DNA of 64,000 nucleotides from an uncultured Thermoplasmata archaeon. Lineage in GTDB: Archaea; Thermoplasmatota; Thermoplasmata; UBA10834. Each line of letters starts with the position of its first letter. Position 1 is the stretch's first letter. The notes beneath the pieces are model-generated. The model saw only the letters and a list, made by a program, of their open reading frames with translations, did not search any database and was not told the DNA's origin. Location: assembly GCA_963719945.1 (NCBI GenBank), contig CAVRDX010000001.1, forward strand, positions 640,001 through 704,000, in the 5' to 3' direction. Shown in pieces: positions 1-64,000 of the stretch. The position numbers were made by a program, and so were the translations under genes.

Positions 1-1
1 G

Positions 2-409
2 GATGTCGGACGAGATTGGTTCAAGATCCTGAAGGAGTACCTGAAGAAGAAGGTCGAGAACGAAGGCGTCGAGATCGTGGTAATCGATTCTCTCACAGCG
101 ATATACTCCCTCGCAGCGATACCGAACCCACGGCAAGAACTGTTCCACTTCTTCGGCTTCCTGAAGAGGTTGGGAGTCACGACAATCCTGATATCGGAGA
201 CGCAGCAGAACGGCCTAGCATTCGGACCGTACAATGAGGACTTCCTCGCAGATGGGGCATTCCTGCTAAGGTTTGTTGATGTTGGAGAGACCGATGTTCA
301 ACTGAGGATCAGAGCCGTCAAGTTGAGACATTCCAAGATCCATCACGGTTATCTGACATTGCTGTACAAGGATGGGAGATTCTCGGCCACACCACCCATC
401 AGTGAGTGA
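2..409 (+). CDS. KaiC/RAD55-like RecA-superfamily ATPase, C-terminal part (5' end lies outside the window)
   Basis: Frame is open from base 2 (DVGRDWFKILKEYLKKKVENEGVEIVVIDSLT). Walker B VVIDSL, LGVTTILISE, EDFLADG and RIRAVKLRHSK are typical KaiC-domain motifs. Confidence 0.85.
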   Translation, partial: DVGRDWFKILKEYLKKKVENEGVEIVVIDSLTAIYSLAAIPNPRQELFHFFGFLKRLGVTTILISETQQNGLAFGPYNEDFLADGAFLLRFVDVGETDVQLRIRAVKLRHSKIHHGYLTLLYKDGRFSATPPISE

Positions 410-503
410 TGTTGACCGAGGACATCTTGATGAGACTGGGGAATAGCTTCAGCACCAGAGTTAGCTCATCGAGTATCCATCACATCGAGATAGAAAGGCC
501 GGC

Positions 504-899
504 TCAGAAACCGCCACGAATCTTGTTTCGGTCGATCTTGACGCCTCGTGGAGTCACCATGAGCAGGTTCTTCCCGACGCCGGCTACATCTCCACCGACG
601 TCACGAGATACGTTCTTCAGCTCGGCCGTGAGGCGCTTCATCGTCAGGTCGTCATTGGCAATCGATGTGTAGTCTATGATGACTATGTGCCCGGCATAGA
701 CCTGGCTCGTCAGGCTGGACAAATCCTCATATCTGAACATCTCTCCGACCTTGACGAGGGTCTTGACACCTTCAGCATCCATTAATCCCTCGTCCTCGAA
801 CACCATCTCAGTGAGGTCAATATATTGTTCTGCTCCCATGGTCTCCTTCTGCTCCGAATCCGGAGCGCCGGAGAATGGCTTCTTCTTCAGAATCGTCAA
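504..899 (-). CDS. sepF: Cell division protein SepF
   Basis: G-HIVIIDYT, L-K-V---V-GDVAGVGKNLLMVTP-GVKIDR matches the archaeal SepF (DUF552) core. Confidence 0.85.
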   Translation of the reverse strand: MTILKKKPFSGAPDSEQKETMGAEQYIDLTEMVFEDEGLMDAEGVKTLVKVGEMFRYEDLSSLTSQVYAGHIVIIDYTSIANDDLTMKRLTAELKNVSRDVGGDVAGVGKNLLMVTPRGVKIDRNKIRGGF

Positions 900-1025
900 G
901 GTGCATCCCTCTAGCGAGTAATCACGTTGTTTGGATATAAAGCTTGCCAGGCATGGCCAGACACCGAGTCTTTGATGTCAATCCTAAAGGGATTGACAGT
1001 GTATATGACCATCTTCATCTAGCGA

Positions 1026-1562
1026 TCAGGCAGGCTCTTCTTCGGTCACATCGTCGATCTCTTCCTTTGGCTCATCCAACATCCAGAGCTTGTCGCCCAC
1101 GTAATGCAGTGACGATGCGACCTTCCCCTTTTCCTTGCGCAAGATTGTATCTGCGGATACCAACGCTTTACCGATTGCTAGGGGCCGCTTGTTTCTGACG
1201 TCGCGTATCCAAACAAAATCCCCTTCGACGATACCAGGGTCGGCTTCCACGACCCCTGGGCCCATCACATCCGCGCCATTAGCCACGAACCTGACTGCAC
1301 CCATGTCCACCGTGATATACCGCTTCGTAGCCGGATAACCCAACAACCCCCTCACTGTGAGAAACGGCTCCCCCTGCCATACCATCGCCAATATCTTGCC
1401 GTTCACGAACACCGCATCGTATTCCGGGGCTTCCGCCATGTCAACTGTATCCTGGGGCCCAAAGACATCCGTGCCCAGGATATCCTTCAATCGAGCGGAC
1501 AAGGACTCAATCTCCTTCTGTCTCATCCTGTGCCTCTTCCTCAAACGAAGCTCGGTCATCAT
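1026..1562 (-). CDS. PUA-domain RNA-binding protein (pre-PUA/DUF1947 + PUA, MCT-1/Tma20-like)
   Basis: ITVDMGAVRFVANGADVMGPGV...PLAIG...KGK...LHYVGDKLW. Confidence 0.88.
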   Translation of the reverse strand: MMTELRLRKRHRMRQKEIESLSARLKDILGTDVFGPQDTVDMAEAPEYDAVFVNGKILAMVWQGEPFLTVRGLLGYPATKRYITVDMGAVRFVANGADVMGPGVVEADPGIVEGDFVWIRDVRNKRPLAIGKALVSADTILRKEKGKVASSLHYVGDKLWMLDEPKEEIDDVTEEEPA

Positions 1563-3688
1563 TCCGACCTCCTACCGTCATAATCTTCTGAATCACAATC
1601 TCGTGAACGAGCTTCCGCCTCAGCCGATGCGACATCCGCGCTGGCTGTCCTGCCGAGAGCGGCATAGGCTTCGGCTCTGATCCTATACGGTTCTGATTCG
1701 TCCCCGTCGATGCCCGATGCAATCAGAGAAGCATCAATGGCTGAATCAAAATCCTTGAGAACGAGCAATACGCGGGCAAGGGATGTCGCGACCACATAAT
1801 CGGAGGGGACGGCATCCAAAGCTTTCGAATATGATTCCATGGCCATCTGCCATTTCTCTGAGCGTTCTGCGATCTCGCCCAGCAATCTATGAATGGCCGG
1901 GGAAGACTTGCCGTCATGGGACAGCAGCGAGATAGCTTCCTCCGAATTGCCCTCCGCATCGAGAAGCCTTGCGTTCAAGATCATGTGACCCTCATGAGGC
2001 ACCTCCATCGTCTCGATCCGCATCATCACATCTCTAGCGGAAGATAGCCGCCCCCCACGTATGAAGTAGCTGCACAGGGCCATCTGCACGGACACATCGC
2101 TCACGGATCGGATTATGTAATCAACACTAGATGGGAGCACCATCTCATCGAGGAGGCAACGGATGTCGAGCAGTCTTATCAGAACGGATGGATCCCGAAT
2201 CCCCATCAAAACAGCGTCTTCCAGGACGGACAATGCCTCGTGATACATTCCCAGGCGCGTGAGCACCTTGGTACGTGTGATTATCGATGCGATCTCGTTC
2301 TGGGATTCCATCGACCTCATAGGCAGGCTTCTCAGGGCGTTGATATATGCCCTCCTGGCACTTTCCAGGTCTCCCATCCTGGAGAGAAGGTCACCCTTCT
2401 CGGCCCATCCGTCCCCGAAACCTGGATTGACGGACAGGGACTCATCGATAGCAAGGAGGGATTCATCCAGTCGCCCGAGGTCCCGAGCAACCTTGGAGAG
2501 CGCCTTCCATGCTTCATCGTAGTCAGGGTTTATCTCCAATGATGCCGTCATCAGATCTAGGCCTTCCTCAGGGTGTCCGGTCATCGATTTGCATACGCCC
2601 TTTGCATAGAGTGCATAATCGAAATCCGGTCTCAATTCGATGGCTCGGTCATGGAAAGGGATCGCATTCTCCCATAGACCGACCTTCTCGAGCGCATTGC
2701 CGATGTTGTTCCATGCGATCTCATATCCAGGGTCCACCCTTATGGCCTCGACGAACTTTGGTATGGATTCCGAGAATCTTCCCAGGTTGTATAGTGCATT
2801 GCCGAGATTGTTCCATAATACCCTATCATCTGCATCTATCTCAATAGCCCGAGTATAGCACTCGACGGCTTGGGATAGCCGATCGGCACCGTGCAGAGAA
2901 TAGCCTTTGTTATACCAAGCAGGCTTGTATGCAGGATCGATCTCAATCGACTTATCGAAACATTCGAGCGCTCTTGCCAATTGACCAGAGCAGAAGTATG
3001 TGTATCCGAGATTGTTGAACAATTCCTTATCATCGGGTGTGTCCTTCAGGGCCGTCTCGAAAGCCTGGATGGCATTCAAATACTCGCCCTTCTCGTGAAA
3101 TGCGGAACCCATGATTGTCAATGCCTTTGATAACCCTGGATGGATCAGAAGACATCTCTCGCCCAGAGCGATTGCCTCATCGAATAACTGCAAATCGACA
3201 TACAGTTCGGCGGCGGCCAAGAATACATCCACTTTGCCATCTGCGATGGATACGAGTTGTGTCGATGCCTTCTTCGCACGTCGATTGCGACCAAGTCGTA
3301 TGTACGAGCTAGCCAGACCATATATGTTCTGCCATCTGGAGGTGTTTAGGGATGATGCCCGCCCGTAGCATTCGGCTGCATCGAGATACAAGCCCCTCGA
3401 GTAGAGACAATTTCCCAGATTGTGCCAGGCGAGTTCGTAGTCTGGCGCCAGGTGAATGGCATACCTGTAACTCTGAGCTGCATCCTCACAGCGGCCGAGT
3501 GCGTCGAGGGACGCACCTCTATTGTTGTAGACGACCTCTGTCTCAAGACCGGATGATCGCGCCTGCTCGAAGAGCATCAGAGCCTGAGCGTATTCACCCG
3601 CATCGTATGCAGCATTGGCCTGATCGAACGCATAGGAGGGGGAAAGTCGTCTGGTGGACCCCAGCGTCCTCTGTATTTCCTGTTTCAA
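1559..3688 (-). CDS. Tetratricopeptide-repeat protein (709 aa)
   Basis: Many 34-aa TPR units (AWHNLGN, LWNNLGNALY, AWNNIGNALE, AI-IDP). Confidence 0.9.
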   Translation of the reverse strand: MKQEIQRTLGSTRRLSPSYAFDQANAAYDAGEYAQALMLFEQARSSGLETEVVYNNRGASLDALGRCEDAAQSYRYAIHLAPDYELAWHNLGNCLYSRGLYLDAAECYGRASSLNTSRWQNIYGLASSYIRLGRNRRAKKASTQLVSIADGKVDVFLAAAELYVDLQLFDEAIALGERCLLIHPGLSKALTIMGSAFHEKGEYLNAIQAFETALKDTPDDKELFNNLGYTYFCSGQLARALECFDKSIEIDPAYKPAWYNKGYSLHGADRLSQAVECYTRAIEIDADDRVLWNNLGNALYNLGRFSESIPKFVEAIRVDPGYEIAWNNIGNALEKVGLWENAIPFHDRAIELRPDFDYALYAKGVCKSMTGHPEEGLDLMTASLEINPDYDEAWKALSKVARDLGRLDESLLAIDESLSVNPGFGDGWAEKGDLLSRMGDLESARRAYINALRSLPMRSMESQNEIASIITRTKVLTRLGMYHEALSVLEDAVLMGIRDPSVLIRLLDIRCLLDEMVLPSSVDYIIRSVSDVSVQMALCSYFIRGGRLSSARDVMMRIETMEVPHEGHMILNARLLDAEGNSEEAISLLSHDGKSSPAIHRLLGEIAERSEKWQMAMESYSKALDAVPSDYVVATSLARVLLVLKDFDSAIDASLIASGIDGDESEPYRIRAEAYAALGRTASADVASAEAEARSRDCDSEDYDGRRSE

Positions 3689-3808
3689 GCATCCTTCCGA
3701 TTACACACTTGCTAGATAGCCTTTTTGACATCCGGATTAAAAGCTATGCCCACATTTCAACCGGAAAGCATCATCAACATCATGGTTGACGACAGGGGAT
3801 GCCTGATA

Positions 3809-4165
3809 TCATCGCGAATGCTTTTTCATGATTTCAATCAGTTCATCGAGATTGAACGGCTTCTGCAGAAATGCTCGGGCACCCTCGTCAAGCGACTTGG
3901 CCCTTATCGAACCATCCGCGCTGATGAAGATAACGGGAACATCGGGATCTGATTCCAGCAGTATCTTCATGGTCTCGATCCCGTTCTTCATAGGGAGGCG
4001 ATAATCAATGAGAACAAGGTCGGGTGGTTCCATGGAGGACAGACGATCGATGGCTTCGAATCCATCATAGGCCCAGCCCACCACTTCGTATCCATACCTG
4101 GGGAATATCTCGGAATACAATTCGATGAACGAGCTCTCGTCTTCGATAACGAACACCTTCTTCAT
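3809..4165 (-). CDS. Stand-alone response regulator receiver (CheY-like)
   Basis: VIEDE, PDLVLIDYRLP-KNG, FISA, FLQKPF. Confidence 0.92.
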   Translation of the reverse strand: MKKVFVIEDESSFIELYSEIFPRYGYEVVGWAYDGFEAIDRLSSMEPPDLVLIDYRLPMKNGIETMKILLESDPDVPVIFISADGSIRAKSLDEGARAFLQKPFNLDELIEIMKKHSR

Positions 4166-5646
4166 CCTGTCTCACCGCCTCCATCTTCCGATCCTGGTTC
4201 TTGACCCAGTGGTCTGCAAGGGACTAATAACTCCACGCGTGCTCCTTTTGAGAAATCATTCTCGACCCGGTCCGCGATGACGAGATCACCGCCCAATTGA
4301 TTCAGAATCGCTTTGTAGATGGACAGGTCCGACGCCACCCCTCGCGTGTATCTCTTGGAAAAGTCCAGGGGAGCGTTCAGCAATTCCTTTGTGGTGTCCG
4401 GGATTCCTTTGCCGTAATCAGACACCGCGATTCTGCATATGGAATCACTGCCCTTGACACCGCCACCGTACTGCCTATCAATCTCGATATGGACCTGAAC
4501 AGGGTCATCTTTGGAATGGATGACGGCATTCCTGAGGATTCCGTGCAACAGATTGCGCACGTATTCAGTTCCTCGGAGTTCTGACGGCCCCATCCGGGCA
4601 TCAATGGAGATGTGTATGGTCCGCGAGGATTCCTTCTCGACCATCTCAATCAGCTCATTTATCATCCGTTCATGATCGACCCTACTATAGACCAGTTCAT
4701 CGGCCGTGGCCACCTCATCGAGCCATCTGACATTCAGCACGAAAGTTGAAGCCCGCTTCAGCTGCTTGACGACACGACTGGCAGGCAACACTCCGACTCC
4801 AGAGGCACTCGCATCCTCAAACAACATCTCGGCATAAATCAGCGCAGGTGTGAGAAGATTAGCAATATCATGCGCCATGAAATCGAAGTATCTGACTGCC
4901 CGATCATGCTCCGCCCGTAAATCAGCCAATCGCTCACCCACGAGAGTCTCAAGATGGTCACGGTATTGTTCCAACTCGACCAGCAACGATTCTGCCTTTC
5001 TCCGCTCCATGTTCGCCTCATTCATGAGGCGTATGGCGTTGGCATGGGCATCCACCAATTCATTGGCCTGCTTCTGGAGGGTCGTCTCGATCGAGATCTG
5101 TGACTCGATCAACTCAAGCAGTTTAAGCTGGTCCTCCATCACACCCTCGAAAGAAAACAGCACGGACCTGAACATTTCAGCATTCGAGAGCGGAGTGGAA
5201 CTCAAGACGCATATGGTCCCAAAGAGCGAGCCATCAGGCCATTTGATCGGTGCCCCAATATAGGATATCAGACCGGGTTTGACTGCAGGACTGTTCTTCC
5301 ATCGGTCATATTTTCTCGCATCGTCGATATAGTACATCTCGCCCGATTCGAGCACCGCCTCGCAATATACATCGCCAGTGAGCGCCTGACGGTCCCCCAC
5401 ATTAAACGGGTTGCCCTTGGTTGCACTTCTAGCAACGACCTCCACCTCATTCTCGTGCGAACGCATTACCAGCGCCGCCTCTGCACCAAAGACCATAGCC
5501 AGAATGTCCGCGATGCTCTGCCACCTCTGAAGGTATTCCGGCGGAGGAGTTCGGTGGCGTTCGCCATTGATCCCATGCCCTTGCGAGGAAGACCTTTTCG
5601 AACCATCAAGGGTAGCATCCTCGGAAGGGCGGTCGCTCGTATTCAA
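4162..5646 (-). CDS. GAF-domain sensor histidine kinase
   Basis: GAF domain (YCEAV...SYIGAPIKWPDGSLFGTICVL), coiled coil, H-box MAHDIAN, N-box LRNAVIHS, G1 box SDYGKGIP. The G2 box is atypical (RGVASDL). Confidence 0.85.
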   Translation of the reverse strand: MNTSDRPSEDATLDGSKRSSSQGHGINGERHRTPPPEYLQRWQSIADILAMVFGAEAALVMRSHENEVEVVARSATKGNPFNVGDRQALTGDVYCEAVLESGEMYYIDDARKYDRWKNSPAVKPGLISYIGAPIKWPDGSLFGTICVLSSTPLSNAEMFRSVLFSFEGVMEDQLKLLELIESQISIETTLQKQANELVDAHANAIRLMNEANMERRKAESLLVELEQYRDHLETLVGERLADLRAEHDRAVRYFDFMAHDIANLLTPALIYAEMLFEDASASGVGVLPASRVVKQLKRASTFVLNVRWLDEVATADELVYSRVDHERMINELIEMVEKESSRTIHISIDARMGPSELRGTEYVRNLLHGILRNAVIHSKDDPVQVHIEIDRQYGGGVKGSDSICRIAVSDYGKGIPDTTKELLNAPLDFSKRYTRGVASDLSIYKAILNQLGGDLVIADRVENDFSKGARVELLVPCRPLGQEPGSEDGGGETG

Positions 5647-5788
5647 TCCTCAGACACCACCCTGCGATCTCGCAAGTCATATCGACTCATTGATATTTCG
5701 TCGTTTCTATGTATGTGAATCGGAATGATTCCGACTTGGCCAAAGCTTATATCCGGAATTGCATATAATTCGCCTGGGTTCATAGGTC

Positions 5789-6604
5789 ATGATAGTCTTG
5801 TTCCGACAGTCGCCCAGATCAGTCATCACCGCCCATCTGGCGACCAGGGTCCACAACGCCAAACCAGTTCTGGACGATTCTAAGAAGCAGTTCTTCTTCG
5901 AGGAGACTCTGGATGCAGACACCATCGATTACGACGTCCTCTACACTGAGTTCAAGGAGAAGTTCGGAGGTTTGGATTTCCTCGAAGACGATAGGCTGTA
6001 CGAGATTATCGAGGACGAGATATTTTGGGCGTCCCGATTCAATACGCCAGACAGATATTTCCTGATATTCAAGGTCCTGTCCCAGATAGAATCCTCTGGA
6101 ACGAGAGCATACCTAGCCCAGAGAACGCCCGAAGCAAAGGAGATGAAGGACCGTGTCCGCCGCGTCTCAGGCGAATTCAGAAGGGCGAGAGGGGTCATAT
6201 CGTTCGATGAGGATGACAAGAGCAAGATACTCATCGGCCAAGGGAGCTTTGAGCATGAAATAACAGATCTTGTGCTTAGATATCATGCAAAGAGAAGGCC
6301 AGGACACAAGGTTGCGATTGTGGGAAAAGAGGAGGCCCACATACTCGTCGATGACGACATAATAATCGAAGCGAGAAGCAGGTTCCCAGAGAAACATACA
6401 AGGAAGGATGCGAAGAGATACTGGGCAGTCCTCCTCAACCCCAAGAACATCGAATCCAAGAGAGATCCGCGATATCAGGTCGACCGACTTCCGAGGAATT
6501 ACTGGAAATGGGTGTCCGAGGGGATGCAAGAGGTCGAGAGACTTCCAAAGGTCACCCTGGATGATTTTGCTCGTGACAATGACACCGAATCAAATGAATC
6601 GTAA
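5789..6604 (+). CDS. DUF4130-like (putative DNA metabolism) protein
   Basis: RRVSGEFRRARG-ISF, EHEITDLVLRYH-KRRP and the C-terminal YW...NIESKRDPRYQ--RLPRNYWKW resemble the DUF4130/TIGR03915 pattern. Confidence 0.65.
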   Translation: MIVLFRQSPRSVITAHLATRVHNAKPVLDDSKKQFFFEETLDADTIDYDVLYTEFKEKFGGLDFLEDDRLYEIIEDEIFWASRFNTPDRYFLIFKVLSQIESSGTRAYLAQRTPEAKEMKDRVRRVSGEFRRARGVISFDEDDKSKILIGQGSFEHEITDLVLRYHAKRRPGHKVAIVGKEEAHILVDDDIIIEARSRFPEKHTRKDAKRYWAVLLNPKNIESKRDPRYQVDRLPRNYWKWVSEGMQEVERLPKVTLDDFARDNDTESNES

Positions 6605-6703
6605 ATTGCCACCTCATTCTCACAAATCGTAGCAACTCACAAACCTTCATAAGGTGCAACGCCCTTTTTACTGCGCCCAGGGGCCCATCAAAGAGGTTGA
6701 ACC

Positions 6704-7423
6704 TTGACCGGAACCGATACTAAGAAGAGTACACGCAATCTTGCGATCTTCATGGACCTGCTCGGCCACGATATTCAAAACAGCAACCAGGCAGTCCTGA
6801 GTTATCTTGAACTCATCATATCGTCCCCAGCAGCGGATGAGAAGACAAAGAAATACGCGGTGAGAGCTGCATCTCAGATGAGGGCCTCATCAATTCTGGT
6901 AGACAACATGAAGAGCCTCATGTCGATAGGCGACATCCACGAAAGTAATCTGCCGGATGTGGATTTGAAGCAGGTGATAGAGCAATCCACATCCAAACTA
7001 CAGGGATTGTTCTTGGACAGACGGATCAGAATCGATTATTCGGGCGTTGCAGCGGGCACGGCCGTCCCTGTGGGAGCATATGCCAACGAGCTGTTCGACA
7101 GCCTGCTCATGAACATCGTACATCTAAGCAAGAATGAAGAGATATCAATCAGGATCGATTCACAAAAGGATGTCATAGAAGATACACCAAGCTGGCGCAT
7201 TTGCATCATAACGTCGGACATGAACATGCCTACGATGATCGTGCACGATCTCGCGAACATATCCTCATCTGATGACCTGTCCAAAATCGTTCGCATATCC
7301 GGCATCTATTTTGCTGGGACGATGGCAAAGGCACTAGGAGGTAAACTTGAGATGATTACTTCCGAAGATGGATCAGGATGTACGTTCACATTGATGCTGA
7401 GGATAGGTGGTGCTCATGACTAG
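6704..7423 (+). CDS. Histidine-kinase-like protein: H-box intact, no sensor domain, degenerate ATP-binding domain
   Basis: DLLGHDIQNSNQAV H-box at the very N-terminus; LLMNIV N-box; no DxGxG; KALGGKL...GSGCTFTLML end of a HATPase fold. Confidence 0.7.
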   Translation: MTGTDTKKSTRNLAIFMDLLGHDIQNSNQAVLSYLELIISSPAADEKTKKYAVRAASQMRASSILVDNMKSLMSIGDIHESNLPDVDLKQVIEQSTSKLQGLFLDRRIRIDYSGVAAGTAVPVGAYANELFDSLLMNIVHLSKNEEISIRIDSQKDVIEDTPSWRICIITSDMNMPTMIVHDLANISSSDDLSKIVRISGIYFAGTMAKALGGKLEMITSEDGSGCTFTLMLRIGGAHD

Positions 7424-7778
7424 TGTCATGATCGTTGATGATGAGCTGTTCATCGTCGAGTTATACAGGGATATACTTCAGCTCAGAGGATACAAGGTCA
7501 TGATAACCGCTTTCGACGGTGAGGAAGCCGTTAGAAAATATAGCTCGACCGCTGAGAAGCCGGATGTGATAATAATGGATCATAGGATGCCGGTGATGAA
7601 CGGCGTCGAGGCCACAAAGGAGATAATGAGGGAAAATCCCAAGCAGAAGATTGTCTTTGTGAGCGCGGATGTGATGGTGGAGAAGGAGGCGCGGGATGCT
7701 GGAGCATCTGAGTTCCTGCCTAAACCGTTCAGGATGGACGACCTGATCGAGAAGATGGAGCGATTATCTCCTCCATGA
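7416..7778 (+). CDS. Stand-alone response regulator receiver
   Basis: IVDDE, PDVIIMDHRMPVMNG, FVSA, FLPKPF. Overlaps the upstream stop codon. Confidence 0.92.
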   Translation: MTSVMIVDDELFIVELYRDILQLRGYKVMITAFDGEEAVRKYSSTAEKPDVIIMDHRMPVMNGVEATKEIMRENPKQKIVFVSADVMVEKEARDAGASEFLPKPFRMDDLIEKMERLSPP

Positions 7779-7884
7779 ACTTCAGATAGGTACGTGCGTA
7801 CTGGCATAAATATTCTTGAATACGTATACAAACCGATAAGTTGAAGAACAGGACCAGCATATTAGGAGAAGGTTGTGCGCAAGG

Positions 7885-8949
7885 ATGTTGGAAAGCTTTA
7901 CCAAGGCAAGGGCAATGAACTTTCCCCGGCAGGTGCTAGCTGGTCACGGTGTAGTTGAAGAGATAGGCACCATGTGCGAGGGGTTCGAGCTTAAAGACAC
8001 CGCACTCATAGTCACCGGTCAGACCACAGGCTCAATCGCAGCCAAGCAGGTCGAGGACATTCTGTCATCCGCCAAGTATGAAGTGCACAAGATCGTCACA
8101 GGCGAGGCGAGCAGGACGAACATCGTGAAGGTTGAGGAAGTCGCCAAGGATGTCAAGGCGGGTTTCCTCCTCGGAGTCGGGGGAGGAAGTAAGATCGACC
8201 TCGCGAAGATTGCATCATTCAACCTTAAAGTACCGTTCCTCAGCGTTCCAACATCCGCTTCCCATGATGGCATCGCAAGTCCCAGAGCGTCGATCAAGGA
8301 CGACGGGAATTCGCTGTCATTGAACGCCAGCGTCCCGATGGGTGTCGTTGCAGATACCTCATTGATTTTCAGAGCGCCCTACAGACTATTGGCATCCGGA
8401 TGTGCAGATGTCATATCGAACACCGCTGCAATCCTGGATTGGGAGCTCGCGCAGAGGCTCAGGAGCGAGAGTTTCAGCTCGAGTGCAGCTAATCTCGCCA
8501 AATACGCCGCAGAATCAATCATCGAGAACGCAGCCATGATCAAACCCAACCTCGAAGAGAGCGTGTGGGTTGCAATCAGGCCAATAATAATCTCTGGCGT
8601 CTCGATGTCCGTAGCAGGTTCCTCCAGGCCCACAAGTGGGTCAGAGCATATGTTCTCACATGTTCTCGATAAAATCGCGCCGGGCAAGGCTCTCCACGGA
8701 GAGCAGTGCGGCGTCGGGTCAATCATGATGATGTACCTCCATGGAGGGAATTGGCAGAGAATACGAGACGCCCTCCTGAGCATAGGTGCTCCCACTAACG
8801 CAAAGGATATGGGAATCACCAACGAGCAGGTAATAGAAGCCCTCGTGCACGCGCACGAGATAAGGAAGGATAGGTACACCATCCTCGGAGACAGAGGATT
8901 GACACCCGACGCAGCGGAACGCCTAGCGTCAATAACCAAAGTGATATGA
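7885..8949 (+). CDS. egsA: sn-glycerol-1-phosphate dehydrogenase
   Basis: GVGGGSKIDLAK, SVPTSASHDGIASP, SSRPTSGSEHMFSH, LHGEQCG, RYTILG. Confidence 0.95.
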   Translation: MLESFTKARAMNFPRQVLAGHGVVEEIGTMCEGFELKDTALIVTGQTTGSIAAKQVEDILSSAKYEVHKIVTGEASRTNIVKVEEVAKDVKAGFLLGVGGGSKIDLAKIASFNLKVPFLSVPTSASHDGIASPRASIKDDGNSLSLNASVPMGVVADTSLIFRAPYRLLASGCADVISNTAAILDWELAQRLRSESFSSSAANLAKYAAESIIENAAMIKPNLEESVWVAIRPIIISGVSMSVAGSSRPTSGSEHMFSHVLDKIAPGKALHGEQCGVGSIMMMYLHGGNWQRIRDALLSIGAPTNAKDMGITNEQVIEALVHAHEIRKDRYTILGDRGLTPDAAERLASITKVI

Positions 8950-8958
8950 TGAAAAAGG

Positions 8959-9393
8959 GTGTCGGATATGGTACTGGTCACAGTCGTCGGAGAGCTTCAA
9001 TGCAAGAGAGGTTTCGAATTCGTCTTCGGTGGTTCCCTTGCGGAATGCAGGGATTGCAAGGTGAAGAATATCTGTTTCCACCTCGATGAGAACAAATGGT
9101 ACAGGATAACGGACATCAGAGATGTCCGACATGAGTGCAAGGTCCACGAGGGAGGCGTTCGTGTCGTGGAAGTCGAGCGGATACCTTCCAGAGCAGCGAT
9201 ACCATCCAGAGCCGCGCTGCAGGGGTCTACGGTGACTTATGAGGCGGTCGACTGCCACCGGGTTGGATGCCCCAACTATAAGATGTGCAGACCTCCAGGC
9301 ACAGTGGATGGTACCAGATTCAAGATAATCTCGATCAATGGCGACATCGAATGTCCTTCGGGAAAGAGCCTCAAGGCCGTCTCGCTCGAATGA
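8959..9393 (+). CDS. UPF0179 family protein
   Basis: Cys pattern C--C-VK--C, ECKVHEGGVRVVEV, C---C---C-P and terminal ECP-G; usual neighbour of egsA. The start may instead be the ATG at 8968. Confidence 0.85.
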   Translation: MSDMVLVTVVGELQCKRGFEFVFGGSLAECRDCKVKNICFHLDENKWYRITDIRDVRHECKVHEGGVRVVEVERIPSRAAIPSRAALQGSTVTYEAVDCHRVGCPNYKMCRPPGTVDGTRFKIISINGDIECPSGKSLKAVSLE

Positions 9394-11098
9394 CTACGAA
9401 CAAGACGACCATTGCAAGCACAGGCACGAGAATCGTGGGGAATTCGGGGATCGCCTCAGCAGATACAGTGATAGTGACCGAATCAAGATCGTAGTTATCG
9501 GACTCATCTGTTACGTTCAGCACGACGACATATATCCCTTCAGACCAGAAACGGAACGTGGGTGACTCTCCGGTCAGTACTACTTCTGAACCGTTGTAGG
9601 TGAATGTCCATGTGTAGCTCGCAATCGGCTCGTAGCTCACTGAACCTGATCCATCGAATGCTACCAACTCACCGATGCTGATTGCCTGGTCCGGACCCGC
9701 ATCCGCCTCCGGATGATCAGACGACGGTAGCACGCTGAATGAATATACGTCATAAGGCGAATATCGAGGGCTCATCAGTTCCACACCCCCCAGGTCAGAC
9801 GCGATTACGTAATACTCGATCTCGCTCCCCGAGGGCTGAGATGGGATGGTGCCTTGGTACCTGTAGGCTGGATCAGAACTGGTCATTGGAATAACGGTCC
9901 ATGCCCCACCTTCGACCCTATAGACCAACTCGACCGCATCCGAATCCACTCCTCGATCAGCGGTGATGTCTGCAGTTACGACAAAACCATCGCTGTCGAA
10001 CTCGGAATCTGTGAGAGATGTGTGGACTATGCTGAAGGGCCGCTCCTCCCGATCGCCTGCAATCTCTATCGCAAGCAAGGCAGGTGGCACATTCTCACTC
10101 AGTATGCCTAGAACGTCGCTCTCGAAGTCAGGGTTGAAATCATGGCCGATCTCGAATAGTATCGAATAGACATCTGGACCACCATATAGCCAATCGAGAG
10201 TGTCGCCAGTCGTGGGGTATATCTCAGAGGATTGAAGCGCATCATATCCGTTGAGGGCCGCGAGTTCAATCCCGATCCGTTCGAGATCGACATCATCCTC
10301 GGCAGGGTCCAGTGTATAGCCCCAAGGCCATGCCACATCGTCACCGTAGGAATGGAAGTCGATACCGATCTGGAAATCGTGCGAAAGAGCAAGGTCTCGT
10401 ATTGCCTGGGTCTCTGGTTCTGAAAACGGATATTCGCCACAATACAAGTCATTGGAGGGGACATCAGACGTTCCGACGCCACCCCATTCACCCAAAGGAT
10501 CTCCATTCTCTGAACCAGCATAATTACGGTTAAGATCCACGCCATACGAGCCATCAAGGTTGTCTCGACGGTTCTTTCGCCACATGTCATCGTTCAGGAG
10601 GGAATAATCCAGTCCATCAGGGTTTACGACAGGAACGATCCATATCTCCCTGTTGTCCACGAGCCAGCTGATGCGGGTGTCTGAGCCATACTCATCAGTC
10701 AGGTTCTCGATTATCGCCAACGTGGTCGTGTATGTCGACCATTCCCTCGCGTGATGAAGAGACATTATCAAGATTTCGGGCTCATCCTCATCGACGGCCA
10801 CATTGTCAGAGATCTTGATTGCAAGTATGTCCCTATCGGCGATGCCTTCCGTCTTCTCCCACGAATCACCGATATCGACGACAAGAGCAATCTCAGAATG
10901 GTCCGATTCCGTCTCATCGAGATTCGCCTTGACTTGCGAGTAATCCATGTACTCATAGTACACAGGCGGTCCTGCGGTCAATGAGTCGCCAGTTGCAGCA
11001 TCCACGGGTTTCGGTATGAATGCTATGAATGCACCGCCAATCATGAATGCAATAGACAGTAACGATATGGAGAGGGTCAATCCCCCTTTCAGTGCCAT
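9371..11098 (-). CDS. Secreted M14 zinc carboxypeptidase with PKD domain and PEF-CTERM-like anchor
   Basis: N-terminal hydrophobic signal; HHAREW, NPDG, WRKNRR, GVDLNRNY, FSEPET, DFHSY; PKD (ADAGPDQ...FDGSGS...YTWTF); C-terminal IPEF + TM + RARRP. Confidence 0.92.
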   Translation of the reverse strand: MALKGGLTLSISLLSIAFMIGGAFIAFIPKPVDAATGDSLTAGPPVYYEYMDYSQVKANLDETESDHSEIALVVDIGDSWEKTEGIADRDILAIKISDNVAVDEDEPEILIMSLHHAREWSTYTTTLAIIENLTDEYGSDTRISWLVDNREIWIVPVVNPDGLDYSLLNDDMWRKNRRDNLDGSYGVDLNRNYAGSENGDPLGEWGGVGTSDVPSNDLYCGEYPFSEPETQAIRDLALSHDFQIGIDFHSYGDDVAWPWGYTLDPAEDDVDLERIGIELAALNGYDALQSSEIYPTTGDTLDWLYGGPDVYSILFEIGHDFNPDFESDVLGILSENVPPALLAIEIAGDREERPFSIVHTSLTDSEFDSDGFVVTADITADRGVDSDAVELVYRVEGGAWTVIPMTSSDPAYRYQGTIPSQPSGSEIEYYVIASDLGGVELMSPRYSPYDVYSFSVLPSSDHPEADAGPDQAISIGELVAFDGSGSVSYEPIASYTWTFTYNGSEVVLTGESPTFRFWSEGIYVVVLNVTDESDNYDLDSVTITVSAEAIPEFPTILVPVLAMVVLFVVIRARRP

Positions 11099-11205
11099 GC
11101 AGATATCACCTCAGCGTAAGTTCACTAGTACGAAGGATTCGAGTTGCATGTACATGATTGTGGGATGGTATATATGCAGATTCCCGTTGGCAAAGTGACT
11201 ACTGA

Positions 11206-11451
11206 CTAGCCCCCACTTACGGGTGGGAGAAACGAGACCTCGTCTCCCTCGCTCAGGACCCTAGCAGGAGCGCCATATTCTTTGTTCACTGAGAGGATAA
11301 TGTGCTCTTTGTAGCGCTCAAGAATTGGAAATCTAGCGATGTAAGCATCGAGAAGGTCCTTGACAGTTGCCCCCTTCGGAACCTCGATGTCCTCCTCCTT
11401 GGATCCGACAATCTCTCTAAAGGATGCGAATAACTTCACTTTGATCTTCAT
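11206..11451 (-). CDS. moaD: Ubiquitin-like sulfur carrier (MoaD/ThiS/SAMP1-like)
   Basis: MKIKVKLFASFREIVG...VN...GDEVSFLPPVSGG with a C-terminal GG; GAGGT Shine-Dalgarno (SD) before the ATG at 11451. Confidence 0.88.
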   Translation of the reverse strand: MKIKVKLFASFREIVGSKEEDIEVPKGATVKDLLDAYIARFPILERYKEHIILSVNKEYGAPARVLSEGDEVSFLPPVSGG

Positions 11452-11925
11452 TGAGTCAACCTCGGATTTTTGCTTAGGCAATCAACGTAAATAGAAACAT
11501 TCATATTCAAACCATCGGAATCGCATGAATGTACATGCATGATCATGATGAGCGTTTCACTGGAAATCGCGGATTCACCCTGTTATCACTATTCCTAGAT
11601 TATTTACATGAACATCAGATTTTTAAAAAGCAACTGGCGCGGTGCTTCGCTCACACACCTGATAACACACCTGATTATAATATATTCGCTCTGGAGTGGA
11701 ACGGATGGAAAATATGTTATCAAGTCGTGTTTGAAAACTTCTTTAAATCATGTTAGCCGATTGCCTAGTCTGCACGCAGCAGCAAGGCTTTTCGCCTCAA
11801 GTAAATAAACATCGAGGGGAAAAGGCGTTGCCTTCTCTTCATACAGTGAAGGGCAAGGCTATCAATCGGTGCATTCCACTTTCAGACACGCCGATCAGAG
11901 AGTGGGGATTCAAGAGGGGGACCAG

Positions 11926-14900
11926 ATGTCAAGTACACCCAAGTATCAGCAGGGGGATTCTGCCGCTTCGTCCATGAACAGACGACTGTCGACAGACTCG
12001 GGATGGGATCTCGAACCGCAGATAACCTCCAATGCGAGAACTGTTCTTGAGAGGAGATATCTGCGCAAGGATGACAAGGGTAATACAATAGAGACTCCCA
12101 AAGGATTGTTCGAAAGAGTTGCTAGAGCCATCGCTTCCGCTGAGAAGAATTATGGCAAAAGCGATGCAGAGGTCGACAAGATTGCATCCAAATTCTACGA
12201 GATGATGGCCAGGCTGGAGTTCGTGCCCAACAGCCCGACACTCATGAACGCAGGAAGGGACCTCGGCCAATTATCAGCGTGCTTCGTCCTCCCGATAGGA
12301 GATTCGATGGAGGAGATCTTCGATGCGATCAAATACACAGCGCTGATCCACAAATGCCTCGCCCCAGAAACGCTCGTCATGACAGACGCGGGGTGTAGGA
12401 TGCTCGGGACCATCGAACCTGGCACCTGGATTGAGACACACGAGGGGATGGACCTTGTAGAATCCAAGCATTCCAATGGCATTCAGGAGACATTTACATT
12501 AGAAACTGAAGAGGGTTACTGCATAACAGGCACCCCACTTCACAGGATCATGGTGAAGAACGACAGCGGGGATTTCTGCTGGCGTAAGATCGGTCAGATA
12601 TCGGAAGGAACCCGAGCAGTCATGAAACTGGGCGGATGGCTCGGCGGAATCGAGGTTGAAGTATCCCAGGACATTCTGGAACTTGCGAAATTCGGTGTCG
12701 ATGAACAGACCGTAAAGATTGATGAGCACGCGATGTGCGAATTCCTCAGGCGCACTTTCAGCGAACGGGGATGGATATCACCCAGGGGTGTGATTAGTGT
12801 AGATTTCATATCACACAGGCTCGCGTCACAGATCCAGGTCATCCTGTTCTACATAGGCGTTCCTGCAATAAGAAAGAACGAACAATTGACGATATGCACC
12901 AAATCCGGCCTCGAGGTCTTCAAGGAGAAGATCGGATTCGAATCCATGGTATTGACGAAGAGGCTCAGCGAGATCGACCCAGAAAGCATGGAGAAGGAGC
13001 TCAATAGCATGGGTTGCAGTCACGAAGAGCCAGACGACCAGGGCTACTTCCTAGTAAAAGTGAAGAACATCGTTCCTGCCGGGAAGAGAGAGGTCGTCGA
13101 TCTGACGGTTCCAGGAAGGCACTCATACCTCGCCAACGGGTTCGTCTCACATAACAGCGGTGGAGGGACGGGATTCAGTTTCTCGAGATTGAGGCCGGCT
13201 AGCGATTCCGTCAAGAGCACCGCGGGCGTCTCCAGCGGCCCGATATCATTCATGGAAGTGTTCAATGCCGCCACTGAGACCATAAAGCAGGGAGGCACCA
13301 GACGCGGGGCCAATATGGGGATTCTCCGCGTAGACCATCCGGATATATTCTCATTCATAACGAGCAAGAAGGACAGCACGAAACTCACCAACTTCAACAT
13401 ATCAGTCGCCCTGACGGACAAATTCATGGATGCGGTGGTGGAAGACACCGATTATGACCTCCTGAACCCTAGGACAAAGGAGGTCGCCTCCAGGATCAGA
13501 GCAAGAAAGATATTCGACATGATAGTCAACATGGCCTGGAGGAACGGAGAACCAGGCATCGTGTTCCTGGACAGGATGAACAGGGACAATCCCACACCGG
13601 AAGTTGGGGAGATAGAGAGCACTAACCCTTGCGGCGAACAGCCCTTGCTGCCCTACGAATCGTGCAATCTCGGCTCGATCAACCTTGCCAGGATCATCTC
13701 AACCAAGGATGGGAGGCAGGTCGTCGATTTCGAGAAGCTCAGAGACCTAGTCCATTGGTCAACCCGATTCCTCGACGATGTCATAGACGTGAACAAGTAC
13801 CCTCTCCCACAGATAGAGGAGATGACGAAGGGCAACAGGAAGATCGGATTAGGAGTCATGGGATTCGCGGACATGCTTCTGATAATGGGCATGCCTTACG
13901 ATTCGGATGAGGCGCTCGATCTCGGTCGCAAGATAATGAAGTTCATCAACGACGAGGGACACAAGGCATCGGTCGCCCTCGCCGTGGAAAGGGGGAGTTT
14001 CCCGAACTTCCAGGGGAGCACCTTGAAGCAGAGGTATGATCGGATCAGGAATGCGACAGTCACGACCATTGCTCCAACTGGCACGATAAGCATCATATCG
14101 GGGGCATCGAGCGGTGTCGAACCGATCTTCGCCGTGGCATATGTACGCAATGTGATGGACAAGGACATACTTCCCGAGGTGAACCCGATATTCGAAGCGA
14201 TGGCCCAAGGAAGAGGGTTCTACTCTGATGACCTCATGAAGGAGATAGCCGCGAAAGGGTCTCTGAAGGACGTGCGCGGTGTGCCAGAAGATGTGCAGAG
14301 GGTGTTCGTGACCGCACTGGACATCTCCCCTGAATGGCACATCAAGATGCAGGGCGCCTTCCAGGAGCACACTGACAACGCAGTATCCAAGACCGTCAAC
14401 TTCCCGGCCGAAGCAACACCCAAGGACGTCGAGAACGTCTACATGCGGGCCTATGAGCTCGGATGCAAAGGGGTTACCGTGTACAGGTACGGTAGCAGGG
14501 AAGACCAGGTTCTGAGCGTAGGTGGCGAGAGTGCCGCAGAGAAGATTGAGAGCGAAGGATCCCTAGAAGACGACCAATCGAAGGTGCCGCGAGCCAGACC
14601 TTCCGTGACCCGTGGGACGACCCAGAGGATGGAGACAGGTTGTGGCCACCTGTATATCACGATCAATGTCGACGAGAATGGATTGTGTGAGGTATTCACA
14701 CAGATGGGCAAATCTGGTGGGTGCACAGCATCCCAATCGGAGGCAATAGGGAGATTGATCTCCCTCGCCCTCCGTTCGGGCATAGATCCAGAGTCGATAA
14801 TCAAGCAACTCAGGGGGATAAGATGCCCTTCCCCGCTATGGCAACCTGGAGGGATGGTGCTGTCATGTAGTGATGCGGTCGCCAAGTCACTTGAGAGGTT

Positions 14901-15087
14901 CGTCAAGGACCTCGAGGTGTCGAAGGTCGACCAGCAGATCGCTTTGGCACAGAAACCAGAAACGGGCAAGCAGAACCATGTGGACAAGGGTGATGTCTGT
15001 CCAGAATGCCCTGAGTGTGGGAGCATGGTGGAATATGTCGAGGGATGCGTCGTATGCAGGACCTGCGGCTATTCTCGATGCTGGTGA
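11926..15087 (+). CDS. nrdJ: Adenosylcobalamin-dependent (class II) ribonucleotide reductase with intein and C-terminal TSCPD/zinc-ribbon domain
   Basis: PNSPTLMNAG, LSACFVL, QGGTRRGANM, TNPCGEQPL, SCNLGSINL, TIAPTGTIS, AVSKTVN, KGVTVYR; C-terminal CPECG...GCVVC--CGYSRC. Confidence 0.96.
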   Translation: MSSTPKYQQGDSAASSMNRRLSTDSGWDLEPQITSNARTVLERRYLRKDDKGNTIETPKGLFERVARAIASAEKNYGKSDAEVDKIASKFYEMMARLEFVPNSPTLMNAGRDLGQLSACFVLPIGDSMEEIFDAIKYTALIHKCLAPETLVMTDAGCRMLGTIEPGTWIETHEGMDLVESKHSNGIQETFTLETEEGYCITGTPLHRIMVKNDSGDFCWRKIGQISEGTRAVMKLGGWLGGIEVEVSQDILELAKFGVDEQTVKIDEHAMCEFLRRTFSERGWISPRGVISVDFISHRLASQIQVILFYIGVPAIRKNEQLTICTKSGLEVFKEKIGFESMVLTKRLSEIDPESMEKELNSMGCSHEEPDDQGYFLVKVKNIVPAGKREVVDLTVPGRHSYLANGFVSHNSGGGTGFSFSRLRPASDSVKSTAGVSSGPISFMEVFNAATETIKQGGTRRGANMGILRVDHPDIFSFITSKKDSTKLTNFNISVALTDKFMDAVVEDTDYDLLNPRTKEVASRIRARKIFDMIVNMAWRNGEPGIVFLDRMNRDNPTPEVGEIESTNPCGEQPLLPYESCNLGSINLARIISTKDGRQVVDFEKLRDLVHWSTRFLDDVIDVNKYPLPQIEEMTKGNRKIGLGVMGFADMLLIMGMPYDSDEALDLGRKIMKFINDEGHKASVALAVERGSFPNFQGSTLKQRYDRIRNATVTTIAPTGTISIISGASSGVEPIFAVAYVRNVMDKDILPEVNPIFEAMAQGRGFYSDDLMKEIAAKGSLKDVRGVPEDVQRVFVTALDISPEWHIKMQGAFQEHTDNAVSKTVNFPAEATPKDVENVYMRAYELGCKGVTVYRYGSREDQVLSVGGESAAEKIESEGSLEDDQSKVPRARPSVTRGTTQRMETGCGHLYITINVDENGLCEVFTQMGKSGGCTASQSEAIGRLISLALRSGIDPESIIKQLRGIRCPSPLWQPGGMVLSCSDAVAKSLERFVKDLEVSKVDQQIALAQKPETGKQNHVDKGDVCPECPECGSMVEYVEGCVVCRTCGYSRCW
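12355..13155 (+). mobile_element. Intein (267 aa) in NrdJ with a degenerate LAGLIDADG remnant
   Basis: Interrupts the conserved ALIHK|SGGGTG motif. Starts CLAPETLV, has block B GTPLHRI and block F VVDLTV, and ends YLANGFVSHN followed by Ser. Confidence 0.93.
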
Positions 15088-15113
15088 GTACAAAAGAGGG
15101 AACAGAAACATCT

Positions 15114-15159
15114 TGCACTCGGTCCCTGGGGGTGAGGGGCCGGTGCACATCAATTTTTT
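15114..15159 (+). terminator. GC-rich hairpin followed by a T-run downstream of nrdJ
   Basis: TGCAC-T-CGGTCCCT / AGGGGCCG-GTGCA stem, then TTTTTT at 15154-15159. Confidence 0.55.
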
Positions 15160-15406
15160 CCAATCAGCAAACGTGATTCTGAAAGGTATCCTACAGGTAA
15201 TGCCAACAGGGTTGAACCACGCGATGGGTGCATAGAGTGTGTGGCGTCGACAGCTCTGTCCTGTCACGGGCATGTTGGATGCAGGGACGGCGATTGAGCA
15301 TACTGCGATCTGTCAGCTCAGGGGCAGGGCCTTCGGCCCATCATTTATGAAAAGGGTTTACACCCCGATGCCCATCACCCAAGAGGATCGAAGGAAGCTG
15401 GAAATC

Positions 15407-16381
15407 ATGGATAGGCAGAGCAAGAGGATGATCAAGGACCTCAAGCCAGGCGAGAAGGTCGAGAGCTACTTTTCTGTGGCATATAAGAAGCCAGTCACCG
15501 AGTATAGATATGGCAACATGTTCGAGTTCAGGGCAGCTGACAGGACGGGGCAGATAACGGTCAAGTATTGGGGGGACGACGACAAAGGTTCGGTACAGAA
15601 GCTGCACGAATCCTTTGACAGAGACGATGTGGTCAGCATATCCGGCGAGGTCTCTGACTATAGGGGCCAGGTCGAGATATCTATAAGCAAGAAGAACGGA
15701 GGATCCATGACCGTGCTGGGAGAGGACGAGTATGAGATCTCCTCTCTGATACCGACCATCGACGGAATCGAGGAATTGAAGACCAGGTTGTTCACCATAG
15801 TCCTCCAGGTCGATGAACCATACATGAGGGAACTGCTACAATCATTCTTCCAGGATCCCGCGTTCATGAAGGAATTCTCCGCATGTCCCGCATCGATCCA
15901 GCTTCACTCGGCTGCATTCGGAGGGCTCATCCATCACACCCTGAATGTTACAGAGACTTGTATCCATCTCACACGGCAACACCCTGAGCTGGACAAGGAC
16001 CTGGTGATAACTGGCGCCCTGCTCCACGATATCGGAAAGGTCCGCAGTTTCAAGACCACGACCCACATCAACCAAACCCACGAAGGCAACCTCCTGGGCC
16101 ACATAGCCATCGGCGATGAAGAGCTCATTTCGCACATATCGGATATAGAAGGATTCCCAGATGACCTCCGGATGAAGCTGCGACATGTCCTGCTTTCCCA
16201 CCACGGCAAGAAGGAGTGGGGCTCACCTATCGATCCCATGATGCCTGAAGCGTTGGCGGTTCACGAGGCTGACGACACCGATGCCAAGATAGACTATATG
16301 ATATCCCGACGACGCGACGCTCAGACGGAAGACGACTGGATATGGGATCACAGGCTCGGAAGATTGGTCTATCTCAAGTGA
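15407..16381 (+). CDS. OB-fold + HD-domain nuclease (YhaM/Cbf1-like 3'-5' exoribonuclease)
   Basis: OB fold (DRTGQI...W), CPASIQLHSA--GGLIHHT, LLHDIGK, LLGHI, LSHHG--EWGSP--P--PEA. The start could be 15368. Confidence 0.88.
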   Translation: MDRQSKRMIKDLKPGEKVESYFSVAYKKPVTEYRYGNMFEFRAADRTGQITVKYWGDDDKGSVQKLHESFDRDDVVSISGEVSDYRGQVEISISKKNGGSMTVLGEDEYEISSLIPTIDGIEELKTRLFTIVLQVDEPYMRELLQSFFQDPAFMKEFSACPASIQLHSAAFGGLIHHTLNVTETCIHLTRQHPELDKDLVITGALLHDIGKVRSFKTTTHINQTHEGNLLGHIAIGDEELISHISDIEGFPDDLRMKLRHVLLSHHGKKEWGSPIDPMMPEALAVHEADDTDAKIDYMISRRRDAQTEDDWIWDHRLGRLVYLK

Positions 16382-16477
16382 CCCTAAGAGTAACAATCCC
16401 GGCACATATATGTGCATTGATGCGCGCAAAAGATATATAGTGTACGGACACTCCATATTCATATATGGAGGGGTACC

Positions 16478-17779
16478 TTGAGACCAGTGAAGACTGAACT
16501 TACACCTGAAGAGATGCCAAAGAGATGGTACAACATATTGCCAGACCTGCCGGAGCCACTAGATCCACCATTGCACCCGGGCACCAAGCAGCCGATTCAG
16601 TCATCTGATTTAGAGCCGATATTCCCGAAAGCACTCATTGCGCAGGAGATGTCCTCCGAGAGATACATCGACATCCCAGATGAGGTTCTGCAATCATACA
16701 TGCACATAAACAGGCCGAGCCCACTTCAGAGAGCCATAAGGCTAGAAGAGGCATTGAAGACCCCGGCCAAGATCTATTTCAAGAGAGAGGATCTCAGCCC
16801 TGCAGGCAGTCATAAGACAAACACCGCCCTCGCGCAGGTATACTATAACATGAAGGAAGGTGTAACGAAACTCACTACCGAGACTGGTGCTGGCCAATGG
16901 GGTACCGCGCTTGCGATGGCCACGAACTACTTCGGACTCAAGTGTCAAGTCTTCATGGTCAGGGCGAGCTACGATCAAAAGCCATACAGACGAGAGATGA
17001 TACGATTGTTCGGTGCGGAGGTGCACCCGTCGCCAAGCACCCTGACAGAGTTCGGCAACAAGCTCCTCGGCCAGAACCCGAATCATCCAGGATCCCTCGG
17101 CATCGCGATCAGTGAGGCGCTCGAGACATGCGTGAAGGACGGAAATGCGAAGTACAGCCTTGGAAGCGTCCTGAACCACGTGATGCTCCACCAGACTGTA
17201 ATCGGACAGGAAACTATCCTTCAGTTCCAGAAGCTCGGTGAGAAGCCGGATTATCTCATAGGGTGTGTCGGAGGAGGTTCTAATTTCGCAGGGTTCACAT
17301 TCCCGTTCATCGGACAGAAGTTGAAAGGGAAGATGGACACCGAATTCATCGCTGTGGAACCCACGGTCGTACCGACACTCACCAATGGCAAGTTCGAATA
17401 CGATTTCGGTGACACTGCGGGGATGACGCCGCTCCTCATGATGTACACCTTGGGTCACGATTTTGTGCCATCGCCAATCCATGCCGGAGGATTGAGATAC
17501 CATGGCGCAGCACCGACCGTTAGCGCCTTGGTCAAATCGAAGATGGTGAAGCCGGTTTCCTACCAGCAGAAGGAAGTATTCGATGCAGCAGTTATGTTTG
17601 CCAGGGCAGAAGGCATCATCCCTGCACCGGAGACGAGCCATGCGATAAAGGCGGCCATCGACCTTGCTCTAGAGGCAAAGAAGAACAACGAGGAGAAGGT
17701 CATCGCGTTCAACCTATCAGGACATGGCCTTATGGATCTGGGCGGATACCAGCAATACCTCGATGGGAAGATGGCGTAG
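16478..17779 (+). CDS. trpB2: TrpB2 (stand-alone tryptophan synthase beta-like PLP enzyme)
   Basis: [66 protein letters not shown]. Confidence 0.95.
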
Positions 17780-17791
17780 ACTAAAAACCGA

Positions 17792-17811
17792 AGCCGTTCT
17801 TTTGAGCGGCT
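17792..17811. terminator. Hairpin between convergent genes
   Basis: AGCCGTTC-TTTT-GAGCGGCT, with an A-run upstream and T-runs downstream. Confidence 0.5.
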
Positions 17812-17865
17812 AAACTCCATTTTACTATTTTCAATCAAAATTGATGAGATGCCTAGATTTCCACA

Positions 17866-18351
17866 CTAAGCAAAATAGGAATCCTGATCGCGACGCAAGT
17901 TCCTATACACTGATTTGTACTCCGGCCGCTGTAACATGTTCTTGACGCTCTGGTCCAGCTCCGCTTTCAATTCATCCTGCTTGGACCCATAATACTCATG
18001 ACGGAAGACATCGGTTATGTCGGAGGAGTACTGCTGCATGCCAAACATGATCACTGCCGAGGCATTCTGCGCCCTTGATATGACATTGAGAGGCACTGGT
18101 GCTCCTCCCTTGATCATATCGACCATGTCAGGGGACGGCCCTCCGACCTCGCGCGCGATCGCGACCGTATCCTTGGAGGAGATCTCCTTGGACTTTATCT
18201 GGAAGACCTTCTGATCAGTCATGATGAAAGTGTCGTAATTTGATGATACGTGGTCCCGGCCGCTGAGCGCACGCCACTCATTCTTGCGTTCGCTCTCGTC
18301 ATATTTCGCCTTCAGATAACGCATGAACTCATCTATGCCCTGGACATCCAT
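17866..18351 (-). CDS. Hypothetical protein (161 aa)
   Basis: GAGGTG SD 7 nt before ATG; protein-like composition; follows purC on the same strand; no family recognised. Confidence 0.7.
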   Translation of the reverse strand: MDVQGIDEFMRYLKAKYDESERKNEWRALSGRDHVSSNYDTFIMTDQKVFQIKSKEISSKDTVAIAREVGGPSPDMVDMIKGGAPVPLNVISRAQNASAVIMFGMQQYSSDITDVFRHEYYGSKQDELKAELDQSVKNMLQRPEYKSVYRNLRRDQDSYFA

Positions 18352-18410
18352 CTCATAACACCTCGGATTGCCAGACAACCGATAAGTCGCCGGTCCCATA
18401 CATGCGACCA

Positions 18411-19322
18411 CTACCTGTAGCTCTCGCCGGTGATCCTCTCGAACATATCGATGTAAAGTTCGGATATCGACTTTATCTTCTCTGCGGGCAACGAAGGCAT
18501 CTTCGGCTCCGGCTTTCCATGTTTCCTCGCATCGGTGAGCTTCGAATAATACCCTTTCTCGCGATAGTATTGACGAACGTTCTCCTTGCTGAGTTCGACG
18601 AACTCACCCTTGGAGTAATCGCTCCAATCCCACCAGCGGTCCTCATCAGCGGTGCCAAATGAATCTATTATCATGAGTTCGCGATTCTCATCGAATGCGT
18701 ACTCCTTCTTGCCATCCACATGAATGAGGTCTCTCTTCTCGACCTCTTCAGCGATCCTCTCGTCCAACTGCAAGGCAGATTCGACGATCCGTGCATATTC
18801 TCCTGTAGAAATGCTCGCGATCTTCATCGCCTCAGTCTTCGTGAGCAGTCTATCGACCTTCTCGAGCTTGGTGGTGACTTCAACATATGGTTCTGGCAGC
18901 TTGTCGCCGTACTTGATCTCCTTGCTGCCTTTGAATCCGAGCTTGCTAGGCTTGATCTCGCCGCTGCGGATCCTGTCCCACATGGATCCTGCCACGTAGT
19001 ATCTGCAGATCACCTCGAGCGGTATCAGACAGTTGTTCGTCTTCCTGGTAAGCTTAGATGATTGAATGACCTGGACCTGCTTGACACGCATCCTGTTGGG
19101 CGGTATGAACTCCTTGAAATGAGTCTTGATCCCGCAAGAACGCGCCACCTGGAACCAGAAAGCGCTGGTCCTGCAGAGTGTCTCACCCTTCTGAGGTATA
19201 AGGGATGGAATGATCTTATCGAACACGCTGATCTTGTCTGAGAATACGAATTCGAGCGTATGCGCATCGACTTCGTAGACATCCTTCACCTTTCCTTGAC
19301 GTATCAGCTTCATGTTGGCCAA
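18411..19322 (-). CDS. purC: SAICAR synthase
   Basis: GKVKDVY, FSDKISVFD, IPLEVICR, TTKLE, VDGKKE, DSFGTADEDRWW, SKENVRQY. Confidence 0.95.
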   Translation of the reverse strand: MANMKLIRQGKVKDVYEVDAHTLEFVFSDKISVFDKIIPSLIPQKGETLCRTSAFWFQVARSCGIKTHFKEFIPPNRMRVKQVQVIQSSKLTRKTNNCLIPLEVICRYYVAGSMWDRIRSGEIKPSKLGFKGSKEIKYGDKLPEPYVEVTTKLEKVDRLLTKTEAMKIASISTGEYARIVESALQLDERIAEEVEKRDLIHVDGKKEYAFDENRELMIIDSFGTADEDRWWDWSDYSKGEFVELSKENVRQYYREKGYYSKLTDARKHGKPEPKMPSLPAEKIKSISELYIDMFERITGESYR

Positions 19323-19739
19323 GTGCGTTGTAGGGAATAGTTGTTTTTAATGCTTGTGGTACCACATTGCGGTACTGACGTCGACCATTCTATTGATTAG
19401 AGGGGTATCGATCACCAAATGGGTAATTGAACGACCGAGACCACAAGCAATTAGGAAACGCCATCTGGCATCGAGAATTCTCACGACCATCGGAACCCAG
19501 AGATGAATCCCCTCAAATCTTTGAGAGCAGAATAACCGAGATACCTTCGTTTGGACATAGTGCTGAACAGAGAATCAATCACACATCGCACTCTTCGCTC
19601 AACGACTATGGTCGACCGCTGCGTATGAAACCGTCCTCGTCCGAAAGAAGAAGGCATGGCGACCGAATCTCAATCAGACTGTATTTTGAAAAACATTAAG
19701 GGTCAATGAACCGTTGTGTACGTTGACGAGGCAATTAGA

Positions 19740-20957
19740 ATGGCTGCTGATTTCTCACACCACTTTTCCGAACGAGCCGGACAGATGAAGGCATCCGATG
19801 TGAGGGAACTCCTGAAACTACTCCAGATGCCAGACATGATCTCATTCGCGGGGGGTCTCCCTAGCGCTGAGACGTTCCCCGTGGAGATCATCATGGATAT
19901 CGTCAACGACGTCCTGAAGAGGAACGGGGACCAGATACTGCAGTATGGAATAACCGAAGGATACGCACCCTTGAGGGAATCCATCGCCAGTAGGATGGTC
20001 TCAAAGGGGATGGATGTGACCACGGACAATATCCTGGTCGTCAGCGGATCCCAGCAGGTGATCGATCTGACCGGCAAGGTGTTCATCAATCCCAAGGATA
20101 CTATCGTCGTCTCTGCACCGACCTACCTCGCAGCACTTACGGGGTTCAACACATACCAGGCATCTTACGAAGCGATACCGATTGATGATCATAACATGCG
20201 CATGGATATCTTCGAGGAAAGGATGAAGAAGCTGGCGGGAGAGGGCAATCACCCGAAACTGGTCTATGCCCTCCCGAACTTCCAGAATCCGTCAGGAGTC
20301 ACAATGCCCATGAAGAGCAGGAAAAGGCTCGTCGATATGGCTTCTGAATACGATTTCGTGATATTGGAGGACGACCCATATGGCGAGTTGAGGTACGTCG
20401 GAGACCATCTCCCGGCTCTGAAGACTTTTGACGATGAAGGCAGAGTCATATTCATGAGCACTTTTTCAAAAGTCCTGGCCCCTGGGCTAAGAATCGGGTG
20501 GGTCGTCGCTGACCCGAGCATACTCAAGAAACTGATCATAGCCAAGCAGTCGACGGATGTGTGCACGAGTGTTCTTGGACAAGCCATCGCACACGAGTAC
20601 ATGGCCCGAAAACTCATGGATAGACAGATCGAACAGATCAAGAAGGTCTACGGGGAGAAGCTGCGAATCATGCTTGACGCCATGCACGAGTTCGTGCCCG
20701 ACAGCATCAGGTGGACGAAACCTGAAGGCGGCATGTTCCTGTGGGCCACACTTCCAGACGGCATGCAATCACCGGACCTCCTGGAAAAAGCCCTGAAAAG
20801 AAAGGTCGCGTTCGTTTCCGGGAAGGCGTTCTTCCCGAACCCAAGTGACGGATTCAGCACAATGAGGTTGAACTTCACGTTCCCGTCGAACGAACAGATA
20901 ACCGAAGGAATACGACGGCTGGGCGAAGTCATGCACGACGAGCTTGGTCATCGATGA
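19740..20957 (+). CDS. PLP-dependent class I aminotransferase (LysN/ARO8-like)
   Basis: ISFAGGLP, QYGITEG, NFQNPSG, EDDPYGEL, STFSKVLAPGLRIGW, PEGGMFLW, RLNF. Confidence 0.93.
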   Translation: MAADFSHHFSERAGQMKASDVRELLKLLQMPDMISFAGGLPSAETFPVEIIMDIVNDVLKRNGDQILQYGITEGYAPLRESIASRMVSKGMDVTTDNILVVSGSQQVIDLTGKVFINPKDTIVVSAPTYLAALTGFNTYQASYEAIPIDDHNMRMDIFEERMKKLAGEGNHPKLVYALPNFQNPSGVTMPMKSRKRLVDMASEYDFVILEDDPYGELRYVGDHLPALKTFDDEGRVIFMSTFSKVLAPGLRIGWVVADPSILKKLIIAKQSTDVCTSVLGQAIAHEYMARKLMDRQIEQIKKVYGEKLRIMLDAMHEFVPDSIRWTKPEGGMFLWATLPDGMQSPDLLEKALKRKVAFVSGKAFFPNPSDGFSTMRLNFTFPSNEQITEGIRRLGEVMHDELGHR

Positions 20958-20964
20958 TCGTGAC

Positions 20965-21666
20965 CTAGAATACGTCTGCTCCGGCGTGCACGGTTATGCC
21001 CTTGTCGGATATCGAATAAGGCTTCACACGTCTGGAATGGCTCGTTCGACGCATCTTGAGCACCCTGATCGTGAGCTGCACCTCTCCGCCGTCTCTGTTC
21101 TCGTCCGATTGCAGCAGGACCACGCCGTCCGCGGTGTACTCCGCGAGACCATCCCTCGATGAGCGAGGATTATCGTCCCGAACCTCAGCGGTCAAGAGAG
21201 CAGTCGCACCTGTGCTCCTGAGGAGCTGGCAGAGATTGAAGAGGTTGGAGCGACGCTCTGTATCGTCTGTGAACATCATGTTGAGCAGTGAGACGGAATC
21301 TATCACGACTCTCTTCGCACCGAAAGTCTTGATGAACTTTGGGAGGTCGCTCTTTATCCGCGTGACCGTTGTCTTGGCATCCGAGGGCTCGAGTTTGAAC
21401 AGGCCCAACTTCTTCGTCTCGATGGCTTTCTCGAGGTCCCAGCCATATGAAGCCGCGTTCTTCGTGATGGATTCTTTGTCCTCCTCGAGTGATATGAACA
21501 TGCATGACTCACCGTTCTTGAGTCCCTCGATCAGGTACTGCAGACCGAATGTGGTCTTGCCGGTCCCGAAGGAACCCATGATTACGACTATGTGATTCTC
21601 TGGGAAGCCGCCCTGCAACATCTCATCGAGCCCATTTACACCAGTCTTCACCCTATTATCAGACAT
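20965..21666 (-). CDS. KaiC-domain ATPase with intact Walker A
   Basis: TGVNGLDEMLQGG, GSFGTGKTT, ISLEE, RVVIDS, EYTADGVV, VLKMR. Confidence 0.92.
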   Translation of the reverse strand: MSDNRVKTGVNGLDEMLQGGFPENHIVVIMGSFGTGKTTFGLQYLIEGLKNGESCMFISLEEDKESITKNAASYGWDLEKAIETKKLGLFKLEPSDAKTTVTRIKSDLPKFIKTFGAKRVVIDSVSLLNMMFTDDTERRSNLFNLCQLLRSTGATALLTAEVRDDNPRSSRDGLAEYTADGVVLLQSDENRDGGEVQLTIRVLKMRRTSHSRRVKPYSISDKGITVHAGADVF

Positions 21667-21671
21667 CTGGA

Positions 21672-22517
21672 TCACCCGACTCGTTCAGTATTTATCACGA
21701 CGAAGCCACTCTGCGAAGTTATGATCGTGGCAAACCTCGCAATCCTCTCCTGGTCCAGGTGGGCCAGCACACTCGTGAATTTCTCCACATACAAGTATCT
21801 CTGTCGTTTGGATGTATGATGGTACTTCGCCCATTCGAACTTGAGTACACCATCGACACTGTCGATCACTATCTGCTGGCGCCGTTTGTCGAGTATCTCA
21901 TCTGTTAGGATGATATAGAACACGGCCTCCCACTTCTTCGCCATCCTCTGTATCCCCTTCAGCAAAGACACAACATCCTCGAACTTGATCGCTTCCGAAA
22001 CAATCAGGTCTGTCAAGGAATCGATGATGACGAGGCTGTTGGGAGCGTTGGAATCCAGGAAGTTGACCAACGATTCCAGTACATTGTCGACCTTCACCTC
22101 GGAGAATAGATCCCCGTCCTCGGAGCCAGTCCATGACGTGGGAACGACTGTCCTCATGAAATAGCCCTTTGAGAAATCCTTGAACGTCAGACCAGATGAC
22201 AGAGATTCGAAGAAATCACGGTTGAATGATAGTTTGACCTCTCGCAGGATGTCATCCTTGGATCGAGAGAATGTTATGTAATTCAACTTCTCTGGAAGTA
22301 TCCCCGCCTTTCCAGCGTGTCCAAGCATGAACGACCGCGTCTCTGGAAACTCCTTCACAATCCCGATCTTTGCAGCGGATGTGAGCGCGAATTCATGACC
22401 GCCACCGCCGACATCGCCCAGCAACAGTACAACTGAGCCTGCCGGAAGACCTCCGCCGATTATCGAGTCGAAATCAGCAACACCCGTGGGTATTCTCTGT
22501 ACATCCCCTTCTGACAT
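21672..22517 (-). CDS. KaiC/RAD55-like protein with degenerate Walker A
   Basis: IPTGVADFDSIIGGGLPAGSVVLLLGDVGGGGHEF (no GKT/S), VIIDSLTDL, DGVLKFEW. Confidence 0.85.
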   Translation of the reverse strand: MSEGDVQRIPTGVADFDSIIGGGLPAGSVVLLLGDVGGGGHEFALTSAAKIGIVKEFPETRSFMLGHAGKAGILPEKLNYITFSRSKDDILREVKLSFNRDFFESLSSGLTFKDFSKGYFMRTVVPTSWTGSEDGDLFSEVKVDNVLESLVNFLDSNAPNSLVIIDSLTDLIVSEAIKFEDVVSLLKGIQRMAKKWEAVFYIILTDEILDKRRQQIVIDSVDGVLKFEWAKYHHTSKRQRYLYVEKFTSVLAHLDQERIARFATIITSQSGFVVINTERVG

Positions 22518-22624
22518 GAGAACGAAACATCGCATGCATGTTTGCGATAATGAAGCTTTTGGAGATGTCGACATATGCCAGCAGACACTAGAGCCATACA
22601 CTCTACCGTGCGTGTACATGCGGT

Positions 22625-23098
22625 CTAGTGATGCACGCGCACGAAGTCGAGGACCATCCGGAGAGCGGCCTCTGCGGATTGAATCCGTACAGCCTCGCGG
22701 TCTCCGCTGAATAAGTTGCGAGTGGACACCGAGGCCTTGTCCGAGCACACGCATATGAAAACCAGGCCCACAGGCTTAGTTTGCGTCCCGCCTGTCGGAC
22801 CAGCGATCCCAGTCGTCGATACGGCCACATCCGAAGAGAATCGCTTCATGCAACCTAGAGCCATCTGTACGGCGACCTCATCGCTGACAGCACCCTTCAA
22901 TGAGATTGATTCTGGATCGACAGACAGGATGCTAGCCTTCGCATCGTTGCTGTATGATATGACGCCACCGAGATAGTAATCGCTGCTTCCAGGCACGGCG
23001 GTTATCATATCTCCAATCTTACCACCAGTGCACGATTCTGCGGTGGACAATGTGAGCCCCTTTGATCTGAACACCTGGCCAAGGTCATCAGCGAGCAT
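22625..23098 (-). CDS. cinA: CinA C-terminal family nicotinamide-nucleotide amidohydrolase (PncC)
   Basis: AESCTGG, PGSSDYY-GG--SYSN-AK, GAVS, TTGIAGPTGG---KPVGLV. Confidence 0.93.
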   Translation of the reverse strand: MLADDLGQVFRSKGLTLSTAESCTGGKIGDMITAVPGSSDYYLGGVISYSNDAKASILSVDPESISLKGAVSDEVAVQMALGCMKRFSSDVAVSTTGIAGPTGGTQTKPVGLVFICVCSDKASVSTRNLFSGDREAVRIQSAEAALRMVLDFVRVHH

Positions 23099-23627
23099 CC
23101 CCACCGCCTCGGGACCTCTTGCGCGTGTACATTCCAGCATCCAGCAACCTCTGGCGACCATCGAGGCCATCTATCATCTGCGCCACTGGCGAGGGGACCA
23201 GATGGTTCCATTTCTCCCCTGTGGCGATCCTTCGACGTATCTCCGTTCCAGAATAGTTCTTCGAGTTGTAACTCTTGGTCTTTCTCGACTCATACCCCGC
23301 AGCCGAGAACAGAGATCGTGTGAGTTCGCTGTTGGAGAACACAAGGTCGAACGGAGGAACATACGATTCCACATGATTGACCCATGCAGCATACCTGTTC
23401 ACATCTCGAATGGGTATTATATGTATACGGGAACGTTCTTCGTCGCTGAAGGAGGATATCAGCATCTGATACCTTTCTCCAGCAGTGAACGGATTCTCAG
23501 ATGTGTGTGACAATTCCGCGCTGCCGATGACAACAATGAGGTCATCACACTTGGTCAACGCTTCGCGAATCGCTGCCTGGTGGCCCTTATGAAACGGCTG
23601 AAATCGCCCTATCACAAGCCCCCGCAC
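23088..23627 (-). CDS. nadM: Archaeal nicotinamide-nucleotide adenylyltransferase
   Basis: GRFQPFHKGH, IGSA--SH---NPFTAGER, SGTEIRRR. Confidence 0.94.
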   Translation of the reverse strand: MRGLVIGRFQPFHKGHQAAIREALTKCDDLIVVIGSAELSHTSENPFTAGERYQMLISSFSDEERSRIHIIPIRDVNRYAAWVNHVESYVPPFDLVFSNSELTRSLFSAAGYESRKTKSYNSKNYSGTEIRRRIATGEKWNHLVPSPVAQMIDGLDGRQRLLDAGMYTRKRSRGGGDAR

Positions 23628-23642
23628 GATAAAGAACCTCCA

Positions 23643-25622
23643 TCAATTGACCACGGGCCGATCCGAAACGGCAACTGGGGCAGCTTTCGGACCGTGCTTT
23701 CCCGCAACCAGCAATGCTAGTTTCTTCAGAAGGCCCTCTTTCCTGGCGCCGACCAACGCGTGAACCAATACATCGTTCAGGACGCGTACTGGTATGACCT
23801 CGATCTTGTCGATGTATTTGTCTTCGAGCAGCACATCCCTCATGTTCTGCTCTGGTATCAGGACCTTCTTCAGGCCCATCTCGGCTGCCGCCTCTATCTT
23901 CGCAGTGACTCCACCGACGGGAAGGACCTGACCTCTTACGCTCAGGCTTCCAGTCATAGCCACGGTCTGGTCGACTTCTATCTCCTCGAACGCGGATATC
24001 ACTGCGGTAGCTACGGCTATCGACGCGCTATCGCCCTCTATGCCATCATATGTGCCTATGAACTGGACATGAATGTCGTGGTTGCTGATGTCTTCACCAG
24101 TGTACTTCTTGATGAGTGCGGACACATTCTGAACCGATTCCCGAGCTATCTCGCCGAGCTTTCCAGTCGCTATGATCTTGCCACCCTCCCTGTTCTGGGG
24201 TGGCGTCACCTCGGCCACGATCGGAGTGACTATACCAGAATACTCAGCCAAAGAGGAATCCGAGTTCAATACAGCCAATCCATTGACTATCCCGATCGCC
24301 GACCCCTCTGTAAGTGATGTCTTGTAATCCTTTCTGCGTTCGACGGCCCTGTCAGTAACCTGTTGCTCCAACGAGCGCGCGATGTTCTTCGCCTCGGCCA
24401 CGTGGTGTGCCTCGACCACGCGGTCCCCGCGTTCAATCGCGATGTCACCTGCAACTCTCACAAGGCCCCCGAGTTCCCTCAGCCTCAATGTCAGCATGCC
24501 CCTTCTACCTGCACGCCTCTGCGCCTCACGTATGATTTCCGCGACAGCCCCTTTGCTGAAGTGAGGTATCTTCTTATCCTTAGTGACTTCCTGTGCAACG
24601 AACCTGATGAGATTATCGCGATTCGCTTCAGTATCGGACATTGTGCTGCGCATGTAAATCTCATAGCCATAGCCGCGTATCCTCGATCGGAGGGCGGGAT
24701 GCATTCCGGACACGGCATCGAGGTTTCCCGCTGCCACCAGAATGAAATCACAAGGAGCAGGCTCGCTCTTGACCATCGCGCCTGAGCTCCTCTCACTCTG
24801 TCCGAGTATGCTGAATTCGCCCTCCTGCAGGGCGGTCAGAAGGCTCTGCTGACTCTCTATCCGCAACAGGTTTATCTCGTCGATGAACAGGACACCTTTG
24901 CTTGCCTTGTGGATAGCGCCCGGTTCGAGCCTTTCGTGCGCAGGGGTCTCGAGCCCGCCACTCTGGAACGGATCGTGTTTCACATCTCCGAGAAGCGAAC
25001 CCGCATGTGCGCCCGTCGCATCTATGAACGGTGGCGGCTCATCCGGTCGATGAGATATGAGAAGTTTGGGAATCATCAGCATTTCCTTGCGCTGACCAGT
25101 GTACCTGAATATCATGAAGAGCAGGAATGCGCCGATTATACCGATCAAGAAGAGCGTGGCGTCCCCGGTTATGAACCACATTATCACAGACATCGCCACG
25201 AACATGAACATCAAACCGAATATCCATGAATTCTTCTGTGCCTTCTTCTGCTCCGCCTCCAGTTTCTGCGCCTGGACAATCTCTCTGCCCTTCCCTGCGG
25301 GAACCAGTCGTATCTTCGGTTCATTAGGGTCATCAGGGTTGTGATACCCTATGACATCCTGCAGTTCCCCCTTGGGAAGGAAATCGACCATCGAACGCGC
25401 GAGCATGGATTTGCCCGTGCCAGGATCGCCGATCAGGATAACATGCCGCTTCTGCTCTGCGGCCTTCCGGATTATCTTCACCGCATCCTCTTGACCGAGC
25501 ACTTGATCTACGAGCTTCGGAGGTATCGCTATATCGGCTGTGGTCTCGAAGGTCTGAGACTTGACCCAATCTTCAATGTCAGGGAGGCCCAGTTCTGAGG
25601 CCTTAGAATTTCGGTCTGCCAT
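23643..25622 (-). CDS. lonB: Membrane-anchored ATP-dependent protease LonB
   Basis: GDPGTGKS, two-TM insert, [24 protein letters not shown] (catalytic Ser), PVGGVTAK (catalytic Lys). Confidence 0.96.
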
Positions 25623-25768
25623 CGGCTGCACCAGTATCAGTCAAAGCTATTAAGTCGGTGCTAAATAAGCGTTGCGCCGTGAGTCCTGATGTTGTTGCGC
25701 AAGCCAGTACATTGGAACCATTCATCGCACCGAAGACTGCATGCACTTGCGATAGGGCATGCCATAAG

Positions 25769-25776
25769 TATATAAA
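25769..25776 (+). promoter_or_regulatory. Probable TATA box for hel308
   Basis: TATATAAA about 50 bp upstream of the ATG, in the divergent lonB/hel308 spacer. Confidence 0.45.
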
Positions 25777-25824
25777 ACCTGGAATCAAGAAGGTCCGGAC
25801 CTACGACCTGGAAGGCAACATAGA

Positions 25825-27999
25825 ATGATGATAGAAGAATTGGGCTTGGACCCGAGGATAACTAAGAAACTCCATGAACAAGGGATCACAGAGCTGTATC
25901 CGCCGCAAGAAGAGGCCATAGGCCCAGCGCTCAATGGAGACAACCTGGTACTTGCCGTGCCGACAGCGTCTGGAAAGAGCCTCATAGCGTACCTTGCCAT
26001 GCTGCAGGCCGTTCTGAAAGGAGGCAAGGCCTTGTACATAGTGCCACTCAAGGCGCTTGCGTCCGAGAAGTACGAAGACCTGGCTAAGTTCTCTGACCTT
26101 GGAATAACCGTTGCAGAATCCACAGGGGATTACGATGAGGTCGACCCCAAGCTCCAGAGATATGACATTGTGGTCGCCACCTCTGAGAAGGCAGACTCCC
26201 TCCTCAGACACAGGACGAAGTGGATCGACCAGCTGTCAGTGGTCGTGGCAGACGAGGTACATCTCCTGAACGACCCTGAGAGAGGACCTACGATGGAGGT
26301 CATCCTCGCAAAATTCAAGACTTTCAACTCAAGAGCCCAGCTGATTGCACTATCTGCGACCATAAAGAACGCCGATGAACTCTCAGGTTGGCTCGATGCC
26401 AAGCTAGTGACGAGTGACTGGAGACCTGTACCTCTTAGAGAGGGGGTCTATGTCAATGGTGAGGTCTTCTTCACAGACAATTCCAAGAAGAAGCTCGAAG
26501 AGGATGAATCCCCCGTCAAGGAGATAGTCAAGGACGCAATCAAAGCCGGAGGACAGTGCATAGTGTTCGTCAACACAAGGAAATCCACTGAGTCGCTCGC
26601 CCTCGAACTGGGCAAGCTGACCAAATCATTGCGGCCACAGGCCGCGAACGAACTCACACGGATCTCTAAGAGGGTTGTGGGAGAACAGGATGAGCCCACG
26701 ACGATGGGAGCCAAGCTGGGAAAGTGTATACGTAATGGATGTTCGTTCCATCATGCAGGGCTGACTTCGTCCCAGAGGCGGATTGTCGAATCCGCATTCA
26801 GGGAAGGTCACCTTGGGTGCATAGTCGCCACTCCGACACTCGCTGCAGGCATCAACCTGCCCGCGAGGACTGTAATCGTAAGGGACCTTCGTAGGTTCGA
26901 TGCCAATGTCGGATATGCCTCGCTTCCGGTGCTCGAGGTCAAACAGATGTGCGGAAGGGCTGGGCGGCCCAGGTTCGACCCATACGGAGAGGCCATCCTA
27001 ATCGCAAGGGACGAAGAAGAACGATACTTGCTCATGGACAATTACCTCCTGGGCGAGAGCGAGAGCATTTTCTCCAAGCTCGGGACTGAGCCCGCCATGC
27101 GATCACATCTACTTGCGCTCATCGCGACCAGTGATGTGAGGACGCTCGAGGAGTTGGAATCGTTCTTCAGCAAAACATTCCTCTCGCACCAGATGGATAC
27201 GCCGTACTTGGCCGAGACCATAGAACGAATCCTCGAATTCTTGAAGGAGGAGGATATGGTCGTTGATGAGGACGGGATCCTCAGAGCGACCCAGTTCGGG
27301 AAGAGGGTCAGCGACCTCTATATCGACCCGAAGTCGGCGATCATAATGCGGGACGCGCTAGAGAAGTACAAAGGGGGACCGACCTTCGGACTCCTGCATG
27401 CCATATGCTCCGTGCCAGATATGCCACTCCTGTACCTCAGGAAATCCGATTATGAATGGACTGAGGAGTTCCTAAACGAGGTGCAAGACCAGCTGATACT
27501 TGAACCACCCACTGACCTCACCCAGTACGAGGGTTTCCTATCGGAGCTGAAGACCGCCAAACTCATCCTCGACTGGTCATCCGAGGTCCATGAGAACGAG
27601 ATAGCGGACAAGTTCGGGATCGGACCCGGGGACATAAGGAACAAGGCCGAGATGGCGGAATGGCTCGCTCACTCGATGAGGAGATTATCAGAGCTGTTCA
27701 ACAAGGACGCTCGCGCAGAATGTGAGGAAATAGTCGTGAGGATCAAGTACGGTATCCTCCCTGAACTGCTGGACCTCGTCCGCCTCAGAGGTCTGGGGCG
27801 AGTTCGCGCCCGCGCACTCTATGCGCGTGGCATCGGATCCATCGAGGACCTCAGGAATACGAGCTACGACAGACTTAAGCAGATACCGACGATTGGGGAA
27901 GCTGTCGCGAGGGCGATAAAGGACCAACTGGGGCAGACTGACCCAACAATGCCCGCACTGACTGAGGACGGACAGCGCTCACTCGTGGACTTCAGATAG
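25825..27999 (+). CDS. hel308: Hel308/Ski2-like SF2 DNA helicase
   Basis: LYPPQ, PTASGKS, DEVH, LSAT, WRPVPL, FHHAGL, TPTLAAGINLPA, QMCGRAGRP, C-terminal HhH. Confidence 0.95.
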   Translation: MMIEELGLDPRITKKLHEQGITELYPPQEEAIGPALNGDNLVLAVPTASGKSLIAYLAMLQAVLKGGKALYIVPLKALASEKYEDLAKFSDLGITVAESTGDYDEVDPKLQRYDIVVATSEKADSLLRHRTKWIDQLSVVVADEVHLLNDPERGPTMEVILAKFKTFNSRAQLIALSATIKNADELSGWLDAKLVTSDWRPVPLREGVYVNGEVFFTDNSKKKLEEDESPVKEIVKDAIKAGGQCIVFVNTRKSTESLALELGKLTKSLRPQAANELTRISKRVVGEQDEPTTMGAKLGKCIRNGCSFHHAGLTSSQRRIVESAFREGHLGCIVATPTLAAGINLPARTVIVRDLRRFDANVGYASLPVLEVKQMCGRAGRPRFDPYGEAILIARDEEERYLLMDNYLLGESESIFSKLGTEPAMRSHLLALIATSDVRTLEELESFFSKTFLSHQMDTPYLAETIERILEFLKEEDMVVDEDGILRATQFGKRVSDLYIDPKSAIIMRDALEKYKGGPTFGLLHAICSVPDMPLLYLRKSDYEWTEEFLNEVQDQLILEPPTDLTQYEGFLSELKTAKLILDWSSEVHENEIADKFGIGPGDIRNKAEMAEWLAHSMRRLSELFNKDARAECEEIVVRIKYGILPELLDLVRLRGLGRVRARALYARGIGSIEDLRNTSYDRLKQIPTIGEAVARAIKDQLGQTDPTMPALTEDGQRSLVDFR

Positions 28000-28009
28000 A
28001 TGGACAGGC

Positions 28010-28522
28010 ATGGTGATTATGGGCATGACAATGGAGACCTCCGTTTGGGTCGCCAAGACCGAGCCAGGACGGGCCAAGGAAGACATGAGAAGGATTCTCG
28101 ATAAGGCCAGTTCAATCGGCGCAGAGGTGCTGATTGTGGATGCGGACATGGTCTTCGGAAGTGACCATGTGAGAAGTGCGGCATACCATGCTCGGAAGGC
28201 CATTGATGAGAAAAGAAACTCCGCGGATTCGCTCGCGATGGAGACATTGCTATATGCTTCCGGTCAGAGACAGCTAAGCGGCGCGATAGACAAGATGTCG
28301 GTGACTGGGGATACAGAAAGGATCGTGATTGCCCAGCTCTCCGGACCAGCCATCATCCCCGAAAAGGGTTGGAAGTCTATGGGACCTCTTGACAAGGATG
28401 TCTCGCCGGAAAGACTTCTCAAGTACGGAGTGTCTGATCGGGAGCAGGCGACCATAGGCAGCAGAAACCCATTGGAGATCGTCCTCGAGAAGGTCGCTTC
28501 GGTTGACATTATGAAGAAGTGA
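28010..28522 (+). CDS. cgi121: KEOPS complex subunit Cgi121
   Basis: DADMVFG-DH--SA--HA, N-A-SL-ME-LLYASG-RQL--AI, VLEKVA; typical position after hel308. Confidence 0.88.
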   Translation: MVIMGMTMETSVWVAKTEPGRAKEDMRRILDKASSIGAEVLIVDADMVFGSDHVRSAAYHARKAIDEKRNSADSLAMETLLYASGQRQLSGAIDKMSVTGDTERIVIAQLSGPAIIPEKGWKSMGPLDKDVSPERLLKYGVSDREQATIGSRNPLEIVLEKVASVDIMKK

Positions 28523-28592
28523 AGGCGCCTCAAACGAGCGATGGTGTATTATAAAAGCTACCTAGTCAATTCACATGAACGGTCCGATTGAC

Positions 28593-29492
28593 ATGGCATC
28601 CATCATAGAGTGCGTCCCGAACTTCAGCGAAGGGCGCAGGAAGAGAGTTGTTGACAACATAGTCCATTCGATTCGATCCGTCCCAGGGACCAAGGTCCTC
28701 GATGTGGAGATGGACGCTGACCACAATAGGAGCGTGGTCACTTTCACGGGCAACAAGGAGAGCATCCAGGAGAGTTCCTTCAGAGCAGCCAGGGCCGCCT
28801 CCGAACATATAGATCTTACAAAGCACACGGGAGAGCACCCGAGGATGGGAGCATTGGACGTGCTCCCTTTCGTTCCGATCTCAGGAGTAACCATCGAGGA
28901 CTGCGTTGAGATCGCGAATATTGTGGGCGCGCGTATCGGCAAAGACTTGCAGATACCGGTATATATGTACGAAGCGGCAGCCAGACGTCCTGAAAGAACC
29001 AACCTAGAGAATGTCAGAAGAGGGCAGTTCGAGGGTCTTAGGGAAGCCATACTCACAGACGATTCGAAGTATCCGGATTATGGTCCAAGAAAGGTGCATC
29101 CGACCGCAGGTGCGACTGCAGTAGGCGCGCGCATGCCCCTCATAGCATTCAATGTGAACCTCAAGACAGAGGACATAGAAATCGCGAAAGCCATCGCGAA
29201 GAAGATCAGGGCAAGCAGCGGGGGTATGCCACATGTCAAAGCACTCGGGTTCATGCTCAAGGAGAAGAGGATGGCGCAGGTATCCATGAATCTAACAGAC
29301 TACACAGTCACTCCAATTTCAAAAGTCTTCATGGAAGTCAAGAAGGAAGCTGAGGCGCATGGAATCGAGGTAGCGGAGAGCGAGATAATCGGTCTGATAC
29401 CGCTCGATGCAGTCTGCGACCTCGCTGCCAGGTTCCTGAAGATAGGCAATTTTGCCAGCAACCAGGTTCTTGAAAGGAGGATCTGGGGTTGA
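28593..29492 (+). CDS. ftcd: Glutamate formiminotransferase
   Basis: IECVPNFSEGR, DADHNRSVVT, H-GEHPRMGALDV-PFVP, GARMPLIAFN, QVSMNL. Confidence 0.95.
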   Translation: MASIIECVPNFSEGRRKRVVDNIVHSIRSVPGTKVLDVEMDADHNRSVVTFTGNKESIQESSFRAARAASEHIDLTKHTGEHPRMGALDVLPFVPISGVTIEDCVEIANIVGARIGKDLQIPVYMYEAAARRPERTNLENVRRGQFEGLREAILTDDSKYPDYGPRKVHPTAGATAVGARMPLIAFNVNLKTEDIEIAKAIAKKIRASSGGMPHVKALGFMLKEKRMAQVSMNLTDYTVTPISKVFMEVKKEAEAHGIEVAESEIIGLIPLDAVCDLAARFLKIGNFASNQVLERRIWG

Positions 29493-30112
29493 ACACTCTG
29501 GAAGAATTGAGGGCGTTCTGCAAAGACCTCTCCTCAGACCTGCCAGCACCAGGTGGTGGCACCGCATCCGCCGCAGCGGGATGCATGAGCGCCTCGCTGC
29601 TAGCCATGGTCTGCGGTATCAGTCTCAAGAACCGAAAGCTCGAGGACCACTGGTCAGCGCTCCTGAATGAGAAGGCAAAGGCTGAAGTCCTCAGAGACAA
29701 GCTCTTGGAACTCTGCGTAAAGGACTCTGCTGCATATTCTGAACTGGCGGTTGCTTTCAAGCGAGCCAGGGAGATGAAGGAGGACAAGGAGGCCTCATCG
29801 GCCCGCGAAACTGCCCTAAGAAATGCCGCGGACATACCCCTGGAAACCGCAAGGACCTGCCTCCAACTCCTTACGATGTCGAAGATGGTCGCTCAGATAG
29901 GGACCAGGAATGCATCCTCAGATGTCGAGGTCGCGATAGAACTCGCGGAGGCGGGTCTGAGAGGTGCTGCTGCCAATGTGCGAATCAACCTGGCATCATG
30001 TGAGGATGCGGAGTACAAGTCTCGGAGAGAAGCCGAGATCTCGTCGCTTCTGAGAGTAGCAGAGGACATGCGTGAGAGCGCTCTCAAGAAGCTTCGGCCT
30101 CAAAGTCTTTAA
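29489..30112 (+). CDS. Formiminotetrahydrofolate cyclodeaminase (FTCD C-terminal family)
   Basis: LSS--PAPGGGTASA, D--AY, P-ET, N--SD--VA, NVRINL. Confidence 0.9.
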   Translation: MNTLEELRAFCKDLSSDLPAPGGGTASAAAGCMSASLLAMVCGISLKNRKLEDHWSALLNEKAKAEVLRDKLLELCVKDSAAYSELAVAFKRAREMKEDKEASSARETALRNAADIPLETARTCLQLLTMSKMVAQIGTRNASSDVEVAIELAEAGLRGAAANVRINLASCEDAEYKSRREAEISSLLRVAEDMRESALKKLRPQSL

Positions 30113-30260
30113 GCTTACTGGCCCGGAAAATCCACATGAACGTATCATTATTGATAGAGGCAGCGATACCTTTAAGACCGTTAAATAAAATGGGAACATG
30201 TAATATATGCTGTGCCAGCAGAGCCCCCTTTCACGCTAGGTACGAGGAGCCCGGTTCATC

Positions 30261-33200
30261 TTGGCAGGTAACTATCTTAAGAGTCTCCAGCTAGCAAAGC
30301 AACTGGAGGAACGAGCAAAGGAGGCGACCCGAAATCGTGAGCGGGCGGAAAAGGATTTCGAGAAGCTTCAATCATTCTTAGAACTCTGTCAGGAGAACGA
30401 CGCGGACCTAACAGAGGCCAAGAAGATATTGGCCGAGTACAATGCTGCAATGGGCTCCAAGGACTACGAATCAGCACTCGGATACATACAGAAGGCGACC
30501 GAGGAGACCAAAACGGCTTTTGTCAGACGGATAGGTGAAGTTGCTGATTCAGCGGAATCGCTTGTCACCGTTGGCCAGATACCGGTTTCCGAAGCAAAAG
30601 GCGCTCTGGAGATGCTCGAGGAGAGCAAGAAGTTCGTGATGAAGGACGACCTTGAAAACGCCATGAAGAACGCAAAGAGCGCATATGATGCAGCTGAACG
30701 GTCCCTACATGAGCATTTCTCAGGATTACTATCACAAGCACAGGAGATCATAATCCAATCCAAAGAGATGGGCGACGATGTCAGCCTGTTCGAAGACCTT
30801 CTCGCCCGGGCGAAGAACGCTCTCGAGAAACAGGATTACGAACAGGGATTGACGAACGTCCGCGAAGCGCTTGAAGGAGCTGGAGACAGCATCAAAGCAC
30901 AGATCAACGCGACGATATCGAGGGCAGAGGAGCTGGTGACTGCTGGAGAGGAACTGAAGGCGGACATGTCCAGAGTCACCAACCACATAGAGAAGTCTAA
31001 AACCACCCTGGAATCGTTGCGATTCAAAGATTCACTATCATACGCCAAGAGGGCAGAGTCCGAGGGCGAGAACGCGATCAGCGCCAAGTTCCAGGATATC
31101 ATCAAAGAAGTCAGGGAAGGCATCAAGACGCTCAAAAGTGCAGACGAGGACGTCGATGTCCCTCAGGACCTCCTCGACCAGGCTCATATTGCGATGAAGG
31201 ACAAGAAGTACATCGAGGCACTGAATGCCTTGAACTCGGCCAACGAAAAGGTCAGGGAGATGCAGTTCAAGTCAGTCCTCGATGTCATTGCCAAGGCCAA
31301 GGACCGATTCGTGCTCGCAAAGAAGATCGGCGTGGACATGAGCAAACCGTTCACGCTCCTCAATGAAGCCAGGGACAATCTTAGGCGGGGCAAATTCGAG
31401 GATGCCATAAAATACGCGGAGCAGAGCCAGCATGAGATCGACACCGCCCTCAAGGTATTCACCAGCGCGAGAGACGAATTGGTCGAGCTCGCCAAGGAGA
31501 TCAAATTCGCAGACGATATCGGTTCGGAAGTCCTGTCAGTCAAGGAGATCCTCGCCGAGACCAAGAAATCATTCGAATCAAGAGACTTTGACAAGACACT
31601 GGAACTCGCCAAACAAGGCTTGACCGAAGCCAGGAAGGCAGCTTACGATAGGACTCTGGACACGATCGATAAGACGGACAAGACAGTCAAGCTGGGAAAG
31701 CAGATAGGTGCAGATATCACGGAAGCCGAGGGGTTGCTCCAGAGAGCATTGTCATCCATGGCCAATGAGGAAATTCCAGAGAGCGTTAGGCTCTCCAACT
31801 TGAGCATAGAAGCGGCGAACGCTGCAATCACAAGGGTGTTGAGTGACAGGTTGCACAACATCGATGAATTTGTCAAGAGCTTCTCTAACGGTGAAGCGGT
31901 TGCGGAAGTCGCCGAATCGATTTCCAATGCACGCCTGAGGCTCTCGGAACAGTCATTCGAAAAATCATACGAGTTCCTCAAAGATGCCCAGCAGAAGATA
32001 GAAACCGCAGGGAAGGAGGAATGCGACAGGCTGCTCGTGACCGCGGAAGAGAAGATGGACAAGGTCAGACAGTTCGGAGGAGACCCTTCGGACCTGGAGA
32101 TCCTCATCACGAGGTCGAAGGAGTCCATCGAGAAGAAAGTATACGAGGATGCTTCTGCGACCGCTAGGGGAGTCATCACGAACGCGGATGACATGATCAC
32201 CAGGCTACTGCAGGCAAAATTCTCCGGCATCAAAGACTTCCTCGAAGAAGCGAAGTCCATTGGAATAAGCGTGAACGAATCGAAGACAGCAATAAAGGAT
32301 GCTCGTGCCAAGTTCGAACAGAAGGATTATGACGGAGCCAATTCCCTGATTTCAGAAACTCGGTCTTCCCTAGAGGACAAGATCAGGAGATACGACGGAA
32401 TAAAGGAGAAGATACGAAGAGCTGAGGACCTCGTAGAGGAGGCACAGAAGAGCAAAGCCGATGTCACAGATCAGGCCAAGGACCTTGGGCTCGCGAAGAG
32501 ATACTTCCAGGACAGCGATTTCGACGCATCTGAGAAATTGCTGGATTCGCTCACAGAGGAGGCCGAGAAGAAGCTAGCCATGTACCTGGCCGCCAAGTTC
32601 ATCCTCACCTCCAAGGAGAGCATCGAACTCGCCCAGTCATATGAGATCGACATGTCCGAGGGCAAGGAGATGCTGGGAGAGGCCAAGGATCTGATGAAGA
32701 AGAAAGAATATGACCAGGCACTCGCCGTCGCGAAACGGTGTGAAGACATCGTCCGCCAGAAGACGGCAAATGGCGTATCAGAGATGATCAAGGAACTCCA
32801 GAGACTGCTTACTGATGCCAAGAACTGTCGGTGTGGACACCAAGGGTCCAGAGACGCTCGCAGAGAAGGCAGTCATCCTGTGGAAGACTGGAGATTATGT
32901 CGAGGCGCTCAGATGCATCGACTCGGCCAGGAACGACATAGACCAGATAAAGAACCTCAGTTCCCAGGCAGCGATCGAGATAAAGGTCGCAAGAGGCAAC
33001 CTCAAGAACGCCGAGACACTCGACATGGATGTAGGCCAGGCAAGGGAACTCCTGGAGCAGGCAGTCGAGGCATTGACCCGTCATCAATATGCTATCGCTC
33101 TTGAGCTCGCAAAGAAGTCATCGGAATCATCTTCAGAAGTCACCAGGAATACGATCTGGAACACCCTCGAAAGGTTCAAGGACCGCGTGGAGAAGGCTGC

Positions 33201-34773
33201 AAACGAGGGCGTCTCTGTCGGAATGGCAGAGAGATTAGTCGCCGAGGGAATCCAGGCATTCAACGAGGAGCGTTTCCAGGATGCACTGAAGCTTGCCATG
33301 AACTGCGAGGCCGAGATGGAGAAGGCTGAGCTGCAGAAGGAGATCAGCACCAGGGCAGTCGAAATGGCACGCATGAAGCTTATTGAAGCCGCCGAAGACG
33401 GAATAAGCGCGCCTGAGATCGAGCAACTTGTGAAGGAGGCGGAGGCGTTGCTCTCCGAAGGCAGGTATGTCGACGCTCTCGGGAAGTCGATCGAGAGCGG
33501 CGACGAGATCCACCTGATCAGGGAGAACATGGACAGCTCGAGGATCGAACTGAGTTCGGTCAGAGAGCAGGTCGATCGACTGAAAAAGGTCGGCATCGAC
33601 ACAACTGAGTGCGAAGAGATTCTCACCGAGGCGCAGAGATACCTCACAGCTCATGAGTTCAGGAAATGCACGGAATCTTTGACGAAATGCTCAGAAAGGA
33701 CCATGGAATTGTTCGAAGGATCTATTGATAAGATAATGGATGAGAACAACGACTTGATATCCAAAGCGAAGTCGATGGGCCTCAGCGTCAAGTCTTGCGA
33801 GGATCTGATGGAAGTCGCCAAGACCTCGTTCTCGGAGAAACTGTGGGACTTCGCGTATCAGCAGGCGGTCTCCTGCAGGACCATTTCCAAGGAACTCATC
33901 GAGAAGAAGCTCGCGAACCTTGTATCAGATGTCCGCGAGAGGCTACAGCCGTTGAGAGATTCAGGAGCTTCCGTTCGTTCCATAGAGGAACTCCTGGACC
34001 AGGCACATCAGGCTTCGGACGAGAACAATACGTCGGAAGCATTCCAGCTCCTCATGGAGGCCGACCAGAGGATTCTCGGAGTTGAGGACTCGCACAAGAA
34101 ATTCATAGACATCTCGATAGCTGCAGAAAGCGCTATAGAGATACTGAAGAGAATCGGAGTTCCGACGGGCGAATCGGAGAAATTGCTCGCACTCGCGGAT
34201 CTGGAGAGGGACAAGGATTACGATTCTGCCATCGAGTTCGTCGCAGAAGCCCTGGATTCGGCAAAGAGCACAATAGAATCACATTCCCCAGACATCACCG
34301 GGACGATAGAATCGTCCGGACTTCAGGAGAATGCTGAAGGTGAAGTCGACATCACACTCAAGAACACCGGCAATGTCCTTGCCAAGGAGGTCACGATGCA
34401 GCTTTCTGGGCAGTTCGAAGCTGTGGACACACCCAGGATCGGAAGCCTGAAACCCGGTACAGACATACTTGTCCGGGCCAGGATAGTCCCACATGCGTCA
34501 GGAGATATACCGATAAGGGTGAACATCACCTGCAAGCGGCACTTCGACGGCAGCCTCCTCAACTTCGAGTTAGAAGGCAAGGTGAGCGTCTTCTCCGCCG
34601 GTCCCCCATACACGGTCGGCCGCGCAGCCGAAGCGACCAAGTGCGCTCATTGTCAAGGCAAGATCAAGTCAGGATTCGATATCGTCACATGCAGATGCGG
34701 GAGCAAACTGCATCTCACCTGCGGCAAGAGAACAGCACAATGCCCGGTCTGCTCACAGAAGTTCTCCTTCTAG
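30261..34773 (+). CDS. Giant helical-repeat protein (~1503 aa if joined) with C-terminal Ig-like domain and C4HC3 zinc finger; split by a +1 frameshift near 32826
   Basis: ORFs 30261-33104 and 32815-34773 carry the same ~62-64 aa repeat. Removing one base at ~32826 gives DAK(N/T)VGVDT, matching the repeat consensus (AKKIGVDMS, GKQIGADIT). Confidence 0.8.
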
Positions 34774-36119
34774 GCCGATCCTGCAACTCTGGCATTGGAT
34801 ATTCTGAACGCCGGTGTCCTTACCCCGAAGTAGTCCTTAGTCTCCTTTCCGATCATGTCTATCCGCGAGAGCAGGTCGATCAGGCTTATCCCCACGGTTG
34901 ATTGGCGAATCGATGGTCCCAGGGCGCCATCCGCTATGACATAGCTCTCCATCATCAAACCAGAGAACTCGCCTGTGGCAAGGTTCGGGTGGTCGAAAGT
35001 GACCCTCAGATAGACGCCGCGGTCGCTCTCCTTGATCATCTCGTCCAGGCTCGAGTCACCACTCTTTACGACCAGGTTGGATGTGGATATCGATGGTGGA
35101 TGCCTATAACTCCATACCGCACCGCCTCTGGATGAATTGGCTGTGCTCTCGACTGAGTCTTTTCCAGCAGTATACGAATCATGAAGGTACGAGGATAGGC
35201 GGCCAGAGTCCACCAGAGTGGTCGGCCTCGCGACTGTACCCTCTCCATCGAACGAGGTGCTCCCAACTGCCCATTTGAGCAGGGGATCATCCACTATCGT
35301 GATTGATTCAGCTCCGATCCTCTGACCCATCTTTCCAGTGAGATAGCTCCGTCCACGCTGAACCGCTTCTGCGTTCGCTCCTCCGCCGATTGCGTCCGCC
35401 AGTATGATCCCAGCAGCGAGCGGATCCACCACGATTGCATAATCACCCGTCTCGACCTTGGTCTGACTGAGGCCGTTTATCGCATGCTCCCTGGCGCTAA
35501 TACCGGCACTGTCCAACTGGCTGAGGTCCAATCGACGCGAAGAAGAACCATCGAATCCAGAGAACATGGTCGAGTCCGAGCGAGCGACTGCCTCAGCGAA
35601 TACATCGAACGAAGACATCTCCTGTTCGGCTACCAGACCGTGGCTGTTCGCCATGGAGACCTGACAAACGGCCATTCCCAGACCAGCCATCACGGATGTT
35701 ATCCTCTTGTCGTCGCCAGCCACATCCGCGACTCGCGAGACCATCTCCACACCCGCATCGGGCGTTATATCCGAGACCTTGGGGTCGAACAGCCCGGGTA
35801 GGAGCCTGGGTTTGGATTGGCGGGGCAGACCTCTGAAGTCAGGGTCGGCAGTGCCAGACTTTGCCAGGGAGACTGCCAATTCGGCGGTCTTCTTGATGGA
35901 AGCAGGTTCATGGTCGGTGCAGAAGGCGAATCCAGAGGAGCCACCGCTGAACGCGCGGATGCCGACACCAGGGTCGATGGACGAACTGGCCTGCTTCACG
36001 GAACCCCTTTCGATCTCGACTGATATGGAATTGGTCTGAGCGACAATGACATCGCATTCGTCCGCGCCCAGTTTCATGACCGCCTTGACAGTCTCCTCTG
36101 ATAGGTACGCCAAAGTCAT
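34770..36119 (-). CDS. pmbA: TldE/PmbA family protein
   Basis: GVGIRAF-GG--GFAF, IVDDP, SFDGEG, YLHDSYTA, TGEFS; no HExxxH. Confidence 0.9.
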   Translation of the reverse strand: MTLAYLSEETVKAVMKLGADECDVIVAQTNSISVEIERGSVKQASSSIDPGVGIRAFSGGSSGFAFCTDHEPASIKKTAELAVSLAKSGTADPDFRGLPRQSKPRLLPGLFDPKVSDITPDAGVEMVSRVADVAGDDKRITSVMAGLGMAVCQVSMANSHGLVAEQEMSSFDVFAEAVARSDSTMFSGFDGSSSRRLDLSQLDSAGISAREHAINGLSQTKVETGDYAIVVDPLAAGIILADAIGGGANAEAVQRGRSYLTGKMGQRIGAESITIVDDPLLKWAVGSTSFDGEGTVARPTTLVDSGRLSSYLHDSYTAGKDSVESTANSSRGGAVWSYRHPPSISTSNLVVKSGDSSLDEMIKESDRGVYLRVTFDHPNLATGEFSGLMMESYVIADGALGPSIRQSTVGISLIDLLSRIDMIGKETKDYFGVRTPAFRISNARVAGSA

Positions 36120-36130
36120 ATCATAGCCTC

Positions 36131-37525
36131 CTACGTAAGTCCTCCGACAACAATCTCGTCTATCCTCATATGCGGTCCACCATCGGTAGTCCTCGCAGAT
36201 TGACCATTCTTCCCGCAATATCCAGGATCGGTTATCTTGAAATCGTCAGCCAGGCCAGACACATGTCCCAAGACCTCCATGATAACTCCGGAGAGGGATG
36301 CGTCCCTGTATCTCTGGCCCAACTCACCCTTCACGATCTCATACGCCTCGTCACACTTGAACATGAACTGTCCTTTGGATGGCTCGACGTAGCCATATTG
36401 TGCACCCTTGATAAGCAGGCCGTTTGGAGTGTCCCTGACCAATTCCTCCCGGTCCCAATCGCCACCTGCAATGTATGTATTGCTCATCCGAATAATCGGA
36501 GGGCTGCCATAGCTCTCCGACCTGGCCGATCCGTTCGGAGGTATACCCATCCTGCTACTGGTCTCGAGGTTGTGCAGGAATCCTTTCAGTATACCGTTCT
36601 CAATGAGCACATGCTTCGATGATGGCACTCCTTCCCAGTCATACGAGAAATATCCGAACGAGCCCTCGACTGTAGGATCATCTATCAAGGACACCTCATC
36701 ACTCGCGACCTTCTCCCCGATCCGCCCTTCAAGCACGGATGCACCTTGAAGTATGGCATCAGCCTCGCATGCATGACCAAAGGCTTCGTGTGCGAGGAGA
36801 CCAGTCATCACATTATCGAGTATGCAAGTGAATTTGCCAGCTGGTGTCGGCTTAGAGTCCAGAAGACGCAGCGCCTGTTCCGCAGCGGTCCTTCCGATGG
36901 CAGCCGAATCGTCCTTTCGCATCAGTTCATAACCTCCCACCGAACCGACCGAATGATGCCCTCTCTGGATGACTTCGCCATCCTTCGCCCAGGCAGAACA
37001 CGCACCCAGAGTCCAAGTATCTTCCGTCCGAAGAAGGGTTCCGAACGAGTTCGCAACGATGCGAACACCCTCGAAATCATCATATCTGGCATTTGTGCTC
37101 GTTATCTTGGGGCTGAATGATTTCATCGACTTGTCAAGATCCATGACGTATCCTACTTTTTCCTCGACCGAGATCTCACCAGGTCGCTCGTCGCATCGAT
37201 AGACCTCGGTCGCATGTTCGGGTTTACCGGATTCGATCTCGAACTTTATCTTGGCCCTACTTTCGGCGACCTTTGCCATTCGGACTGCCGATTCAGCAGC
37301 CAAGCGCAGAGATTTCAATGAGAGATCGTTGGTGACGGCAAAACCCCATGCTCCACCCACGAATGCACGTATGCCACATCCCTTGGAAAGACGAGCCGTC
37401 ACGGTCTTCGTCTTTCCGTCCATGACAACGATGTTCGTTCCCAGGGAATCCTCCATTCGCAGGTCTGCGAACTGAGCGCCCATGCTAGTGGCATGCTCGA
37501 TTGTTTTCTGTGCGAAATCCTCCAT
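36131..37525 (-). CDS. tldD: TldD metalloprotease
   Basis: G-GIRAFVGGAWGFA, HEAFGHACEAD, YDWEG, RMSNTY, CGKNGQ, GGPH. Confidence 0.93.
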   Translation of the reverse strand: MEDFAQKTIEHATSMGAQFADLRMEDSLGTNIVVMDGKTKTVTARLSKGCGIRAFVGGAWGFAVTNDLSLKSLRLAAESAVRMAKVAESRAKIKFEIESGKPEHATEVYRCDERPGEISVEEKVGYVMDLDKSMKSFSPKITSTNARYDDFEGVRIVANSFGTLLRTEDTWTLGACSAWAKDGEVIQRGHHSVGSVGGYELMRKDDSAAIGRTAAEQALRLLDSKPTPAGKFTCILDNVMTGLLAHEAFGHACEADAILQGASVLEGRIGEKVASDEVSLIDDPTVEGSFGYFSYDWEGVPSSKHVLIENGILKGFLHNLETSSRMGIPPNGSARSESYGSPPIIRMSNTYIAGGDWDREELVRDTPNGLLIKGAQYGYVEPSKGQFMFKCDEAYEIVKGELGQRYRDASLSGVIMEVLGHVSGLADDFKITDPGYCGKNGQSARTTDGGPHMRIDEIVVGGLT

Positions 37526-37583
37526 CTGATACCCCCTTGAGGTGGCGGCGTAATACTTCCTTGGAATTCAACCTATCGCCGCA

Positions 37584-39137
37584 TCATGCCCTCTGAAACC
37601 CACACGTGTGTTCGACCGTATCCACGAACTCACCATCCAATATCATGCGAGCGACGGATTCGATGTCTCCTGACAGTGACCTGTCCTTGTCCAGCCTGGG
37701 CACCCTGGACCTGAGCAAGGACCGTATCTCCTGTATGGGTGCACTGGAAGGTCCGGAGATGAAATCGAGCGCCTGAGCGGCCGCAATCATCTCTATGGCG
37801 ATCACCCTGCTAACGTTCTCCACGATCGTCCTGGCCTTCCATGCGGCGATCGTCCCCATGCTATTGTAGTCCTCCTGGTTCGCACTGGTAGGGATGGAGC
37901 TCGCAGACGCAGGATGTACCAAGACCTTGTTCTCGGATACAATGGACGCAGCGACATACTGCGGCACCATCATGCCTGAGCTGACACCGCCGTGTTTGGT
38001 TAGGAATGGAGGAAGACCGCTCAGCTTGTGATCGACCAGACGGGCCACCCGTCTCTCAGAATAGCTTCCCAGCTCATGCACTGCAAGACCCAGAAAATCC
38101 ATCGCCAAGGCTAATGGTTGTCCGTGGAAGTTGCCACCAGAGATGACAGATCCGTCCTCAGGGAAGAACAGCGGGTTGTCAGTAGCGGAGTTCAGCTCCA
38201 CGCTTATGACATCGTCAGCATACCAGATTGCTTCGAGACTGGCCCCTATCACCTGTGGGATGCATCTGAGCGTGTACGCGTCCTGGACCTTCGAACAATG
38301 CTTATGGGAAAGCATGATCTCGCTTCCCTGGAGCATCGACACCATGTTCCCCGAGACCCGTACCTGGCCTGGATGAGGTCTCACCTTGGACACGCGAGGG
38401 TCGAACGCCATAGATGTGCCCTTGAGAGCCTCGAGGGACATAGCAGCGGCTATTTGTGAATTGTCTACGAGGATGGATGCATCATTCACGGCGAGCGCGC
38501 CGATGCCGCCCATCGCCTGTGTCCCGTTGATTATGGATATCGCTTCTTTAGGCTCGAGAGAGAGAGGCTCCAATCCTCGCCTTCCAAGAGCATCGATTCC
38601 AGGTTCCGGGCCGTTTCCAGCATCAGCCTCACCCTCACCCACCATGACCAGCCCGAGGTGTGCGAGCATCGTGAGATCCCCGCTCGCTCCTACAGAACCC
38701 TGACGCGGTATCAACGGATGGACCTTGGCGTTGAGCATCTTGGACAGCATCTCTGGCAGGTCAGGCCGTACGCCTGAGAATCCTTTGCACAGAGCATTGG
38801 CCCGAAGCAGCATGATCGCGCGGGAGACCTCGGCCGGATATTTCTCACCCACACCGCAAGCATGGCTTCGGAGAAGGTTGAGCTGGAGCGATTTCAGGTC
38901 CTTCTTGGAGATCCTGGCGTTTACCAGGTCTCCGACTCCCGTATTCACGGCATAAATCGTGGCTCCCTTCTCTACGAGTTTCTCGAGCGCCTTCCTGCTG
39001 GAGATCATCCTGTTCCGGGATTCTTCTCCGATCTGAACAGGCGCGAAACCTCTAGCTACCTTCACGACTTTATCGATGGTAAGACTGTTACCGTCGATGA
39101 CTACAGAGCCAGTGCCCTCATCCGCGTTTTTTGCCAT
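37584..39137 (-). CDS. hutH: Histidine ammonia-lyase
   Basis: YAVNTG, LLRSHACG (HAL-type SH), GSVGASGD (MIO), NGTQ, QDAYTLRC-PQV-G, NSATDNP, SGGNFHG, NQED. Confidence 0.95.
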   Translation of the reverse strand: MAKNADEGTGSVVIDGNSLTIDKVVKVARGFAPVQIGEESRNRMISSRKALEKLVEKGATIYAVNTGVGDLVNARISKKDLKSLQLNLLRSHACGVGEKYPAEVSRAIMLLRANALCKGFSGVRPDLPEMLSKMLNAKVHPLIPRQGSVGASGDLTMLAHLGLVMVGEGEADAGNGPEPGIDALGRRGLEPLSLEPKEAISIINGTQAMGGIGALAVNDASILVDNSQIAAAMSLEALKGTSMAFDPRVSKVRPHPGQVRVSGNMVSMLQGSEIMLSHKHCSKVQDAYTLRCIPQVIGASLEAIWYADDVISVELNSATDNPLFFPEDGSVISGGNFHGQPLALAMDFLGLAVHELGSYSERRVARLVDHKLSGLPPFLTKHGGVSSGMMVPQYVAASIVSENKVLVHPASASSIPTSANQEDYNSMGTIAAWKARTIVENVSRVIAIEMIAAAQALDFISGPSSAPIQEIRSLLRSRVPRLDKDRSLSGDIESVARMILDGEFVDTVEHTCGFQRA

Positions 39138-39198
39138 CTCAAGACCGCCGAGTGATGTGCTGCAGTGATGAGTATTTGCGTACCTTAAACTAACGGCT

Positions 39199-39615
39199 CT
39201 ATTCCTTCTTCTCCAGTACGGGCACGAACTTGTACCCGTAATGGATAACGCCCGCGGACCCTTCCTCACTGAGCTTTCTGAGCACTGTGCGTACCCTGGT
39301 CCCAATCTTGAGGTCGCAGGCGTCACAGTCGATCACCTGACCGGTGATCTTCGGGCCCTCGTCGAGTTCCACCATTGCCACAAGGTACGGCTTCAGCGTG
39401 GCCCTCTCATCGACCCCTTCGTGCACCTCGGAGAATGAGAATATGACACCTTCGCCTTTGAACTTCAACGGTTCGATCTTGCCCACGCTCTTCCTGTGGC
39501 AGATCGGACAGATAGCCCTGGGCGGGAAGTAGTTCTTGCCGCAGCTGTTGCACTTTATCCCAACAAGATTGTACCTGCTGGGATTCTGTCTCCAGAATCT
39601 AGGTGCTGTTGCCAT
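39199..39615 (-). CDS. DUF35 Zn-ribbon/OB-fold protein (thiolase/HMG-CoA synthase scaffold)
   Basis: PRFWR, C--CG--YFPPR-ICP-C, G-I-YGYKF; last gene of the HMGS-thiolase operon. Confidence 0.92.
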   Translation of the reverse strand: MATAPRFWRQNPSRYNLVGIKCNSCGKNYFPPRAICPICHRKSVGKIEPLKFKGEGVIFSFSEVHEGVDERATLKPYLVAMVELDEGPKITGQVIDCDACDLKIGTRVRTVLRKLSEEGSAGVIHYGYKFVPVLEKKE

Positions 39616-39617
39616 TC

Positions 39618-40790
39618 TCAAGACCTCCTGAATATGTGTACGATGACTGTCGCGCCAGTCCCTCCGACGTTATGAGTCAGACCGACCGACGCATCCTTGA
39701 CCTGTCGTTTCCCAGCTACGCCTCTAAGCTGGGTCACTACCTCGACGGCCTGCGCAAGACCCGTTGCGCCAATCGGATCGCCCCTGGCCTTCAAACCTCC
39801 CGAGGTGTTGATCGCGATCTCTCCGTCGAGTGCGGTCCTACCATCCTCGGTCGCCTTTCCACCCTCACCCTTCTTGAAGAATCCGAGATCCTCTATCGCG
39901 AGTATCTCGCTTATCGTGAAGTTGTCATGGACCTCTGCCACGTGGACATCCTTCTGCTCAAGGCCGGCTCTCTTGAACGCCTTCTTCGCGGCTATCCTTG
40001 TGGCATCCATGGTGAGTATGTCGCGCCTGTGATGGAGTGCCAGAGTGTCACTCGCCTGCCCGGAACCTATGATCTCGACGGGGGTCTCCACATATTTCTT
40101 CGCATCGTCCAACGGACATAGCACGACCGCTGCTGCGCCATCTGAGCTGGGTGAGCAGTCGAATACGCGCAACGGGTCCGCTACGAGCGGAGAATTGAGG
40201 ACGACATCCCTGTTGATCTCCTTCTGGAACTGCGCTTTCGGATTCAGCGAGCCGTTCTTGTGGTTCTTCACCGCGACATCCGCGAGCTGCTCCCTGGTCG
40301 TTCCGTACTCGTGCATGTGCCTTCTCGCTATCAGGGCGTGAAGGCTCGAGAAAGTGGCACCCAACTCCGTCTCCCATTCTTGGTCCGATGCTGAGGATTG
40401 GATCATCGAGGACGCGATGTCGCTGACATCCATCATCTTCTCGGCACCACCGACTACGACTATATCATGAAGGCCAGACGCGACCGCCATGAAGCCTTGT
40501 CTGAGGGCGAGCCCACCGGATGCTCCAGCAGCCTCCACCCTGGTTGCAGGGATATGGTCCCTTGCCAGACCCGCATAGTCTGCGATCAACGCGCCTATAT
40601 GCTCCTGCTCGATGAATCTGCCAGCAGACATGTTTCCGACGAACACCGCATCTATCATCTCCGCGGATATCTTCGCATCCTCGACTGCGGCCAGACCGGC
40701 ACGTATACCTATATCCCTAAAGGAAGCGTCCCACAGTTCTCCGAACTTCGTGTCCCCTACACCGATGACTGCGACCCGTCTCATGTTCAT
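39618..40790 (-). CDS. Archaeal (SCP2-type) thiolase-fold protein with substituted catalytic motifs
   Basis: [21 protein letters not shown] (expected ACAS), DCSP-SDGAAA, EVHDNF (expected HDCF), [13 protein letters not shown] (expected GHP), HNVGG. Confidence 0.9.
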
Positions 40791-41839
40791 CCCCTCCCAA
40801 GGGTTATCTTGCCTCTGAATTTTGCATAGGTGGCATAATCGAGATACTTTGGATTGGCGAGCTGCTCCTTCACCGTAGGTGCACGATCCCGTTTGTAGTT
40901 CGAAATCTCGTCTGTAACCGTTATATCGAAACCATCCGAGCCAGCACCTGAACCGTATGCTATGGCGAAGATGCGGTCTCCCGGTTTAGCCTCATCCAGG
41001 ATCGCAGCCAATCCCAACGGTACCGCTCCGGAGTAGGTGTTCCCGATATGGGGGACGATCAGGCCGAGCTTGCCCTGCGCCTCGTTGAACCCCAGCTGCT
41101 TGGCAACCCTGGTAGGGAACTTGCCGTTCGGCTGATGGAACACGGCATGAGCATAATCGCTCGGGGTCGTACCAGCCTTCTTCATCAGACCCTTCGCACA
41201 GCTCATTATGTGTTTGAAGTAGGCAGGCTCCCCTGTGAACCTCCCGCCATGGCTCGGGTACATCTGACCCTCCCGTCTCCAGAAATCTGGGGTATCGGTC
41301 GTGTATGAATATGTATGGTCTATCCTCGCGATGATCTTCTCAGCCCCGATCATATGGGCCGCACCGCCGGCAGATGCCGAGTATTCGAGCGCGTCGCCAG
41401 GGGCACCCTGTGAGGTATCCGCACCGATGGCCACACCATACTTCATCATGCCTGAGCCGACAAGACCCATGCATGTCTGAATGGCGGCCGTGCCCGCCTT
41501 GCACGCGAACTCAAAGTCCGCGACCGTCAGCTCTGGTGACGCTTCGATTGCTTCAGCGACTATCGTTCCTGAGGGTTTCACAGCGTATGGATGCGATTCC
41601 GAGCCGACATAGATGGCTCCTATATCCTTCGGGTCAACATCCACGCGCTTCATCATGTTCCGGGCGGCCTCCACGGAGATCGTGATAGTGTCCTCGTCCG
41701 GCCCAGGGACCGATTTGCTGAATATCATCAGGCCCTTTCCCATCGCAGTTCCATCTATGCCCCACACTTTGCCGATCTCTTCCGGCTTGATCCTATAGCG
41801 TGGGACGTACGCTCCATAACTCACGATTCCTACTTCCAT
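40787..41839 (-). CDS. mvaS: Archaeal HMG-CoA synthase
   Basis: [20 protein letters not shown] (catalytic Cys intact), [32 protein letters not shown]. Confidence 0.95.
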
Positions 41840-41855
41840 CCGAATCCAGCCTCCA

Positions 41856-42539
41856 TCATCCTAGCGATTGGAGTATCTCGACCAGTTCACTTGCTGGCAG
41901 TTCCGTCCTCACGAGAGGAATGCCCTCCAGCTCTGCAAGCCTCACAGCCAGTTCGTCAACCTGCTCCGGCTTCTGATAAACTACCAGCGCAGGCTTGAGC
42001 GGATGGGCTCTGATGGCTATCATCGGTGAACGGCCGAATCTGACGCCAGTGAACACCAGCGCCCTCTGACTGCTCCAGCCATAGATCTTGAGGTAATCGA
42101 ACGAGCTGAGAGTCGTTATGGCTCTTATGCTGTCGATTATAGTGAACCCGTGGATGTGTTTGTCCAGAGATATGGCCGGCGTGAGGTTCTCACCCTTCAG
42201 CTTATCGACCAGGTCCGATGCGAGGACCTCCACGGAGAACTCCTTTATCGCGATTATCGATTCAGTCTTCGCAGCGAGCGAGTACTGCTTGAGGATAGAT
42301 CCGCCCGTCTTCTCGTCGATCTCAAGGAAGGCGTCGACGATCTTCCTGATGGTCGCGATTCCTGGCGATTTCCTCCTTCCGGCCTCGTAATCGCTTATGA
42401 CTGATGGCGAAATCCCAAGGTGCTTGGAGAGGTCCTGTTGAGAAATATTGAACTGTTCGCGCCACTTGCGTATCGTTCTGCCAGGCTCCTCAGAAAGGCA
42501 GATTTCTCCTGCGACTTTCTCCCTCACTTGGTCCCGCAT
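41856..42539 (-). CDS. XRE-HTH transcriptional regulator (COG1709-like), first gene of the mevalonate operon
   Basis: [50 protein letters not shown]. Confidence 0.88.
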
Positions 42540-42746
42540 GCTCCATGGAGCTGAATGTCGGTACTTATAGTTTGTCGTACCTACTTTACGGCAATAGACG
42601 AACATTCTGAGAAGAGAGTGACCCACTTTCGAAACTGGATGCATGCATGGGCCGTAGATGATACACGTGAGATGTGCCCATGAATATTGACAATTCGATA
42701 TCTATGGTACGGATTAGGGGACATAAATCGAGTTTCGCATCATAGA

Positions 42747-42754
42747 TATATAAG
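42747..42754 (+). promoter_or_regulatory. TATA box of tRNA-Pro
   Basis: TATATAAG about 40 bp upstream of the mature tRNA 5' end. Confidence 0.5.
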
Positions 42755-42791
42755 GGCCCTTCTGTTATCCCCTGACCGCCCACCACATACC

Positions 42792-42865
42792 GGGGTAGTG
42801 GTCTAGCTTGGTATGATCCGTGGTTCGGGACCACGTGACCGTCGGTTCAAATCCGACCTACCCCA
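42792..42865 (+). tRNA. tRNA-Pro(CGG), no intron
   Basis: Acceptor GGGGTAG/CTACCCC; anticodon arm CGTGG-TT-CGG-GA-CCACG; T-arm GTCGG-TTCAAAT-CCGAC. Confidence 0.95.
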
Positions 42866-42873
42866 CTCCAAGT

Positions 42874-45720
42874 CTAATTCTTGCGCGCTCTGCGGCCGTT
42901 CAACGCAGACATCAAGACGATGGCCAGAATCGCAATGACCGGTATCAGAATCGTCGAGAATTCCGGTATCGGTTCGCCCGTTATGGAGATATCCTCGGAA
43001 ACGATGCTGCATAGACCAGCACCATCAGTTATCTCGACCTTGACTGTGTACGTCCCAGGATATGAGTATGAATGTTCAGCAGTCAGCTCAGAGGACTTCT
43101 CGGTGTCCCACACGCCGTCCCCATCCCAGTCCCAGCGTATCAGGAGTTCGTCTACAGGGGTCTCTGCGTCAACCGACGATGAAGCATCGAACTCTATCTC
43201 GACACCTGTCAGCAGATCGATTGACATGACATCTAGCTGCGCCTCGGGCGCGTTGTTTATGAGCACGGATATCGTCGCAGAATCCCAGTCGACATCATAA
43301 TGCTCTAGAGCATCTGAGACTATCACCGAGACCACATAAGGCACATCAGAGGCGGTTGAGAATAGGTGTGAGAAACCGATCCGTGCAGATATCCCAGGCT
43401 CCGCCGTAGCATAGAATACCTCCAAAGAGGTGCCGTCAGTGAAATCGACAGACAGCATCATTTCATCCCCTTCTTCATCGGATGCCGTTATATTGAACCA
43501 GACTGTGGATCCTGGCACATAGTATGCGCTCGCCGGTGTATGCTCAATCGATAAGATCAGAGGCTTGAGATTGGACTCGTCCACGACAATGATCGCACTG
43601 TCGCTGATATTGTTGCCCTCGCCGTCATCGATAAACGCCATCAGCTCGAATGACTCAACGGAGAGATATACATGAGATGCAGAGTAATCAGACAGCGGAG
43701 CGCCCATAGTCATTGACGACCCATCCCCCCAGTCATACCAGACAGACACTACTGTACCGATTGCGTACTCCAGCACAGGTGTTATCGAGAAGACTTCGTT
43801 GTAGGTTGCCACATATGACGGTTCGATAGATATCGACGGTGGTGCAGTGGCGGCAGATGAGATCACAAGATTGTCGATCCAACCGCAGTCATCGAGACTG
43901 CTGCCAGATATATCCTTTGAGTAGGTCCACCTTATGGTGAATTCGCCCGAGCTGAGAGAGAATTCTTCTGCAGTCCAATCGACCGAACCGCTCATCCTGT
44001 CTATCACACCTGTGCCGTCGACCTCGAAACTGAGCCAATCAGCATCAGATTGAGAAGACACTTTCCAGTCGAACGAAATGTCTGCAGGGCCCATGATCGT
44101 CATCGCCAGCGAAGAACTGCTCGAATCGCCCACATTACCGCTCTGGAGCGAATCTCCGTCTACGCTGTATTCATGATCGACTCCAACCCATTCTGCGGAT
44201 CCGCTTCCTGTCGCAGTCACATCATCGACGTCCAGCGCATCGCTGAGGGTAATCGGCGAATAATAAGGAAACTCGACAGATACTGATGCAGGTATGGCCA
44301 AAGGGACCTCAGGTGACTGACCTGATGACTGTGAGGCAACGCCTGGAAGATAGGACGATTCGTAACGCTCGATCTTGAAGGAAGATAAGCTCGACTTGCC
44401 GGGCGAGGATCCGATGGAAAGCTCGAAACTATCGGAAGAAGTTGGGTATATGTCTTCGAACTCCGAGATGTCCAGGCACATGAAAGTCGGGTAGCCGTTG
44501 CTGATATCAGGCTCGAAATAGGGAATCTTCACATCAAGGATGGTTGCATCCCCTATGGAGAGTCTGGTCATGGCACTCCTCGAGGGAGACTCATCGAACT
44601 GCCAGATTGCCAGGAGAGTAGGCGAATAATCCACGATATCGACTATGAAGTTGGCCGTTAGGATGCCGAGCGTGCCCAGTTCCTCAATCGCATCGAACGT
44701 GATCCAGTAATATCCGTGGTCCCCCCAAGAAGCGCCCCAGGAATTGACAACTCGGAATGCGCCCAGGTCACCGTCGTCAGATATGGTCTCGTCGTAGCCG
44801 ACGATAGTCTGCGCATGATTCAGGCTGAGGGATGAATATTCTGAAGAAGATATGATGAAGTTGCCGTCTGAGAATCCTGAGCTGTATTCGTTGGCGTCGA
44901 AGCCAAATGTCACAGGAACCCCATCATTCAACATCTGCTTTATCACATCTATGGTCGATGACCCCGAATAGCTGATGTATCCCGCTTCATACGCTCTGTG
45001 AAGTGGTGCTTCTCGGAATGCGTCCTCGGAACCCCAGCTAACGGAGTCGGTGTCATCATATGGCATGGTAGCCAGAGTGGTCACTCCCCAATCGACAGCA
45101 ATCCACATGTTCTGATCGACCCATGACCCGGAATCACGGCCACCATTCACCATGTTATATGTCCAAGCAGGGGAGAGTAGTTGCTCAGGGTTCCCCAAAC
45201 TCGCCTCAGTCCATCCGTTGTCCTCCGCCTCCAAGAATCCATAGGCATAATAGGTCGCGGCCCAAGCAGAGCAAGAACCCTGTGATTCCTGGTTTCCGAC
45301 AATCGGGAAGGTTGAACGGGTCGAAAGATCGAAAGATGTCGGGAGGGCCTCCAAAGAATACGCAGCCTCATCCAAGACCACTTGACTCCCCTCAATGCTA
45401 TCCAGATATTCGACTGAAGGGGCGGTCAGACCAGTACCATGACCATCAATCACTGTGAGCGCGTCCGATGACGAAGATGTTCTCTCCGCTGCTGCCCTCA
45501 TGGCAGCAACATCGTCTGCGTTAGCCAAACGTAATGGAATTCTGGAATGACTGAGGACAGAGGAGGTCGATTGCAGCGCATCATCAGCAAATTGTCCTGT
45601 TGATGAAATCTGAAAATCCGATGATAAACTTGCACTTCCACCCAATATCGAGGTCATGATGACAAGGCAGCAGAGCGCAAGCGCAGGGATCCATATATTG
45701 ACTGAACGGAGTCTAGACAA
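42874..45720 (-). CDS. Secreted papain-family (C1A) cysteine peptidase with PKD domains and PEF-CTERM-like anchor
   Basis: Signal peptide; NQESQGSCSAW (Gln/Cys), NHAQTIVGYD (His), VVNSWGASWG--GY (Asn); PKD motifs (YDWGDG, WDWDGDG); C-terminal PIPEF + TM + RRARKN. Confidence 0.92.
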   Translation of the reverse strand: MSRLRSVNIWIPALALCCLVIMTSILGGSASLSSDFQISSTGQFADDALQSTSSVLSHSRIPLRLANADDVAAMRAAAERTSSSSDALTVIDGHGTGLTAPSVEYLDSIEGSQVVLDEAAYSLEALPTSFDLSTRSTFPIVGNQESQGSCSAWAATYYAYGFLEAEDNGWTEASLGNPEQLLSPAWTYNMVNGGRDSGSWVDQNMWIAVDWGVTTLATMPYDDTDSVSWGSEDAFREAPLHRAYEAGYISYSGSSTIDVIKQMLNDGVPVTFGFDANEYSSGFSDGNFIISSSEYSSLSLNHAQTIVGYDETISDDGDLGAFRVVNSWGASWGDHGYYWITFDAIEELGTLGILTANFIVDIVDYSPTLLAIWQFDESPSRSAMTRLSIGDATILDVKIPYFEPDISNGYPTFMCLDISEFEDIYPTSSDSFELSIGSSPGKSSLSSFKIERYESSYLPGVASQSSGQSPEVPLAIPASVSVEFPYYSPITLSDALDVDDVTATGSGSAEWVGVDHEYSVDGDSLQSGNVGDSSSSSLAMTIMGPADISFDWKVSSQSDADWLSFEVDGTGVIDRMSGSVDWTAEEFSLSSGEFTIRWTYSKDISGSSLDDCGWIDNLVISSAATAPPSISIEPSYVATYNEVFSITPVLEYAIGTVVSVWYDWGDGSSMTMGAPLSDYSASHVYLSVESFELMAFIDDGEGNNISDSAIIVVDESNLKPLILSIEHTPASAYYVPGSTVWFNITASDEEGDEMMLSVDFTDGTSLEVFYATAEPGISARIGFSHLFSTASDVPYVVSVIVSDALEHYDVDWDSATISVLINNAPEAQLDVMSIDLLTGVEIEFDASSSVDAETPVDELLIRWDWDGDGVWDTEKSSELTAEHSYSYPGTYTVKVEITDGAGLCSIVSEDISITGEPIPEFSTILIPVIAILAIVLMSALNGRRARKN

Positions 45721-45899
45721 GCTCCACCTTACCAGACATTAGACTCGCATCAATCATTATTAGCTTTGCGCATGAATGCAGGACGAGAATGCGTTGGATT
45801 GGATGAATCTAGACAATGAATATGATCCTAGCCCATTGGAAAAGGGCCAAGTATCGTGATATAAATGTATTTATCAAAGAATGTGTTTCCTCGGCTCAA

Positions 45900-46012
45900 G
45901 CAGGTGTAATCTAGTCTGGTTAGGATTTTGGCCTTCCAACTACTCCAATGAAGAAAACAAAATTGGAGAGGGACGAAAGCCAACGGCCCGGGTTCGAATC
46001 CCGGCACCTGCA
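45900..46012 (+). tRNA. tRNA-Gly(TCC) with a 39-nt intron (45939-45977) at position 37/38
   Basis: Acceptor GCAGGTG/CACCTGC-A; anticodon stem TTGGC/GCCAA; CT-TCC-A^intron^A; T-arm CCGGG-TTCGAAT-CCCGG; bulge-helix-bulge (BHB)-like fold with one mismatch in the central helix. Confidence 0.92.
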
Positions 46013-46071
46013 CTCTCGGCCCTTTGGGTTTCTGTCTGATCGTACAGCTTAGGAGCGTGCACTACTAGACC

Positions 46072-46263
46072 TTACTCACCGTCTCCATAGACAGGTGTAT
46101 GGGCAAGGGCGAAGGCGTCATCGAATCTCCGAGCCTCGGCCAATGCCAACTGCGGCACTATGCAATGTGGATGAAACTCGATCGTTCTTCTGTGTTGTTC
46201 CATTGGATCGCAGTATTCTGCGAACTCGCCATTGTGTTGCTTTAGTTTCCTGGTTCTGAACAT
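46072..46263 (-). CDS. Small hypothetical protein (63 aa)
   Basis: AGGTG SD overlapping the stop of the upstream small ORF; no family recognised. Confidence 0.45.
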   Translation of the reverse strand: MFRTRKLKQHNGEFAEYCDPMEQHRRTIEFHPHCIVPQLALAEARRFDDAFALAHTPVYGDGE

Positions 46264-46272
46264 TGTGTCCAC

Positions 46273-46503
46273 CTATCCCGCGATTTCTGCGTACTCACAT
46301 ACCTCAGGAACTGGCTCCGTTTCCGGATGCAGGCCATGGTCGATCGCCTTCAGATCATCCAGCAGTTCGACGATGTCCATGACATCTTCTCCTAGACCAG
46401 ACATCTCGTTAACGAGATCCTCAAGGTCCTGAAGCGTGTGGGTTTTCACCCATTCGATTGCCTGGGCGTTCAGTGTCGCCTGTGCCGCATTCCTGCGTCT
46501 CAT
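46273..46503 (-). CDS. Small acidic helical hypothetical protein (76 aa)
   Basis: Amphipathic pattern (LQDLEDLVNEM...IVELLDDLKAI); appears coupled to the next ORF; start position uncertain. Confidence 0.5.
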   Translation of the reverse strand: MRRRNAAQATLNAQAIEWVKTHTLQDLEDLVNEMSGLGEDVMDIVELLDDLKAIDHGLHPETEPVPEVCEYAEIAG

Positions 46504-46828
46504 TGCATCCCATCCCAAGTGGTTTGTCTGACGATTTGTCAGCTGAATTCCCATATATCGGTTCCGAATATTTAGCTTTTGCCAATATGTCGCATTCCAC
46601 ACATGCGATTCGTCTGACCATCATAGGCACCCAACAAATGAAATCTCGTAGAGATTTATTGCGCTGGACCATGTGATTCTGACTACACATCGGCGATTAA
46701 TGACATCCTCCGCGTCAGACGAAAAGAATAAAATCAACATACATGCATCTCCTGCCACCGTTGGAACGTTCTGGAAACGCTTTTAACGAGACACATCATT
46801 AAGCAAAGAAAGCCAGGGTGGATGGCAC

Positions 46829-49800
46829 TTGGGTCTATTGGATTCGCTGCTCAGCAAGGAGAAGAAAACCCTCTCCAAGGCAAAGAAAGGGATAGAGAAA
46901 GCGGACACGCTGGAGAAGAGTGGCCGCAAGGATGAAGCTAAGAGTGTCCTCGACCAGACAGGCGCCATGCTTAGAGAGAATCTCGTTTTCGTCGAGAAGC
47001 TGCATAGCGATTTCTCGGAGACTTTCGCAACGCTCGGTGAGAGATATCTCGTTCTAGATAACGCACAGATTGCACACGATGCTGCAACCGTATCATTACA
47101 GCTGGATGCCACAAACCCAGAGGCGATGGGAGTCGCGGGGAGGGCCGCCCTGAGGATGGGGAGGAAGGAGGAAGCAATCGAGTGGCTGAAGAAGGCAGTC
47201 ACAGCCGCCCCAAACTCCGCGGACCTATGGTCGATGCTCGGCGATGCTCAGGAGGCGATCGCCGATGTCGAAGGCGCGATTGCAAGCTACAGGAAGGTCG
47301 TCGAGATCACACCTGATAGCATACGTCATTATGAGAAGATACTCGCGCACCTGCCCAAAGAGACCGAGCTCATGAAAATGAAGGCGCAGGCACAGACGCG
47401 CATGCACAAGTTCGATGATGCGGGCCGGACATACAGAGCAGCCATCGATGTGGACCGCAGAGACAAGGACCTTTGGATCGGGAACGCTGCAGTCCTCAAT
47501 TATGCTGGCAAGAGCGAGCAAGCCATTGATTCGCTCGAGAAGGCGCTCGAGCTGGCCCCGAACGACTCGTTCATCTTGGACAATCTTGGGAGGGTCCAGC
47601 ACAAGATCGGAAGACGTGATGACGCACTCAAGAGCTTCTCCAAGGCAATCGAGATCGACAGCGGTAACAAGGTGATATGGAACGAGCTTGGAGTGGTTCA
47701 GGAAGAGCTCAAGATGCTCGACGAGGCCATCCAATCGTTCGATAATGCCCTTGCCATTGACCCGAACGACATCAATGTTCTCAACAACAAGAAGAAGACC
47801 CTGCTCAAGGGCGACCACATGGCCGAGGTACTCGAGACCTGCGATAGGATTATTGTGCTCAACCCGAAGGATTCCGAAGCTTTGCTGGACAAGGCGAAGG
47901 CGCTGAGGTCGCTCAACAGATACTCGGAGTGCCTCAACTTCACAGAGGCCTCATTGACCATTGCGCCAAAGGCCAGAGACGCGATGAACCTCAAGAAGGA
48001 TTGCCTCATGAGGCTCAACAGGTACTCCGAGGTCGTCTCATGGTGCAACAAGATGCTTTCGATCGACCCATCAGATTACGATACCATGCACGATAAGGGC
48101 ATTGCCCAGATGAAGATGGGAAGACCTCAGGACGCCGTCAAGACCTATGAGAAGGCACTGAAATCTGCGCCACACAAGCTCGAGATCCTGGAGAGCCTCC
48201 GGGATGCTTACAATGTCCTGAACAAATACGATGAAGTCATAGACACATGCGACAGGATAATCGGAGTCGACCCGAAGAACAAGCGGGCATATCTTGAGAA
48301 GGCACTGGCACTGGATAAGAAGGACCGGATCGACGATGCGCTCGTTGCATACATGGCCGCCCTGAAACACGACCGCAAGAACATGGACATATTCCTGAAT
48401 GCCGCATCAATGTTGAAACGGGCAGGGAAGCACAAGGAAGCGATGGATTATGCCAAGCAGGGCTTGTCGCTCGATCCGGACAACACAGGACTCTTGAGGA
48501 TCCGAGGCGAATCGGCATACTTGTCAAATGATTTCGAATCGGCAATCGAATCACTCCAAAGGTGCGTCAGCATAGACCAACACGACAAGAACGCGTACAG
48601 GTTCTTAGGACAATCGCTGGTCGAGCTGAAGAGTTATGAACAGGCATTGGCGGCCTACGACCACGCACTCACGTTAGACCCCAGAGATGCTGACATCCTA
48701 TTCATCAAAGCGGTTGCGCTGGAATGGCTCGACAGGACGGAGGACGCGTTGAAAGCCGCGAAGGAGGCGGTCCATTGGAATCCGTATCAAGCAGACTTCA
48801 CGCTCAAAATGGGAACCCTGCTCACCAAACTCGGACGTCTCGAGGAGGCGCTGGAGGCGTACGGTGTGGCGCTAGCCAGTTCGCCCAAGAATATCGAGGC
48901 ACTGAAGGCGAAGAACAGCATCCTGAAATCTCTCAAGCGACATGAAGAGGTCGTTAACACAAGCGATGAGATCCTCGCGATATCCTCCAAGGACAAGGAT
49001 GCTCAGATAGACAAGGGCGGCGCATTGTTGTTGCTGAAGAGACCTGGTGATGCACTCGTGTGCTTCGACCGAGCCCTCGACGTCGACAAGGACGACCTCG
49101 ATGCCCTGGAACTCAAGAAGACCGCGCTCAAGGAACTCAAGGATGACGAGGGCATCGTTACCACATGTAAGAGGATACTGGACCTGAGCCCGAAGAACAA
49201 ACACGCGATGGCGGACTGCGCCGGCTCGCTCGAGAACCTCGAGAAGGTGGAGGAGGCGATTGGATACTACGAGAAGGCACTGGCCCTGGACGCAACGGAC
49301 GTCTTCCTATGGAACAAGAAGGGATTGGCCCTTCTCGGCAGCGGAAACCCAGCTCAGGCCGCTGAAGCCTTCGATCAAGCGGTCAAGATCGATTCTAACC
49401 AGCCATATGTGCTGAACAACCGTGGCAAGGCATACCTCGAACTACGGCGATTCAAAGAGTCGCTGGAAGACTTCAACAAGGCGATCACAATCATATCTAA
49501 TACGCCCGAATTCCACATAAACAAGGGAAGGGCGCTCGCGAGCCTGGGCAACTTCGACGAGAGCATAGACTCGTTCAACGAGGCCAGGCGTCAGGCGCCC
49601 AATGACGCCTCCGCCCTCAAGTACATGGGCATGGCGCTCCTCAAGCTCAACAGGATACCCGACTCGCTCGGATCATTCGATGAGGCCATCAAACTGGGTC
49701 TCAACGACAAGGATGTCTGGATCGGGAGGGCCAAGGCATGCGAGGCCATGGGCAAGAAGGAGGAGGCCGTCCGCTCATATGCCACGGCACTGGACCTAGA

Positions 49801-51271
49801 CGACACCGACAAGAATGCATGGTATCGTCTGGGCCAGCTGTATCTCGAACTCGAGAGATACACTGAGGCTGACGATTGTTTCGACCGGTCTCTGGACATC
49901 GATGGCACGAATCCCGCGATATGGATGAGCAAGGGACTAGCGCTCGAGAAGCAGGAGATGCTGGACGACGCAATAGGAGCGTACGACCGTGCGATCGCCC
50001 TGAATTCCAACGACAAGGAAGCGTGGAAGAGGAAAGGTTCTGCGCTACTTGTGCTTGCCAGGCCGGAACAGGCACTCAGGGCGTTCGAGCATTCACTCAG
50101 TATAGATCCATACTTCGAAGAGGCGATCGAAGGTAGGAAGCGTTCGGAGGATGACATCAGACGCACCAAGATCGAGGACTACTGCAGGTCGATCCTAGAA
50201 TTCGAATACACACACGGACGGCCCGTTACCAAGGAGGAGGCGTTCAGGGTATGCGGCGTGCCATACGTCTTCCTGGGAGAGGTCATGGACTACCTGAGCG
50301 GCCGCGAAGCCATCAGCCTCTCTGGAATGAGCAAGGAAGACTTCGAGAAGTTCGAGAGGATATCCAGGGAGATCCTGGTCAACACCATGGAGAAGAGAGA
50401 CCTTGCCAACTACGGACTGCGATTGTGCGACATATCGGTCAACTTCCCCGAACTCAGGATTGCAAGCGCGAAGAGGGTGCTCAGCTATATCCAAGCCGTC
50501 GAGGAGAACGATTTCAGTGCGAAGGTCACAGACCCGCGTATCGACCCGCTCCTCAGACAGGCGATGGACCTCCCCAACGACCAGAAGAATGTCCTCGGAT
50601 TGATCAGGAACCTGGGCATCGGTGTCTATCAAGCTAGGCAGCTAGTCATGATACTCCAGACATTCCAGGGAGCGGGTTTCGAGACCCCGTCCATCAGGAT
50701 AGGCTCCATTGTCAACGAAGGATACGGAGAATATGTCCCCTATGACGAATCTGCAGCGCAGACCAGACCGCAGGGACGACAGGAAGACAGAACATCCTCC
50801 CATGGACGGGAAGAGGAAACGGAAGAGGAGCAGGAGAGACCTCGGCGACAGACCACAAGACGCGCTCCAAGACGGGATGAAGAGAGCGAGGAAAGACCCG
50901 CTCCGAAGAAGCCGAGGAGCAGGAAGGTCGACGAAGAGGAGTCAGAAGAGGACGTGCAATCCGACCTGGTTGGCAGAAGATGCCTCTTCCACGGAGGAGT
51001 TGCGGTCGCGAGATGCAAGAAATGCAAGGCGGTGCTGTGCAGGGAGTGCATCAGGAACTCGGACAGATGTCCTAGATGCAACGCGCTCCTGAGCGGTGAG
51101 GAGGACGTGCCTGAGAAGAAACCCAGGCATAAACCACGCCAGCAGATAGAGGAGTTGGAGGAGGAAATCGACGAAGAGGAGCCGGAAGTCGAAGAGGAAC
51201 CAGAAGAGGAGCCTCCACCAAGGAAGAAAAAGAAAAAGGAGGAGAAGGGTCCGGACTTCTTCAGACTGTGA
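46829..51271 (+). CDS. Giant TPR protein (1480 aa) with C-terminal B-box-like zinc finger and charged disordered tails
   Basis: Roughly 30 TPR units (W-NKG-AL---G, A--LDP); C-x2-H-x7-C-x2-C-x4-C-x2-C-x6-C-x2-C at 50981-51079; E/K-rich low-complexity flanks. Confidence 0.92.
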   Translation: MGLLDSLLSKEKKTLSKAKKGIEKADTLEKSGRKDEAKSVLDQTGAMLRENLVFVEKLHSDFSETFATLGERYLVLDNAQIAHDAATVSLQLDATNPEAMGVAGRAALRMGRKEEAIEWLKKAVTAAPNSADLWSMLGDAQEAIADVEGAIASYRKVVEITPDSIRHYEKILAHLPKETELMKMKAQAQTRMHKFDDAGRTYRAAIDVDRRDKDLWIGNAAVLNYAGKSEQAIDSLEKALELAPNDSFILDNLGRVQHKIGRRDDALKSFSKAIEIDSGNKVIWNELGVVQEELKMLDEAIQSFDNALAIDPNDINVLNNKKKTLLKGDHMAEVLETCDRIIVLNPKDSEALLDKAKALRSLNRYSECLNFTEASLTIAPKARDAMNLKKDCLMRLNRYSEVVSWCNKMLSIDPSDYDTMHDKGIAQMKMGRPQDAVKTYEKALKSAPHKLEILESLRDAYNVLNKYDEVIDTCDRIIGVDPKNKRAYLEKALALDKKDRIDDALVAYMAALKHDRKNMDIFLNAASMLKRAGKHKEAMDYAKQGLSLDPDNTGLLRIRGESAYLSNDFESAIESLQRCVSIDQHDKNAYRFLGQSLVELKSYEQALAAYDHALTLDPRDADILFIKAVALEWLDRTEDALKAAKEAVHWNPYQADFTLKMGTLLTKLGRLEEALEAYGVALASSPKNIEALKAKNSILKSLKRHEEVVNTSDEILAISSKDKDAQIDKGGALLLLKRPGDALVCFDRALDVDKDDLDALELKKTALKELKDDEGIVTTCKRILDLSPKNKHAMADCAGSLENLEKVEEAIGYYEKALALDATDVFLWNKKGLALLGSGNPAQAAEAFDQAVKIDSNQPYVLNNRGKAYLELRRFKESLEDFNKAITIISNTPEFHINKGRALASLGNFDESIDSFNEARRQAPNDASALKYMGMALLKLNRIPDSLGSFDEAIKLGLNDKDVWIGRAKACEAMGKKEEAVRSYATALDLDDTDKNAWYRLGQLYLELERYTEADDCFDRSLDIDGTNPAIWMSKGLALEKQEMLDDAIGAYDRAIALNSNDKEAWKRKGSALLVLARPEQALRAFEHSLSIDPYFEEAIEGRKRSEDDIRRTKIEDYCRSILEFEYTHGRPVTKEEAFRVCGVPYVFLGEVMDYLSGREAISLSGMSKEDFEKFERISREILVNTMEKRDLANYGLRLCDISVNFPELRIASAKRVLSYIQAVEENDFSAKVTDPRIDPLLRQAMDLPNDQKNVLGLIRNLGIGVYQARQLVMILQTFQGAGFETPSIRIGSIVNEGYGEYVPYDESAAQTRPQGRQEDRTSSHGREEETEEEQERPRRQTTRRAPRRDEESEERPAPKKPRSRKVDEEESEEDVQSDLVGRRCLFHGGVAVARCKKCKAVLCRECIRNSDRCPRCNALLSGEEDVPEKKPRHKPRQQIEELEEEIDEEEPEVEEEPEEEPPPRKKKKKEEKGPDFFRL

Positions 51272-51290
51272 ATATCAGCCAGGTGATTCA

Positions 51291-52115
51291 ATGGGCAGGA
51301 TATCCCGCGGATGGAAATTGACCAAGCTTAGCCTCAAAGTCATAAGAAAGGACAAGGAGATCCTGCTTCTCCCGCTAATATCAGCGCTGGTGACCATACT
51401 CCTGTTGGCATCTTTCATCGGAGGAATCTTCATCTCGACCGGGTTCGACTCAGTAATGGGTGGAGGAGGAGCCATACTATTCTTCGTCGGCCTCGCGGCA
51501 TTCTATCTACTGAGCTACTTCATATCGATATTCTTCAACGCAGCCATAATCGGGTGCGCGACGATAAGACTGGAGGGGGGCGACCCTACCGTGAAGGACG
51601 GCATAAGGATCGCGATGAACAACATAGGCAGGATATTCCTCTGGGCCATAGTCGCTGCAACCGTCGGCGTGATCATCAAGTCTATCCAGCAGAGGGTCGG
51701 CTTCATCGGGAAGTTGATCATGGGTGCGCTCGGGGTCACATGGACCCTCATGACATACTTCGTCGTCCCCGTCCTCATATACGAGAAGGTCGGCCCCTGG
51801 ACGGCAATGAAGAGGAGCGCTGGAATGATAAGGAAGAGCTGGGGAGAGACGATTGTCGGAAGCCTCGGGCTTGGAATCATCTTCGCCCTCCTGGCAATCC
51901 CCGGAGTGCTCTTCATAATAGTTGGGGCCATAGTTGGAGGACTCACAGGGGCGATCGTTGGAATAGTCATCGCGATAGTCTACTGGCTGATACTTGCGAT
52001 GATACATACAGCTGCCCAATCCGTCCTGGTTGCAGCACTCTACAAGTATGCGAACACGGGGGAGATCCCGTCAGGGTTCGAGGGGGTTGGTTTCTCCAAC
52101 CCGTTCTCGTCCTGA
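51291..52115 (+). CDS. Multi-pass membrane protein (DUF6159-like)
   Basis: GW-L-K-S--V---DKE, FFNAA, G-P---DG, TYFVVPVL--E--GP--A-KRS-----WGE; several TM segments. Confidence 0.75.
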   Translation: MGRISRGWKLTKLSLKVIRKDKEILLLPLISALVTILLLASFIGGIFISTGFDSVMGGGGAILFFVGLAAFYLLSYFISIFFNAAIIGCATIRLEGGDPTVKDGIRIAMNNIGRIFLWAIVAATVGVIIKSIQQRVGFIGKLIMGALGVTWTLMTYFVVPVLIYEKVGPWTAMKRSAGMIRKSWGETIVGSLGLGIIFALLAIPGVLFIIVGAIVGGLTGAIVGIVIAIVYWLILAMIHTAAQSVLVAALYKYANTGEIPSGFEGVGFSNPFSS

Positions 52116-52119
52116 ACGA

Positions 52120-52596
52120 TCACCCGTGGAGTCTCTTCGTCAGGGCCGCTACCCGCTTGCCATATCGTATGCAGATAGCCTCAGCCCGCTCGTCCGGCTT
52201 GGAGATGGATACAGGCCCATAGTGGTCGCCTGAGGAGTCTCCGCATACGACCATCCCATGAATCAGCAAAGATTCAAGGATCGACAGCACGGTGGTCTCG
52301 TTCCCGCCACCAATGTTCATGCTGGATGAGAAGGCGCCTCCGACCTTCCCCTGAAGCTTGCCGTGGAGCTTGTTGCTCTTATCGATGAGTTCTTTGATCT
52401 GGTAGCTCGGCAGACCATAGTAGGTCGGCGAACCCAGTATGATGCCGTCATATCCAAGCAGACTGTCGATCTTCACATCCTTCACATCGAGCGTATCGAC
52501 ATCGACCCCTTCGTCCATGACACCTTTCTGTATCAGGTACGCCATCTCTTTCGTGTTGCCGCTTCTCGAGTAATAGCATATCAATATGCGAGCCAT
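52120..52596 (-). CDS. Flavodoxin/WrbA-like FMN-dependent oxidoreductase
   Basis: YYSRSGNTKEMA, DGIILGSPTYYG, GKVGGAFSS---GGGNE. Confidence 0.9.
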   Translation of the reverse strand: MARILICYYSRSGNTKEMAYLIQKGVMDEGVDVDTLDVKDVKIDSLLGYDGIILGSPTYYGLPSYQIKELIDKSNKLHGKLQGKVGGAFSSSMNIGGGNETTVLSILESLLIHGMVVCGDSSGDHYGPVSISKPDERAEAICIRYGKRVAALTKRLHG

Positions 52597-52714
52597 CTTT
52601 GCGGTCCCTCGGCAAGAGTATGTCATCCTAGAATAATTCGATTCCCTCTGAGTCGACCGGTGCAAAGGTTGATGACCGTGTAATGACTCACCCGGACGAT
52701 AGGTGGGCCGGAGA

Positions 52715-53200
52715 ATGAGAACATGCAATAGATGCCGACAAGAGACGAACCAGATGTTCTGCCCCACTTGCCGGGTGCTGACATATCCCGCAGGAGCCCC
52801 TGAGGCCGCTCCGACCTCAGCGGCGGGCGACTCGTTCGAGTGCACGATCTGGCAAGGGCCGAACCGCAGCAGAGGAATCGAGGTGCCGGTCAGCGCCAGG
52901 GACAAATACTTCTCGAAACGGAACGGTGAGATAATCATCTTCATCGATGGCAGGAGAGCCGTCGTCAAGCTCGGCTCTGGTTTCTGGAAGAAACCAGCAG
53001 TGATGAAGAAGGCATTCGGAGACAACGGAAAGGAAGAGCTCATCAAATTCTTCGAGAAGCACCATCTCCTGCCGCCACAACAATCATTGAAGGAGAAGGG
53101 CATCGTGGACACTCTCGTGTTCGAGGTCATTACGCCCAAGGAAGAATTCAAGGTGACCGTGATAGAAAAGCAGGAATCCGACGAGTACAGCTCGGATTAG
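52715..53200 (+). CDS. Hypothetical protein with N-terminal zinc ribbon
   Basis: C-x2-C-x8-C-x2-C at the N-terminus, Pro/Ala linker, then a compact ~120-aa domain. Confidence 0.7.
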   Translation: MRTCNRCRQETNQMFCPTCRVLTYPAGAPEAAPTSAAGDSFECTIWQGPNRSRGIEVPVSARDKYFSKRNGEIIIFIDGRRAVVKLGSGFWKKPAVMKKAFGDNGKEELIKFFEKHHLLPPQQSLKEKGIVDTLVFEVITPKEEFKVTVIEKQESDEYSSD

Positions 53201-54396
53201 ATCAGGTCCAATTCTCGGCCAACCTTCTCGAAGGCGGCTATCGCCTGGTCGAGGTCGTGAACATTCAGCCCTGAATTCATGATGGTCCTTATCCGGGCAC
53301 CATCCTTGGAGACCATCGGGAACACTATAGGTAGGGCGAATACTCCCAGTTCGTACAATCTCGTGCTGAATCGTTTCGCCGTCCCGCTGTCACCGATCAT
53401 GATCGGTACTATCGGCGTCGTGCTCTTACCAGTATCGAACCCCAATGCCTGCATCTGCTCTCTGAAACGTTCGGTGTTCCTCCAGAGGTTCCTGACATGT
53501 TTCGGTTCTGTCTCCAGCACATCGATGGCCGCAGTGCATGCCGCCACCACTGCTGGTGGGTGAGACCCACTGAGCAGCCAGGTCCGAGACTTGTTGTATG
53601 CGAAGTTCACCAGGTCACGGCTACCTGATACGTGACCACCGACCACTCCGAACGCCTTTGAGAAAGTGCCCATCTCCACATGAACATCATCCCTGGACAG
53701 ATTGAAATGAGAGACAATGCCTCTTCCACCATCTCCCAGCACACCCTCACCATGCGCGTCATCGACATAGACCATCGCACCATGGTCGTGCGCGAGAGCG
53801 GCGATCTTATCCAGGGGTGCCATGTCCCCGTCCATACTGAAAACGCCATCTGTGATTATGAGGATCCGGCGGTACGATGGCTGGTGATCATCTGCTTTCT
53901 CAAGCACCTTCCTGAGATCATCCATGTCACAATGCCTATAGACCGCCCGGTCCGCCTTGGACAGACGAACGCCGTCGATTATACTACCATGGTTTAGCTC
54001 GTCGCTGATCATCAGATCGCCCTCGTCGACGAGCTGTGGGATCAGGCCAGCATTCGCTGCGAATCCCGTCTGATAAACCAGCGATGCTTCGGCTTTCTTG
54101 AAGGCAGCAAGCCTCCGCTCGAGTTCGATGTGAAGGTCCATATTGCCAGCTATCGGCCGAACTGATCCGGAACCAGCGCCATGGGACCTTATCGCCTCGA
54201 TTGCAGCCTCCTTCACCTTTGGGTGGTTGCTTAGATTGAGATAATTATTGGAGCATAGCATCGTCACGTTCTTCCCATCGACGACGCACTTCGGCGTGCT
54301 CGGACCTTGGAGGACCCGCAATCTCCAATCGATTTCGTGCGTGACAAGCTTGTCGTACTCTGCCCCTAGGAAAGATACTGGATTCCGGTTCGCCAT
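53197..54396 (-). CDS. kbl: Glycine C-acetyltransferase (2-amino-3-ketobutyrate CoA ligase)
   Basis: CSNNYLNL, SDELNHGSIIDG, TDGVFSMDGD, VDDAHG, GTFSKA; directly downstream of tdh. Confidence 0.92.
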   Translation of the reverse strand: MANRNPVSFLGAEYDKLVTHEIDWRLRVLQGPSTPKCVVDGKNVTMLCSNNYLNLSNHPKVKEAAIEAIRSHGAGSGSVRPIAGNMDLHIELERRLAAFKKAEASLVYQTGFAANAGLIPQLVDEGDLMISDELNHGSIIDGVRLSKADRAVYRHCDMDDLRKVLEKADDHQPSYRRILIITDGVFSMDGDMAPLDKIAALAHDHGAMVYVDDAHGEGVLGDGGRGIVSHFNLSRDDVHVEMGTFSKAFGVVGGHVSGSRDLVNFAYNKSRTWLLSGSHPPAVVAACTAAIDVLETEPKHVRNLWRNTERFREQMQALGFDTGKSTTPIVPIMIGDSGTAKRFSTRLYELGVFALPIVFPMVSKDGARIRTIMNSGLNVHDLDQAIAAFEKVGRELDLI

Positions 54397-54400
54397 CTCC

Positions 54401-55469
54401 TCACCATTCGGGTTCGAGGGATACCTTGGCAGCCTGCTTGGTGCGTATGAGCTCCATGCCCTCCTCGATATCCCTGATGGGTAAGGTATGCGTTATGATA
54501 GATGTAAGCTTAGCCTTGAAATCGTCGTTCTTGAGGATCTCACGCATCTGGTCCCATGTCCTGAACATCCTTCTTCCGGTTATCCCGTAGACAGTGGCGG
54601 ATTTGAAAGTGATAGCGTTGTTGATGTCCAGTGTGACTGGGTCGTTGTACAGACCGAGGATCGATACTCTTCCCCCAGGCGTCAGCATCTGGAACACCTG
54701 CTTCAACGCAGGAGCAGCACCAGACATCTCGAGAGCCACATCCGCACCGTTTCCATCGGTGTGCTCCATGACGGACCTGACCAGCCTATCGGTACCCATG
54801 GAAGCATCGAGCACGACATCCGCTCCAAGGCTCCTAGCCAAGGAAAGCCGAACCTCTTCGCTGCCAAGTTCAGTTGCGATTACCTTGCCTGCACCAAGGA
54901 CCTTGAGCACGGCTATTGCCATCAATCCGATCGGGCCGCATCCAGCGACGACCACATTCTTTCCCTTGATGTCTTCCTCGCATTCGCTTCCGAAAACCGT
55001 GAAGGTGGCGTTGCCGAGAGGCTCTAGCACAGAACCGAGACTGATATCGATCCCGTCGGGGATCTTCATCGCGTTCATCTCTGGAAGGCGGACATATTCA
55101 GCGAAGACTCCATCAGTGTCGACGCCCAGTATCTTCATGTTCTTGCATATGTGCATGCGACCGTTCCTGCACTGGTAGCATGTACCATCGACGATGTGGG
55201 TCTCGGCCGATACGATATCTCCCACCGATATCTTCGTCACCCCTTCGCCGATCTCGACTACCTCGCCGCAGAATTCGTGACCGAAGATGATCGGAAGAGT
55301 CTTGACCCGGTTCTGAGCCCAGTGATTCCAATCCCATATGTGCACATCAGTGCCACAAATGGATGTCCGCTTCATCTCGACCAGGACGTCTCCTCTGCCA
55401 ACTGATGGTTTGTCGACAGTTCTCGAAACCCGCGCCGGGCTCCCTCATTCTCTTTACCACCGCGTGCAT
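54401..55469 (-). CDS. tdh: L-threonine 3-dehydrogenase; 5' end separated by a +1 frameshift near 55419
   Basis: SICGTDVHI, GHEFCG, SAETHI, EPLGNA, GCGPIG, LEMSG, GITGR-MF-TW. The N-terminus MHAVVKRMREPGAGFE is in another frame and joins VDKPSVGRGDVLVEMK if one base is removed. Confidence 0.9.
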
Positions 55470-55592
55470 TAGACGGTCACTGCTCCTTTTTGGACATAGG
55501 CACAAGGATTGTACTTCTTAAGCGATTTGAATATACAATCAATCGCTCTTGCTGATATCTATATTATTACGTAATTTGCGCGCGCGAAGGGC

Positions 55593-56957
55593 TCACTCAA
55601 GAATCGACAGTGGCTTCCGGGCCTCTGGGATGATCACCTTTGCTTTGGACCTCTTGAACAGGCTCGGGTGCTCGGTATGAATCGGTATGACGACCTTGGG
55701 AGATATCTCGTCTATCGCCGCGAACACCTCGTTCATGTCCGCGTGACCGGACGCGTGCGCCTGGCGGAAGTCCAACTTGTACCAGCTTATCCAGTTCTGC
55801 AGTACCTCCTCCTGCACATCGTCCTCCTCAAACGGCTCGCTCTTAGACCGTATGAATAGGCTACCGCCCTTTGGCTTGATGTCGATGAGTTCCGTGAGCT
55901 GGAAGAAGTCTGTGTGGAACAAGAGCTTCGACTGGTTGTCCCTCACATAATCCGAATCGATCACATGGTCGGATGAGCCGAGCATGTCGACATACTTCTT
56001 CTCGTATCGCACCTTGTCCGGCCGCGCCATCCTACGCACGTACACGAGCATATTCGGATCATTGAGGGGGTCTGGGGCATCTATTCCCGGATCCGATTGG
56101 AACATTTCGAGGAGATTGGCGACCTTGGCGGATACCACGAACTTGCGGCCCGTCTCAGTTGCTATGTCTCTGAAGGTGCGCATGCGGTCTACATCCTTGG
56201 GATAGAAGGACACGATCGCCAGGTCCTTAGCCTTCTTAGTCATACCCAAAGCCTTCTCCTTCACTCCCTCCTCAGAGAGGTTCTCCCTCTGATCCTCTTG
56301 CATCACCCTTGTGCCTTCACATATCATCGCGACGGGTTTCTCCTTGGCTGCGGCTTTCATGAAATCGACGGTCATGTCGCTCCTTGGCCCATGCATCCTG
56401 AAATCCCCGGTGTAGACCACACATCCTTCAGATGTGTGTATCAAGAAACCATAGGCTCCAGGCGTGGAATGGTCGACATGTATCGGTTGGACCTCGATCG
56501 ACCCAACCTTGATCTTGTCACCTGTCCTGAATGTGTGATATTCCCTGTCCCCGAAATTCATCTTCCCCAGGCTCGTCTCGTTCCAGGATTGCCGGATTAT
56601 GTCTGCTGCGAACCCCAGATACGCAGGGATACCTGCATCGACGAACCGCAGGTGCATGACATGGTCATAATGCATGTGCGAGACGAATATGGCATCGAAC
56701 CCCGGATCTGTATGCTTCAGATCGGTCCCTTCCAGCCACCTGTAATCGTAAAGACCAGATATCTTCGGTAACATGTCGAAGTGGAAGTAGTCTCGAAGAC
56801 CGAAACGCTCCCGTGGCATCAGGAAGTCCACGAAGTAATCGTCCTTCATTCCGAATGGTTCCCCAAAATCAAAGAAGACTCTGGTGTCACCGTCCTCGAG
56901 CAGGATCTTGTTTCCTCCGATCTGCCCTACGCCACCGAATAGTGTGATAGATACCAT
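55593..56957 (-). CDS. Metallo-beta-lactamase/beta-CASP ribonuclease (RNase J-like)
   Basis: GGV-QIGGNKILL, SHMHYDH, VDHS-PGA, YTGDFRMHG, CEGT, HASGHA, PIHTEH. Confidence 0.88.
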   Translation of the reverse strand: MVSITLFGGVGQIGGNKILLEDGDTRVFFDFGEPFGMKDDYFVDFLMPRERFGLRDYFHFDMLPKISGLYDYRWLEGTDLKHTDPGFDAIFVSHMHYDHVMHLRFVDAGIPAYLGFAADIIRQSWNETSLGKMNFGDREYHTFRTGDKIKVGSIEVQPIHVDHSTPGAYGFLIHTSEGCVVYTGDFRMHGPRSDMTVDFMKAAAKEKPVAMICEGTRVMQEDQRENLSEEGVKEKALGMTKKAKDLAIVSFYPKDVDRMRTFRDIATETGRKFVVSAKVANLLEMFQSDPGIDAPDPLNDPNMLVYVRRMARPDKVRYEKKYVDMLGSSDHVIDSDYVRDNQSKLLFHTDFFQLTELIDIKPKGGSLFIRSKSEPFEEDDVQEEVLQNWISWYKLDFRQAHASGHADMNEVFAAIDEISPKVVIPIHTEHPSLFKRSKAKVIIPEARKPLSILE

Positions 56958-57101
56958 GATCAACCCACCGTTTCCAGTCCAGAACAACAACTCAAGCGAC
57001 CGGAATGACAATCAACCTTTCGGTCGGATCGTGGCGGTGTTGACGAAGATCGATATGTGGGAGCGACCGAAATGGCCATATGACGCCAGAAGACAATCGC
57101 T

Positions 57102-57881
57102 TTATTCAATGTCTTCTCCGCCCTCGAGCATCTGCTGGGCCATGGAGTAGATATCCTCCAGTCCTTCGCTGGTGTCTGCACTGACAGGTATGACGCCTCG
57201 TCCTACGCCGATGGATTCGAGTGCCTGAAGGAATTCGATGCTCACTGCGGTCTGTGTATCAGCAGATTCGTCCATCAAGGAGGTGAATAATGAATAGTAG
57301 TCGCGGCTCCACGATTCGAGTCTCTCCCTGTCAGCGTCTCCCAGCAGGTCGCTCTTTGACATGAGGGTCATCATGGGCACTGGTAGCCGGAAATGGACCG
57401 TTGCGGAGAGCATGAGTGACGATACATACCCATTCGGTGTCTTCGCAAGCGCCGGATCGAACAGGAATGCGAGAGCAGAATTATCGGTCCCGAGTGCTTC
57501 AACGAGCAACTTGCTGCTCGCCCTGAAAGCGAACAGTTCGAGCTGACCAGGCGTGTCGATCAGCACATAATCGGTGTCGTAACCGTCGATGACATCTATG
57601 ACCTCATTGATGTTGAGAGCCAGCATGTCAGCGGCGGCAATCTGAGCGCCGTTCGGGCCGAGGCCGTGCGACTCCATTATCTCAGAAAGTTCGATCCAAT
57701 CCCTGACATCGACGTCCGGGGAGTACCTCAGCTCCTCTACCCCAGGGTCCAGGTTGACCGTGATCGAATCGTATCCCTGGTTCTGCATCCATAGTTGAAA
57801 AGCGTATGTCAGCGTGCTCTTACCGCTGCCAGCCGTACCGATGAAGAATAGATTCTTTGGTGCCAAATCAAGCGCCTCCAT
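57102..57881 (-). CDS. GPN-loop GTPase
   Basis: GTAGSGKST, VNLDPG, GLGPNGA, DTPGQLELF, SKSD. Confidence 0.94.
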   Translation of the reverse strand: MEALDLAPKNLFFIGTAGSGKSTLTYAFQLWMQNQGYDSITVNLDPGVEELRYSPDVDVRDWIELSEIMESHGLGPNGAQIAAADMLALNINEVIDVIDGYDTDYVLIDTPGQLELFAFRASSKLLVEALGTDNSALAFLFDPALAKTPNGYVSSLMLSATVHFRLPVPMMTLMSKSDLLGDADRERLESWSRDYYSLFTSLMDESADTQTAVSIEFLQALESIGVGRGVIPVSADTSEGLEDIYSMAQQMLEGGEDIE

Positions 57882-57998
57882 CCATGAACTATTCGAGTAG
57901 CTGAGAGTGCAGAGGTCTAGAGCCTATAAACGCTTGCCCTATAACTCCGGCATGGCCACATTGTTTGAGATCGACGAGTATGCGATTGATATTAAGAG

Positions 57999-58099
57999 CG
58001 GGCCTGAAGGGATTCGAACCCTTGGCCAATCGGTATCTCCCTCGATTCTGAAGAATCGAAGTAAGAGCCGATTGCTCTACCTAGCTGAGCTACAGGCCC
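57999..58099 (-). tRNA. tRNA-Lys(CTT) with a 27-nt intron (58035-58061) at position 37/38
   Basis: Acceptor GGGCCTG/CAGGCCC-G; ATCGG-CT-CTT-A^intron^A-CCGAT; canonical BHB (CTCT/GGAG central helix, TTCGATTCT/AGAATCGAG outer helix); T-arm AAGGG-TTCGAAT-CCCTT. Confidence 0.95.
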
Positions 58100-58263
58100 A
58101 CGGATTCGCAGTATAAACTTGCTCTTAATAAAACTATCGTGGTGCCAACATATCAGTCCTTGACTGGCCATTTCGGACTATTTGTCCATGTTCTTGTGCA
58201 CATCCGAAGGCATTATTATCCTCTGCCGAACATGAAATATACAGACCTAGAGCGATGTACATC

Positions 58264-58576
58264 TCATCCGACAGAGTATTCATGGACCAGCCTATCCAGT
58301 TCTGAGTTGAGTCCCGATCCCAATGACTCAGGCGAATGGTCGTCCAGAATCCATTGACACTTCTTCTCCGCGAAATCCATCACATCGCTGATGGCCTGGC
58401 TCTAATCAAGGAGGTAGTCCTTCCATAGCAAGAACAGATGCAGCTCCCCAGATGGTTCAGCGCATGCCTTTGAGCAAGGAATGATCACCGATCATCACCG
58501 TTTTGCCAAGTCTATTACCAAGGATTCATCAGTGACATAGATGCCCTGGTATGTACGGACCGTCGGAAGCAGTTCC
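58264..58576 (-). pseudogene. Decayed C-terminal fragment of an MttB (trimethylamine methyltransferase) superfamily gene
   Basis: Manual translation across stops and frameshifts: VRTYQGIYVTDESLVIDLAK / SFLAQRHALNHL / ELHLFLLW / DVMDFAEKKCQWILDDHSPESLGSGLNSELDRLVHEY*. These segments are collinear with the MttB C-terminal pattern. Confidence 0.6.
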
Positions 58577-58612
58577 AGGGATAAGATTTATCGAGGCATC
58601 TCCCATTTGCCG

Positions 58613-59386
58613 ATGAAGATGAAGTGTTCAGTGACTGTCCTTTGCAGCGGTAGCAGCGGCAACTCCATCCATTTCCGCCTCGGGGATACTTCAGTCCTTA
58701 TCGATGCAGGGATCTCATGCAGGATGATCGAGAAGCGAATGAGCGATTTCGGCCTGGATCCGGAGTCGGTCAAGGCGGTTTTCCTCACTCACGAGCACAC
58801 GGACCACACAAGAGGCGCGAAGAGGTTCTGCTCCAAGTTCGGGATGCCACTGTACGCAACAGAAGGCACTCTATCGCTCACTCCCCTGGATGGCATCAAG
58901 AAGACCGCAATCAAGTCATCAGATGTCGTCAGAATCGATGGCGTCACAATGAAGTCCTTTCCCATCAAACACTTCGCAGCGGAACCTGTCGCGTTCTCAT
59001 TGACCGCAGAGAAGGTGAAGTTGGGGATGGCATCTGATCTCGGTTGCGTGACCAAGCAGGTAATCGATGAGCTGAGGTCATCCAACCTGTTGCTCATCGA
59101 AGCGAATTACGACGACGACATGCTCATGTCCGGAACCTATCCAGATTTTCTCAAGAAGACGATAAGGAGCGACCATGGCCACCTATCGAATGACGATGCA
59201 GCGGCTCTGTGCGCGGCAGCCGCCAGGGAATGCACAAAGAGGGTAGTCCTGCTTCACCTTAGCAGGGAAAACAATACGCCTATCATGGCGGGGGAGACCG
59301 TCAGCAGAAGGCTGCAAAACGACGGTGTCAAAGTGCGGCTCGATGTGACGGAGCATGGCTCTTCAAAAGGCCCTATTGGCCTATGA
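58613..59386 (+). CDS. MBL-fold metallo-hydrolase (YycJ/WalJ-like)
   Basis: L-SGSSGNS, IDAG, THEHTDH, SDLG, IEANYD, GHLSN, LHLS-ENN. Confidence 0.9.
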   Translation: MKMKCSVTVLCSGSSGNSIHFRLGDTSVLIDAGISCRMIEKRMSDFGLDPESVKAVFLTHEHTDHTRGAKRFCSKFGMPLYATEGTLSLTPLDGIKKTAIKSSDVVRIDGVTMKSFPIKHFAAEPVAFSLTAEKVKLGMASDLGCVTKQVIDELRSSNLLLIEANYDDDMLMSGTYPDFLKKTIRSDHGHLSNDDAAALCAAAARECTKRVVLLHLSRENNTPIMAGETVSRRLQNDGVKVRLDVTEHGSSKGPIGL

Positions 59387-60037
59387 TTGGCCAACCAACT
59401 GGATTTTGCCGTGTGAAAGAAGAGTCGTTGCGACGGTCCTCGGCAAGGATACTATATCCTCCTTCCGGAGCCTGTAATCCTTGTCGACGCCCGCGAAAGT
59501 CGGCACGTCCTCGAGCACCCTCGCGAGGATAAGGTCGTCCTGTGTCTCAGGACTAGCAGCTTCCTCATGTTTCTCAGACTTATCTCTCTTGGCAACCGAA
59601 GGCACTTCGACCATTTCGTCGGACCTGGATGTCCTGGGGCCAAGAGTCTCGTAATCCGCATTCGAGTCCCTATGAGCACCGAGAACAGAAGTCAGGCTAG
59701 AGAACAAGACCAGCTCGTCCGGAGTCATGTTGGTCGTGTCGGGGCTGTCGCCAGCGACCTTCCTCAGCGCGATCAACGAAATCTTCCTCGTCCTCAATTC
59801 GTAGACGCGCTTCGACTTGTCAATCGCTTTCTTTAGCTGGTCGCTCAGCATCATGCTCGCATGAGAGCCCGAGTTCATGGCGATCTCTCGTTCCCCCTCC
59901 TTGCGGAGCGTGCGGATGTAGGCTGAAACCCTATCGTAGAGCGCTGGGTCCACTTTGGTCAGTTGAGGGGAGCGGTTCTCCTGCCTGAAAAGGGTCATTA
60001 TGTCCTCGTAGCTGAAGTCCCCCCGCTGTTCTGCCAT
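59381..60037 (-). CDS. GINS complex subunit (Gins51/Gins15-like)
   Basis: E-----L--V---LY, YELR--KI, NMTPDE, and C-terminal B-domain RVLEDVP-FAGVD--Y-L-KEDIVSLP---A--L---G. Confidence 0.8.
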   Translation of the reverse strand: MAEQRGDFSYEDIMTLFRQENRSPQLTKVDPALYDRVSAYIRTLRKEGEREIAMNSGSHASMMLSDQLKKAIDKSKRVYELRTRKISLIALRKVAGDSPDTTNMTPDELVLFSSLTSVLGAHRDSNADYETLGPRTSRSDEMVEVPSVAKRDKSEKHEEAASPETQDDLILARVLEDVPTFAGVDKDYRLRKEDIVSLPRTVATTLLSHGKIQLVGQS

Positions 60038-60129
60038 CAAGCGAAGCATACAACATCGGTGTATTTGATGCTTTTTAAGAGAGGTATAGCAGAGGAATCA
60101 ATATTACTCCTGCAGCATATGCCAGAGCG

Positions 60130-60435
60130 ATGCCGAGAGCGAGGGATGGCTATACTCAACCGACCACGGGAGGATGCCTCATCTGGATAGATGCATCCCC
60201 TGGCGCTTCAAAGACGGAGGCCGCTGGAGTCAACGCATGGCGCAAAGCACTCCAGATAAGGATAGCCGCTCAGCCGAGGGAAGGGGAGGCAAACGAGGAG
60301 TTGGTCAGATTCATCTCCGAAGCCCTCTCCATACCCAGGAAGGGCATTGAGATCATCAGTGGGCACCGGTCGTCATCCAAAGTACTCATGGTGCACGTCA
60401 CCGAGGAAAAGGTCGTGGAAGTATTCGGGGAGTGA
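60130..60435 (+). CDS. DUF167/UPF0235 (YggU-like) protein
   Basis: PGASK, L-IRI-A-P-EG-AN-EL--F, I-IISG--S--K. Confidence 0.88.
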   Translation: MPRARDGYTQPTTGGCLIWIDASPGASKTEAAGVNAWRKALQIRIAAQPREGEANEELVRFISEALSIPRKGIEIISGHRSSSKVLMVHVTEEKVVEVFGE

Positions 60436-60442
60436 CCACACG

Positions 60443-60847
60443 ATAACGGCCCAGGAGCGTCTTGAGAAGATACTTGATCTTGTCGCCGAGCTGGAGGACG
60501 AGAGTGCGACAAAACCCATAATCGTCGAAGGACGGAAGGATGTTGAAGCACTGAAGAAGATGGGCGTCAAGAACAACGTAATCTCACTGAGCAAAGGTCA
60601 CTCTATCATAAGATTCTGCGAGGATGTATCGCGCCGGTTCAAATCGGTCATTGTGCTTACCGACTGGGACAGGAAAGGCGGAAAATTGGCACGAATGCTC
60701 AAAGATGCTTTTGAGACGAACGACGTAAAAGTGGACCTAGACCTCAGGGCCAAACTGGTCATCCTGTCGAAGAAGGAGATCAAGGATATCGAAGGATTGC
60801 CAGCATTCGTTGAACGGCTCCGGAGAATGACTGAGAAGCCACGATAG
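60443..60847 (+). CDS. Small Toprim-domain protein (UPF0292-like); probable ATA start
   Basis: IIVEGRKDVEAL, VIVLTDWDRKG, KDIEGL. A strong SD (GGGGAGTGA) lies 7 nt before an in-frame ATA. Confidence 0.85.
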   Translation: MTAQERLEKILDLVAELEDESATKPIIVEGRKDVEALKKMGVKNNVISLSKGHSIIRFCEDVSRRFKSVIVLTDWDRKGGKLARMLKDAFETNDVKVDLDLRAKLVILSKKEIKDIEGLPAFVERLRRMTEKPR

Positions 60848-60944
60848 CGCATTCTGTTACTCGCTCTTGATTCGCACTTCAAGGATTACGGCAATCCATA
60901 GAAATCGTTATGATATAACGCCGCGATTGGACAGCGGTGGTTTG

Positions 60945-61163
60945 ATGACACGCAGATGGACACTGGTAGCTCAAAGAATCGAGACGCAGGATCCCGTCAG
61001 GTCATCTGAGGTCGCCAGGCGGTCGTCTGGGTTGAGATACTGGCTGCTCGTTCCGTTTGCGGGACTCGTGTTCTACCTCGCGCTTTTCTGGAGCATCATC
61101 ATCGGACTATCGTTCCTGTCACCTCTGATAAGACCGTTCAGGCGAAGAAAGAATCATCTTTGA
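60945..61163 (+). CDS. Small putative membrane protein
   Basis: Long hydrophobic stretch followed by a basic tail (RRRK); GGTGG SD-like sequence upstream. Confidence 0.45.
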   Translation: MTRRWTLVAQRIETQDPVRSSEVARRSSGLRYWLLVPFAGLVFYLALFWSIIIGLSFLSPLIRPFRRRKNHL

Positions 61164-61251
61164 GCAGATGATAACCGCTGATGATGGCCTGCATTTTCAA
61201 CAACTAGTGTTGCGCCAAAAAGGATTTAGAGTAGCATTCCGATGAAACGGC

Positions 61252-62583
61252 ATGGAGCATTCGAAGTGTTCTCTGGAGATGCTTCAAGAGCTTGGCCTGA
61301 GATCAGTTGATGAACTCTTCGCGGATATCCCGAAGGACGTAAGGTCTGGGGGCTTGAGGCTCCCAGAAGGCATGTCCGAACTTGATCTCAAGAGGAGTCT
61401 TGAGACGATGCTCTCATCTAATAGGCATGCGGAGTCCATGCTTAATTTCCTTGGAGCGGGCATCTATCATCATTACATACCATCGGCCGTGAAGATGATA
61501 GTTGGCAGATCCGAGTTCATCACGTCATACACACCATATCAACCCGAGATCAGCCAAGGCATGCTCCAGGCGCTTTTCGAATATCAATCATATATCGCAG
61601 AGCTCACCGGGATGGATGTCGTAAACTCCAGCATGTACGATGCATCCACCGCTCTCGGCGAGGCAGTCCTCATGAGCACTCGAATATCTGGTGGAGACAC
61701 TTTCCTGCTCAGCAGAGCGATAAGCCCCGAGAGAAGGAGTGTGGCCGAACTCTACGCGAAGGGGGCGGACATCAGATTGGTGGATGTCGATTTTGACCGA
61801 TCGAACGGATCCGTGGACCTCAACGATCTGACTTCTAAATTGAAAGATGGAGTATCTGGATTCTACTTCGAGACACCGAACTTCTTCGGCGTAGTCGAAT
61901 CTCAGGCCAAAGAGATCAAGGGATTGCTCGGCAAGAAAACCATGGTCGTTGGAGTGAACCCGATGTCACTGGCTATACTCCGATCCCCCGGAGACATGGG
62001 CGCAGACATCGTCATCGGAGACGCCCAGGTATTCGGGACCCCGATGAGCTTCGGCGGACCGACCATAGGATTGTTCGGATGCAGGCCAGAGCATGTCAGG
62101 AAGATGCCTGGCAGGATAATCGGGATGACCACGGATATCGAAGGGCGAGCGGCATATTGCATGACCCTCCAGACGAGGGAACAGCATATACGCAGGAGCA
62201 AGGCGACATCGAACATATGCACGAACGAGGCTCTGCTCGCAGTTGCCGCCGCGACTTATCTGTCGGTGCTTGGCAGAACCGGTCTGCGAGAAGTCGCTGC
62301 CACAAATGTCAGGAATATGCGATCGCTGTCATCCCGAATCGATTCCCTTTCGGGATTCGAAGCACCTCTATTCAAAGGGACCCACTTCAATGAATTCATC
62401 GTCAGGTCCGAGAAGGATCCATTCAAGATACATAAGACACTCCTCGCCCAAGGGATACACGGAGGACTTGTCCTTTCGGACATGTTCCCAGAGCTCGGCA
62501 ACTCCACCCTCGTGGCAACCACGGAGATGCATACCAAGGAAGACCATGACCGATTGCTGGGCGCGCTGGAGGGGATGAGATGA
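61252..62583 (+). CDS. gcvPA: Glycine dehydrogenase (decarboxylating) subunit 1
   Basis: FLGAGIYHHYIP, EF-TSYTPYQPEISQG-LQALFEYQ, NSSMYD, LQTREQHIRR-KATSNICTN. Confidence 0.96.
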   Translation: MEHSKCSLEMLQELGLRSVDELFADIPKDVRSGGLRLPEGMSELDLKRSLETMLSSNRHAESMLNFLGAGIYHHYIPSAVKMIVGRSEFITSYTPYQPEISQGMLQALFEYQSYIAELTGMDVVNSSMYDASTALGEAVLMSTRISGGDTFLLSRAISPERRSVAELYAKGADIRLVDVDFDRSNGSVDLNDLTSKLKDGVSGFYFETPNFFGVVESQAKEIKGLLGKKTMVVGVNPMSLAILRSPGDMGADIVIGDAQVFGTPMSFGGPTIGLFGCRPEHVRKMPGRIIGMTTDIEGRAAYCMTLQTREQHIRRSKATSNICTNEALLAVAAATYLSVLGRTGLREVAATNVRNMRSLSSRIDSLSGFEAPLFKGTHFNEFIVRSEKDPFKIHKTLLAQGIHGGLVLSDMFPELGNSTLVATTEMHTKEDHDRLLGALEGMR

Positions 62584-64000
62584 GGTACCACCAGGCAGAC
62601 TACAATGTGCCCCTGCTGTTCGAATCCTGCGACGAGCAGAAAGTAGACGACAGGTTCGACCCAACCATCGGCGGCGCCATACCAAAGGAGCTTTTGAGGT
62701 CAGACCTCAACATACCAGACCTGCCAGAGAGAGATGTCGTGAAGCATTTCATCAATCTCTCGCAGATGAACTTCGGCGTAGACAACGGACTCTATCCGCT
62801 CGGATCGTGCACGATGAAATACAACCCGAAGATCTGCGATGAGGTCGTGTCGTGGCCATCCGTCGCAAGCATACATCCTCATCAAGACCCTTCGACCGTT
62901 CAAGGCGCTCTGAGACTCATGCACGAGCTGGAGGGCATGCTGTGCGAGGTAGGAGGGGTAGATGCGGTGACGCTCCAACCGGCCGCAGGGGCCCAGGGAG
63001 AATACACTGGCATCCATATCGTCCGGGCATATCACGAAGCGAGAGGAGAGAAGAGGAACGAGGTCATACTCCCAGATACCGCCCATGGAACGAACCCTGC
63101 AAGCGCCGCGATGGTCGGCTACGATGTCCTGGAGATACCGTCGAAGAACGGTTGTGTGGACATCGAGGCACTCAAGGCATCAATATCATCGGATACTGCG
63201 GCATTCATGTTGACGAACCCGAACACCCTCGGAATATTCGAGAAGGATGTGAAGGAGATCGCAGGTACATTGCACGATGCCGGCGCGCTGCTATACTACG
63301 ATGGCGCGAACCTGAACGCCATCATGGGGAAGACATCGCCTGGACATATGGACTTCGACATAGTCCATTTCAACCTTCACAAGACCTTCGCGACCCCTCA
63401 CGGTGGCGGCGGTCCAGGAGCGGGACCTGTCGGCGTGAAGAAGCATCTCGAGGAATTCCTGCCAGTCCCGAGGATAATCGAGAAGGACGGCAAGTATCAC
63501 CTCGACTATGATAGACCCAAGAGCATAGGCAAGGTCAAGGCATACTTCGGGAACTTCGGCGTGCTGGTCAGGGCCTATGCGTACATGAAGATGCAGGGTG
63601 GACCAGGTCTGGAGGCGGCCTCCGAGAACGCCGTGCTCAACTCGAATTACCTCAAGGAGAAGCTCAAGGACGATTTCGAACTGCCCTACGGCGGCCTCAG
63701 AAAGCACGAGTTCGTGCTGAGCGGCAAGCCATTGAAATCAAAGGGTGTCAGGACACTCGATTTCGCGAAGCGTCTTCTCGATTACGGATTCCACGCGCCC
63801 ACGATATACTTCCCGATAATCGTGGACGAGGCCATCATGATCGAACCGACCGAGACGGAATCGAAGGAAACCCTCGACAGGTTCGTGGATGTCTGCAAGC
63901 AGATCCTTAAGGAAGATCCTGAGATTCTGAAGACGGCACCTCATAACACCTCCAGACGGAGGATGGACGAAGCCAAAGCCGCAAGGGACATGATATTCAG
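62580..64000 (+). CDS. gcvPB: Glycine dehydrogenase subunit 2 (runs off the window end; absent from the ORF track)
   Basis: ATG overlaps the gcvPA stop. Manual translation: MRYHQADYNVPLLFE..., YPLGSCTMKYNPK, LQPAAGAQGE, AHGTNPASA, YYDGANLNA, NLHKTFATPHGGGGPG, IEPTETE. Confidence 0.95.
   Translation, partial: MRYHQADYNVPLLFESCDEQKVDDRFDPTIGGAIPKELLRSDLNIPDLPERDVVKHFINLSQMNFGVDNGLYPLGSCTMKYNPKICDEVVSWPSVASIHPHQDPSTVQGALRLMHELEGMLCEVGGVDAVTLQPAAGAQGEYTGIHIVRAYHEARGEKRNEVILPDTAHGTNPASAAMVGYDVLEIPSKNGCVDIEALKASISSDTAAFMLTNPNTLGIFEKDVKEIAGTLHDAGALLYYDGANLNAIMGKTSPGHMDFDIVHFNLHKTFATPHGGGGPGAGPVGVKKHLEEFLPVPRIIEKDGKYHLDYDRPKSIGKVKAYFGNFGVLVRAYAYMKMQGGPGLEAASENAVLNSNYLKEKLKDDFELPYGGLRKHEFVLSGKPLKSKGVRTLDFAKRLLDYGFHAPTIYFPIIVDEAIMIEPTETESKETLDRFVDVCKQILKEDPEILKTAPHNTSRRRMDEAKAARDMIF

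Follow-up and report, generated by a model that had tools for sequence, protein, structure and literature searches.

A thiolase homologue devoid of catalytic residues in the HMG-CoA synthase operon of Thermoplasmata archaea

The operon for entry into the mevalonate pathway in this Thermoplasmata genome codes for an intact HMG-CoA synthase (HMGS), a DUF35 protein and a thiolase homologue, P0001, in which all three catalytic residues have been replaced. Judged by its sequence, P0001 is orthologous to the thiolase that forms part of the archaeal thiolase/HMGS/DUF35 complex, and is unable to form the acetyl-Cys intermediate. The comparisons reported here further indicate that the thiolase half is catalytically dead in most of the Thermoplasmatota sampled and likewise in some Heimdallarchaeia. 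The preliminary description of this DNA had treated the catalytic loss as the peculiarity of one gene; it is actually the usual state across most of the phylum. We consider it likely that P0001 is a pseudo-enzyme, required by HMGS and DUF35 as a structural and CoA-binding partner, and that a classical thiolase supplies the acetoacetyl-CoA. The following features lie in the window, that is, the whole stretch of 64,000 nucleotides that was analysed:

39199 to 39621, minus strand: DUF35 protein with a zinc ribbon and an OB fold, third subunit of the complex (domain match, conserved Cys)
39618 to 40790, minus strand: P0001, SCP2-type thiolase homologue without the catalytic residues (Pfam, NCBIfam, 6ESQ alignment, dN/dS)
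39777 to 39779, minus strand: GAT codon of Asp338, opposite the His of GHP (the G-H motif) in 6ESQ
39921 to 39923, minus strand: AAC codon of Asn290, opposite the acid/base Cys of HDCF in 6ESQ; the motif of P0001 is HDNF
40524 to 40526, minus strand: GGA codon of Gly89, opposite the nucleophilic Cys of EAACASG in 6ESQ; the Cys of the CxS motif is absent
40787 to 41839, minus strand: P0122, archaeal HMGS with an intact Glu/Cys/His/Asn tetrad (TIGR00748, 578.6 bits)
41856 to 42644, minus strand: XRE-type HTH protein of 262 aa, directly upstream and co-directional (HTH_3)

P0001 is a protein of 390 aa, translated without interruption from window positions 39618-40790 on the minus strand, and its Thiolase_N and Thiolase_C_1 domains (Pfam) make up a full-length thiolase fold. 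Its residues 3-387 align (HMMER, E 2.6e-111) with PDB 6ESQ/6ET9, the thiolase/HMGS/DUF35 channelling complex of Methanothermococcus thermolithotrophicus. With the NCBIfam models, P0001 exceeds the cut-off of PRK06064, the archaeal thiolase subfamily (573.9 bits; cut-off 420), and misses that of NF053570, the equivalog of the Methanothermococcus acetoacetyl-CoA thiolase (586.5; cut-off 600). The 6ESQ alignment and the translation agree with the preliminary description, which had read Cys/Cys/His as replaced by Gly/Asn/Asp at the codons given above, and had placed a full-length gene inside a regulator-HMGS-thiolase-DUF35 operon, whose gene order is as it described. Within the HDxF motif, His288, Asp289 and Phe291 are still present. 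As P0001 fails three defining catalytic features, the label of acetoacetyl-CoA thiolase should not be applied to it.

The replacements of Cys by Gly and of Cys by Asn take two base changes apiece, and the Gly/Asn/Asp triplet recurs in 120 of the 120 nearest homologues of P0001 (the best 120 drawn from a collection of 5.8 billion proteins; 81-98% identity, Thermoplasmata metagenome-assembled genomes). The same residues are found in all genomes examined from the family and order of the source genome. Because of the two-base changes and the identical triplet in all 120 homologues, chance and sequencing error are ruled out; the earlier judgement that an error was unlikely thus holds, none of these relatives having Cys/Cys/His. 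That the gene is a pseudogene in decay, or that errors of assembly or sequencing produced it, is suggested by the missing catalytic residues and by nothing more; against this speak the full-length open frame, the translationally coupled genes, a dN/dS of 0.094, and identical residues in 120 independent database sequences and many assemblies. We give this reading practically no weight. The dN/dS comparison, which the preliminary description had proposed, was made among 25 members of the source genome's family, with the pairs limited to a dS between 0.05 and 1.5; the thiolase-like gene has a median pairwise value of 0.094, HMGS one of 0.103 and DUF35 one of 0.169. P0001 is under purifying selection as strong as that acting on its catalytic neighbour HMGS.

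The other components of the operon have all the features expected of them. The HMGS presents its four motifs, namely GSESHPY with the Glu, FACKAGT with the Cys (earlier noted as intact, as is found here), FHQPNG with the His and GNTYSG with the Asn, and all four zinc-ribbon Cys of the DUF35 protein are invariant. The DUF35 start is a TTG, with an ATG two codons further downstream. Overlaps of 4 nt mark both the HMGS/thiolase junction (ATGA) and the thiolase/DUF35 junction (TTGA), and 16 nt separate the stop of the HTH gene from the start of HMGS. The XRE-type HTH protein is a possible regulator of the operon; its C-terminal part gave no match to known families. Directly downstream of DUF35 is a co-directional histidine/aromatic ammonia-lyase gene (window 37584-39326, minus strand), and beyond this a PmbA/TldD-family gene (window 36131-37525, minus strand), also co-directional with the operon. 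A complex prediction for HMGS, DUF35 and P0001, for which the input was a 45-row alignment per chain, scored 0.91, a value to be read beside the likewise high 0.83 of a control in which HMGS was replaced. An HMG-CoA reductase gene is found in the source genome, and therefore the mevalonate pathway is in use.

The loss of constraint in the Cys-less proteins is confined to a few positions. Compared with 66 wider Cys/Cys/His relatives, 33 of the 40 sites that are at least 90% conserved in these relatives also stay conserved in the Cys-less group, and conservation is lost at 89, 290, 291, 338 and 343 only. Set against 22 orthologues that are HMGS-linked and bear the Cys, 60 Cys-less proteins retain 91 of 129 conserved sites, the HD of HDxF and the GG-L-K loop among them. 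Conservation drops most at 89, 213, 128, 132 and 338; one site alone, 213, takes on a new conserved identity among the Cys-less proteins (Ser to Ala), and no new conserved Cys was found in them. A relocated nucleophile was rejected as there is no Cys column specific to the Cys-less group. A further candidate for a replacement nucleophile, the Cys two residues downstream in a motif variant GACG (accompanied by HDNF and GQP), is found in families f21, f23, f25 and f27 and is missing from P0001. The overall pattern appears to be that of catalysis given up with fold and contacts retained, and is not as expected for a newly installed catalytic apparatus.

The class set combines relatives with 120 evenly sampled genomes, each at least 85% complete; the tallies for the class sample include one unpublished genome (G104), on which no claim is based. 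The nucleophilic Cys is missing in 116 of the 120 HMGS-linked thiolases examined in the class. The order HMGS-thiolase-DUF35 is seen in 120 of the 121 class loci read with their flanks, the exception (in G090) being a Cys-bearing paralogue, and the four HMGS motifs are intact, and near-universally identical, in every class genome read. Altogether the sample spans 44 families, including a probable Methanomassiliicoccus genome; by exact look-up, Cys-less representatives include those of Thermoplasma acidophilum (UniProt Q9HI86, annotated as 'probable 3-ketoacyl-CoA thiolase'), T. volcanium (WP_010916387) and Methanomethylophilus alvi Mx1201 (AGI85303). The Cys is kept in only three families of the class, among them Aciduliprofundum (CAH).

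Mapping residues 89, 290 and 338 across Thermoplasmatota, as had been suggested in the preliminary description, reveals Cys loss to be widespread and the replacements to be lineage-specific. There are several distinct triplets. Four families, those of the source genome and its sister among them, have GND, and about ten have GNQ or GNR; Methanomethylophilaceae have GDY, Thermoplasmatales TSN, TSD or TSF, and further families GSD, SAH, NAN and DAR/GSQ. Taken across the Cys-less lineages, the residues are G/D/S/T/E/N at 89, N/S/A/D/G/V/C at 290 and Q/D/R/N/Y/H/F at 338, with Asn290 common to about a dozen families and G/N/D invariant in families f1, f2, f26 and f29. This triplet (G/N/Q in the sister families) is more conserved across families of about 65-70% identity than pure drift predicts; hence, residues at these three positions may have some role. 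Separately, the Cys-less thiolases of family f10 (L036, L079, L082) read VYDSST, with a Tyr at the first HDxF position that recalls the YD[HC][FY] of the Ltp2 and Sal aldolases; aldolase-type chemistry may be conceivable in that family.

A phylum-level sample adds 21 further Cys-less families together with several Cys-bearing ones. When the nearest 150 representatives of 50%-identity clusters are considered, many likewise lack the Cys. Three of the Cys-less representatives lie in HMGS-thiolase-DUF35 operons, at least one of them from Heimdallarchaeaceae. These operons (L135 2956-5571, L136 2961-5580 and L137 2941-5569, from metagenomic archaea including Heimdallarchaeaceae) carry Asn or Glu in place of the nucleophile, together with intact Cys, His and Asn motifs of HMGS; the HMGS Glu motif is matched in one of the three. 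On the gene tree the Cys state has to change six times or more, and within the class the Cys was lost separately at least twice. HMGS-thiolase fusions, to which open frames of 590-750 aa had seemed to point in several genomes, were rejected, the HMGS always being in another frame. Some genomes depart from the common arrangement: one of the Aciduliprofundum family (G086, 99% complete) had no match to either the HMGS-linked or the classical thiolase query; among the 11 genomes of family f33 there are classical thiolases and no HMGS-linked thiolase at E <= 1e-80; and the best SCP2-type match of family f48, with Cys/Cys/His, has no adjoining HMGS at any of the three loci read. The thiolase partner may have been lost entirely from some lineages.

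A search of the source genome for a second intact thiolase, another check that had been proposed earlier, recovered two, which belong to the following loci:

G000:C4:144778-145950: P0328, classical AtoB/PhaA-type thiolase with CxS, NEAF, GHP and CxG all intact
G000:C1:515535-519701, outside the window: second trio, of the SCP2 thiolase P0124, the HMGS-like P0123 and the DUF35 protein P0125

P0124 has Cys/Cys/His and is 48% identical to P0001, and in P0123 the catalytic Glu and Cys have both become Thr. A lysine 2,3-aminomutase-like radical SAM gene adjoins this trio on the opposite strand. The presence of reciprocal trios, one with a live HMGS and a dead thiolase and the other with a live thiolase and a dead HMGS-like protein, each with a DUF35 protein of its own, raises the prospect of mixed complexes, in which P0001 with live P0124, and HMGS P0122 with dead P0123, would rebuild one channelling complex. 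We find this highly improbable: P0124 sits in a separate and distant clade of the gene tree, for which reason we also rejected it as a recent duplicate sharing the function of P0001; either trio is its own tightly coupled operon; and many Cys-less lineages, e.g. Methanomethylophilaceae and others with a single SCP2-type match, yielded no second trio although the dead subunit is kept in them too, so that a pairing with P0124 is not the general reason for its retention.

The classical thiolase, on the other hand, is associated with Cys loss across the sample, and the association runs one way. It is present in 117 of the 121 class-sample genomes; of the four without it, three belong to Cys-bearing lineages and the fourth is G086. 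The phylum-level sample agrees with this. Among the Cys-less genomes it is present in 133 of 134, all 133 of them at least 85% complete, the exception being a genome of family f7 (G032) that is 74% complete and in which no classical thiolase was seen. With such an enzyme here and in nearly all Cys-less genomes, the amino-acid fermentation earlier put forward as the source of acetoacetyl-CoA is unneeded. Conversely, the Cys is kept in 17 of the 17 genomes that lack the classical thiolase and whose HMGS-linked thiolase was read (eight families). Both states occur within family f59: one genome with the classical thiolase has GCH, and three without it have Cys/Cys/His. Six families have a Cys-bearing HMGS-linked thiolase together with the classical one; the latter thus appears to permit Cys loss and not to force it. 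These raw counts represent few independent events, since relatives share traits and phylogenetically independent pairs on supported branches supply only four usable contrasts (two agree, none oppose, two show no difference), which have no statistical power. The classical thiolase gene of family f20 and the operon point away from each other across about 190 bp (in L198, classical thiolase at 4299-5459 on the plus strand and operon at 1504-4105 on the minus strand; L199 is alike), and this divergent arrangement suggests shared regulation. In one f16 genome the classical thiolase gene is about 2 kb downstream of the operon.

These observations can be joined in a single proposal. In the Methanothermococcus complex, according to Liao et al. 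(2026, PMC12960953, citing Vogeli 2018), HMGS shows no activity on its own, the thiolase is insoluble on its own, and a shared CoA site lies at the interface. If the same dependence applies here, HMGS could not dispense with its partners: it would need P0001 and DUF35 to assemble, to stay soluble and active, and to form the shared CoA-binding site. Once a classical thiolase had made the chemistry of the partner redundant, the catalytic residues of P0001 would have decayed, whereas the rest of the protein would have been held under selection by its structural and CoA-binding role. The acetoacetyl-CoA would most likely come from the classical thiolase P0328, and would reach the active site of HMGS from solution via the retained CoA site, without internal channelling. 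The loss of the residues, the selection, the synteny, the other thiolases and the one-way association with the classical thiolase are direct observations. The physical assembly we deduce from synteny and published work on the Methanothermococcus complex, and the role of the CoA site and the identity of the thiolase feeding HMGS are inferred as well.

It is also conceivable, if with a limited chance, that the remodelled pocket is not inert, and either supports Cys-independent chemistry, or captures acetoacetyl-CoA or docks the classical thiolase in a manner that preserves channelling to HMGS. An active pocket, if true, would make this a functionally new mevalonate entry complex in most Thermoplasmatota and some Asgard archaea. 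In the non-catalytic form of this idea, which we think rather unlikely, the dead pocket would hand bound acetoacetyl-CoA to HMGS, dock the classical thiolase, or allosterically sense acyl-CoA/CoA. Such a role would fit the retention of 91 of 129 conserved sites (HD of HDxF and GG-L-K loop among them), the polar residues conserved at the former catalytic positions in large clades, and the classical thiolase adjoining the operon in f20 or lying about 2 kb off in the f16 genome. The classical thiolase of the source genome itself, however, lies among unrelated housekeeping genes.

In the catalytic form, which strikes us as quite improbable, a pocket made of His288, Asn290 and Asp338 would act on a CoA thioester, the candidates being acid/base Claisen or aldol chemistry directly, decarboxylation or hydrolysis. 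A precedent comes from Ltp2 and Sal, steroid side-chain aldolases that are bound to the DUF35 domain of ChsH2/Shy (PDB 6OK1; PMC12329534): as retro-aldolases, they illustrate that Cys-less SCP2-thiolase homologues which bind DUF35 can be enzymes, and P0001 would resemble them in having an SCP2-thiolase fold without the nucleophilic Cys and a DUF35 partner. The persistence of His288 and Asp289, the invariance of G/N/D in four families and the recurrence of Asn290 in about a dozen also point in this direction. Against it, the residues at 89, 290 and 338 vary widely by lineage, a single site gains a new conserved identity, and there is no new conserved nucleophile. Further, unlike Ltp2 and Sal with their catalytic Tyr in YD[HC][FY] (PMC12329534), P0001 has HDNF, with His288 at the Tyr position; we rejected it as an Ltp2/Sal-type aldolase for want of that Tyr, and its similarity to an Ltp2-type aldolase is remote (E 1.5e-32, versus 2.6e-111 for the archaeal thiolase). 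The Cys-less forms, moreover, are confined to genomes with another thiolase (in 133 of 134, a classical one), and therefore do not replace thiolase function. The preliminary description had offered a scaffold or new chemistry as alternatives: selection, the confined loss of constraint, the lineage-specific replacements and the other thiolases favour the scaffold, whereas the new chemistry is disfavoured by the lack of both a new conserved catalytic set and an Ltp2-type Tyr.

With the pseudo-enzyme as the preferred reading, several consequences may be drawn. The thiolase/HMGS/DUF35 complex has been presented as the archaeal answer to a thiolase equilibrium that is unfavourable where lipid synthesis begins. 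The Cys-less lineages offer a natural experiment on whether HMGS relies on its partners for structure or for the supply of substrate, and on whether it can do without channelling. The annotation 'acetyl-CoA C-acetyltransferase' is probably wrong for the Cys-less genes, and pathway reconstructions should name the classical thiolase instead. The lineages also appear to document a repeated conversion of an enzyme to a pseudo-enzyme, mirroring the recently described bacterial complexes with a dead HMGS. The proposal can be tested directly with recombinant proteins of cultured species.

Among known systems, the closest is the Methanothermococcus complex, which reportedly makes acetoacetyl-CoA and channels it to HMGS. 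The source operon resembles it in having the three orthologous genes in the same order, a P0001 that aligns over its full length, and an HMGS and a DUF35 protein with all hallmark motifs. It differs in that P0001 is without all three catalytic residues of the Methanothermococcus thiolase, so that the making and channelling of acetoacetyl-CoA cannot operate.

Thiolase-fold proteins that have lost the active-site Cys are known from other settings: in type II polyketide synthases the chain-length factor (KS-beta) is such a partner, and trypanosomatids and mycobacteria have SCP2-thiolase-like proteins of unclear activity that have lost it. These, unlike P0001, belong to other subfamilies and have other partners; to our knowledge, none is part of a mevalonate entry complex. 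One SCP2-thiolase-like protein, TbSLP, is mentioned in PMC12329534. Searches of the full-text literature turned up no account of archaeal HMGS-linked thiolases that lack the Cys.

The bacterial HMGS/ACAT/DUF35 complexes PhlACB, MucABC and PfACAT/HMGS-DUF35 have an inactive HMGS unit (Liao et al., 2026, PMC12960953). These combinations of a dead HMGS and a live thiolase are stable, and activity requires the assembly of all three proteins (Liao et al., 2026, PMC12960953). The source operon shares with them the three-protein architecture in which one of the two thiolase-fold subunits is dead yet retained, and the second locus of the source genome, at G000:C1:515535-519701, resembles this bacterial type, with a dead HMGS and a live ACAT. 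The operon in the window, in contrast, with its dead thiolase and live HMGS, is their mirror image; and whereas PhlACB, MucABC and PfACAT serve secondary or unknown metabolism, it serves an essential lipid pathway.
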